NCBI RefSeq assembly: GCF_009914755.1
Contig: NC_060926.1
Source of the DNA: the human T2T-CHM13v2.0 reference genome, Homo sapiens
Length of the DNA: 64,000 nucleotides
Strand: one strand, 5' to 3'
Part shown: piece by piece, positions 1 to 64,000 of the stretch
How positions within the stretch are numbered: position 1 is the stretch's first letter
How the letters are laid out: each line of letters begins with the position of its first letter
Made by a program: the position numbers and the translations under genes
The notes under the pieces: generated by a model
The model's input: the letters and a program-made list of their open reading frames with translations, nothing else
What the model was told of the DNA's origin: nothing
Database searches by the model: none

Positions 1-1077
1 GGACTGTAAAGTGAATAAGCATGGCTGTGTTCCAAAATACTTGACTTACAAAAACAGGCAGTGGGCTGGATTTGGCCCAAGGTGCTAATTTGCTGACCCT
101 TGTGCTAAAAGGAAGGTGCTGCAAGTGAAGTGACTCTTATTTGTAAAAGTGCCCTGCGTGTGTGAAATTATCCTTCCTTTGAGAAAAGGATATATTTCAG
201 TATTCACCTCACCATATTTTTCCACAGTGACTTCATATAATTTTAAAAATTTCATTTATAAAATAAGATTATTGTCTGCATTTCTCCCACTTTATTCCTG
301 TTAATAGAACCCAGTATTTTGCTGTGATCAATTACTTTGTATATTTGATGAGTATCAGTTGTCCTAGAATTGGCTGATTTTATCAAGCAAGAAATACTCT
401 CCTTGAAACTTTTAGTATTTCTTGGTCTTTATGCATAAGCATGAATAAAATGATAATCAGCTTATGTGTAATCTAGAAATGTTCAAGGCGACTTTTAGTT
501 CTATAGTTTTAAGAATTTAACACCTCAGTCTGGCATTTTTAATGCCACATGTGTATAATTTTTATAACCTTTAAAATATATTATTGTTATATAAAATTTG
601 AAAACTACACCTGTTATATAAAACTTGAAACTATTTGTCTATTACTTTTCCATGACTGTGGAAGAAAATTACAACATTCTCAGTCATGACTCCTAAGCAT
701 GATGTCCTTAAAAGAACTGTCCACACTCACGAACTCAAATTTTCTTTTCATTCACTCTTAATCTCACACCGGCGTCTTCAATTTCAGCAGTCCTCCAACA
801 TTGTTTTTCCTCAAGATTATCACAATTTTTTTCTGTAAATTATGCATTTTTTCTTACACCTCATTTTATTTAATCTGTCAGCAATATTTGAGCCAGTGGA
901 GGGCGTCTCCTCCCTAACGGCGTCTTCACTTGGCTTTCAGGACCTCACTCCCTCAAGCTTTTCCTCCTGCATTTCTAGTCCATTCATCATGGTCTGTTTT
1001 GCTTGCTCCTCCTCATCTTTCTCCTTTTGGACATTGTTGTTTCCCAGGGCTCAGTCCTCAATCTTCTTTCTCCTGAC

Positions 1078-1378
1078 TTTTTCTTTTTCTTTTTTTGAGA
1101 CGGAGTTTGACTCTGTCCCCCAGGCTGGAGTTCAGTGGTGTGATCTCAGCTCACTACAACTTCTGCCTCTTGGGTTTAAGTGATTCTCCTGCCTCAGCCT
1201 CCTGAGTAGCTGGCATTACAGGTGTGTGCCACCATGCCTGGCTAATTTTTGTATTTTTAGTAGAGACAGCATTTCCCCATGTTGGCCAGCCTGGTCTCAA
1301 ACTCCTGATCTCAGGTGATCTGTCTGCCTTGGCCTCACAAAGTGTTGGGATTACAGGTGTGAGCCACTGCACCCGGCC
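1078..1378 (-). mobile_element. AluS element
   Basis: Full reverse Alu with flanking TSD ctcctgactttt / ctcgtgactttt; same element at 14693-15004. Confidence 0.95.
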
Positions 1379-2124
1379 CCTCGTGACTTTTTCTATTATG
1401 TATATGCTAGTGATTTCCAAATGTATGTCTCCAGCTCAGATCTCTCTCCTTAATTCCAGATTTCTATATCAGCCTGCCTACTTGACGTCTCTATTTGGTT
1501 AGTTATTGGGTATCACACACGTGTCAGATCCAAAATTGGGCTACTGATGTCCTTCCTGAAATCTACACCTCATGTAGTCTTTCCTACTTTGGTTAAGGGC
1601 AACTTTTCCAATTGCTCTGCCAAAAATGTCAGTGTCATTCTTGACTCATCTGTCCCTCTGACACCTCATATCTAATCTTTCAGTAAATCTTGTCAGGTCT
1701 ACCTGAAGAATATGTCCAGAAGCCAGTCATATCTTGTACATCTGAGCCACTGTCATCTGCAGTCTAGATGAGTGTCATAGACTGGGAATTGATCGTCCTG
1801 GCTTTTAAAAACTTCCCTTTTCATCAATTCTTAACTCAGTGGATGTATTTAAAACATAAGTCAAATTGTGTCATTCCTCTGCCCCAGCACTTCTGATTGC
1901 CTCCTTTTCACTCTGAGTATGGGTCAAAGTTCCTCCTGATTATCTCCCTTGCTCTGCTTCAGCCACACTGAATTCTTGCCATCCTGTATCTACCCCTAGT
2001 GCTTAAAGACTCCAGACACACCTCTGTGCTTGGCAGTTCCCTGTGTCTGGGATGCTTTTTCCCCAGATATCCTCCTAGCTTACTCTTTCCATTCCTTCAG
2101 TTCTTTATTTAAAACCACCTTTCT

Positions 2125-2403
2125 AAGAAGAAGAAAAGGGTAAAAAGAAACACATTAAGGAACATCCACTTTCTGAGGAAGAACCGTGTACTACCCAGAC
2201 ACATCATGCTTAAGATGCAATTGGGAGCATACAAGGAATGCTCTCTAAGGTAATCAAGGCAAGGTTCAATGAAACAAAGTGATTTATCATCTCTAACTTC
2301 AAACCTATTTGTATCTTGACATCAACGCTGTTAACCTTATGTCATCGTTTCTTAGAGTCTTTGATATACAAATAAAAGGTTTTTTGTATTAGAAAAAAAA
2401 AAA
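2125..2403 (+). pseudogene. 5'-truncated processed pseudogene fragment of NOP58 (copy 1, internally deleted)
   Basis: Reads KKKKR-GKKKHIKEHPLSEEEPCT, like the NOP58 C-terminus; AATAAA at 2371, poly(A) 2393-2403, TSD-like aaaccacctttct / aaaccctttct. Confidence 0.75.
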
Positions 2404-2722
2404 CCCTTTCTCAGCAGAGACTCTTCTGGCCATCTCAACTTTCCCACCACCCTCCCCATCAAACACATAAACATTTCATTTTCCTGCTTTAGTTTTTCTC
2501 CTCTAACATACCGTATATTTTGCCTTATCTGTCTGTTGTTATTGTGTGTTTTTCTCACTGTCATGAATAGGGTTTTTATTTTTCACTACCATATCTTCAC
2601 TGCTTAGAAAAAGGCTTAGCATATTGGATGTAGCTACCTAATAAATACTTGTTAAATAAGTGAATGGAGTTTATCCTGTGTATATTGTTTGATTGATTCT
2701 CACTTTAAAAATGTTTGACGTA

Positions 2723-3058
<336 letters not shown>

Positions 3059-3224
3059 TTAAAATCGTTTTGGCTCTTTATAATAAGCTACATTGTTTAT
3101 ATTAATTTTTTTATTTAGGGAGAAAAGCCCAATATTGTGGTTATTCACTATTTATTCTTTAATAGTAATCATAATTGTAATTATGGTAAACTGAGTCAGA
3201 GGAATTGCAAACTTTACTATTTTA

Positions 3225-3354
3225 TTTTATTTTATTTTATTTTTTTGAGATGGAGTCTCGCTGTATCGCCCAGGCTGGAGTGCAGTGGCGCGATCTCAGT
3301 TCATTGCAACGTGGGTTCATGCATTTCTCCTGCCTCAGCCTCCCAAGGAGCTGG
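3225..3354 (-). mobile_element. Truncated Alu (right arm) at duplication junction
   Basis: Reverse Alu that stops abruptly at ggagctgg; full-length counterpart at 16700-16996. Confidence 0.85.
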
Positions 3355-4530
3355 CCCTCGCATAAGGCGGCCACACAAATTTTTGAAGCATTCTATATTT
3401 TGCGCAGTCACTGGAAGGTCATTTGACTGTTTGCTGAGTAGCTTTAAGGAAATGGTGTGAATCAAAGCAGAATGGGTGCCACAAAAACATTGAAATTGTG
3501 ATTTGCGCAATAAAAATAGTCATGTAAGGTGGTCTGTGAGATGACACCAGAGCCAAATAACGTGTGGGGTGTTGTGTACAAAATATATTGTTAGTATGTA
3601 TGTTAAAAATTAGAGAATGCCAACTTGCAACTTCTTCGTGGAACCTAAAAAAAAAAATAAAAGTAGGGTTTTCATCTCCCATGTCAGCTGGAGATGAACA
3701 TGTATATAAAGCATCATCGTAACAAACATCTGGCTGAGAGTTTGAGTCTGTAGAGAAGGATCATTGGTCCAAGTCAGGTCTTAACATCCATTGGTTTTTC
3801 TGCCCTTGGCGTGATTCATCAACTCCGTAATAGTGGACAATCACATTATCTACTTTAATGAGATATTTATGAAAAAATTTAGTTACAAACTATGACATAG
3901 TTGAGATGCCCTGAATTAGAAGCCATAAAGAGTAGGACAGCTAAGAAGCAAAATTAGGACTTAATAACGTTTCCTGAAAACTACAACATTTGCATATTAG
4001 AACCTATGAACAAAATTCGCACTGGGTTTTATTTGGGATTCCAAGATAATTTCAGTCATAAAGTTTAGGAACAAATTATTCCATTGTTTTACTATTTCTT
4101 TGAGCATTTAAAAAAATGTTATCTTGTTAAATCATTATAACAACCTAGTAAAATAAGGCAGCATAGTCCTCACTTTGTAGAAGAAGACATTAAGCCTAAG
4201 AGAAGCAGCTTGTTCAAGAGCAAATAGCTGTTCATTATGGAGCTAGGACTTATTTAGAGTTGGGACACTTTCTATTATGTCAGGCTAACGCAAGTTAATT
4301 TACTGGGTCACAGTGCCCTCGATTTATGAGTATTTCATCTTACTTTTTTTTCTTCTTTAATTAGAAGCTTCATGAGAAGTTTGTAGAACGTACGCATAAG
4401 TGGATGGGATAATACTGTTAAGTTCTGATATTCTGATATTGTTTGAAATACTCTAAGAATTTTACATTTGGTAAGTTTCCAGATCAGTATTTTAAAACAG
4501 TAATTTTATTTGTTATATTTTTATACATAG

Positions 4531-4601
4531 AATTTGCGAATTAGTTTCTGACTACAAAGAAAAACAGATGCCAAAATACTCTTCTGAAAACAGCAACCCA
4601 G
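4531..4601 (+). CDS. POTEJ: POTE internal exon ([23 protein letters not shown])
   Basis: atag| acceptor, |gtaag donor, 71 nt, POTE/ANKRD26-family peptide. Confidence 0.9.
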
Positions 4602-4632
4602 GTAAGACTTGTGATAGTGAATTACTTTAGGT

Positions 4633-5159
4633 CAGTTGTCCACAATCTTTTTGACACCAGGGACCGGTTTTGTGGAAGACAATCTTTCCATGGGCTGGGG
4701 GAAGGTGGGGATGGTTTCAGGATTGTTCAGTCACATTACACTTATTGTGCTACTTTATATTATTATTACATTGTAATATATAATAAAATAATTATACAAC
4801 TTACCATAATGTAGAATCAGTGGAAGCTCTGAGCTGATTTTTCTGCAACTAGATGGTCCCTTCTGGGGGCAAAGTGAGACAGTGACAGATCATCAGGCAT
4901 TAGATTCTCATAGGAAGCACACAACCTAGATCCCTCAGATGGGCAGTTCACAACAGGGTTCATGCTCCTATGAGTATCTAATGCTATCACTGATCTGACT
5001 GGAGGCAGAGTAGAGGCTGCAATATGAGCCATAAGGAGTGGCTGTAAATACAGATGAAGCTTCCCTGGCTTGCCTGCTGCGCACCTCCTCCTGTGTGGCA
5101 TGGTTCCTAACAGACCGTGGACTGGTACCAGTCTGTGGCCTGGGAGTTGTGGAGCCCTG
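4633..5159 (-). mobile_element. MER1A-like hAT-Charlie DNA transposon
   Basis: caccagggaccggttttgtggaagacaat...gcattagattctcatagga...ctgatctgactggaggcagag; about 527 bp. Confidence 0.8.
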
Positions 5160-6894
5160 CTCTGGGAGGTCCTACCATAGATTTAAAAAGTAAAAGTAAG
5201 GAATTTTTGTTCACAAAAGAACAGTGAAGCACAGGTCATGTTACATATGCTTGTGCCAACAAGGTCTCACTATTACTGACTTCATTCCTCCTGTTTTGAA
5301 GTTGAAAGAGATGCATTTACTTTGTTGGAACAAGATGTGTTCTTCCACCGGCTGGTTAATTGTCATGATAACAGTAATTTTGTTAGAAGAAGGTGCTCTG
5401 CTACCATTTGCCAAAAGATTGTCATAATGTACAATTTTCCCAATGCAAGGGTCAGCAGATTATAATAAAAATATAAAAATGTTTCACAGTAACAAAAATG
5501 CTAGTATGCTACCTGGATGTGGACACCTAATACATGGTACAATCCAAACTGTATGAGGACACCTTTAATTTGGCTACCTATTTATCAAAGAGCTTCTGTA
5601 AGTTAGGTTTTATAAGTTGCAGGAGACAAGATGGAATAGATGTAGTTTTAATCTTTAAGGTGCTCACAACAGAAGTGTTTCTATTTCATTTCTGTGGTTT
5701 TTCAACAGAATTTACAAAGAAAACATTTTTATTTATGTTTTCACTTGTCCACTTAACAAATAACTGTCAAATGTCTTTTAGATACTAAGCAGTTTTTCTA
5801 AGGCTACAGAACACAAAAACACAGACAGGAGCTTGTTATTATTATCATTGTCATTTTTATTATTTTGCTGCTTTATTCAGTGCTTACTGTGTGCTAGATG
5901 CCCACTGGAATCTTATAATTATGATTTATTATATGTGATATTGATTATGTGCCAGACATATGTGATGAGGAGTGAAAGCTTTAGAAAGAAAGGAGGCAGG
6001 ATTTAATGTAAGCATGCAGAGTGAGAAGAATTTTTCAGGGAAAGAAGCAGAAGAATGACATTTGGCAGAAGGAACATGGAGTGAGATTGTGTGTTTGCCA
6101 GAAGGAACATCTAATGAGATTGCCCATTTGGGAGGAAGAGCAGCAAGTGCAGAAGACAAGATGCTTGAGTGAACATGGCAGGGTTTCTGAGCAGTTCACT
6201 TTTGGTATTACCAAAAGTGTGAGATACCAGAGGTTGGGAGTGAGGTGAATACTTAGCTAAGGCAAGTTTATGATAGACTTTTTAATACTATAGAAATGAG
6301 TAGCTCTTATCCTGTGGGCCATGGGAATTGACCAGGTAGAATGCTTTGGACTGCAAATACTAGATGAGCAGTGGCTAAAACAGTAGGAACCAGAGTTGTT
6401 TTTTTATTCATTGATATCCTAGGATCCCACCTGTCCCTCTTTCAGCTGTGCTGTTGACAGTGTTTTATTCACGTCTCCTTTCGTGGTTGGCTAATCCGCA
6501 GCAGCTCCAAACATCTTGTTCTCACAACACAACATCGCAAGGGCTGCTTTTCTTCACGTGTGTCTTTTAAACAGGGAGGAAACTTAGAAGCATGCAAGGG
6601 GCTTCCTGTAACATTTCATTGGCTGGGTCATACCACATGCTCATTCCCAAACCAGGCACTGGGAAGGTAAATACCTGATTAGCTTAGAATAAACATTTCT
6701 GTTTCTGAGGCTGAGGAGGGGGATTGGGATATTAAATATCCCAATAGACTTATGTTTTTTCTGCCAGAAAGAATGAGGAATGGCTATTGATAGGGAGCCA
6801 ACAATGTGTGCTGCAGGGGCTCATTGGAGAAATTTGAGCAGGGGAGTCACAAGATTAAATTTGAGTATTAAGGCGTTCTGGTTATGGTGTAAAA

Positions 6895-7110
6895 TGGGTT
6901 AGCAGGCTTTTTCTTTAAAGGACCAGGTGGGCAATATTTTAGACTATGTGGTCTCTGTCATATCTACTTAACCGTGCTGTTGTCTGCTGTTGTAGTGTGA
7001 AAGCCACCATGATTATATGTAAGCAAACAGGCATGACTGAGCTCCTATAAAACTTTATTTACAAAACCATAATGCAGATTGGATTTGGCCTGTGGCCTAT
7101 AGTTTCCTGG
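6895..7110. mobile_element. MER58-like DNA transposon remnant
   Basis: aatatttttagactatgtgg...aaaactttatttacaaaa...ggatttggcctgtggcctatagtttcc. Confidence 0.6.
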
Positions 7111-9163
7111 GATTGATGGGAGATAATCATGCAAAGAAACCAGGAGACAAAGGAAGTTTTTGCAGTAGTCAGCTATAGTTTCCATGTCACACATCCTTGG
7201 AGTAGCATCAATGTATTATAAGGTTTTCACCCGTCCATGGTGAAATAAATAATGTTAGAAATCTCAGTTACTTATTTTACTATGTTGGCCTTCGTTATGC
7301 CTTTTTCACTTGTTTTGCTTAATTTTTTTCCTGTAAGAAATAACATTAATAGTTGGCAGTTTTCTTTTAAATAGAAGTCATTTTGTAAATGTTTGTGTTC
7401 CCAGTGGCAGTGGGAATATAAAACAGAGGCAGAAGAGAGGTATAGTCAATATGATTTAGTGATAATTGAATGAGAAAGGCTTGGGGGACAGAGAGAAATC
7501 TCAGATGATGTACAGGTTTCCAGATTGTACACTAGTATTTAACCTGGACATGAGGAAGGAGTAGGAAATTTTCTGGTGAATACAGGAGAGCAAAGAGCAG
7601 CAGGTCAGCAGGAATGACTAATTTTTTTCTATGCATGTTTAATGGAATATTCGTGTAGGATATTTTGAGTAGGTCATTGGATAATCAGCATTTATAACTC
7701 ACATCCTACTAGTTTGACTCTCAGTAATAAGACTTGTCAAAGATCCAAGAATCTGAAAGTCAGTAATAAATGTCCATGTGCATCACCGTCTGTGACAGAA
7801 AGTCAGCATCCACAGAACACAGAATTGGGACAGATGAACTTAATAGATGAAGATGAATATCAGAGTTGTTCCTCTTAGGGAATGATACTCTCCATGACCT
7901 GTGTGAGTCACAGCTGCCAGAAAAGAAAGAGCAAGGAGCGTATGAAGGCAGCTCAGCAAATTCGGTCCTAGAGTGCCCTGCTTGGCTTCATGTCATAGTT
8001 CTGACTTCTAAATAATCATTTTCTGCAAAATGTGCTTTGTGTTTTTCCCTCTTGCCGCCTGCAGCCAATCAGAATTTTTTAGCAGGACATAATGAAAAGA
8101 AGTAAGAGAAAGAGTGTTTTTTTGTATGGGATAGTATTTAACGTAAACTTGAGAGTGAGTACCAGGATTATACTTAGAATTTATGGACTGGATGGAAAGA
8201 CTGGATAGAAATCTAAAGATTGCTGACTCAAACACAATGTGGTTTCTTTGATTTATTTTCACAGCTCTGAATTCACGACTGTTAATTGTATTCATATGCA
8301 CTATAACTTTACAAAGCATCTTCCCAAACCAAATATTTACTGATTTAGTATAATTTGTATGACTTTATTATAGAACTGACTTTCCAAGTGTTCATGAGAA
8401 TTGTTTAGTATTTGCTACATTGTATCATCTCAGCTGTGTCCACATGAGCTATCTGTCACCTTGTCTTAATGAATAATTGTTCACTAGGAATATTGGTTTT
8501 GGCATTGAAATGATCTATATCTAAATGCAGATAGGACCCGGGACCACTTTTGAACATTAATGTCCAAGCATCTTAAAATTACACATAAGGCTTTCATAAT
8601 CTGACTTCTGCCCCACTCTCCATCTTTAGCCCTTTTCCCTGTGTGCCCTGTCTCTGGCATTACTGAGCTGCTGGCAATGCCCTACTCACTCATCCTTCTA
8701 TTGTAGGCAAATACTTTCACTCTTTCAGGCCTCGCTCCCGCTCTTGCTGCTGCGTGGCATGCCGTCACCCTTTCCTGCCCTCTACCCCTTTTAATCTGGC
8801 TAGTCTCAATATTTAAGTCTCTGCTTGGGCATGTGTTCTAGAAAAGCCATCTCTGACAGGCTTTATTTTAATTCTTTTTAAACCCTAATGCCTAGCATGT
8901 ATTTAGCAGGACTCAATAAAATATTTCTGAGTAAAACAAAGACTGTTTTTACAAAGATGATGTGCAAGACTCTCCCCTGCAGTCTTGGAGCAGAGGGGAC
9001 AGACATGTGGAGGAATAATGTACAGTTTAGGTGGTCAAGATGCAGTAGAAAAATCAGTAAAGTACTAAGGCAGCCTCAAGGAAGGAGGTACCTGTTTATC
9101 TGGGGAAAGACATGCAGAATGAAGGAAGACTTCACATAGCATTGTTTCAAAAGATGAAAATAA

Positions 9164-9450
9164 GGCCAGGTGTGGTGGCTCACACCTGTAATCCCAGCAC
9201 TTTCAGAGGGGATCACGAGGTCAGGAGATCGAGACCATCCTGTCCAATGGTGAAACCCCATCTCTACTAAAAATACAAAAATCAGCTGGGTGTGGTGGTG
9301 CTTGCCTGTAATCACAGTTACTCAGGAGACTGAAGCAGGAGAATCACTTGAACCAGGGAGGCGGAGGTTGCAGTGAGCTGATCATGCCACTGCATTCCAG
9401 CCTGGTGACAGAGGAAGACCCTGACTCATTAAAAAAAAAAAAAGAAAAAA
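9164..9450 (+). mobile_element. AluS element
   Basis: ggccaggtgtggtggctcacacctgtaatcccagcact...poly(A). Confidence 0.9.
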
Positions 9451-9894
9451 AGAAAATAAATTTGTCAGAATAGTGGAGGGAAACATTTTAGATATTAGGA
9501 AGATGTTGTACACTAATAAAGGTGTCAGCAGTGATTTTGGAAATCATTTATAAGGTACTATTAGGAAGTGGAGAACAGTACACTGTGTCACCTTATATGT
9601 TTCTACTGTATTTTAAAGCTGTGTTTCTGGTGGTTTTGTTCATGGATGTTGGGTGGATGAATTTGTGAGGGAATTTTTGACATGTTTGTTTGTCTTCAAT
9701 CTGGTGACATCTGGTATCTCCCCAAGTGGGTTTTTGAAGTTTTTGAGAATTATTTCTTAAATGACAATTTCACAAAAGATGAAACACTCAATTTATGAAA
9801 TAAAATGAAATGTCTCAAATCCGTTTTTAAAAGGCAATAGTTTTTAACTGTTCTAAGTGGTTGATTTTAACTGAATATATGGATTTTTCAACAG

Positions 9895-9965
9895 AACAAG
9901 ACTTAAAGCTGACATCAGAGGAAGAGTCACAAAGGCTTAAAGGCAGTGAAAATGGCCAGCCAGAG
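9895..9965 (+). CDS. POTEJ: POTE internal exon (EQDLKLTSEEESQRLKGSENGQPE), GC donor
   Basis: acag| acceptor; 71 nt; ends gag|gcatgg; frame continuous with the neighbouring exons. Confidence 0.88.
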
Positions 9966-10100
9966 GCATGGAAACTTTTAAATTTAAACTTTTGTTTAAT
10001 GTTGTGTGTTTTTTGCCTTAATAATAGTAGATAGTCCAAATGAAATTACCTTTCAGACTAGGCTTTGAGAATCAGTAGATTGTTTTTTTAAGAATCTTTT

Positions 10101-10387
10101 GGCCAGGCAAGGTGGCTCACGCCTGTAATCCCAGCACTTTGAGAGGCTGAGGCAGGTGGATCACGAGGTCTGGAGATCGAGACCATCCTGGCTAACATGG
10201 TGAAACCCCGTCTCTAGTAAAAATACAAAAACTTAGCTGGGCGTGGTGGCGGGTGCCTGTAGTCCCAGCTACTCGGGAGGCTGAGGCAGGAGAATGGCAT
10301 GAACTCAGGAGAGGGAGCTTGCAGTGAGCCGACATCCACCACTACACTCCAGCCTGGGTGACAGAGCGAGACTCCATCTGAAAAAAA
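10101..10387 (+). mobile_element. AluY-type element
   Basis: gagaccatcctggctaacatggtgaaac, gaatggcatgaac, gagcttgcagtgagcc. Confidence 0.9.
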
Positions 10388-11648
10388 TATATATATATAT
10401 TTTAATAGATTCTTAAAATTTATTGTAATAAAATCAGCAACCTTGTTAACAGAAGAATCAATAGATTCTAATTTAATATTTGATATTTAACTTCAACATA
10501 ACCCACTATAAAATTTAAAATACTCTTATTTTAAAATATTCTTATCTGCCTTCTTGATTAGCTTATAGCTAATCTCTCCTTTTGGAATAGAGGCAAAAAC
10601 AAATTTCAGAACTTTGTTTGTTCTTTTATTTTTACAACACCCTAACATGATAAAGAAAGTAACATCAATGATTGAATCATATTATTAAGCAATAGGAATT
10701 ATGAACAATGTAACACTGATTCCCTGAGCTGGATTCATGGTTAAAGAGTAATCATGGCCTGTGATTGAAAATCCACAGTTTTATATTGTCAGTCACTGAT
10801 ACCAAGGTTAAGGACATATCCTGCCTTGTGGTCTCTCGTTGACCTCAGTGTTTCTGTTCAGGGAGGGAACCAGGTCATAAAAGCAACCCAACTGCCTATT
10901 ACAAGAACCATATCTTGCAGAATGGGACCTTTGGTGTTAGTGCACAAACACAATAACATTCTAATTTATTTCAGTTGCAGAAAATCAGTAGAGATTAAAA
11001 AATTTTATCTGCTGTCATTAGTACACATTAGAATATATTAGAACTGGACTTACGCAGATAATCTGGATACATAACACTATCATATGACAGTATATAATTT
11101 CAATTAAAATGTGAGAATTTGCATTTCTTTCTGTTTGGTGTTGATTTCGGCTCCTAATAGTTTAAAGGGTGCCTACAATCCAGTTAGGAATCTTTTAAAA
11201 AAGCACTTCAGTGCACTGTAGGTGCTCACTAGTTAGGGTTTCATGAGGTAAACTCTTTTCAAGTGAGGAAGATTTTGGAACACTACAAATCATCTGCTGA
11301 TTCATTTTTGGTAGATTTAACACATAACAAATTAAATTTAGTCCAAACAAATAGTGAGAAAGTTAAGTTTGCTGGTTCATGTTTTTCTTCTCCCTTTGTC
11401 TAAGGTGAATTATTTTTCACATGTTAGAAGCCAGTGATGTGGCAGTAGCTAAACATAGATTAAAAAGTTAATTCTTAATTTTAATTATTATTTATTTATT
11501 TTAACAGTTTAATTTTAATTACTTTCTAATTTTTATTGTCCATACTTGATTACTTCAGAATAAAATTATTTTAAAAACATGCACTCCAAAAGAGGAAATG
11601 TCACAGAAATACAACAAGCAAATTAACCTTCTGTTTTTACATCTGCAG

Positions 11649-11693
11649 AAAAGATCTCAAGAACCAGAAATAAATAAGGATGGTGATAGAGAG
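11649..11693 (+). CDS. POTEJ: POTE internal exon (KRSQEPEINKDGDRE)
   Basis: gcag| acceptor, |gtatac donor, 45 nt. Confidence 0.88.
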
Positions 11694-12040
11694 GTATACC
11701 TTTATATTCAAATGTTTGTGTTGAATTAGATTTTTACATTATGTTGTTTAACAAAGTGTAGTAAATGTAGGCATACATGATCCTATCATGTAAGTAGCAT
11801 AAATCATCAGTGAAAAATTAAATAGTTAACTCAGAATTCTGTACATTGAATTTTGAAGAGGTGCAAACCCTAGAGCTATTCTTTCATTATTATGGAATAA
11901 TCCCGAATGGTGCCATAAAATGCTAGGTAATGCCACTTTAGGAACTTTAGACCAATTATTTTATCTTTCTTGGTTTTAGTCTGATTATCAGTAGATAATG
12001 TGCCTAAAGTAGATAATTTCTTATTCTCTGTATTTTCCAG

Positions 12041-12222
12041 CTAGAAAATTTTATGGCTATCGAAGAAATGAAGAAGCACGGAAGTACTCACGTCGGATTC
12101 CCAGAAAACCTGACTAATGGTGCCACTGCTGGCAATGGTGATGATGGATTAATTCCTCCAAGGAAGAGCAGAACACCTGAAAGCCAGCAATTTCCTGACA
12201 CTGAGAATGAAGAGTATCACAG
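12041..12222 (+). CDS. POTEJ: POTE internal exon ([27 protein letters not shown]...TENEEYH)
   Basis: ttccag| acceptor, |gtaag donor, 182 nt open frame. Confidence 0.9.
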
Positions 12223-12464
12223 GTAAGCCTATGGCAACATTGAACAGGAGGTAACTTTGTGCTGTCAAACTAATCCTAATTTGAGCTAATATTCATGATG
12301 AACAAATTTTATACTTTTATTAGGATATTGAGCCTTGCCTGTTAATCAGAAAAATGAAAATCAGCAAACAATCAGTTACCGTTTTTTTTCCAGTCGTTAA
12401 TTTATTTGAAAAATAACCAGTATTGACAAATGTGAGGGAAAAGGCATTTTCTTCTCTTTTCAGT

Positions 12465-12790
12465 GAACTTTTATTTTAGCTTCGGGGTACGTGTGCAGGT
12501 TTATTATATAGGTAAACTGTATCATGGAGGCTTGGGGTACAGATTATTTCACCAGCCACATAATAAACAAAATACTCGAAAGGTAGTTTTTTGGTCGTCT
12601 CCCTCCTGCCATGCTCCTCCCTCAAGTAGGCCCCAGTGTATGTTATTCTCCTCTTTGTGTCCATGAGTTCTCATGTTTAGTTCCCACTAATGAGTAAGAA
12701 TATGTGGCATTTGATTTTCTGTTCCTGCATGAGTTTTCTTAGGATAATGGCCTCCAGCTCCATCCGTGTTGCTGCAGGGGAAATGGTTTC
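12465..12790 (-). mobile_element. L1 3'-end fragment
   Basis: ggggtacgtgtgcaggtt...ggcctccagctccatccgtgttgctgc, reverse L1 3'UTR. Confidence 0.8.
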
Positions 12791-13396
12791 ATTGAAAAAG
12801 ACATTTCATATACTGTTGGTAAATACATTTTGAACATTAATTGAGTAGCATATTCACACACACATATATAACAGAGTAAGCATATATAATACATGTAAAG
12901 GATATTTGTATAGATATGTTATATGTATACTTATGTATAAGGACATTTATTATAGTATTATTATGTAAAAAATTTGGAGCTAGTCTAATTGCTTATCAAT
13001 AGGAAATAGCTCAATTTCCGTATCCCCAAAATAATGTATTATGCAACCATTTTAAAAAAATGAGGTTAGATGTAGGGTATACTGATTATTTCACAATTAA
13101 AATGTATTTAAAGCGTTTAGTTTGATGACACATCTTAAGAGTTCTTGTTAAAATTCTTGTAATATCTGCTGTGTTGCAAATGGAAGCTACATGCTACATT
13201 GACACTGTACCTTGTTAGCAACAAGATTGCTAGTTACTAAATTTTTGTTGTCAGTGCCTGAGTGCTGAAATATTGGACCCTCAATCTGAATATTGCCAAG
13301 GGATTGTACATGGGGATCTATATTTAATATAAACATTTCAGTATATTTGGTAAAACTTTTATTAAAATACATCAAAGAATCTTTGATCTACTAAAC

Positions 13397-13736
13397 CAGG
13401 AGTTGGCCAGCTTTTTCTGCAAAGAGCTAGTTAGTAAATATTTTAGGCTTTGTGGACTACATATATTTATTTTCTTGAGACAGGGTCTCACTCTGTTTCC
13501 CAGGCTGGAGTGCAGTTGTGTGATCATGGCTCACTGCAGCCTCGACTTTCTGGGCTCTAGTGATCCTCTGACCTCAGTCTCTACTAGCTGAGACCACAGG
13601 TGTGCAACATCACACCCAGCTAACTGACACTATGGACTGTAAAGTGAATAAGCATGGCTGTGTTCCAAGATACTTGACTTACAAAAACGGGCAGTGGGCT
13701 GGATTTGGCCCACAGGTGCTTATTTGCTGACCCTTG
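13397..13736. mobile_element. MER58-like element interrupted by an old Alu monomer (~13470-13623)
   Basis: gtaaatattttaggctttgtgg...[gagacagggtctcactctg...cagctaa]...gggctggatttggccc. Confidence 0.65.
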
Positions 13737-14691
13737 TGCTAAAAGGAAGGTGCTGCTAATGCAGTGACTTTTATTTGTAAAAGTGCCCTGCATGTGTGAC
13801 ATTATCCTCCCTTTGAGAAAAGGATATATTTCAGTATTCACCTCACCGTATTTTTCCAGTGACTTCATATGATTTTGAAAACTACATTTATAAAATAAGA
13901 TTATTTTCTGCATTTCTCCCACTTTATTCCTGTTAATAGAACTCAGTATTTTACTGTGATCAATTACTTCATATATTTGATGAGTGTCAACTGTCCTAGA
14001 ATTGGCTGATTTTTATCAAGCAAGAAATATTCTCCTTGAGAGTTTTAGTATTTCTTGGTCTTTATGTATAAGCATGAACAAAATGATAATCAGCTTATGT
14101 AATCTAGAAATGTGCAAAGGGCCTTTAAAACCTTGGTCTGACATTTCTAAATGCCATATGTGTATAATTTTTATAACCTTTAGAATATATAATTGTTACA
14201 TAAAATTTGAAAACTCCACCTGTTATGTAAAATTTGGAAGCTACTATTTCTTGTCTATCACTTTTCCATGACTGTGGATGAAAATTACATCATTCTCAGT
14301 CATGAGCGTTAAGTATGTTGTCCTTAAAGAACTGTCTACACTCATGAACTCAAATTTTCTTTCCATTCACTCTTGATCTCAATGCCGGTAAGTCTTCAAT
14401 TTCAGCACTCCTCCAGAGTTGTTTTTCCTCAAGATTATCACTAATTTTTTTCTGTACTAAATCTAGGCATTTTTCTTACATCTCATTTAATCTGTCAGCA
14501 ATATTTGAGCCAATGGAGGGCATCTCCTCCCTAATGGCGTCTTCACTTGGCTTTCAGGACCTCACTCCCTCAGGCTTTTCCTCCTGCCTTTCTAGTCCGT
14601 TTATCATGGTCTGTTTTGCTTGCTGCTCCTCATCTTTCTCCTTTTGGACATTGTTGTTTCTCATGGCTCAGTCCTCAATCTTCTTTCTCAT

Positions 14692-15004
<313 letters not shown>

Positions 15005-15815
15005 CCTCATGACTTTTTCTACTGTGTATATGCTAGTGATTTCCAAATGTATGTCTCCAACTTAGATCTCTTTCCTTAATTCCAGATCTCTATATCATCC
15101 CACCTACTTGACATCTCTATTTGATTAGCTGTTGGGTATCACACACTTGTCAGATCCAAAATTGGGCTACTGATGTCCTTCCTGAAATCTACACCTCATG
15201 TAGTCTTTCCTACTTTGGTTAACAGCAACTCTTCCAGTTGCTCTGCCAAAAACCTCAGTGTCATTCTTGACTGATCTTTCTCTCTGTCCTGACACTTCAC
15301 ATCTAATCTCTCAGTAAATCTTGTCAGGTCTATCTGAAGAATATATCCAGAGGCCAGTCTATCTTGTACAACTGAGCCACCGTCATCTGCAGTTTAGATG
15401 AGTGTCATAGACTGAGAATTGATAGTCCTGGTTTTTAAAAGCTTCCCCTTTCATCAATTCTTATCTCAGTGGATGTATTTAAAACATAAGTCAAATGTTG
15501 TCATTCCTCTGCCCCAGCCCTTCTGATTGCCTCCCATTTCACTCTGAGTATGTGGCAGAGTTCCTCCTAATAACTGAAAGGCAGTAAACCATCTGGCATG
15601 TTACCTCTCCTGCTGAAACTTCTGTTTCTTATCTCTATTGCTGTGTTTCAGCCACACTGAACTTGTTGTTATTCCTTACCTATCCCTTAGTGCTTAAAGA
15701 CTCCAGGCACACCTCTGCACTTAGCAGTTCCCTGTGTCTGGAATGCTTTTTCCCCAGATATTCTTCTAGCTTACTGTTTCCATTACTTCAGCTCTTTACT
15801 TAAAATCCCCTTTCT

Positions 15816-16172
15816 AAGAAGAAGAAAAAGGGTAAAAAGAAACCCATTAAGGAATAACCACTTCCTGAGGGAGAACCATGTACCAGCACAATTCCTAGCC
15901 CAGAGAAAATGAAGAAAATGAAAAAAAAGAGAGATAATGAGGACTAACAGAAAGGAATTAGGATTGTATCATCAGGACACGTCAGGCTTCAGATTCAATT
16001 GGGAACATACCAGGGATGCTCTCTAACGTAATTGAGGGAAGTTTCAATGAAACAAAGTGATTTATCATCTCTAACTTCAAACCTATTTGTGTCTTGACAT
16101 CAACTCTGTTAACATCATCATTTTTTAGAGTCTTTGATGTACAAATAAAAGTTTCTTTGTATTAAAGAAAAA
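15816..16172 (+). pseudogene. 5'-truncated processed pseudogene fragment of NOP58 (copy 2)
   Basis: KKKKKGKKKPIKE*PLPEGEPCTSTIPSPEKMKKMKKKRDNED* (stop at 15945-15947), 3'UTR, AATAAA at 16144, A-tail, TSD aaaatcccctttct / aaaatcctctttct. Confidence 0.8.
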
Positions 16173-16699
16173 TCCTCTTTCTCAGCAGGGACTTTTCTGG
16201 CCATCCCAACTTTCCCACCACCCTTCCCATCAAACACATAAAGATTTCATTTTCCTGCTTTAGTTTTTCTCCTCTAACGTACTGTGTATTTTGCCGTATC
16301 TGTCTGTTGTTATTGTGTGTTTATCTCACTCTCATGAATAGGGTTTTTATTGTTCATTACCATATCCTCACTTCCTAGAAAAAGGCCTAGCCTATCAGAC
16401 GTAGCTACCTAATAAATAGGTATTAAATGAATGAATGGAGTTTATCCCAGGTATATTGTTTGATTGATTCTCACTTAAAAAATGTTTGACAAGGTTCATT
16501 TTAACAATTTTGCCTGGTAATTATATGTATTTTAAAAATTCTTTCGGCTTTTTATAATAAGCTACATTCTTTATATTAATATTTTTTCACTTAGGGAGAA
16601 AAGCCCAATATTGTGGTTATTCACTATTCTTTTACTGGTAATCATGATAATTGCAATTATGGTAAAATGAGTTAGAGAAATTACAAGCTTTACTGGTAT

Positions 16700-16996
16700 T
16701 TTATTTATTTAGAGACAGAGTCTCGCTCTGTCACCCAGGCTGCAGTGCAGTGGTGTGACCTCGGCTCACTGCAACCTCTGCCTCCTGGGTTCAGGCGATT
16801 CTCCTACCTCAGCCCCCTGAGGAGCTGGGATTACAGGTGCGTGCCATGACACCCGGCTAATTTTTGTATTTTTAGTAGAGACGGGGTTTCATCCTGTTTG
16901 TCAGGCTGGTCTTGAACTCCTGACCTCAGGCAGTCCACCCACCTCATCCTCACAAAGTGCTGGGTGGATTACAGGTGTAAGCCACCACATCCGGCC
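16700..16996 (-). mobile_element. AluS element
   Basis: Full reverse Alu, TSD actggtattttatt / actagtattttatt. Confidence 0.95.
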
Positions 16997-17896
16997 ACTA
17001 GTATTTTATTTTTTTTAGGGTGGTAAATGTAATGGACTCACAAATTCTTTCCAAGGGATTATGGACCTTCGGTATTTGAAATAAAAAGACAGTTGGAATT
17101 TTTTGCTTCCGATAGTAAGACTATACTGGTCAGGCACTGTCTATTCTGATGGAGCAGCTGTTGCTGCTTGGCTGTCTTTCAGAAGCAAGCTGCTCACACT
17201 GATATTGGTTGGTGAGCAAGGCCAGTGGTCATTGATCGATTGACTAGATTTTGAACTGGCTCTGGCTGGCTTCTTGTTACCATGGCTACAGGTCAATTCT
17301 TTCCTAAGTTTGAGTCAACTTTAACCAGAAATTTTCTGTTCAAAAGTTGCCTTCCATTAACTATGTTCAAAAAGAAACTTTTTAATATTCCAGAATTGTG
17401 GATTTAAAGTTTTGGTTATGATGACTTGGTTAATAATAGCTCTCACGAAGATTTTTTTTTTTGATACATCATCTTAACCAGAAGAGTTCTCTGTATAATT
17501 TATTTCTTAAAAATAATTGTTTTGTTTTTGTTTTTGGTATTTTTAGAAGCTTTTGCTCAAGTCCTAACATAATCTCCAGTAGGAGATTTTAGTCTCTTTG
17601 TCAGTTCATGTATGTATATGATAGTCATATTCTGTGTTTTTAAATTCCTTTTCTTGTTCACTTTTTTCTCTGTACAATACTAGTGATATTGTTATGCATT
17701 TTTATCTCATTAAAAAGTTGTTACAATTTTCTGCTGGCAAATCTAGCTTTTTCTATATTTTGACTGAATAGGTTAAAAGTGAAGAAAATTTATGAGATCA
17801 TTTTGTTTTCAAACAAAATCATAAGTAATAAAAATTGCTATTTTGAATTATAAATAATGACATTTAGATATTTTAAAAATAAGGATACCCCCCCCC

Positions 17897-18235
17897 AATA
17901 GTTTGGCTTTGTGTTTCTATGCAAATCTCATGTCAAATTGTAATTCCCAGGTGTTGAGGAAAGACCAGCTGGGAGGTGATTGGCTCATGGGGTCGGTTTC
18001 CTCCATGCTGTTCTTGTGATAGTGAGTGAGTTCTCACAAGAGCTGACGGTTTCATAAGGGGCTCTTTGCGCTTCACTTCTCTCTTCTCTCTCTCCCGCCG
18101 CCTTATGAAGAAGGTGCCTGCTTCCCCTTCCCCTTCTACCATGGTTGTTAAGTTTCCTGAGGCCTCCCCAGCCATGCGTAACTGTGAATCAAATAATCCT
18201 CTTTCCTTTATGAATTACCTAGTCTCAGGTATGTA
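17897..18235 (+). mobile_element. MST/THE1-type MaLR solo LTR
   Basis: gtttggctttgtg...aaatctcatgtcaaattgtaattccc...taagtttcctgaggcctccccagccatg...aattacctagtctcaggtat. Confidence 0.85.
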
Positions 18236-18339
18236 TGTGTGTGAATTACCCAGTCTCAGCTATGTACATATGTATATGTGTGAGTGTATATACACACATA
18301 CATATATATGATACATATATGTGATGTGAGATATATATA

Positions 18340-19952
18340 TGTATATACGTCCATTTTCTTTATTCCACTCATCAGTTGATGGACACTGGTTGATTCCATA
18401 TCTTTGCATATTGTGAATTGTGCTGCAGTAAACATATGTGTGCGGGTGTCCTTTTGAGAGTACGATTTCTTTTATTTTGTGTAGATATCTGGAAATGAGA
18501 ATGTTGGATAAAATGGTAGGATCTACTTTTAGTTCTTTGAGAACTCTCCATACTGTTTTCCATAGATTTGTATGAAGTTGCATTCCCACCAGCAGTGTAT
18601 CACTGTTGTCTTTTCACCGCGTCCACACCAACATCTGTTGTTTTTTGATTTCTAATAGTGGCCATTCTGGCTGCAGTGAGGTGATATCTCACTGTGGTTT
18701 TATTGTACATTTCCCTGATGATTAGAGATATTTAGCATGTTTTTATATGCTTGTTTACCGTTTGTACCTCTTCTTTTGAGAAATGTCTATTCATGTAATT
18801 TGGCCACTTTCCAATGGAATTATTTGCGTTTTTCCTGTTGATTTGTTTGAGTTTCTTGTAGGTTATAGATATTAGTCCTTTGTTAGCATCATAATTTTCA
18901 AAATTTTCCCATTGTATAAGTTGTTGTTTTACTCTGATGATTATTTCTTTTGCTGTGCTGAAGCTTTTTAGTTTAATTAGGTCTTATTTATTTATTTTCA
19001 TTTTTGTTGGATTTGCTTTTAGGGTCTTCCTCATAAATCCTTTGCCTAGGCCAATGTTTTCAGGTCTTAGGTTTAGGCCTTTCATCCATCTTGAATTAAT
19101 TTTTGTATATGGTGAGAGATAGAGATCCAGTTTCATTCTTCAACATGTGGCTATCTTTTTTTCCCAGCACCATTTATTGAATAACCTGTACTTTCTCCAG
19201 TGTATGTTTTTGTATCCTTGCTCAGAGATCACTTGGTTGTAGTGGCTTTATTTCTGAGTTGTCTGTTCTGTTCCATTGATCTATGTATCTGTTTTTATAC
19301 GAGTACCACGCTGCTTCTGTTACTGTGGTCTTAGAGTATCATTTGAAGTCAGGTAATGCGATGCCAACATATTTGTTCCTTTTGCTTGGTATGTCTGTTG
19401 CTGTTCAGGCTCTTTTGTGGTTCTACATGAATGTCAGCATTTTAAAATAATTCTGTGAAGAATGACATTGGTACTTTGGTAGGTATTGTATAGAATGTGT
19501 AGACTGCTTTGGGCACTATGGTCATTTTCACTATATCAGTTCTTTCAGTCCATGAACATAGGATGTATTTTCATTTGTTTGTGTCATCTGTTATTTTCTT
19601 TGGTGGTGTTTTCCAGTTATCTTTATATAGATCACTCACTTTTTTCATTAAGTATATTCCTAGGTGCTTCACACTTTTTTGCAGCCACTGTAAAAGGGAT
19701 TGGATTGTTGATATGAACTCTCAGCTTGGTTGTAGTTGGTGTATAGTGGTGCTACTGATTGGTATTCATTTATTTTGTAACCTCTGAGACTTTACTGAAT
19801 TCATGTATCAAATCTAGGAGTGTTTTGTAGGAGTCTTTAGGGTTTTCTAGGTATAGGATAATATCATTGGTGAAGAGATAGTTTGACTTCCTCTTTTCCA
19901 ATTTGGATGCCCTTTATTTCTCTTGCCCAATTGCTCTGCCTAGGACTTCCCA
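18340..19952 (-). mobile_element. Old L1 ORF2/3' fragment
   Basis: Reverse L1: tcttcttttgagaaatgtctattcatg, ttcccagcaccatttattgaata, gtttgacttcctcttttccaatttggatgcc. Confidence 0.85.
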
Positions 19953-20179
19953 GTTTTATTTTTAATATGCATGAAATAAAAGTAAAATGGAAAGTGCTTA
20001 ACGATGAGTTTATTTCACATCTCTCTCTCATACACAGATAAAATTATTTCAAAGTCCTATGTTAAAAACATATTATACCCTGTCTTGTTCTAAAAGGAAT
20101 TTCTAAGTTGTTTATAAAATACATAGGAATCAAGAATATAAGTAGAAAGTGTTTCCAAACAATAAACATAAAGAGTATG

Positions 20180-20688
20180 GGTTACAGGACACAGACCATT
20201 AGCAATCCCTGGCCTGTTAGGACCTGGGCCACACAGCAGGAGGTTCGAGGCAGGTGAGCAAGTGAAGCTCCATCTGTTTACAGCCACTCTCTGTCACTCG
20301 CATTACCGCCCGAGCTCCTCCTCCTGTCAGATCAGCGGTGGCATTAGATTGTCCTGAGTGTGACCTGAACCCTGTTGTAAGTTGCTCATGCAGGGGGATA
20401 TAGGTTGTTCACTCCTTATGAGAATCGAATGCCTTTCTGATCTGTCACCATCTTCCGTCACCCCCAAATGGGACCATCTAGTTGCAGGAAAACAAGCTCA
20501 GGGCTCCCACTGATTCTACATTTTGGTGAGATATAATTATTTCATTATATATTAATAATAATAGAAATAAAGTGCACAATGAATGTAATTTACTTGAATC
20601 ATCCTGGAACCATCCCCCACCTCAGGTTCCTGTAAAAATTATCTTCCACAAAACCAGTCCCTGGTGCCAGCATGGTTGGGGACACCTG
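20180..20688 (+). mobile_element. MER1A-like DNA transposon
   Basis: ggcctgttaggacctgggccacacagcagg...tcagatcagcggtggcattagatt...ccagtccctggtgcc...ggttggggacacctg. Confidence 0.8.
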
Positions 20689-20833
20689 GTTAACAGATGT
20701 GAGACCCCTTTGCCTTGTCTTGGAATAATGTGCAGATATGCATTGTGTGAATGACATCTGATGGCGCCATCTTGCCCTGTACATCATTTTAGGGACAGCT
20801 CCAGTATTTCATGAAAATTAAAATTTCTTCTAG

Positions 20834-20954
20834 TGACGAACAAAATGATACTCAGAAGCAATTTTGTGAAGAACAGAACACTGGAATATTACACGATGAG
20901 ATTCTGATTCATGAAGAAAAGCAGATAGAAGTGGTTGAAAAAATGAATTCTGAG
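20834..20954 (+). CDS. POTEJ: POTE internal exon ([17 protein letters not shown]...EKMNSE)
   Basis: ctag| acceptor, |gtattt donor, 121 nt; contained in ORF 20811-21038. Confidence 0.9.
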
Positions 20955-22461
20955 GTATTTTCTTTAGTTATTTTCAAATGTTTTTATATGTGTGTATATT
21001 TTAAAGAACTGTATTTTGGAAATATAAAGGATTTTTAAGTCATATATATGTGTGTATATATTCTATATATCCTTTGTCATATATCTATATACGTACATAT
21101 AGGATAAAGCCATGTTCTTAATTCACCTTCATTTGCCTGCAACAGTTGAGTAGTGACCTGCACAATGGCCTCAATCCAAAGGAGAAGTATTTGATGTTTT
21201 TCATAAGAATTGACGATCTTTCCACATCAGAAATAAGTTTTGCTACTGAAAACAGATTTTCTCGTTTTTGGACATTAGTTTTTTAAAAAATGTTAATAGA
21301 GAAGTCAATTGATTATTTTCACTGATAAGAAAGTAGGAAATGTACAGCTGGGTCAGAGGCCACATTGTGGATACCATTATCCTTACTTTTGCAGAGAGGA
21401 ACAGTTTGCTCCAAGTAGTTTCTCATTTCAATGTAAAGAGGTTTGAAAACAATGACATGCCATGATACACATTTAGTAATAATTTATTGATAAGTATTTT
21501 CTTTCTGGAGAAATAGTTCAGTATATTTCCCCTATTTCACCATTACTACTGTTTCAAACATTATAAAGAGGAAATAAAAGTTACCGCAATGGCAAATAAT
21601 CTCATGATTTCTAAGAAAATCTCTATAAGTTGTATCTTATTTACCATTCATATTTTGAAACAAAAGGTTTCTTTTGTATTTATATATTTACACCACAGAA
21701 GTAAGTGTGGTTTTGTGGAGGATCACTAGAAGTAGCATCAGCAGACCTGGGGAAAATCCTGCATCTGTGTATATTTTTTGACCTCTCCTTTTAAGAATCG
21801 CGATCTTAAATGAGTTCAGTGTTATATGTAGAAGTGGAATGCCTAGATACAGATGTGTACAGTGTAGAAGGGTACAGTGCTTAGATTTGACAGTTATAAA
21901 TAAATGTAATTCTTATAACTGAGTATAGAAATATTAGAAATGTAGAATATCGGTAAAATGTTCTTCAGTAAAAGAACTTAAAGAACTTTGAGAAATTCCT
22001 TCTGTCCAAATATATGCATAGCTAAGGCTCTTAGGATGGTGTGGTTGATAGGTTAGATATCAGAGTGTAAACCTAATCTTAAAAATGTAGTCAAATTGTT
22101 AATCTTATATTTTATGCCTCTGGGTTTTTTGTAACTCAGAAAAAGGCTTTTTTAATTCTGGGATTCTTAAAAATCCTCTAGTGATTTATTTTTCATCGTC
22201 TTTAAATAAATATTTAAACTTTTAGGAATTTAGGAGCAGATTCCTAAAAGTTTAAATATTTATTTAAAGACGATGAAAAATAAATCACTGGAGGAATTTA
22301 CACTCTTATTAGGTTTGAAGTTTTGTCCAATTTTTTTCCAGTTAAATATCCACTATGGGGATTCTTTCATTATACAAATACATGTTATTTTTGAATTTCA
22401 AAAGAAATCATGTTATGTCAATCTATTGAGTGCTAACTAAAAGTTCTCTTTGTTTACTTAG

Positions 22462-23790
<1,329 letters not shown>

Positions 23791-24385
23791 GTGGACTCTG
23801 ACTTAGTTGCGTTACACCCTTTCTTGACAAAACCAAACTTCTCAGAAAACAACATGAGATTGGCATGGCTTTATTTGTTTTCTTGTTTCATTTTTTGTTT
23901 TGTTTTTTATTGGCTTGACTCAGGATTTAAAAACCGGAATGGTGAAGGTGACAGCAGTCGGTTGGAGGAAGCTTCCTCCAAAGTTCTACAATGTGGCCAA
24001 GGACTTTGATTGTACATTGTTCTTCTTTTCAATAGTCATTCCAAATATTGTGAGACGCATTGTTTCAGGAAGCCCCTTGCACTGCTAAAAGCCACCCCAC
24101 TTCTCTCTAAGGAGAATGGCCCAGTCCTCTCCCTAGTTCACACAGGGGAGGTGATAGCATTGCTTTTGTGCAAATTACATAATGCAAAATTTTTTGAATC
24201 TTCGCCTTAATACTTTTTAATTTTGTTTTATTTTGAATGATCAGCCTTCGTGGCCCCCCTCTTTTGTACCCCAACTTGGGGTGTATGAAGGCTTTTGGTC
24301 TCCCTGAGAGTGGCTGGAGGCAGCCAGGGCTTACCTGTACTCTGACTTGAGGAGAGTTGGATAAAAGTGCACACCTTAAAAAAAA
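23791..24385 (+). other. ACTB-derived 3'UTR and poly(A) remnant of the retrocopy
   Basis: gacttagttgcgttacaccctttcttgacaaaa...aatggtgaaggtgacagcagtcggttggag...ataaaagtgcacaccttaaaaaaaa. Confidence 0.92.
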
Positions 24386-24748
24386 TTGAGGAAGCACAGT
24401 ATTTCAGTACAGTGGACAGCTTAGCATGTTGACAACTGAGAATAAAATGCTCAGTTCTGAACTGGACAATGTAAGACACAACGAGGAAACACCGGAAATG
24501 GAAATTCAATTACGTCATTGTAGACTGGCTGCTGCTCTACATGATTGTGACCAAAGTCAGATAGCTGAAAGAGACTTCTTTCCAGAGAACAAGACATGAA
24601 CAGGTTTATTTACAGAAGACAATGAATTCTCATTTATCTCACCTAAAAGAGAACAGATTCTTTCTCAACAAGTCTAATGTAGACAGTAAAATCAACAGGC
24701 TAAAAATTAAGCTCCATGAAACAAGATAAAACTCTGAGAGAAAAGACG
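24386..24748 (+). pseudogene. Decayed downstream half of the ANKRD26-family coiled-coil exon interrupted by actin
   Basis: [21 protein letters not shown]...[13 protein letters not shown]...ILSQQ...SKINRLKIKLHETR*...LREK, with frameshifts. Confidence 0.8.
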
Positions 24749-26690
24749 GGGCAGGCCGCCATCTTTCCCGTTCAGGCAACTTAGTCATTCCAGCCTGCGG
24801 GCTTTGGAGAGTACAAACCGACGAGGGACAGAAGAGATCCCACAGCACAGCATAGCTGCTTTACCAAATCATGGCCAGACTGCTTCTGTAAGCAGGCCCC
24901 TGATCCTGTTCCATCTCACTGGACAGGACCTCCCAACTGGGGCCTCCAGCTACCCCCACCAGCATTCCTTGGCCAATGGAAATGTGAAATGTTCCTGGGA
25001 CAGAGCTCCCGGAGAGGGGCAGGCCCCCACCTTTGGTCTTTCGGTGACTAGCCATTCTGGCCTGCGGGTTTTGGAGAGCCCAAGCTGACAAGGGGTGGAA
25101 GACGTGCCTCAGCACAGCACAGCCACGCTACAAAAACGTGGCCAGACTCTTGTTTACGTCAGTCCCTGACCACATTTCTAGTCAGCGGGTGAAGTCTTTC
25201 AACCAGGGTCTCTGGCTACCTTGACTGCTGTTCTCTGGCCGACAGAGGTCTCAGGCCTCCCTGAGTCAGAGCTCCCAGGGGGAGGACCAGATTGTCATCT
25301 TTGCTGTTTGGGCGACCCAGGCATTTCAGCCTTAGGGCTTCAGAGTGTCTGAGGCGGACCAGGGGCTGAAGTGAACCCCCAGCACAGCACAGCTGCTCTA
25401 TAAAAACGTGGCCAGACTTTTCTTTTTGAAGCAAGTCCCTGTTCTTGTTCGTCCTGACTAGGTAAGACTTCTCAACTTGCCTCCAGCCACATCTTACAGG
25501 TGTGTTCAGATTGGCAACAGGTTCGTACCTCAGTGGTACAGAGCTTCCAGAGGAAGGGGCAGACTATCATCTTCCCTGGAAAATACAAGGCAATTAGGGA
25601 CTGGAGGGGACCCCCAGCATACCACAGCAGCCCTACAGAAAAGTGGCCGGGCTCTCTACTTGATGGGCAGATCCTCCTGGCCTGGGTCTCTAGCCAGCCC
25701 ACCACTGGAGCTATCAAGCCAGTAGCAACTCTGCAGTTCCTGGGACAGAGCTTCCAGGAGCAAATGAAATCCTTTCTGCCACTGCCTCTGCAGTGGAACT
25801 GCCCTTGCTGCCCTCAGAAGATGCAAGGGAGCAAAGACCCTAAGTGCCCTATCAACACCTCCAATAAGCTGCAGTTGACCCAAAGAACAAGCCAGTCCAT
25901 CTCCCACGGGTACCACACACCCTCCACTACTCATCACCAGACAGGGAACCCTGGCTTGGGCCCACAGCACAGACCCTCCATCCTGGGCTGATTACACTAA
26001 GTGATTGCTAACTCACATGTCTCTGGGATGGAGCACCCAGGAAACAAGCAAAGTGGTGGAGCAGCAAGTCAGGTGATGTGGAGCCCAGAGGTCAGGGATG
26101 GCTGTCTCTCTAGGGTCCACTTGCCCTTGTGAGACACTTTATCCCAGCACTTTAGGAATGCTGAGGTCATACCAGCCACATCTTATATGCAAGATTGCCC
26201 AGCAGAGATCAGGTCCGAGAGTTCCCTTTTTAAAAAAAGGAGACTTGCTTAATAAAAGAAGTCTAGCCACGTTTGTGTAGAGCTGCTGTGCTGTGCTGGG
26301 GGTTCACTTTTGAGAGAGTTCTCCTCTGAGACCTGATCTCTGGAGGCTGGGCAATCTTGCACTTGAGATGGGGCTGGTCTGATCTCAGCACTCCTTAGTC
26401 TGCTCGCCTCTCCCATGGCCCCAGCCTGGCCACACCTGCTTACGGGGCACTCTTAGATGCCCACACCATAGCTTCCATGCTAGTGGACTGTACCGTATCA
26501 GTGGAGAGCTGCAGCAAGGTGGCCCCTAGAGCCACGCACCAGCCTGCACATTGCCTCTCCATACGGCAGCCCTTTATTTGGAAACTTCCTAAATCACTTT
26601 GCTGTGTGTGTTTACACGGGTGGGTTTTGCTTTACTTGCCCTGAGAGCACACGGGAGTGCAGCACACACCCCAACCCACATCAACTGCCA
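24749..26690 (+). mobile_element. Old primate L1 5'UTR with ~270-bp tandem monomers
   Basis: Monomers starting ~24751, 25019, 25285, 25558; the first three share cagcacagca(c/t)agc...tggccagact; directly followed by L1 ORF1. Confidence 0.6.
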
Positions 26691-27240
26691 TTAAAGAAAA
26701 GAAATTTCAGCCCAGAATTTCATGTCCAGCAAAATTAAGCATCATAAGTGAAGGAGAAATAAGATCCTTTTCAGACAAGCAAGTGCTGAGGGAATTTGGT
26801 ATCACCAGATCTACCTTACGAGAGCTCCTGAAGGAAGCACTAAATATGGAAAGAAAAGATCATCACCTGCTACTACAAAAACACACTGAAGTACACAGTC
26901 CAATGATGCTAAAAAGCAAGCACATATGTAAGTCTGCAAAATAACCAGCTGACAGCATGACGACAGGATAAAATCCACACATACCATTACTAACCTTAAA
27001 TGTAAATGGGCTAAATGCTCCCATTGAAAGACACGGGGCAAGCTGGGTAAAGAACCAAGACCCACTGGAGTATGCCGTCTTCAAGCAACCCATCTCACGT
27101 GCAGTGCCATACATAGGCTCAAAATAAAGGAATGGAGAAAAATATTTCAAGCAAATGGAAAACAGAAAAAAGGTGTTGCACTCCCAGTTTCTGACAAAAC
27201 AGACTCTACCAATAAAGATAAAAAAAGAGAAGGACATTAC
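26690..27240 (+). mobile_element. L1 ORF1 C-terminus and ORF2 endonuclease start
   Basis: KEKKFQPRISCPAKLSIISEGEIRSFSDKQ...LLKEALNMERK; then ttactaaccttaaatgtaaatgggctaaatgctccc (LTLNVNGLNAP). Confidence 0.9.
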
Positions 27241-27872
27241 AAAGGTGGTCCTGACCTTTGATAAATCTCATTATTGCTTGATACCAACCTGGGCTATTTG
27301 TATTGCCCAAACCAATAGGATAATTTGCTGAGGTTGTGGAGCTTCTCCCCTTCACAGAGTCCCTGATCTCCGAAAATTTGGTTGAGATGTAAGGTTGATT
27401 TTGCTGTACAACTCCTTTTTTGAAGTTTTACTCATTTCCAACAAGGAAGGCAAGTTTTCCTGCTTCCATTGACAAAGGAGAGCAGGCACCTCCTTTCCTG
27501 AGTTTCAGCTTGCTTCTGACAGGGAAGGTGAGTGTAAGTTTTTCCAGCTTCTAAGATGGCAGAGAATGATCACCCAGTCTGAGCCTTATTTCCAGGTAAG
27601 TAGCTGAATTAGAGTTTTGTCTTAAAATTTTTCCTTAATGACTAAAATTTAAGATTACCCACCAGCTGCTTTTAATTCCTCCTTACCATTAGAACACTCA
27701 GTTAATCATATGAATTGTGCATTTGTTTGTTTTGCTTAACTCTTTTTGTTTATGTTTGGGGTTTTATTGTTGTTTCACTTTTCTCCCATCTCTTCCTGAC
27801 TTGGTCAAATCCAAAGGAATGTTCCAAATTGTGGGAGCAAGGCATCTGAATTGGCTAAAACTCCTGTGGCTG

Positions 27873-27906
<34 letters not shown>

Positions 27907-27959
27907 GCAAAAAAAAAAACCCACAAAAAACAAAAAAAAATCCAGTTGGAAATTTTTTA

Positions 27960-29590
27960 AAACTTTTTTTTAATTTTTAAATTTTATTATTATACTTTAA
28001 GTTTTAGGGTACATGTGCACAATGTGCAGGTTTGTTACATATGTATACATGTGCCATGTTGGTGTGCTGCACCCATTAACTCGTCATTTAACATTAGGTA
28101 TATCTCCTAATGCTATCCCTCCCTGCTCCCCCACCCCACAACAGTTCTCGGTGTGTTATGTTACCCTTCTGTGTCCACGTGTTCTCATTGTTCAGTTCCC
28201 ACCTACGAGTGAGAACATGAGGTGTTTGGTTTTCTGTTCTTGTGTTAGTTTGCTGAGAATGATGATTTCCAGCTTCATCCATGTCCCTGCAAAGGACATG
28301 AACTCATCCTTTTTTATGGGTGCATAGCATTCCATAGTGTATATATGCCACATTATCCAGTCTATCATTGATTGGCGTTTGGGTTGCTTCCAAGTGTTTG
28401 CTGTTGTGAACTGTGCCGCAGTAAACATACGTGTGCATGTGTCTTTATATTAGAATGATTTATTATTTTTTCAGTATATACCCAGTAATGGGATTGCTGG
28501 GTTAAATGTATTTCTAGTTGTAGATCCTTGAGGAATTGTCACACTGTCTTCCACAATGGATGAACTAATTTATACTACCACCAAGAGTGTAAAAGCGTTC
28601 CTATTTCTCCACGTCCTCTCCAACATCTGTTGTTTCCTCATCTTTTAATGTTGGCTATTCTAAGTGGTGTGAGATTGTATCTCATTGTGGTTTTGATTTC
28701 CGTTTCTCTAATGACCAGTGATGATGTGGTTTGCTTCACATGTTCTTTAGCTGCATAAATGTCTTATTTGGGAAGTGTCTGTTCATATGTTTTGCCCATT
28801 TTTTGATGGGGTTGTTTTTTTTCTTATAAATTTGTTTAAGTTCTTTGTAGATTCTCCATATTAGCCGTTTGCCAGATGGATAGATTGCAAAAATTTTCTC
28901 CCATTCTGTGGGTTGCCTGTTCACTCTGATGATAGTTTCTTTTGCTCTGCAGACACTCTTTAGCTTAATTAGGTCCCATTTGTCAATTTTGGCTTTTGTT
29001 GCCATTGCTTTTGGTGTTGTAGTGATGAAGTCTCTGCCCATGCCTATGTCCTGAATGGTATTGCCTAACACAAGGACATTTCTGTGCCTGAGTGCCATAC
29101 CACCCAAAGTGATTTATAGATTCAGTGCTATCCCCATCAAGCTACCATTGACTTTCTTCACAAAATTAGAAAAACTACTTTAAATTTCATATGGAACCAA
29201 AAAAGAGTCTACATAGCCAAGACAATCCTAAGCAAAAAGAACAAAGCTGGAGGCATCACAGTACCTGGCTTCAAACTATTCTACAAGGCCACAGTAACGG
29301 AAACAGCATGGTACTGGTACCAAACCAGATATATAGACCAATGGAATAGAACAGAGGCCACAGAAATGGCACCACACATGTAAAACCACCACATCTTTGA
29401 CAAAACTGACAAAGGTAAGCACTGGGGAAAGGATTGCCTATTTAATAAATGGTGTTAGGAAAACTGTCTAGCCATATGCAGCAAACTGAAACTGGGCCAC
29501 TTCCTTACACTTTATACAAAAATTAACTTAAGAAGGATAAAAGAGTTAAACGTAAGACCTAAAAGCAAAAAATCTAGAAGAAAATGTAGG
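27960..29590 (-). mobile_element. L1PA element with 5' inversion (twin priming)
   Basis: Minus-strand 3' part 27960-29067 begins at consensus taggcaatacc; plus-strand part ~29093-29590 ends at the adjacent consensus ctagaagaaaa..tagg. Confidence 0.85.
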
Positions 29591-32500
29591 CCACCAACCT
29601 CAGGGGAAATGTACTTGTAGTGAAATGCATGGTACAAACACACATTCCCTACTTCCTTGAGTGGGTGAGGTTGGTGGCTGGTCCATCTGCTCCAAGTGGA
29701 CCCTTACAGATGTGGCTGGTTGCTCTTTGAGCCAGCTTGGCCTTGCCCGGCATGCACAAGCATCAGTGAATAACTGTGCTATAAATGGAGCCACATAGAG
29801 GAAATGAGCAGCAGGCTCAAGACCAGGGTGTGCACTGCCTTTGGGGCTCCAGTCCGTGCCTCAGGGATGGTATGGCACTGCGAGCTTCTTGGTTGCCAAG
29901 AGGCAGACCACAGGCCATCTTGAGGAGGACTTTATGTTCAAGTGCAGAAAACAGCCAGGATTACCACCCAGGGGACTTGGCCTTCTGTGGCCGTGGCCAG
30001 ACTTAGAATTTGTGTCAAGGCATGGCAAGCTCACTCGGAGCAGCGTGTTGGTACCTGGGGCCTGTGCATGCCAGACAAGGCCAGGCTGGCTCAAAGAGCA
30101 ACCAGCCACCTCTGCAAGGGTGCGCCTGGACCAGGTGGACTAGCCACCAACCTCACCCACAGAAGGAAGCAGGGGTGACCAGGTTACGAGAGCCTGAGTA
30201 GCTGCCACCTGAGGGCTGATGGAGCAGAGGCCCGAGGAAAATCAGATGGCACGTTTAACTGTTTAATGGATCTTAAGTTAATTTTTCTATAAAGCAGATG
30301 TCACCAGTCCATGCCTCAGAGCTCGTATGGCACTGCAGACCACAGAAGGCCGAGTCCCCTGGGTGGCAATCCTGGCTGCTTTCTGCACTTGAACATAAAG
30401 TCCTCCTCAAGACGGCCTGTGGTCTGCCTCTTGGCCCTACCTTTAGGGTAGAAGAACCAATGTACCATGTTCAGCAGCAAGTGAGGTTGGTGGCTGGTCC
30501 GGTTGCTCCTGGCACACCCTTGCAGAGGTGGCTGGTTGCTGTTTGAGCCAGCTTGGCCTTGCCCGGCATGCACAAGCCTCAGTGCAATTACTGTGCTACA
30601 AACGGAGCCACAGAGAGGGAATGAGCAGCAGGCTCAGCAGCAGGGTGTGCGCTGTCTCTGGGGCTCCAGTCCATGCCTCAGGGCTCGTATGGCATTGCAG
30701 GCTTCTTGGTTGCCAAGAGGCAGACCACAGGCCGTCTTGAGGAGGACTTTATGTTCAAGTGCAGAAAGCAGCCAGGATTACCATCCAGGGGACTTAGCCT
30801 TCTGTGACCCTGGCCAGACTCAGAATTTGTGCCAATGCAGGACAAGCTCACTCCGAGCAGCGTGTCAGTAGCTGGGGCCTATGCATGCCAGGCAAGGCCA
30901 AGCTGACTCAAAGAGCAACCAGCCACCTCTGCAAGGGTGTGCCAAGAGCAGGTGGACCAGCCAGCAACCTCAGCTACTCAAGGAACCTGGGATGGCCAGT
31001 TTCCTACAGCGTGAGTGGCTGCCTCCTGATGGCTGATGGAGCAGAGGCCTTAGGAAAAGCAGATGGCCCTGTGGCCCTACCTTTAGGGTAGAAGTACTGA
31101 TGTGCCATGTGTGGCAGCAAGTGAGGTTGGTGGCTGGTGCAGCGGCTCCTGGCACACCCTCGCAGAGGTGACTGGTTGCTCTTTGAGCCAGGTTGGCCTT
31201 GCCCGGCGTGAACAAGCCTCAGTGCAACCTCTCTGCTACATATGGAGCCACAGAGAGGAAACGAGCAGCAGGCTCAGGAGCAGGCTGTGCGCTGCCTTTG
31301 GGGCTCCAGTCCAAGCCTCGAGTCGTATAGCACTGCGGGCCTCTTGGTTGCCTAGAGGCAGAAAACAGGCCATCTTGAGGAGGACTTTATGTTCAAGTGC
31401 AGAAAGCAGCCAGGATTACCATCCAGGGGACTCGGCCTTCTGTGGCCCCGGCCAGACCTTGCAGAGGTGGCTGGTTGCTCTTTGAGCCAGCTTCACCTCC
31501 CTTGCATGCACAGGCCCCAGGTACTAACACGCTGCTCTGAATGAGCCTGTCCTGCCTTGGCTGCCACCTAATTGCTGATGGAGCAGAGGCCTTAGGAAAA
31601 GCAGATGGCACTGTGGCCCACCTTCAGGGTAGAAGAACTGATGTACCATGTCCGGCCACTAGTTGGTGACTGGTGCACCTGCTCCTGGCACACCCTTGCA
31701 GAGGTGGCTGGTTGCTGTTTGAGCCAGCTTGGCCTTGCCCGGCATGCACAAGTCTCAGTGCAATAACTGTGCTACAAATGGAGCCACAGAGAGGAAATGA
31801 GCGGCAGACTTAGGAGCAGGGTGTGTGCTGCCTTTGGGGCTCCAGTCCATGCCTCAGGGGTCGTATGACACTGTGGGCTTCTTGGTTACCAGGAGGCACA
31901 CAACAGGCCGTCTCGAGGAGGACTTCATGTTCAAGTGCAGAAAGCAGCCAGGATTACCATCCAGGGGACTCGGCCTTCTGTGGCCCTGGCCACACTCAGA
32001 ATTTGTGCCAAGGCAGGACAAGCTCACTTGGAGCAGTGTGTCAGTAGCTGGGCCTATGCATGCCAGGCAAGGCCAAGCTGGCTCAAAGAGCAACCAGCCA
32101 CCTCTGCAAGGGTGTGCCAGGAGCAGGTGGACCAGCCAGCAACCTCAGCTACTCAAGGAAGCTGGGATGGCCAGGTTCCAACAGCCTGAGTGGCTGCCTC
32201 CTGATGGCTGATGGAGCAGAGGCCTTAGGAAAAGCAGATGGCCCTGTGGCCCTACCTTTAGGGTAGAAGTACTGATGTGCCATGTCCGGTAGCAAGTGAG
32301 GTTGGTGGCTGGTGCACCGGCTCCTGGCGCACCCTTGCAGAAGTGACTGGTTGCTCTTTGAGTCAGCTTGGCCTTGCCCGGCATGCACAAGCCTCAGTGC
32401 AACAACAGTGCTACAAATGGAGCCATAGAGAGGAAACGAGCAGCAGGCTCAGGAGCAGGGTGTGCGCTGCCTTTGGAGCTCCAGTCCATGCCTCGCGTCG

Positions 32501-35500
32501 TATAGCACTGCGGGCTTCTTGCTTGCCTGGAGGCAGACCACAGGCCGTCTTGAGGAAGACTTTATGTTCAAGTACAGAAAGCAGCCAGGATTACCATCCA
32601 GGGGGGCCTTCTGTAGCCCTGGCCAGACCTTGCAGAGGTGGCTGGTTGCTCTTTGACTCAGCTTGGCCTCCCTGGCATGCACAGGCCCCAGGTACTAACA
32701 TGCTGCTCCGAGTGAGCTTGTCCTGCCTTGGCTGCCACCTAATTGCTGATGGAGCAGAAGCCTTAGGAAAAGCAGATGGCACTGTGGCCCACCTTTAGGG
32801 TAGAAGAACTGATGTACCATGTCCGGCCGCTAGTGGGTGAGTGGTGCACCTGCTCCTGGCACACCCTTGCAGAGGTGGCTGGTTGCTCTTTGAGCCAGCT
32901 TGGCCTTCCCTGGCATGCACAAGCCTCAGTGCAACAACTGTGCTACAAATGGAGCCACAGAGAGGAAACGAGCAGCAGGGTCAGGAGCAGGGTGTGCGCT
33001 GCCTTTGGGGCTCCAGTCCATGCCTCGGGTCGTATAGTACTGCGGGCTTCTTGCTTGCCTAGAGGCAGACCACAGGCCGTCTTGAGGAGGACTTTATGTT
33101 CAAGTGCAGAAAGCAGCCAGGATTACCACCCAGGGGACTTGGCCTTCTGTGGCCCTGTCCAGACTTAGAATTTGTGTCAAGGCAGGAGAAGCTCACTCGG
33201 AGCAGCGTGTTAGTACCTGGGGCCTGTGCATGCCAGGCAAGGCCAAGCTGGCTCAAAGAGCAACGAGGCACCTCTGCAAGGGTGCGCCTGGACCAATTGT
33301 ACCAGCCACCAACCTCACCCACTGAAGGAAGCAGGGATGGCCAGGTTACAACAGCCTGAGTGGCTGCCACCTGGGGGCTGATGGAGCAGAGGCCTGAGGA
33401 AACTCAGATGGCACATTTAACTCTTTAATGGATCTTAAGTTAATTTTTCTATAAAGCAGATGTCACCAGTCCATGCCTCAGGCTTGTATGGCACTGCGGA
33501 GCACAGAAGGGCGAGTCCCCTGGGTGGTAATCTTGGCTGCTTTCTGCACTTGAACATAAAGTCCTCCTCAAGACGGCCTGTGGTCTGCCTCTTGGCCCTA
33601 CCTTTAGGGTAGAAGAACCGATGTACCATGTCCGGCGGCGAGTGAGGTTGGTGGCTGGTCCGGCTGCTCCTGGCACACCCTTGCAGATGTGGCTGGTTGC
33701 TGTTTGAGCCAGCTTGGCCTTGCCCGGCATGCACAAGCCTCAGTGCAACTACTCTGCTACAAATGGAGCCACAGAGAGGGAATGAGCAGCGGGCTCAGCA
33801 GCAGGGTGTGTGCTGCCTTTGGGGCTCCAGTCCATGCCTCAGGGGTCATATGACACTGCAGGCTTCTTGGTTACCAGGAGGCACACAACAGGCCATCTCG
33901 AGGAGGACTTTATGTTCAAGTGCAGAAAGCAGCCAGGATTACCATCCAGGGGACTCGGCCTTCTGTGGCCCTGGCCAGACTCAGAATTTGTGCCAAGGCA
34001 GGACAAGCTCACTCGGAGCAGCGTGTCAGTAGCTGGGACCTATGCATGCCAGACAAGGCCAAGCTGGCTCAAAGAGCAACCAGCCACCTCTGCAAGGGTG
34101 TGCCAAGAGCAGGTGGACCAGCCAGCAACCTCAGCTACTCAAGGAAGCTGGGATGGCCAGTTTCTAACAGCATGAGTGGCTGCCTCCTGATGGCTGATGG
34201 AGCAGAGGCCTTAGGAAAAGCAGATGGCCCTGTGGCCCTACCTTTAGGGTAGAAGTACTGATGTGCCATGTGTGGCAGCAAGTGAGGTTGGTGGCTGGTG
34301 CAGCGGCTCCTGGCACACCCTCGCAGAGGTGACTGGTTGCTCTTTGAGCCAGGTTGGCCTTGCCCGGCGTGAACAAGCCTCAGTGCAACCTCTCTGCTAC
34401 ATATGGAGCCACAGAGAGGAAACGAGCAGCAGGCTCAGGAGCAGGCTGTGCGCTGCCTTTGGGGCTCCAGTCCAAGCCTCGAGTCGTATAGCACTGCGGG
34501 CCTCTTGGTTGCCTAGAGGCAGAAAACAGGCCATCTTGAGGAGGACTTTATGTTCAAGTGCAGAAAGCAGCCAGGATTACCATCCAGGGGACTCGGCCTT
34601 CTGTGGCCCCGGCCAGACCTTGCAGAGGTGGCTGGTTGCTCTTTGAGCCAGCTTCACCTCCCTTGCATGCACAGGCCCCAGGCACTAACACGCTGCTCTG
34701 AGTGAGCCTGTCCTGCCTTGGCTGCCACCTAATTGCTGATGGAGCAGAGGCCTTAGGAAAAGCAGATGGCACTGTGGCCTACCTTCAGGGTAGAAGAACT
34801 GATGTACCATGTCCGGCCACTAGTTGGTGACTGGTGCACCTGCTCCTGGCACACCCTTGCAGAGGTGGCTGGTTGCTGTTTGAGCCAGCTTGGCCTTGCC
34901 CGGCATGCACAAGTCTCAGTGCAACAACTGTGCTACAAATGGAGCCACAGAGAGGAAATGAGCGGCAGACTTAGGAGCAGGGTGTGTGCTGCCTTTGGGG
35001 CTCCAGTCCATGCCTCGGGTCGTATGGCACTGCAGGCTTCTTGGTTGCCAAGAGGCAGACCACAGGCCGTCTTGAGGAGGACTTCATGTTCAAGTGCAGA
35101 AGGCAGCCAGGATTACCATCCAAGGGACTCAGCCTTCTGTGGCCCTGGCCACACTCAGAATTTGTGCCAAGGCAGGACAAGCTCACTTGGAGCAGTGTGT
35201 CAGTAGCTGGGCCTATGCATGCCAGGCAAGGCCAAGCTGGCTCAAAGAGCAACCAGCCACCTCTGCAAGGGTGTGCCAGGAGCAGGTGGACCAGCCAGCA
35301 ACCTCAGCTACTCAAGGAAGCTGGGATGGCCAGGTTCCAACAGCCTGAGTGGCTGCCTCCTGATGGCTGATGGAGCAGAGGCCTTAGGAAAAGCAGATGG
35401 CCCTGTGGCCCTACCTTTAGGGTAGAAGTACTGATGTGCCATGTCCGGTAGCAAGTGAGGTTGGTGGCTGGTGCACCGGCTCCTGGCGCACCCTTGCAGA

Positions 35501-37726
35501 AGTGACTGGTTGCTCTTTGAGTCAGCTTGGCCTTGCCTGGCATGCACAAGCCTCAGTGCAACAACAGTGCTACAAATGGAGCCATAGAGAGGAAACGAGC
35601 AGCAAGCTCAGGAGCAGGGTGTGCGCTGCCTTTGGGGCTCCAGTCCCTGCCTTGAGTCGTATAGCACTGCGGGCTTCTTGCTTGCCTGGAGGCAGACTAC
35701 AGGCCGTCTTGAGGAAGACTTTATGTTCAAGTACAGAAAGCAGCCAGGATTACCATCCAGGGGGGCCTTCTGTAGCCCTGGCCAGACCTTGCAGAGGTGG
35801 CTGGTTGCTCTTTGAGTCAGTTTGGCCTCCCTGGCATGCACAGGCCCCAGGTACTAAGATGCTGCTCCGAGTGAGCTTGTCCTGCCTTGGCTGCCACCTA
35901 ATTGCTGATGGAGCAGAAGCCTTAGGAAAAGCAGATGGCACTGTGGCCCACCTTTAGGGTAGAAGAACTGATGTACCATGTCCGGCCGCTAGTGGGTGAG
36001 TGGTGCACCTGCTCCTGGCACACCCTTGCAGAGGTGGCTGGTTGCTCTTTGAGCCAGCTTGGCCTTCCCTGGCATGCACAAGCCTCAGTGCAACAACTGT
36101 GCTACAAACGGAGCCACAGAGAGGAAACGAGCAGCAGGGTCAGGAGCAGGGTGTGCGCTGCCTTTGGGGCTCCAGTCCATGCCTCGGGTCGTATAGTACT
36201 GCGGGCTTCTTGCTTGCCTAGAGGCAGACCACAGGCCGTCTTGAGGAGGACTTTATGTTCAAGTGCAGAAAGCAGCCAGGATAACCTTCCAGGGGACTTG
36301 GCCTTCTGTGACCCTGGCAGACTCAGAATTCGTGCCAATGCAGGACAAGCTCACTCGGAGCAGCGTGTTTGTACCTGGGGCCTATGCATGCCAGGCAGGT
36401 CCAAGCTGGCTCAAAGAGCAACCAGCCACCTCTGCAAAGGTGTGCCAGGAGCAGGTGGACCAGCCACCAACTTCAGCCACTGAAGGAAGCAGGGATGGCC
36501 AGGTTCCAAGAGCCTGAGTGGCTGTCTCCTGATGGCTGATGGATCAGAGGCCTTAGGAAAAGCAGATGGCCCTGTGGCCCTACCTTTAGGGTAGAAGTAC
36601 TGATGTGCCATGTCCGGTAGCAAGTGAGGTTGGTGGTTGGTGCAGCGGCTCCTGGCGCACCCTTGCAGAAGTGACTGGTTGCTCTTTGAGCCAGCTTGGC
36701 CTTGCCTGGCATGCACAAGCCTCAGTGCAACAACAGTGGTACAAATGGAGCCACAGAGAGGAAACGAGTGGCAGACTTAGGAGCAGGGTGTGCGCTGCCT
36801 TTGGGGCTCCAGTCTATGCCTCGGGTCCTATGGCACTGTGGGCTTCTTGGTTGCCAAGAGGCAGACCACAGGCTGTCTTGAGGAAGACTTTATGTTGAAG
36901 TGCAGAAAGCAGCCAGGATTACCACTCAGGGGACTCGGCCTTCTGTGGCCCTGGCCAGACTTAGAATTTGTGCCAAGGCAGGACAAGCTCACTTGGAGCA
37001 GCGTGTTAGTACCTGGGGCCTGTGCATGCCAGGCAAGGCCAAGCTGGCTGAAAGCAGAACCAGCCACCTCTACAAGGGTGCGCCTGGACCAGTTGGACCA
37101 GCCACCAGCTTCACCCACTGAAGGAAGCCGGGATGGCCAGGTTCCAACAGCCTGAGTGGCTGTCTCCTGATGGCTGATGGAGCAGAGGCCTTAGGAAAAG
37201 CAGATGGCCTTGTGGCCCTACCTTTAGGGTAGAAGTACTGATGTGCCATGTCTGGCAGCAAGTGAGGTTGGTGGCTGGTGCACCGGCTCCTGGCACACCC
37301 TTGCAGAGGTGACTGGTTGCTCTTTGAGCCAGCTTGGCCTTGCCTGGCATGCACAAGCCTCAGTGCAACAACAGTGCTACAAATGGAGCCACAGAGAGGA
37401 AACAAGCAGCAGGCTCAGGAGCAGGGTGTGCGCTGCCTTTGGGGCTTCAGTCCATGCCTCAGGCGTCATATGGCACTGCGGGCTTCTTAGTTGCCAAGAG
37501 GCAGACCACAGGCCGTCTTGAGGAGGACTTCATGTTCAAGTGCAGAAAGTAGCCAGGATTAGCATCTAGGGGACTCGGCCTTCTGTGGCCCTGGCCAGAC
37601 TTAGAATTTGTGTCAAGGCAGGACAAGCTCACTCGGAGCAGCATGTTGCTACCTGGGGCCTGTGCATGCCAGGCAAGGCCAAGCTGGCTCAAAGAGCAAC
37701 CAGTCACCTCTGCAAGGGTGCGCCTG
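29590..37726. repeat. Tandem array of ~638/535/817-bp foldback monomers with a ~3.16-kb higher-order repeat
   Basis: Core gagga(g/a)gactt(t/c)atgttcaagt(g/a)cagaa recurs 13 times on + (~29921 to ~37520) and twice inverted; ORFs 31102 and 34263 are identical at offset 3161. Confidence 0.95.
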
Positions 37727-40700
37727 TGGTCTGGATGGTGGTGGCTCCCTGTGTTAGTCCTCCAAGCCCATATTTTCCTTCTGCACTGGCCTCACAGAGG
37801 TTTCCGAAGAAGCTCTGCCTCTGCAGCATGCTTCTGCCTGGAAACAATGGGAGGTAGTTTTGCAGGGTGGAAGCCTTCACCAATGGTTAAACAGCATCTT
37901 CATGATGCTGACCTCGTGATAGTGAGTTCTCATGAGATCTGCTTGTATAACATGATGTGGCACTTCTTTCCTCTCTCTGTCTTGCTCCTTCTCCTGCTGT
38001 ATGAAACATCTCCTTGCCGCTTGGTCTTCTAGTATGATTGGGAGCACCTGAGTCCTCCCAGAAGCAGAAACCACTATGCTTCCTTTGCAGCCTGCAGAAC
38101 TGTGAGCCAATGAAACCTCTTTTCTTTTTGATCATACAGAAGGTTAGTACTGTGAAGTGAAGCTATGAAATTCCTTCAAGGCCTTTTCCCTATGAAATGC
38201 CTTCAAGGCCTTTTCCCCATTGTCTTGGCAAGCAGCACTCAGCTTCTTTTCATGCAAATATCTGAAGCCTATGTGATTTTTTTCCCTGAAAATGGACTTT
38301 TCTTCTTTTACCACATTGCCAGGCTGTGACACAGAGAGCTGATAATGTAGAAGCAGGTTCAGTAGTGGGTAAAAGACAGAGGTCGGGAGAGTTGGGAAAG
38401 CTTAAAAGACAGCAAGATGAGGAAAAGCTTGGACCACTGTAGAGAATTGTTAAATACTTGTGATCAGAAGGCTGACAGAAGGATGGACAGTGAAGGCCAG
38501 ACTTAAAAGTTCTCGGATGAAAACCAGGAATTTCCTGTGAATAGGAGCCAATACTACATTTGATTTGCCCAACAGAGGCTGCACAGTGACCTTGCCCTGG
38601 AGATCTGTGAAACTATGAACTTGGGGGTGATGATTTAGGATGTATCTTGTGGAATGAACATCTGAGCAGCATAGCTCAAGAGGTGTCCTGTCTGCGTCGA
38701 ACAGCCTGTGTTGTTATGTATGAGCTAAGAAATGACCTCAAATTGGAACTTCTACTTAAATGAGAAGCAGAGCTCAAAAGTTTGGAAAATTTGCAGCCTA
38801 GTCAAGTGGTCAAAAAGAAAAGCTGATTTTCAGGGGGAAAATTCAATACGGCTTAGAGTATTTGCATAAAAAGGAGCTTAGTGCAAGTATCCAAGACAAA
38901 GGGTAAAAGGCCTTGGAGGCATTTCAGAGACCTTTGCAGTAGCTCTTGCTCTCACAGGCCCTGGGGCCTAGCAGAGAAGAATGGCTTCCTGGGCCAGCTC
39001 CATGGCCCTGCTGCTGTGTGCATCCTCAGGACACTGCTGCCTGCATCCCTGCAGCCCCAGCTCCAGCCATGGCTGAATGATGCACAGGTACAGCTTGGGT
39101 CACTACTTCAGATGTGGCTCCAAGCCTTGATGGCTTCCACATAGTGTTAAGGCAGCAGGTGAAGAGAGCAAGAGACTAGAGGCTTTGGAGCCTCTTGTCT
39201 GGACTCCAGAGGATGTAGAGAAAAGCCTGGGTGTCCAGGCAGTAGCCTTTCCAAGAGGCTCATGGAAAACCTCTGCTAGGGCAGCAAAGAAGGGCCATGT
39301 AGGGTTGAAGCCCCCTCACAGGGAGGCTCCATTCTCCAAACCCCAGATTCATAGACCCACCAACATCTTGCACCCTCAGTGTGGAAAAGCTACAGGCATT
39401 CAAAACAGCCCTGTCCATGAGAGGCAGCTGTGGGTGCTGAACGCTGCGAAGCCACAGGTACAGATCTGCCCAAGGCCTTGGGAGCCCAGCCCTCACAGCC
39501 CTGTGCCATGGATGTGGGACGAGGATTCAAAAAGGATGATTTTGGAGCTGTCGGATTGAATGACTGGCCTGCTGGGTTTTGGATGTTCATGTATCCTGTG
39601 AGTCCCATCTGTGTTTTGTTTTTCTTTCTGGCATTTTTTTTCTACTGGCTGGGAATGCTTACCCATTGCCTGTACAATCATTGTGCCTTGGAATTAGTTA
39701 ACTTGCTTTATAATTCAGAAACTCAGGGGCAGATCGGACTGTAGCCTTGTCTCAGACGAGACTTTGGGCTTTGGACATTTGAGTAAATGCTGGAATTATT
39801 TAAGATTTGGGGGACTGTAGGGAAGGTATCATTGTATTCTGCAATGTAAGAAACAGGAGATTTGGGGGACCAGGGACAGAATAATATGATTTGGCTCTGT
39901 GTCCCTACCAAAGCTCATGTGGAATTGTAATGGGCAAAGTTAAAGGTGGGGACTGGTGGAAGGTGATTTAATCATGGTGGAGAGTGGAGTTTGGAAGGTG
40001 GGGGTGGTTGGGAGCATTGGGGGTGATTGTGTTGGGGTTGCAGGGAAAGGCAGAGGTGGGGGGCAGATTCTTCACAAATGGTTAAACACCATCTTTGTAA
40101 TGCTGTCCTTCTGATAGTGAGTTTGCTTCATGGTTTAGGAGCTTTGAGATTTGAATACTGGCCTGCTGGGTTTTGGATGTGCATTGGGCCTGTGGTCCCA
40201 TTTGTGTTATTTTTCTGGGAAATTTCTTCCCTTTGGAGTGAGAAAGCTTACCCAATGCCTGTACCATCATCGTACCTTAAAAGAACTCCATTTTAAGTTC
40301 AGGGACTCCTTGGCAGAAGAGACCGTAGCCTTGTATCAGATAAGACTTTGAACTTCTTACATTTGAGTTAATGCTGGAATGAGTTAAGGCTTTTGTAAAC
40401 ATTTGAAAAGGCATGACTGTATTTTACTCTGTGAGAATGACATGAGATTCGGGGGAGGGGGTCAAGGTCAGAATAATATGGTTTGGCTGTGTTTCCCTAG
40501 AAAAACTCATGTGGAATTGCAATCCCGAATGTTGGAGGTGGAGCCTGGTGGGAGGTGATTTAATCATGGATGGGAGGTGGGTGGGGTTGGAGGGAAAAAG
40601 AGGTGGGTAGCGTGGTGAGGAGTAAGCTCGCTGTAGGGTGGTGGGAGGGTGGGGGTAGTAGGAAGGAGGAGTAGCCTGCTGCAGAGGCAGAGGCTCGTAG

Positions 40701-43040
40701 AAAACCTCTGCTAGGACTGTGCACCTGTGGCTTTGCAGGGTGTAGCCCCCGTGGCTGCTCTCATGGGCTGGGCTGGTGTTGAGTGCCGGTAGCTTTTCCA
40801 TACTGAAGGTGCGAGCTGTTGATGGGTCTATGAATCTGGGCTCTGGAGGATGGTGACCTCCTGCATAGGGGCTCCAAGCCCAAATTTTTCTTCTGCACTG
40901 CCATAGTACAGGTTTTCCAAGAGGCTCAGGCTCTGCCTCAGGCTTCTGTCCGGAAACAGGAGGGGGTGGAGGTGGGTTGGGGACGGATCCTTCACTAATG
41001 ATTAAGCACCATCTTCTTGATGCTGACCTCGTGATAGTGAGTTCTCATGAACTTCCTCATAGTGTTAAGCCACTGGTTGGATGGAGCATGAGCCTAGGGG
41101 CTTGGGAGGCTCTGTATAGATTTTGGAGGATGTATGGAAATGTCTGGGTGTCTAGGCAAAAGCCTTCCTAAAAGGCAGAACCTCATAAGAAACCTCTACT
41201 AGGGCAGTGCAGAAGGAAAATATGGGGTTGGAGCCCCCACACTGGAGGCCACCATCATGAAGACCGCAGATTAATAGACCCCGCAACAGCTTGTACCGTC
41301 AGTGGGTAAAAGCTACAGGCGCTCAACACCAGCCCAGCCCATGAAGACAGCCGTGGGGTATAAACCCTGCAAAGCCACAGGTGCAGAGCTGCCCAAGGCC
41401 TTGGGAGCCCAGCCCTTACATCCCTGTGCCCTGGATGTGGGACAAGGTTTCAAAAAGGGTAATTTTGGAGCTGTAGGATTGAATGACTGGCCTTCTGGGT
41501 TTGGAGTTTCATGGGGCCTGTGAGTCCTTTCTGTGTTTTGTTCTTTCTGGCAAAATTATTCCTTTTGGCTGGGAATGCTTACCCATTGCCTGTATAAGCA
41601 TTGTACCTTGGAAGTAGTTAACTTTCTTTATATTTCAGAGGCTCATGAGCCTAAGGGTCTGCAGCCTTGTGTTAGATGAGACTTTAAGCTTTGAACATTT
41701 GTATAAATGATGAAATGATATAAGACTTTGGGGGACTGTAGGGAAGCTATCATTGTAGTTTGCAATGTGAGAAGGACATGAGATTTGGGGAGCCAGGGAG
41801 AGAATAATAAAATTTAGCTCTGTGTCCCTACCAAAATTCGTGTGGAATTGTAATGGGGAATGTTAAAGGTGGGGCCTGGTGGAAGGTGATTTAATCATGG
41901 TGGAGAGTGGGGGTTGGGAGGTGGGGGATAGGGAGAATGGGGAGATTATGTTGGGGGTGAGGGGTGAAAAGTGATGGTGGCTCCTTCACAAATGATTAGA
42001 CACAATCTCCTTATTTCTGTCCTTGTGATGGTGAGTTCTCTTCATGATTTTGGAGCAGTGAGATTGAATGGATACTGGTCTCCTGGGTTTTGGACTTGCA
42101 TTGGTCCTGTGGTCCCATCTGTGTTATTTTGCTGGGAAATTTCTTCCCGTTGGACTGAGAAAGCTTACCCAATGGGTGTACCATCATTGTGTCTTAAAAG
42201 AACACCCTTTTAAATTCAGGGACTTATAGGCAAAAGGGACTGTAGGCTTGTCTCAGATGAGACGTTGAACCTTTTACATTTGAGTTAATGCTGGAATGAG
42301 TTAAGACTTTTGGCAACTTTTGAAAAGGTGTGATTGTATTTTGCTCTGTGAGAAGGACATGAGATTCGGAGGGGTCAGGGTCAGAATAACATGGTTTGGC
42401 TGTGTTTCCCTACAGAAACTCATGTGAATTGTAATCTTGAATGTTGGAGATGGGGCCTGGTGGAAGGTGATTTAACCATGGATGGGAGGGGGTTGGAATT
42501 GGAAGGAAATAAAGTGGATAGTGTTGGGAGGAGTGGGTTGTCAGTAGGGTGGTGAGAGGATGGTGGGTATTAGGAAGCGGGAGTAGCCTGCTGCAGAGTC
42601 ACATCCTTATGGAAAACCTCTGCTAGGGCAGTGCTCCTGTGGCTTTGCAGGCTTTAGCCCCCATGGCTGCTCTCATGGGCTGGGCTGGTGTTGAGTGCTT
42701 TTGCATACTGAGGGTGCGGGCTGTTGGTGGGCTTATGAATCTGGGGTCTGGAGGATGGTGGCCTCCTGTGTGGGGGCTCCAAGCCCATATTTCCCTTCTG
42801 CACTGCCATAGTAGAAGTTTCCCAAGAGGCTCTGCCTCTGCAGGAGGCTTCTGCCTGGAAACAGTAGGCGGTGGTGTGTGTGGTGGATCCTTCACCAGTG
42901 GTTAATCTTCTTGATGCTGATCTGATAGTGAGTTCTCATGTGATCTGGTTGTATAATGGGCTGTGGCACCTCTTTTCTCTCTGTGTCTTGCTTCTATTTC
43001 TGCCATATGAAACATCTCATTGCCACTTGGCCTTCTGATG
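37727..43040. mobile_element. Rearranged MST (MaLR) LTR and internal fragments with a ~1.92-kb tandem duplication
   Basis: LTR starts of the type cagaataatatggtttggctgtgtttccc at ~39880, 40470, 41800, 42385; MaLR-internal gagactttgggctttggacatt; ~39125-41050 repeated at ~41050-42960. Confidence 0.8.
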
Positions 43041-44340
43041 TGGTTAGGAGGGGCCTGATCAGTGTGGGCCTGCTCAGTGGACCTAGTCAGTTGGGACTTG
43101 GTCAGTGAGGCCTGTTTAGTGGGAGCCTGGCCAGCAGGGGTCTGCTTAGGGAGGGTCTCATTAGGGGGATCCAGTAGTGGGGGTTTTGGCGAGTGGGGAC
43201 CTATTGGCAGCCAGTTGTTTGGTGTCTGGTCAGTGCAGACCTGGGCTGTGGGGCTTGACCAGTGGCGACCTGGTCAGCTGGGCTTAGTGGTGGCCTGGTC
43301 AGCATGGGCTGGGTCACTGGTGACCAGGTCAAGGGCTGCTATTCAGTGGAGGACTGGTCACATGGGACCTAGTCAGCAGGGCCTGGTGGGCTTGTCCTCA
43401 TCAGTGAGGCCCTTGTCAGTGGGGCCCTGATCAGGGCAGCCTGGTCAGTGGAACCTCATCAGTGGGGGCCTGGTCAGTGATGACTTGGTCAGTGGTGGCT
43501 TTTGTACCACTGGTCTACGGGGTGACCTGGTCAGCGGGGACCTGAGCAGTCGGTGCCTGTTCAGTGGGGCCTACTCACTAGGGTCCCAGTCAGGGGCATC
43601 TGCTCACCTCAGGCCTGGTTAGTAGGGGCCTGATCAGTGGCAGCCTGTTCCCTGGAGGCCTGGTCAGTGGGGCCTCATCTGTGGGGCCAGGTAGTGGGGT
43701 CATGATCAGTGGAATCTGATCAGTGATGCCTTGTCAGTAATGACCTTGTCAGTGAGGCCTTGTCAGTGGGGCCTTGTCAGTAAGGACCTGGTCAGTGAGG
43801 CCTTGTCAATAAGGTCCTGATCAGTGAGGTCTCAGTTAGGACCTGGTCCATGAGGCCTTGTCAGTGAGGCCTTGTCAGTAAGGACCTGGTCAGTGAGGCC
43901 TTGTCAATAAGGTCCTGGTCAGTGAGGACTTGTCAGTAAGGACCTGGTCCGTGAGGCCTTGTCAATAAGGTCCTGGTCAGTGAGGACTTGTCAGTAAGGA
44001 GCTCATCCATGAGGCCTTGTCAATAAGGTCCTGGTCAGTGAGGCCTTGTTAGTAAGGACTTTGTCAGTGAGGCCTTGTCAGTGAGGCCTGGTCAGTAAGG
44101 ACCTGGTCAGTGAGGCCTTGTCAGGGAGGCCTGGTCAGTAAGGTCCTGTTCAGTGAGGCCTTGTCCATGAGGCCTTGTCAGTAAGGTCCTGGTCAGTGGA
44201 GTCATGGTCATTGTTGGCCTGGAAGCAGGGGTCTTGTTAGTGGGTCCTGGTGATGGGGATCTAATCAGTGAGGGTGTGGTCAGGGAAGACCTGATGTGTG
44301 GGGTCTGGTCAGCAGGAACCTGGTCAGTGGGGACTGCTGA
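43040..44340. repeat. GC-rich 14/15-bp minisatellite (gaggccttgtcagt / aaggacctggtcagt), homogeneous core 43720-44200
   Basis: Dozens of ggtcagtg / cttgtcagt units visible directly. Confidence 0.9.
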
Positions 44341-44541
44341 GTGCTGCTTGGAGAAGCCAGGTGCATTGCACGTTATCGAGGGCCCTCTGGACAGCTGGGA
44401 TGGCCCAGTGATGCCCAACGGCCTGGTCAAAAGTGGACAAAGCAGTTGTTTGGATGGACCTGGGAGATGTTGCTCAGAGATTCTGACAGGACAAAGGTGA
44501 AGAAAGGGTCAGAGTGTCTGGAGAGATGGTCACAGTCTATG

Positions 44542-45510
44542 GGCTGCACAGGATGGAGAAAGCCAGGGAACAGGCAGGGTGGGCAGTGCGGTGCAGGGAG
44601 AGGTAGGTGCATGGTGGGACGTCAGACCCTGTGAAGGCTGTGAGGGTGTCAGGTGGGTTGGGCTCCAGGTGCACCCTCAGTGCACTGGGTGGGTCTCACC
44701 CCAAGCTCCCTGGACCCCAGCCAGGTGATGTGGTCACTCCCTGGGGGACTGCTCTCAGGTCCCGGCTACCTACCCTGGGCAGCGCTGTCCCATCTCAGGA
44801 CTGGACTTCCTCAGATCCTGTAGAGGGCACAGCCTCCACCCAGGAGGGGCAACCCCATGGTGCAGCCTGAGCTCTCCATGGGCCTGGAGCATCCCCTGCC
44901 AGCCTTGTGCTCCCCATTCTCCCAGGTCCCACTTTTCCAGTGTCAGCCAGCAGGGATGCCCCGTCCTCCCTTCCCCATGTGTCTCCTGGGCTGAAACTTG
45001 TGGCAGATTGGGACAGGGATGGTGCTTCCCTCAGGCCCATTTGGGGAGGGGACTGGCTCCCAGACTGGTGCAGGTCCTCAGCTCTGCCTCGATTGGCTTA
45101 GAGTGAGATGGATCAGTCAGTTCCCTGAAGGTGAAGATAAGAGACTGTCCCTGCTGTTGGGAGGCTAGTCTAGGGATGGAGGACGTAACAGGTCCTCCCA
45201 GGCTGTCAGGCCTGGGCAGCACTGTCTTGTCTTAGGACTCAGAAAGTCCAGTCCTGAGATGAGACAGTGCTGCCCAGGGTGGGTGTCTGGGACCTGACAA
45301 CATTCCCCCAGTGATTGACCACATCACACATCCAGGGTCCAGTGAGCCTGGCCTCAGACGTGCCCAGTACACTGAAGGTGCACCTGGAGCCCGCTCCACC
45401 TGATGCCTCCACAGCCCTCGCAGGGCCTGACCTCCCAGCATGCACCTGCCTCTCCCTGCACCCCAGCTGTCCACCATGCCTGTTCCCTGACTTCCTCCAT
45501 CCTGTCCAGC
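44542..45510. repeat. Diverged ~280-bp inverted repeat (44542-44820 vs 45233-45510)
   Basis: catctcaggactggactt / aagtccagtcctgagatg; gggctccaggtgcacc / ggtgcacctggagccc; cagggaacaggca / tgcctgttccctg. Confidence 0.85.
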
Positions 45511-46542
45511 GGGATGGGATGGACATGGGGACAGCCTGTGTGCACATTTCGTGGCGAGTGGGAGTGACACACCATCTCTGGGAGGCACCATGGTTCCTGG
45601 CAAACCCGATCCCAAGACTCTGTCCTTGAGGTGGTTTTACCAAACCCCAAACCCAGAACTGCAGTTGTGGCTCAGGGGTCAGCTCCTGCTAGTGCCAGGA
45701 CACTACTGGGAGGCTGGGACCCGACCAAAGCCCATGGTGCCTCTGGCCTGAGGACAAGGTGTCTTGGGACCATAAGGCCAGCCCACCAATGGCCATTGGG
45801 GGCTGAGCCCCAAATCATAGGGGCTCAGCCCCAATCTTTGTCCTTCCCTGGCTCCTTCTGGTTCAGTCCCATCAGGGCCCTGGATCCCAAGACTCAGCAT
45901 CCAAGGTCCCCTCCAGGAATCCTGGCAGCTCAGCATACTTTATTCTGTTTCATCTGAGAGCAAAAATGTAAAATTGGATGCACAGAAAAGTGACTCAAAG
46001 TGCTTAATGACTAGAAGAAATCTAGGAGCAGCAAGAAGGTAATGTGGAGGGAGGGACCTCCATGACCGGTGTCTGCAGAGCCAGGGGTACAGGCACCCAG
46101 TGCTGTGGCCTGGCACCACCTGCATCTCAGAGGGTGGGTGGCACACTCCTTACCCAGAGGACAGCAGGCCTGGTCACCAGCTTTTCTACCTGTCCCTGTA
46201 AGCATCACATTGCTGGAGGAAAATCTCATGCCAGAGCTTGGACCATCCCTAGCTCAGGGGTTAGGGGTTGTCCCTTGGTGACCTAAATGAAAAAACAGGT
46301 CCAGAACAGAGTTCCTGATGCTGGACACTCATTCAGTCTTTGAATCGTGGGAGGGGAGGCCTGGTACTAGGTAGACCTAACCTCTTTGAGGAACCACAGA
46401 GCCCAAGGCTGGAAACCTCCAGAATCCTCCACCCCCTGATCCTCCCTGGGGACCCCTGTGGCCTGTCTCACTGAGCACTCTTCCATCTGTAGATGTCTGG
46501 GCTGCTGTACAAGGGAGTCCCCTTTCAGGTGTGGTGCTAGAC

Positions 46543-46899
46543 ATGGTCACTCCTGCTGGATGTCTAGGTGGTAGAAACCAAGGACCTAGGGAAATACCAG
46601 GTACAGCCTTTCCATGCTCATCCAGAGCAGGACAAACAGGCCAGGCGGTGTCAGGAGCCCAGGTCTCCAGCTGGAGGGAACGTCAACCCTTCGGTGGGAG
46701 CAGGGGCCCTTTGCACATCCTAGGCACAGATGGTAATGTAGACACCACAGGTAAGCTGGGCTTGGTACCTACCCCTCCCCGGATTCAGAAAGAAACCAAA
46801 CAAGGAGCTTTGTGCGGAATGAAACCTCCTTTCCTCCCAGAAGCACTGCTGACTGTTTGGTGGTTGCCATTTGTGGCAGTGAGCCTTTGTTTGTTCTGA
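46543..46899 (+). other. 118-codon ORF (MVTPAGCLGG...VAVSLCLF) in the CYP4F pseudogene locus; no P450 similarity, coding status doubtful
   Basis: ORF track 46531-46899; recalled as the putative C2orf14/CYP4F30P translation. Confidence 0.35.
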
Positions 46900-47408
46900 G
46901 GTTGGGCTGGTTTCTCCTCTTGGCCCTGCCCTACAGATCATAAAGGAGAAGAGCAAGAGGTCCCCAGCAAACATCCACAGATGGCCTTGGAAATAAGTCA
47001 CCTTGTGAGAAACATGTCATGTTCTGGGAGGGATAAGGCATCAAGTAAGGCCTATGGGGTTGGAGGATCCCTGGGCAGGTGGGGCAATCCTTGGGGTCTT
47101 CCCATGGGAATAGGGAGGTCCTGAGGCAGAGGCAGGGGTTCCACAGGAGGAGTCACAGAGCTACCAAAGGCTCTCCTGTGCCAGGAAGCAGTCAACACCA
47201 TGAACTGAACACCTGCTGGGCTCCAAGCCCTGGTCCAGGCTGGGGCATGTGGGGCCAGGAGGCAGCTCAGAGAGGGAGGCAGAGAGAAGTGTGCTGAGAG
47301 GGCACCCATTTCTGGGTGTAATGTGGTCCAGAGATTTTGGCTGGGAAGGGCTTCCAGAGTTTCATATGTGTTACGGAGCTGCTTCCTCTCCCTAGCCTCA
47401 CCCTGCAG

Positions 47409-48382
47409 GAATGCCAGTGAACTTATTGCTGACATCTTGGAGCTCAGTACCCTCATAGTGTAACGGCGTCAGCAGATCTGCCTGTGCTGGGACTTCCTGT
47501 ACTACCCATTCCTGAGGGGCAATGCTTCTGCAGGGCCTGTGACTTGGTGCACAACTTCAGACACCATCATCTTGCAGCAGCACCGCACCCTCACTAGCCA
47601 GGGTGTTGATGACTTCCTCAAGGCCAAGGCCACATTCAAGGCTTCGGACTTCATTGATGCGCTTGTGCTGAGCAAGGTGGCTTCTCCGGGATCTTAATTC
47701 AGGAGGTAGAATGGAGCTTGAGATCAAGTGTCTGATCAAGGTACTTGAACTTGATCTGGAGGGCTCTGGGGAGCCATGGAAGATGCTGGATAAAGGAGTG
47801 ACAGTCAGCTATGTTTTCGAGATGACTGTAGAAGCCTGCCTGGAAGGAGTGAACAAGAGCCAGGAGACCAGGGAGGGAGCTTGTGGGGCAGGTCTGGAGA
47901 TGGTGAGGGAGGGATCCTGCTTGGATGAAAGGTCTTCAGGGACTGTCTCAGGTTACACACAGGTGTCCTCAGAGCTAGTGTGTTCAGAGTCTTGCCTCCA
48001 GGATGAAAATGGGAAGGAGTTGTCAGACGAGGACATATAAATGGAGGCTGGCATATTCATGAGTGCTGGTGGTGGTCCCGGTGTGGGACTACTGTGGGAA
48101 CAGGGGTCTCTCCATCCAGGGATATGATGGATGGACCCTACATCACTCCATTCTGCCCTTCCTTTCCCTCCTCCCATTCTCCCGAAAGCCTCAGTGTATG
48201 GGCGCTGTTCATCCTCTGGTGCTGAAGCAGCCAAGAGACCCAAGTCTGCCTGGCTGCCTCTTAGGATATGACAGCAGAGCCAGTGGCCTCTACTAGATCC
48301 TGTACAACCTCACAAAACACCCAGACATCGGGAGTGCTGCCAGCCTGTGATGCAAGAGTCCTAATCCTGAAGACATTGAATG
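47409..48382 (+). pseudogene. CYP4F30P: Unprocessed CYP4F pseudogene fragment, three exons (47409-47676, 48002-48068, 48265-48382)
   Basis: ASELIADILELSTLIV*...RTLTSQGVDDFLKAKA...DFIDALVLSK|DENGKELSDEDI*MEAGIFMSAG|YDSRASGLY*ILYNLTKHP...EDIEW; AG/GT boundaries, stops and frameshifts; symbol inferred from position next to POTEJ. Confidence 0.85.
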
Positions 48383-48857
48383 GTGGGTGCAGGGCCTCAT
48401 GGCCTGTTCCCCAGCCCCTCTCATTGGCTCTGCTCCAGGTGGTGAAGGGGGAAAATGTTTTTGTCAATTCTGTCATGATTGCCTAGCAAGAAAAGGAGCA
48501 GAACCCAGAAGCAGTAAAATCAGTTAGTAAAATCAGTTTTCTTTTCTGAACTACATTTCTGCCATCTCTAATTGAGGGGAATTCCTTCGACTCCACGAGG
48601 TTGCTTGGAGAATGACTGACAGTGTATGTAGAGCAGGTGCCAGCCAGCAGGCGTTTGGTGTCCAGACCACTCTTCCCCCTTGATTTTCTGCCTATATTTT
48701 CATTTTGTTCCCAAGACCCTCACTCCCCTTAATTTTGCTTTTCCCTCTGATTCCCACCTTATCTTCTTTCCCATGGATTCACCAGGATGTAAGTGGGTAA
48801 CAGTCATCTATGCTTGTATGTGTATGTATGTATGTTCTCTGTTGGTGTTGGAGTATG

Positions 48858-48915
48858 GTGTGTGTGTGTGAGAGAGAAAGAATGTGTGTGTGTGTGTGTT
48901 TGTGAGAGAGAGAGA

Positions 48916-48968
<53 letters not shown>
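48858..48968. repeat. Compound (TG)n/(GA)n microsatellite
   Basis: Direct inspection; longest run ~48918-48968. Confidence 0.97.
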
Positions 48969-48970
<2 letters not shown>

Positions 48971-48974
48971 CGGG

Positions 48975-49457
48975 TCACTGAGGGACTGAAACTCTCCACA
49001 CCAGGCTGTGGTCCTGCTCACTGCTGGAGGCGCTGTCAGGGCTCTTGCCATTGACCCTCCAGGTCTCATTCTTGCAGTGCAGGCAGGGCATTCTGGAGGA
49101 ATCATGTCCTTGGAAGAAGCCCTGAGGAGTGACTGGTGTGTATTGGTGGATAAATAACCCAGCTCCCTTGCTCTGGGTGGGATGACTCTGAGGCACATGT
49201 TCTATGCTGTCTCTCAGAGGTACCCGGCAGGGCTGAGTCCTGGCTGCCCACAGTGGAAACTTTCTTGATGAAGGTCCCTTTAACTGCTACATTCCATTCC
49301 TGTCTCAGTTCCCCACTCCTCTACTGGTGTTGCCTGCAATTAGTACTCTAAGGAAGAACTGGCAGTAGAATTACTGTCCTGGAGTCATCTCCAGATAAAA
49401 TTTTTATACTTGAATCTTTGCCTCAGGATCTACTTCCAGGAAACTTAAACTAAGACA
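48975..49457 (+). mobile_element. LTR16-like ERVL solo LTR
   Basis: ggataaataacccagctcccttgctctgggtgggatgactctgaggc...ttccccactcc...aaactaagaca terminus. Confidence 0.65.
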
Positions 49458-50194
49458 CACATTTTTCTTTCCTCCAATCTTCATAGACCTGTCATTCTGC
49501 TGTTTTTACCAAAAAGGATCATGAGGATCAGAGAGGAAAAGTCACTTGCCCAAAGTCACACAGCTGAACAGTGGTGGAGTTCAACTTTGACCGTGGGCTG
49601 TCTGGCCCCAAGGTGTATGCTTGCTTCTCTCCCAAGAGACAACTTTCTTATCAGGCTCAAATGAATGAAAGGAGGATGTTAAAGGTAGGATCTCTGAAGC
49701 CTGTGCCAGTGGAACCGCAGCTCATGGCTGGCACCTGTGTTCTCATTCTTACCTCATTAAGAGTAAAGTTTATTGAGTTTATTGAATTTAAGTATCTTTA
49801 GTGAGATCATATATTATTAGTAAGAACTGGGACCAAACAGATTTTCTGACTCTAAAAGAGAGATTTTCACAGAAACAGATATATACCTGTAAGTATACAG
49901 ACACGCATACACACATTTCTTTACTGCTCATAAAAATTAGTCCTTATTAGAATGTGGGATGTATAAATGTAAGAGAATTTTCATGTTAAAATTGACAGAT
50001 ACATTTTTAAATTGTCCTAAAATAAATTTAATTATTTTTCTTTTAGAATTTTCCATTATTAATGTTATTTTTATGAGAAACTATATAACTTTATTGATAA
50101 TACATACAATAACCCTTTGTTTTTCAAATTGAAAATACAGTGTATTTTGCAAATAACTAAGTCCTAATTTTGTATTAAAATTTTAAATTTTCAA

Positions 50195-50871
50195 TCTTTT
50201 TTATTATTATATTTTAAGTTCTGGGATACATGTGGAGAACGTGCAGGTTTGTTACATAGGTATACACATGACATGGTAGTTTGCTGCACCCATCAACCTC
50301 TCATCTACATTAGGCACTCATCTACATTCGGTGCTACATTATGATGTGGAGAAATAGGAACGCTTTTACACTGTTGGTGGGAGTGTAAATTAGTTCAACC
50401 ATTGTGGAAGACAGTGTAGTGATTCCTCAAGGATCCAGAACCAGAAATACATCTGACCCAGCAATCCCATTACTGGGTATATACCCAAAGGATTATAAAT
50501 CATTCTACTATAAAGACACATGCGCACATATGTTTATTGCGGCACTGTTCCCAATAGCAAAGACTTGAAACCAACCCAAATCCCCATCAGTGATAGACTG
50601 GATAAAGAAAATGTGGCACCTATACACCATGGAATACTCTGCAGCCATAAAAAAGGATGAGTTCATGTCCTTTGCAGGAACATAGATGAAGCTGGAAGTC
50701 ATCATTCTCAGCAAACGAACACAGAAACAGAAAAACAAACACCACATGTTCTCACTCATAAGTGGGAGCTGAACAATGAGAACAAATGGACACAGGGAGG
50801 GGAACATCACATACCAGAACCTGTCAGTGGGTGGGGGGCTAGGGGAGTGGGGGAGGGATAGCATTAGGGGA
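50195..50871 (-). mobile_element. Short L1PA with 5' inversion
   Basis: Minus-strand 3' tail 50195-50314; plus-strand part ~50343-50871 ends at gggggagggatagcattagg, adjacent in consensus; TSD-like attttaaattttcaat / attttaaaattcaatt. Confidence 0.85.
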
Positions 50872-51619
50872 TTTAATAATTTTAAAATTCAATTCTGTTG
50901 AAATGTTTACTCCAAGAAGCAATGTGTTTTTGAGAGCTAATCCTGATATATTCAAATCTTAACGACTTAAGTTGATGGAGTGGACTTCTTTTAAATTAGT
51001 GATTCCCTAATTTACCTGACAGTTGGAATTTCCAGGCCATGTTGAAAATACAGATTATCCAGACTCTTACCTCTGCAGATGTATTTAGTGGTTCTAAAAT
51101 GGCACCCAGGAGTCTGGATTTTTCCCAGGGGCCTTGTGTAATTCACACTGATGACCAGGCAAGTTTGGGAAATTGTGCCTTAAGGAGACTTTTCATTAAG
51201 CAGTCTTCATTTGAAAAGAGGATCATTTATCTTCTAATACCCCATGCTTCCTCTTTCTCCTGCTCTCTTTGTCTCCTGTTGTCTTTCAGTTCCTAGAAGC
51301 TTTAATTGAATGAAAGTTCCTAGTAGATCTGTACCTACTAAAAACCACACTTCTGAAGCTACGTGGCCACCAGAAGACACAGCTAGTCTGCCATGTAAAA
51401 AAGGAAAGGTGGCGTGTGCCCTGAAGGTGCAGGGGTGAGAGCAGGGAAATGGAGACCCCAACAGCCAGCAGCAGTGGCCCTCATCACAGCCCTCCAGGAG
51501 ATATCAAAGGAGGTCAGACCTTGGACAGTAGTCTTGACTTCCTGCTATAGAACACATTGTTAACACTGAAAAAGATGATCTGTTCTAGGGGAATGGTGAA
51601 AGCTGACTCTAGCACTTGT

Positions 51620-51898
51620 ACTTTTTGTTTGTTTGTTTGAGATTGAGTCTTGCTCTTGTTTCCCAGGCTGGAGTGCAATGGGTGATCTCAGCTCACTGCA
51701 GGCTCTGCCTCCTGGGTTCCAGCTATTGTCCTGCCTCAGCCTCCCGAGTAGCTGGGATTCCAGGTGCCCGCAAGTGTGCCTGGCTAATTTTTATGTTTTT
51801 AGTAGAGATGGGATTTCGCCATGTTGGCCAGGCTGTTCTCCAACTCCTGACCTTGGCCAAAGTGTTGGGATTACAGGCATAAGCCATTGTGCCCGGCC
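51620..51898 (-). mobile_element. AluS element
   Basis: Reverse Alu with (TTTG) tail. Confidence 0.9.
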
Positions 51899-53282
51899 TG
51901 TGTTTTTAATTTCATCGTGGCACAGCTTCAAAATGACATCTAAGTAGCTGACATAAAAATGAAAATTCTGTGTACTTTGATATTAGCAGGCTTCAAATAC
52001 AAACCAGAATATGAGTAAATTGTTTCTTAACCAAACTGAATAATTTTCACATTGGCAGGCATTGGCAGGCCATTCAGCATCTGGCTCATGTTTGGGCCAA
52101 GCCGGGTGCCTCATGAAAGTCTGGAGGGAAATACAGAGGCCAATTCTCCATAAGCATTAGGCTCAGAAATATCCTGCTTCCCAGTGAAAAGTTTAAGTTG
52201 ACTTTCACGCCACCTTCATCAAACCGAGGTTGGTCAACACTTTTCACCACTGCCACTGGACACTTTGACTTCCAATTTTGCTACCTGCTCTACAAAGATA
52301 CCCCCTTCCTTCCTTTCCTGCATTCTCCCTACAACCTTGTCTTTTTTTGAGTATATCCACTCTGTCTCATCATTGTCCATCTCTGCTTCCCAAAACCTTA
52401 TATAGTACAGAAATTGGCCAATCAAGATTACCATGTGGAAGAGCATCCATTTACTGAATAAGGTAGCTGGCTCCTGGGGGCAGAAAAGTGATTAGACACA
52501 GAGATAAAAATCATAATCCCTGCTCTCCTGGACGCACTGTCCAGTGGGGAGACAGACAGATGAACAAATACAACTTGATAACTACAACAATCAAGTGAAT
52601 TATATAATTTAGACTGGAGAAAGAGAGAGCAAACGTTATCATAAGACAGTGTGTCCACTACTTACTCTCTAACAGATTTCCTCATAAACCACTAGGCTTG
52701 CCAACTTGTTGAATGAGATAAAATTGGAGGGTCAGGGGAGGGGAAATCCATATGCTTCTTAGTATTTCATTCCATAAATACATAAATAATGAAACCATCA
52801 ATGATATCATCATGTTGATTCAATAAGTTTGAAAGCAAAATTGATAGTAATCTTTGGAAGAAATTGTATATGTGTCTATGTATGTACATACATAGACATA
52901 CATATTGCTTTCTGAAATTTTCAATGACTTTATGCTTCTTCTGAAGCAATTCGAGTTTAGTATTTGAGACCCCTGGGTCAAAACATCTTCTTGAGTATAC
53001 TGAAGAACATTTGGATTAATTTCAGACATGTATTTTGGTTTATATAGTGTTTTTTATCCATGGTAACTTATTTACTGTTTAAAAACATATTGAGAACAAA
53101 CAACAGCAGCAACCCTGAATTGAATGAAAGTCCTGAGAAGGGCTTTGCCCAATCAGTGCATGTGCATGTTTACACTAATCTCCTGTCTGAACCTAGGAAC
53201 TGGCTGAATGAGCTAGCAGATGGCCTGTCTGGCTGCATTATAAATGATAATTTATTTTTATTTGTTTTACTCATTCATTCAT

Positions 53283-53571
<289 letters not shown>

Positions 53572-53897
53572 GAAATGACATTTTAAAACCAACTATTACG
53601 TACACAGATATATGATGCTCTCTGATTGTTTTATCTAAAAATAGGAGTGCCTTAGGTTTATTGGCTCATTTTGTTTTATCAAACAACTTAAATGCAGTTG
53701 TGAATATTTTTGTCTACCCTCATAACCTGAGAATTTAGAATGAATATAATTATTGCCATTTTCACAAGTAAAATTGGAACGAGAATATAAAACAGTGGAA
53801 TACAGGTGCAGCTAAGAGTAGCAGAGGTAAGCCATCTATAGAATATTAAAATTTCTTCCATGTGTGTTGTTAGAAATCTATAAAACCAAAATTTTTT

Positions 53898-54208
<311 letters not shown>

Positions 54209-55112
54209 CAACATTTGCTAATACAAGGAAACTCACTAAGCTTTATAAGGCCCCCATCCCTCCAAGTATTATCCTTTCCGGCTGCCCCAACATTAATGAC
54301 AGCAACTGGTACTAGCCATCTGACATACAATCCCAGTACATTTTTGGGCTCTGATGTTTTCTAGGAATTTTTTCTTTACAGACTTATTGAAATTAAGCTC
54401 TATTCCCTGAAGACCTGGTTTTCATAAACTGTATAGTTTTGCAGTTGAGGGGAAATGGTCTTAGGTCAGTCAATCCACTGTTGACACAGAAATGAAATGA
54501 GGTAACGGTAGGATTATTGTTAAGATTGAGAGATGTATGAATCATCCTATGCTCTTTCCCAGCCCCCAGGTGACCATATAATTAAAATATCCTTGATATT
54601 TCTATGTAGTTTAAGTTTTTAATTCTAGAACCCCTCAATCTTTCTCTATTCAACTTAAATGAAAAGACATTTGAGTATCCAGAAGACACTCAGCACTCAG
54701 AAGCAAAGGAAGAAAAATGGAAACATAATGGTCAATGCCCATGTTCTACCCCAGGATCAAATGAGGCATTAATATTGAGAGTTGTGATTCTGAATGAGTC
54801 TTAACCTCATGTACATCTTAGTTGTTCAAAAATGTGTCATGTCAGCAAGGTGGTAACAGTGAAGATTTTCTACAATCAAAATAGTATAGTTATGTTCTGT
54901 TGTATAAAATAGAAATAAATGGACCACATTGATCAGAAAAATCACCCTAGCATATTCCGACAGCTTAATTTTTAAAAAGCTATGTTATATTAACAATTTA
55001 ACCACATAGATCTGTCAGCTAGAATACATGTTGCATATTTAATTGACAATAATTTTTTTTGCTCTCTCAGAGAGTTGTAGATAGATTTTGGGGTTATCAA
55101 ATGGTTCTGACT

Positions 55113-55409
55113 TCTTTTTTTTTTTTTTTTTTGAGATGGAGTCTTGCTCTGTCACCAGGCTGGAGTGCAGTGGCAAGATCTCAGCTTACTGCAACCTTTG
55201 CTCCCTGGTTTAAGTGATTCTCCTGCCTCAGCCTCCTGAATAGCTGGGATTACAGGCGCACGCCACCATGCCCAGCTAATTTTTGTATTTTTAGTAGAGA
55301 CGGGGTTTCACCATGTTGGCCAGGATGGTCTCAATCTCCTGACCTCATGATCTGCCCGCCATGGCCTCCCAAAATGCTGGGATTACAGGCATGAGTGACT
55401 GTGCCCGGC
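55113..55409 (-). mobile_element. AluS element
   Basis: Poly(T), reverse Alu, TSD tggttctgac. Confidence 0.92.
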
Positions 55410-58008
55410 TGGTTCTGACATATTTTTAAGAAAGACTAGGCTGATGCTATGGTAACTCAGTTATACATGATACATGTCATCTTGTAAGTAGGAGTATTCA
55501 ATATTCATGGTTTTGAAGCAATTTCAGAGTACTATAATCACCACACTTGACAGACTTCAGAATTCATTGAAAATCTCTGGAAATAATTAGCAATTTGTTA
55601 TCATAGACTCTAAACAGACCTTCAAAATGCATTACATAGATTTGGTAAAACAGATTGTCAGTCTGCCAAAAGTAATCACCTTGGTTTGATTTGCATTGAA
55701 GGAAAATTTTAAAATGTAAAGCTAAACTCTTCAGGATCACTGCACTGGGTTTCTATAGGACAACACTGAACAGGGCTGCCACTGAAACACCTTGGAGGAG
55801 AGCCTCAAACTCCCTGAACACAGCTTCCAGCACACTACTGGGAGAATGATTGGGACTCAAAAATATGTGCAATGAATGTACTTACGAGCTTGTTGGAAAG
55901 GAAGTAAAGAGGTTGTATGTAATTACCTCAAATTAATACTACTACAGATAAAGTAGTAATCAGTACTGACAAAGTAATAGTAGCGCTAAAGTAGTACTAA
56001 TAGCCCTATACTAGTAGTAGTAATAAAGTGGCATCGCTATTGATTCTATCCGTCTACCTACCTACCTGTCTGGATGGGAGGGCATAGGATTTGACTGTAA
56101 GATTGGGCTTAGCAGTGAAGACAAAAGAGCTCATGCATGCTTTGGACAGGTACGCGCTCAAACTTGGTATCATGTGACTGTTCTGAATTCCAGAACCAAG
56201 GCTAAAAGGTGGAAGTTTTGTTTGACTGTGTCTCACATTTTCCTTTTGGTCTATTGTCTAACACATGTTGCTAGAATTCTTTTTACTCTGACTACCTTTT
56301 ATGTATAGACAACGCCATTATTGACGAGATCACTCCCAAGCGGATTGGAGATTGTCCCAATACTTAGACCTGTAGCAAGGCCTTGGGAGAAATGGTGGTG
56401 CAGCAGGAGAGCAGGAACCTAACCATTGCCATCCTAAGGCCCTGCATTGTGCGGAGCAACGTGGCACCAGCTTTTCCTGGTAAGCCCACTTACCTGGATT
56501 CTGTGTTTTGCTTTCAAACTAAGGTTCTTCTAGCCCAATTATTTTCTGATGTCTTTCTTCTTCTTCTTCTCCTCAGGATTTATAGCTAAGTGCAGCCAAT
56601 CAAATATTAACCCATTATACTAGGGCAAAATTCCACTTTGGGATCATGCGGCTCTTCTGGCAGTTACCCTATCTTAGAGTTGGATGGAGATCTTAAATTA
56701 GCTTCTAACTACTCTAGTCTCAAAATTCCCATGGGTGATGTTTTCATATCTTGGCTTTCCCACTGTAGCTTAAACATATCAGAATGTTCTTGATGGCCAA
56801 ATTGGTAGTATTGCAACTAACTGCCAGGGTTACAAAGCTCACAGAAGGATCTCAGTTTGGGAGTACTAATTTTTTTTAACCTCAGTATACTGCTATGTCC
56901 TTTTGAAAGTACTTTGAATTATACCATCTTCTTCAAAGCAAGTCCGTGAAGCTTTGAGGGCAGATACATTCCAGCTCCACCACTTACTGGCAATGCAACA
57001 TTTTTGAGTTGTTCTTTCGGTAGAACAGGACAGATACTACTTTGGAGAGTTGGTTTAATGAGACAATGTATGAGGAGTGCTCAATCTCTAGTAAAAGGTA
57101 GATCCCTACTAAAAGGCTCAACGAATATTAGTCCCTTCATCTTCTCTTCCCGTATATCTGGTCTCCCATTATACGCATTTCGACTTTTATACTGTAAGGT
57201 AAAGAGACGGCTTAGGGCTTAGGAAACAAACTGAAAAATACATTTCCCTCTAACTACTCTTAAGCATAATCTTTCCTGTAACATCTTTAAGCAAGTCAAT
57301 ACACATTATTACCAATCATGTTTTCAATGTTCTCCTAAGGAGGCTAAAATCAGGAATGAGGTGAAGTATGGTTGGTGAATTGCTTAGCAGATCATGATAT
57401 AAGGACAAGGTCCATTGTAGCCCTTAAGTTGTCATAAAACGCCACAAAACCATTCATGACTCCTGCTACAAACAACAATCCTGGCCAAATTTTAATTCTT
57501 GCACAAACTGCAGAAAATAGCCAATGCTTTGCCATTGATCTTTGGGATCTTAATCATACTGAATTAGATAGTTCTATCGGCTGGAGTCTCAGTGCCCTTG
57601 TTTGAAATTTATTAAGATTAGACGGCAGATGTTCCAAAGATACAACAATTTTCTGAAATGTGTAACCAATGGAAATTTTCTTTCTTTTAGGGTTGGGTTG
57701 ATAATCTAAATGGATGTAGCCGACTCATTATTGCGGTATGTATAGGGATGAAGAAGTAACTGTAATGTAGTGGAGGAATAGTAAGAAAATTCTTAGTGCT
57801 GGCTTAGCTTCATTGATCCAAAAACATAAATGCTACTTTACTATCAATTGAAGCATATTATTTCAATTATTCTGGTTATAATATGGAGGCAGGATGAAAT
57901 TGTTTTTATTCTTTTAGAATTTTTTTTATCAGGAAAACAGAGGTAAAGTGCTATCAATTACTATTTAAGAGTTCTATTTTGAAAAGTCTTTAATAAGGAT
58001 TTTTCTTT

Positions 58009-60009
<2,001 letters not shown>

Positions 60010-60277
60010 AAGGATTTTGCTTTATTTATCGCAAGATGGGGGTATTTCCTCCTTCCTGCAGTTTATAATTGCATGAATTAGTGCAGTGAATTGAGGATGC
60101 AGTAAAAATATCTTCAAAGATTATTAAATTCGTTATTATAAAACACATAGAAGAGTTTATGTGTGTGTATGGAAAGCAGGTATACATCAATAATTCTTAA
60201 TGAATACAAGAAAGAACTACCAATATTGGGGCAAATTTTTCAAATACAAACATCAGTGAATATAGGCAAGGCCTTTT

Positions 60278-60354
60278 CTTTTTTATTATTCTATTTTAAG
60301 TTCTAGGGTACATGTGCACAACGTGCAGGTTTGTTACATAGGTCGACATGTGCC
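60278..60354 (-). mobile_element. Very short L1PA 3'-end insertion
   Basis: ttaagttctagggtacatgtgcacaacgtgcaggtttgttacata; TSD ggcaaggccttttc / ggcaacgccttttc. Confidence 0.85.
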
Positions 60355-63300
60355 GGCAACGCCTTTTCAATAATGTCTTACAAGGAGAAACGTGGCTCCT
60401 CTAGGTGAGCAGCCCTCAGTGCGCATCTCCCTGAAGTCCACATTGATCCGGCAGAGCTGTGGGGTTCACAGCTCACACTGAGGCATTCAGAGCCTAAACC
60501 CCACTTTACTCTTTTGTACAATGAATGGGAAATCAGTGATCTAAATGAGTTTAAATCTTATTAGGGATTCAGACTGCCCTTCAGACTCTGTCTCTATTCC
60601 TCCCAGAGCTGGGTTCAACATGAATTCAAATAGAAATATGAGACAATGAATTATGGTAGTGACAAAGACCTTCCTTCGAATTCCGGATTTTTCTAGCAGC
60701 CCCTTTCTTTCTGCTTCCCACCTGCCTTCAACTCTTTCTCCTAAAAAAGTTCAGTTGGGGTGAACGTTTGATGACTTAGAACATCATTATTTTAACGTGA
60801 TCCCAAAGCGGTTTTCATTATATGCAAAGCTGCATATTTATTCACATTTTAAAAAATGTTCTAAATTGGTTTCTTATGTCCAAAAGAAGGGGAGCTAGTT
60901 ATAAGAAAAGAGAACTGAGTAACATAAGAAAGTGCTAATCATTTCAAATTAAAGTGGGAAACATGCAAAGCAGAAAGAATGAATTTCATAAACTCAACAA
61001 ATTATTAACATAAATAATTCCAAACTCTTGTATCTATATAACATCAGTGATCTGTGAGGTGAAATGAGATTCTGAAGAAAAACTAAATAATAAGGCCATT
61101 TTTCTAAGCCAAAAAAGTTTTTGTCATTAGTTGTGGAATTTCACCAATTAATTTTTTTTCAAATAAAACTTTCTTAAACTTTTAGTGCCTACTATTGCTT
61201 GTAGGTTAGTAAGCCCTAGCAGAAAACAAAATCATTAAGGAAATGGAAAACAAACATTAATGGGAAATTTATGTAATCTTAATTCTTAACGTGTCTTATG
61301 AGTTAATTTTTAAAATATGAAGGTTTATTCTTGGTGTTTGGTAATTAAGTTTATTAATCTCTCACAAATATGAGGAATTTTATTCCCTAAAGGAACGTGA
61401 GGAACACGAGTAGTTCAAGAAAATGCTGAAGATGCGCTTGGCTGGGAAGCTAGGATAGGCTGACGAAGTCAGACTTAGTGTGGGAACCTGGTAAGCAGTG
61501 GATCGATGTTAGCTGTTTTCACTTATTGCACTAGTATAATCAGTTTGATGATACATACTTCATTCAGCCCCAGCTGTTACTTAAGACCTGGTTTCACATT
61601 TTATGTTCTTTTTCCTGTGCAGGCTGGGAAAGGGTTTCTTCTGTCCATAAAAGCTACTCCAATGGCTGTGGGAGACTTAATTCCAATTCCAGGTGATACA
61701 GCCGTCAGTCTCCCACTAGCTGTAGGATGGTGTGCTGCAGTTCACAGGTGTGGATGCTCAAGTGGGCTTTCAAAGATGTCATGAGAGGGAGGGGTTATTG
61801 TATTAGGCACATTTTCCAAATATAGGCATTTCATTGTACAAGACCCCAAATGTGAGAGGGTGTTTGTTTCAGTGTTTTATAGAGTTCCTAATATGCCATC
61901 ATATATACATTCAGTTGTTTTCAAAATACAGTTTAGTATTTGGCTACTCACAAAGTAATAAAACATTTAAATCACTTAACCATACAATTCTTGGTAACCA
62001 AAAGGCTTTTCTTTCTATTCAGTAGTTTAACATCCAGCTTTCTTTTTTAGGGCAAAGGAGATAGAAGTGGATGAAATGACAGAGTATTTTTTTAATTGTA
62101 CTCTGATTAATGCCAAAAGTGTTCAATCACTATGTGTGGGGAAGTTTCCTGGTACAAAGGAAAAAAAAACAGGTTGTTCATACACTTGGCTGTGTTAGTA
62201 AGTGGTAAACAGAATTAAACTTTTCTTATGTGAACTCACACATATGTGCTTCATGTCACTCCTATTTAACATCTCTTTCACACACACAGTCATCCCCCCC
62301 ACACATACCCTTTTGCTAGTCTTCTTCCATTTTGCTTATTAACCCAAAGAAAGAAAAAATATGGAAGCCTTCTTGCATAAGTTGCGTTAATCAGATGAAT
62401 TATTGAAGCCACTCTGTCTAAATATTATTTTCCCTTATTTTTCCTTCATTAGTTTCCCATTCTGTTGTATTTATTTAATTTTTATTTCATTTTCCAGACC
62501 TAAGTCAATGTTAGTCTACCACTGTACGTCTGGTAACCTCAATCCCTGCAACCGGAGCAAAATGTGTAAGTACTTTAGCCATGTAACTGCATAATTACTA
62601 GTGTCTGACACAGAGAAAAAATAGACAGTGTGTCATGGAGCTTAGAGCCTACATGGGGAGAAAGACAAAAAGTAAGCAAAGAGGCAAAATAATGAGAAAT
62701 TGTAAATGTGTGGTAGTTAACTAGAATGTACTGTGGTTACCAAGGAAAGCAGTCATTGGGAACACATACGTGATTGTAAGCAGTAGGGGGTCCATTGGCT
62801 ATAGAGATTTTAAAAAACAATGATGAAATAAAGCAAAAGTTGACAGTTATAAAAAATCTCAGTGATAAAATACTGAAATACTCCTCCCTGCTGGGGCAGT
62901 GGGTCCTATACACACCCCTTCCCTTCTTGATATGTCACTAAGAATGCAACGTGATCAATGACCAATGAGATTTAGAAAAGTCGGGTGATGTTATTCCTTC
63001 CTTATTGAGTGTGTAATACTGATCACTAATTTATGCAACTTGTTTCTCTTGGGTGTGCGTTAACTACTCTACTAGTGATTTGTAAAAGTGAATAGGAATC
63101 ACTATGGGAAAATAAAAACAACACGCAGATTCCTTGGACCCTGGGACCAAGGTCTTGGGTGATGCTGAGGAAACTATATTTTTAATAAGCATCTAAATGA
63201 TTCTTGATGCTTGGGGAAATGCTCTTTGAGAAACCCTGTACTATACAAATGATTAATTTGTCTGAATGTAAGGGATTTAATCTGGTCAATGTACAAAAAC

Positions 63301-64000
63301 CATGGAAATCAATTTGAGTACAACTTAAACATCTAATGATGGTAGAAGATAAAAGTAGGGAGTTTTGCTATTCTGTAGGATTACTTAGTACCTACTAACT
63401 AACGCACCCCTTCTATCCCTGTTACATAGGTACCACTAGCTCTTCATATTCCAATGATAAGTCATGGTACCGCACTGAAAGTTCTATTGCAGGGCAGCTA
63501 GACACTGTGGCTGATTTATATATTGTGACTTTGAATTGGAAAATGCTTTCCAGGAATGAAAAATGCCTGGCATGCCTGTTTCCTCTACCTCTCTCACACC
63601 TATAGCAAACACTGTGGGCTAATAAGACATTGGTTATCCCTGTGCCAAGGCTCTGTTCTAGATTCCCTTCTAACAGCATTTCTGGAAGCTATTACTATTA
63701 ATTTGATGTTGCATTCAAATTAAACTCATTGGTGTTTCCTATCTGGGACTCTTAGGAGGGATAAAAATGCTGCCTACTGGGAGCAGTAGCCATGTTAACA
63801 GGAGGTTGAGCATATATAGTCTCAGGTGATATTACAAGGAGTGATAGACAGCTGGGTGGGTGAACATGGGCTGTCTCTCCATGGAATTGTCTCCTTTAGT
63901 GTCCCTTAAGAAGAGTTTTTGATCTCCTGCATACAGGTCTTAAGCATCTTTTATCAGATTTATACCTAGGGCCTAGGTAATTGATGCTTTTTGTTTGTTT

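What the first reader, a model, noticed from the sequence alone, without database searches (positions are those of the whole stretch)
29590..37726. 8-kb satellite built from foldback monomers (100-bp inverted arms) downstream of POTE-actin
Seen: the standard monomer is ~638 bp, made of a left arm (e.g. 36624-36725, gtgaggttggtgg...ttggccttgcctggcatgcacaagcctcag), a ~287-bp core, a right arm that is its reverse complement (37013-37114, ctggggcctgtgcatgccaggcaaggccaag...ccagcttcac) and a ~147-bp spacer. Arms alternate orientation along the array, so any arm can pair with many partners. I do not recognise it as Alu, L1, LTR or a classical satellite. Inference: a transcript from either strand, such as POTE read-through starting ~5 kb upstream, would form a chain of ~100-bp duplexes. 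That makes it a candidate source of ADAR substrates, endo-siRNA/piRNA or immunostimulatory dsRNA co-activated with a cancer-testis locus, and a possible hairpin-prone DNA hotspot.
Basis: partly seen in the sequence, partly recalled or inferred. Interest (0 to 1): 0.8.

Follow-up and report, generated by a model that had tools for sequence, protein, structure and literature searches.

The report
Foldback tandem repeat downstream of POTE genes
This is a real 8-kb tandem repeat whose roughly 640-base units each carry a pair of 100-base inverted arms; it travels with almost every POTE gene copy and looks like an unstable by-product of pericentromeric duplication, not a selected source of double-stranded RNA.

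Summary
Window 29646-37726 is a tandem array of 13 units. Nine are 632-817 bp with inverted arms, and four are about 540-bp rearranged units. The array carries 26 copies of a 102-bp arm (17 forward, 9 reverse) and a 3,163-bp higher-order repeat at 95.5% identity. No arm copy lies elsewhere in the window.

The family is genome-wide: at least 604 monomer matches and 399 arm matches, against 0 for a reversed control. All listed copies lie in pericentromeric or acrocentric duplications. An array lies 8-12 kb downstream of 12 of 13 POTE-like loci; chr8 is the exception.

The unit also exists as a single 640-bp copy in older paralogous segments. There the arms are 90-94% complementary, against 77-89% in the arrays. 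All arrays examined share one left junction with an L1 fragment.

RNA and DNA folds are very stable (z about -12), but the stem shows no covariation. CpG is depleted (observed/expected 0.21).

A REP522 proxy, the palindrome around mir-5701, shares no similarity with the array. SATR1/SATR2 identity could not be tested. Transcription, editing and small RNAs could not be tested.

Verdict: an ordinary but neat duplicon-associated satellite. The dsRNA role is unsupported.

The parts
29646..37726 (+). Whole tandem array: 13 units. Both ends fall inside an arm.
36624..36725 (+). Reference forward arm (A+), 102 bp
   Evidence: 26 arm hits in the window, all inside the array
36726..37012 (+). Reference core, 287 bp. 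Always forward except for short inverted fragments.
37013..37114 (-). Reference reverse arm (A-), 84.5% complementary to 36624-36725
37115..37261 (+). Reference spacer, 147 bp. Position 94 is a recurrent breakpoint.
29670..33412 (+). Higher-order repeat, first copy. It matches 32833-36570 at 95.5%; period 3,163 bp.
32833..36570 (+). Higher-order repeat, second copy
29665..30480 (+). 817-bp variant unit; the second one is at 32833-33641. The spacer is interrupted at position 94 by an inverted piece of the left flank (29510-29553) and an inverted core fragment (core 128-223).
31121..31661 (+). About 540-bp variant unit; others are at 32296-32832, 34282-34822 and 35455-35991. The end of the core plus most of the reverse arm is inverted in place, with small deletions on both sides.
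27982..29645 (+). Left flank holding L1 fragments. It is shared at 86-88% identity by the arrays on chr21 and chr4, so the left junction is common to them.
37812..43051 (+). Right flank, paralogous to the sequence that lies 2.75 kb or more to the right of the single-copy unit on chr9, chr18 and chr2q11
30751..31752 (.). Two RefSeq 'enhancer' features inside the array, taken from the annotation supplied with the finding. Not tested here.
   Evidence: Hub annotation in the task

Best explanation
The array is a duplicon-associated satellite with no selected function of its own.

A 640-bp stretch of ordinary pericentromeric duplicated DNA already contained a roughly 100-bp inverted repeat around a 147-bp spacer. 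This stretch still exists as a single copy in older paralogous segments.

At one locus it came to lie next to an L1 fragment and was amplified head to tail. The resulting array was then copied along with the POTE duplicon to 12 of the 13 POTE-like loci, and to further pericentromeric and acrocentric sites.

The array kept changing afterwards:
- units were gained and lost;
- a 3.16-kb block was duplicated in the chr2 lineage;
- pieces were inverted at the arms;
- the arrays ended at different right-hand breakpoints.

Shown here: the anatomy, the single-copy precursor state, the shared left junction, the linkage to POTE, the folding potential and the lack of covariation.

Inferred: that the inverted arms promote the breaks, inversions and copy-number change through hairpin or cruciform formation and template switching; and that any RNA made from the array would be an incidental double-stranded by-product.
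For: - A single permuted 640-bp unit (core 183-287, A-, spacer, A+, core 1-184) is present at 5 of 5 dispersed loci examined. These loci are 85-98% identical to one another over 10 kb.
- The left flank of the single unit has 36 strong paralogs among 43 matches. The right flank has 40 near-full-length matches (query 1/4-1115) among 85.
- The L1-type left junction is shared by the window, chr21 and chr4 arrays.
- Right junctions differ. The window array ends inside an A- arm. The chr21 and chr14 arrays end at spacer position 94 followed by an L1 piece. The chr4 array keeps the ancestral right flank.
- Unit counts are 13 (window), 6 (chr21), at least 15 (chr14) and 4-5 (chr4).
- POTE penultimate-exon matches of 83% or more occur at 13 loci. 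An array lies downstream on the same strand at 12 of them.
- A 401-bp POTE exon/intron piece matches at 100% (as rounded by the tool; the bit scores differ slightly) at the four chr2 POTE loci. The arrays align at only 92-98% and differ in length by 0.6-1.2 kb.
- There is no covariation in the arm stem, and complementarity has decayed in the arrays.
- CpG observed/expected is 0.21 at 57% GC.
- There are no Pfam or Rfam family matches in the array.
Against: - Arms are somewhat better conserved between paralog groups than the spacer (0.84-0.93 against 0.80-0.86). This could reflect constraint, or gene conversion between arms.
- RefSeq lists two enhancer features inside the array (hub annotation), which hints at some regulatory activity in an assay.
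- The role of the arms in breakage rests on a handful of junctions, not on a statistical test.
- No other primate genome could be searched, so the order of events is inferred from human paralogs alone.
Confidence: 0.6

Rival explanations
1. The array is a functional source of long double-stranded RNA. POTE read-through or antisense transcription in testis or cancer would yield chains of 100-bp hairpins, which would act as ADAR substrates, endo-siRNA or piRNA precursors, or MDA5 ligands.
For: - Folds are very stable in both pairing registers, with z from -12 to -13.3.
- An array lies on the same strand 8-12 kb downstream of 12 of 13 POTE-like loci.
- Arms are slightly better conserved than the spacer.
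Against: - No transcript over the array appears in the supplied annotation.
- The stem has 2 compensatory cells against 34 broken or gapped cells.
- Array arms are 77-89% complementary, against 90-94% in single-copy units.
- The same arrays also lie at sites where no POTE exon match was found.
- Strong CpG depletion points to germline methylation and silence.
- Expression was not testable here.
Confidence: 0.12
2. This rival concerns naming, not mechanism. The family may already be catalogued in Repbase/Dfam and merely unrecognised here. The most likely names are SATR1/SATR2, the 'satellite-associated repeats' that form mixed arrays and mark duplicon boundaries. Another possibility is a model added by the T2T repeat annotation.
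For: - SATR1 and SATR2 are described as mixed arrays with inverted segments at the boundaries of segmental duplications (passages of PMC5088589, PMC2700803 and bioRxiv 10.1101/2025.08.04.668424).
- The search listing shows SATR terms in papers on acrocentric short arms and on the nucleolus. This fits the distribution found here.
- The two alternating unit sizes here (about 638 and about 540 bp) could correspond to two library entries.
Against: - Published SATR sites are the Xiao/DA elements with HERV-E and OR7E at 8p23.1 and related loci.
- None of the 150 listed monomer matches, and none of the roughly 100 listed arm matches, lies on chr3, 7, 8, 11 or 12.
- None of 34 flank and array reading frames has a retroviral domain.
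- No open paper contains SATR1 or SATR2 together with POTE, ANKRD20A or chAB4.
- Weaker matches were not listed, so this evidence is not decisive.
Confidence: 0.4
3. The array is a cis-regulatory element, an enhancer cluster or a chromatin boundary, for POTE or for the neighbouring transcribed pseudogene CYP4F30P.
For: - RefSeq lists enhancer features at 30751-31252 and 31253-31752 (hub annotation).
- Each arm carries a GCAAGGCCA-like motif. By recall this resembles nuclear-receptor half-sites; it was not tested.
Against: - Unit number varies freely between paralogs, from 4 to at least 15.
- CpG is depleted.
- Repetitive GC-rich DNA often scores in plasmid enhancer screens (general knowledge).
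- No motif test was done.
Confidence: 0.08

Closest known systems
REP522 (human 'largely palindromic' interspersed repeat of about 1.8 kb, activated in cancers)
   Same: - GC-rich.
- Built around inverted symmetry.
- Lies in pericentromeric and acrocentric duplicated DNA.
- Sits near cancer-testis genes; REP522 is reported at the BAGE locus (PMC3560060 passage).
   Different: - The REP522 proxy is the roughly 2.2-kb palindrome centred on the mir-5701 hairpin. Its arms are made of about 45-bp subrepeats.
- It has no BLAST similarity to the array: 0 of 7 hits of each of the two proxy loci fall in 29665-37726.
- Its 156 genome matches do not coincide with the array loci.
- REP522 is interspersed, while this family is tandem.
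- Only 32% of the monomer here lies in inverted arms.
SATR1/SATR2 satellite-associated repeats of the Xiao/DA core duplicons
   Same: - Satellite-like arrays of two intermixed unit types.
- Contain inverted pieces.
- Lie at the edges of segmental duplications and at their breakpoints.
   Different: - The published context is HERV-E plus OR7E at 8p23.1, 4p16 and similar sites, which is not seen here.
- Sequence identity could not be tested.
Satellites built from foldback or inverted-pair units in other animals
   Same: Tandem monomers that carry dyad symmetry. Examples: Tribolium madens macro-dyad satellites and the cichlid centromeric satellite with a pair of inverted elements, both seen only as titles and abstract starts in the listing; and the Drosophila virilis Tetris-derived satellite, cited from recall.
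   Different: - Those are megabase-scale or centromeric.
- In the Tetris case (from recall) the satellite derives from a transposon.
- This family comes in 2-10 kb arrays and derives from a single-copy stretch of duplicated DNA. It shows no sign of a dispersed transposon family: only 82 candidate regions genome-wide.
Inverted-repeat Alu pairs as ADAR1/MDA5 substrates (recalled, not read here)
   Same: Transcribed inverted repeats that would give long imperfect duplexes.
   Different: - Alu pairs lie inside known transcripts, and their editing is documented.
- No transcript is known over this array.

Membership tests
Satellite / tandem repeat with higher-order structure (generic) | Head-to-tail copies of a monomer | tested here: met
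   13 units at spacings of 532-817 bp
Satellite / tandem repeat with higher-order structure (generic) | A higher-order block more similar than neighbouring monomers | tested here: met
   The 3,163-bp block is 95.5% identical, against 87-92% between monomers
Satellite / tandem repeat with higher-order structure (generic) | The same monomer in arrays at several loci | tested here: met
   At least 604 matches on 12 chromosomes. Arrays were read on chr21, chr14 and chr4.
REP522 | Sequence similarity to a REP522 copy | tested here: not met
   The proxy is the mir-5701 locus. It is called a Rep522 repeat in bioRxiv 10.1101/2021.12.09.471935 (passage) and was located with the miRNA sequence from PMC5484037 Table 2. 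It has no hit in the array. No Dfam model was available, so this test is by proxy only.
REP522 | A unit of about 1.8 kb that is largely palindromic (PMC4896275 passage) | tested here: not met
   The unit is 638 bp, with 204 bp (32%) in inverted arms
REP522 | Interspersed rather than tandem | tested here: not met
   This family is tandem
SATR1/SATR2 | Match to the library consensus | not testable with these tools
   No Dfam or Repbase library was available, and no SATR sequence appeared in any text read
SATR1/SATR2 | SATR-HERVE-SATR / OR7E (Xiao) context (PMC2700803, PMC5088589 passages) | tested here: not met
   0 of 34 reading frames carry retroviral domains. No listed match lies on chr8p, chr4p16, chr11, chr3, chr7 or chr12. 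Context is not a strict requirement for membership.
Foldback / MITE-type transposon | Many dispersed copies with terminal inverted repeats at the element ends | tested here: not met
   All copies lie in paralogous duplicated segments, with 82 candidate regions in total. In the single-copy unit the arms are internal, not terminal.
Structured RNA gene | Compensatory changes that keep the stem | tested here: not met
   The covariation term is -0.57 kcal/mol, with 2 compensatory cells out of 1,113. No Rfam match came near its gathering score.

The most novel reading that the evidence does not exclude
The array could be a conserved 3' module of the POTE duplicon that does two things at once. First, its 100-bp arms would make the locus break and re-copy, which would help explain how POTE spread to 12 sites. 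Second, when POTE chromatin opens in testis or cancer, the arms would yield long hairpin RNA that feeds ADAR, MDA5 or small-RNA pathways. If so, a cancer-testis gene family would carry its own dsRNA alarm. Nothing found here excludes transcription. The folding potential and the strand-matched linkage to POTE are both real.
Probability: 0.1. Interest if true: 0.6.

Novelty: new member of a known kind. Interest (0 to 1): 0.3.

Why it matters
If the reading is right, this is a clear worked example of how a satellite is born inside segmental duplications. All three states survive in one genome: the single-copy precursor, the short arrays and the long rearranged arrays. The inverted arms mark the places where things broke.

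It also gives a practical marker for POTE paralogs, and it flags about 0.2-0.4 Mb of DNA that will confuse read mapping.

The dsRNA idea would matter for tumour immunology, but nothing found here supports it yet.

The family may already carry a library name. I put that at about 40% for SATR1/SATR2 and higher for any name at all. In that case only the anatomy and the history are new.

Tried and rejected
- **REP522 identity: rejected by proxy**. The miR-5701 seed 8-mer is absent from the array. The mir-5701 palindrome shares no similarity with the array.
- **Rfam:** 5 matches at E up to 1, all far below their gathering scores.
- **Pfam** on 34 reading frames: only one L1 ORF1 fragment at 26645-26941.
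- **tblastn** of the part of POTEJ encoded in the window against six precursor or short-array loci: no hit at E up to 0.01. I therefore could not show that the single unit lies inside an ANKRD-type gene.
- **Tandem Repeats Finder** found nothing because its longest period is 500.
- **Literature:**
  - The search on 'POTE, satellite, inverted repeat, pericentromeric' by word start was useless, because 'pote' matches 'potential'.
  - The whole-word search 'POTE' + 'inverted repeats' + 'satellite' gave one general review.
  - No paper joins SATR1/SATR2 with POTE, ANKRD20A or chAB4.
- **Not available:**
  - The T2T repeat paper and the Kaczkowski 2016 paper were not held under the ids I tried.
Three stretches were fetched instead.
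Full report
**1. The observation**

The window is T2T-CHM13 chr2:131,068,001-131,132,000. They gave 26 arm hits, 19 core hits and 14 spacer hits, all between 29665 and 37726.

Other measures agree:
- The repeat finder reported 53 inverted pairs with arms of 95-120 nt at 83-96% complementarity.
- It reported 13 direct copies at spacings of 532-817 bp.
- GC rises to 0.55-0.59 inside the array, from 0.32-0.44 outside.
- Tandem Repeats Finder saw nothing, because its longest period is 500.

A self-comparison showed a higher-order repeat. Region 29670-33412 matches 32833-36570 at 95.5% over 3,744 bp. Weaker periods occur at 1,182 and about 631 bp.

The array begins at about 29646 inside an arm and ends at 37726 inside a reverse arm.

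**2. Anatomy of the units**

A map of arms, cores and spacers shows 13 units of three kinds.
- **Standard unit (632-640 bp):** forward arm, core, reverse arm, spacer.
- **Rearranged unit (about 540 bp), four copies** at 31121, 32296, 34282 and 35455. The last 40 bp of the core plus most of the reverse arm are inverted in place, with small deletions on both sides. The unit therefore carries a second, partial forward arm.
- **Long unit (about 815 bp), two copies** at 29665 and 32833. The spacer is interrupted at position 94 by an inverted copy of 44 bp of the array's own left flank (29510-29553) and an inverted core fragment.

In total there are 17 forward arms (4 partial) and 9 reverse arms (1 partial). 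The arms therefore alternate in 9 of the 13 units, not throughout.

**3. Distribution in the genome**

- The monomer has at least 604 matches in the window's own genome. This is a lower bound, since 32 of 82 candidate regions were scored. The 150 listed matches lie on chromosomes 1, 2, 4, 9, 13, 14, 15, 18, 20, 21, 22 and Y, all at pericentromeric or acrocentric short-arm positions.
- A 41-nt arm stretch with up to 3 mismatches occurs 399 times (214 forward, 185 reverse). The same pattern read backwards occurs 0 times.
- A 401-bp piece around the penultimate POTEJ exon has 39 matches. Thirteen loci match at 83% or more: chr2 five times, chr14 twice, chr15 twice, and chr8, chr18, chr21 and chr22 once each.
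- At 12 of those 13 loci an array lies on the same strand about 8-12 kb downstream. The exception is chr8, where the nearest unit is a single copy 152 kb away.

The array is not POTE-specific, however. Arrays of about 2-3.5 kb lie at some 24 further places where no POTE exon match was found.

**4. Origin of the unit**

At five dispersed loci (chr9 at 33.59, 38.59 and 109.32 Mb, chr18 at 14.41 Mb, chr2 at 95.29 Mb) there is exactly one unit.

- These loci are 85-98% identical to each other over the whole 10 kb fetched.
- Their left flank has 36 strong paralogs among 43 matches.
- The 1.1-kb stretch to their right has 40 near-full-length matches (query 1/4-1115) among 85.
- The window shares only the more distant right flank. 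Window 37812-43051 corresponds to sequence 2.75 kb or more to the right of the single unit.

By recall, not by any search, the single-unit positions coincide with members of the ANKRD18/ANKRD20A gene family and with the chAB4 long-range repeat family. A tblastn with the window's part of POTEJ found no related exon in these 10-kb pieces.

**5. Junctions**

- **Left junction.** The window's left flank (27982-29699, holding L1 fragments) is shared at 86-88% identity by the chr21 array and by the chr4 short array. The left junction therefore formed once.
- **Right junctions differ.** The window array stops inside a reverse arm. The chr21 and chr14 arrays both stop at spacer position 94 and continue into an L1-like piece; their right flanks are 88.7% identical to each other. 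The chr4 array continues into the ancestral right flank.
- **Spacer position 94 recurs.** It is also where the long variant unit is interrupted, so it is a repeated breakpoint.
- **Unit counts.** The counts are 13 (window), 6 (chr21), at least 15 (chr14, cut by the fetch) and 4-5 (chr4).
- **Recent change.** A 401-bp exon/intron piece matches at 100% (as rounded by the tool) at the four chr2 POTE loci. Yet their arrays align at 96-98% at the ends and only 92-94% in the middle, and they differ in length by 0.6-1.2 kb. The arrays have kept changing since the last POTE duplications.

**6. Folding and selection**

Stability of the folds:

| Stretch | Molecule | MFE (kcal/mol) | z |
|---|---|---|---|
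| 36624-37114 (arm, core, arm) | RNA | -283 | -13.3 |
| 37013-37363 (arm, spacer, arm) | RNA | -232 | -12.0 |
| 37013-37363 | DNA | -121 | -11.4 |

None of 100 shuffles folded as well in any of the three.

I aligned 21 arm-spacer-arm segments drawn from the chr2, chr21, chr14 and chr4 arrays and from four single-copy loci. RNAalifold gave a covariation term of only -0.57 kcal/mol. In the 53-pair arm stem, 2 cells show a compensatory change and 34 are broken or gapped, out of 1,113. The outer third of the arms is not in the consensus structure at all.

Arm complementarity is 90-94% in 4 of 4 single-copy units and 77-89% in 17 of 17 array units. Pairing was therefore inherited from the precursor and is decaying, not maintained.

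Arms are a little better conserved between groups than the spacer (0.84-0.93 against 0.80-0.86). That fits either weak constraint or gene conversion between arms.

CpG observed/expected is 0.21 at 57% GC. This is the signature of DNA methylated in the germ line.

**7. What it is called**

*REP522.* It is described as about 1.8 kb, largely palindromic, interspersed, and enriched at cancer-activated promoters (PMC4896275 passage). It forms a large block at the BAGE locus (PMC3560060 passage), and hsa-miR-5701 is said to overlap it (bioRxiv 10.1101/2021.12.09.471935 passage).
- I took the miR-5701 sequence from Table 2 of PMC5484037 and found two exact copies on chr15.
- The miRNA hairpin there is the centre of a roughly 2.2-kb palindrome whose arms are made of about 45-bp subrepeats. 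This fits the published description of REP522.
- That locus has no BLAST similarity to the array.
- Its family of 156 matches does not coincide with the array loci.

REP522 is therefore rejected, with the caveat that the test used a proxy and not the library model.

*SATR1/SATR2.* These are satellite-associated repeats that flank HERV-E in the Xiao/DA core duplicons and mark duplication breakpoints (passages of PMC2700803 and PMC5088589). In macaque they form mixed arrays with inverted pieces (bioRxiv 10.1101/2025.08.04.668424 passages).
- No SATR sequence was available, so membership could not be tested.
- The context does not match. None of 34 reading frames has a retroviral domain, and no listed match lies at the published SATR loci.
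- Weak matches were not listed, however, and SATR is also reported from acrocentric arms (listing only).
- I put the chance that RepeatMasker already calls this array SATR1/SATR2 at about 40%.

*In print.* Two searches found no open text linking POTE to such a repeat. The supplements of the papers read could not be opened.

**8. Mechanism and verdict**

The best-supported reading is a neutral, unstable satellite. It was born from a single-copy stretch that already contained an inverted repeat, was amplified next to an L1 fragment, and was then carried along with the POTE duplicon.

The arms are the likely cause of the inversions, the fold-back insertion of flank sequence and the varied array ends. 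That step is inferred from where the junctions lie, not proven.

It has no support from conservation and none from the supplied annotation, and it could not be tested with expression data here.

The two RefSeq enhancer features inside the array (hub annotation) are noted but were not evaluated.

Noticed in passing
L021 1-3019 (chr15:18,855,324-18,858,342) and its inverted twin L022: The hsa-miR-5701 hairpin (arms at 1472-1521 and 1544-1593) sits exactly at the centre of a roughly 2.2-kb palindrome. The left arm is C-rich and the right arm is G-rich, and both are built of about 45-bp subrepeats. The miRNA may be no more than the tip of a REP522-type palindrome.
   Followed up: partly
window 39254-43050: The right flank of the array is itself a direct repeat of about 1.92 kb (2 to 2.5 copies, 75-89% identity). 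It has internal inverted arms of up to 241 nt (40717-40957 against 41148-41388).
   Followed up: no
window 43692-44220: A minisatellite with a 14-15 / 29-bp period (17 overlapping copies reported) lies between the array region and CYP4F30P.
   Followed up: no
window 37115-37261 (spacer position 94) and its counterparts in L033, L034 and L035: The same spacer position is the insertion point of the long variant unit. It is also the end point of the chr21 and chr14 arrays. It is therefore a recurrent breakpoint outside the arms.
   Followed up: partly
chr9 33.59, 38.59, 40.3, 42.99, 44.47, 77.85, 79.71, 105.06 and 109.32 Mb; chr18 14.41; chr2 95.29; chr3 95.66; chr8 43.79: The loci with a single unit, or their flanks, fall where I recall the ANKRD18A/B and ANKRD20A gene copies and the chAB4 long-range repeat family to lie. 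If that is right, the foldback unit is an old component of the wider ANKRD26-like duplicon family to which POTE belongs.
   Followed up: no
window 26645-26941: An L1 ORF1 dsRBD-like fragment (Pfam PF17490, E 1.8e-21) lies between the end of POTEJ and the array. The array's left junction abuts L1-derived sequence.
   Followed up: partly
window 38163-38217: Two tandem copies of a 27-bp unit, 96% matching.
   Followed up: no
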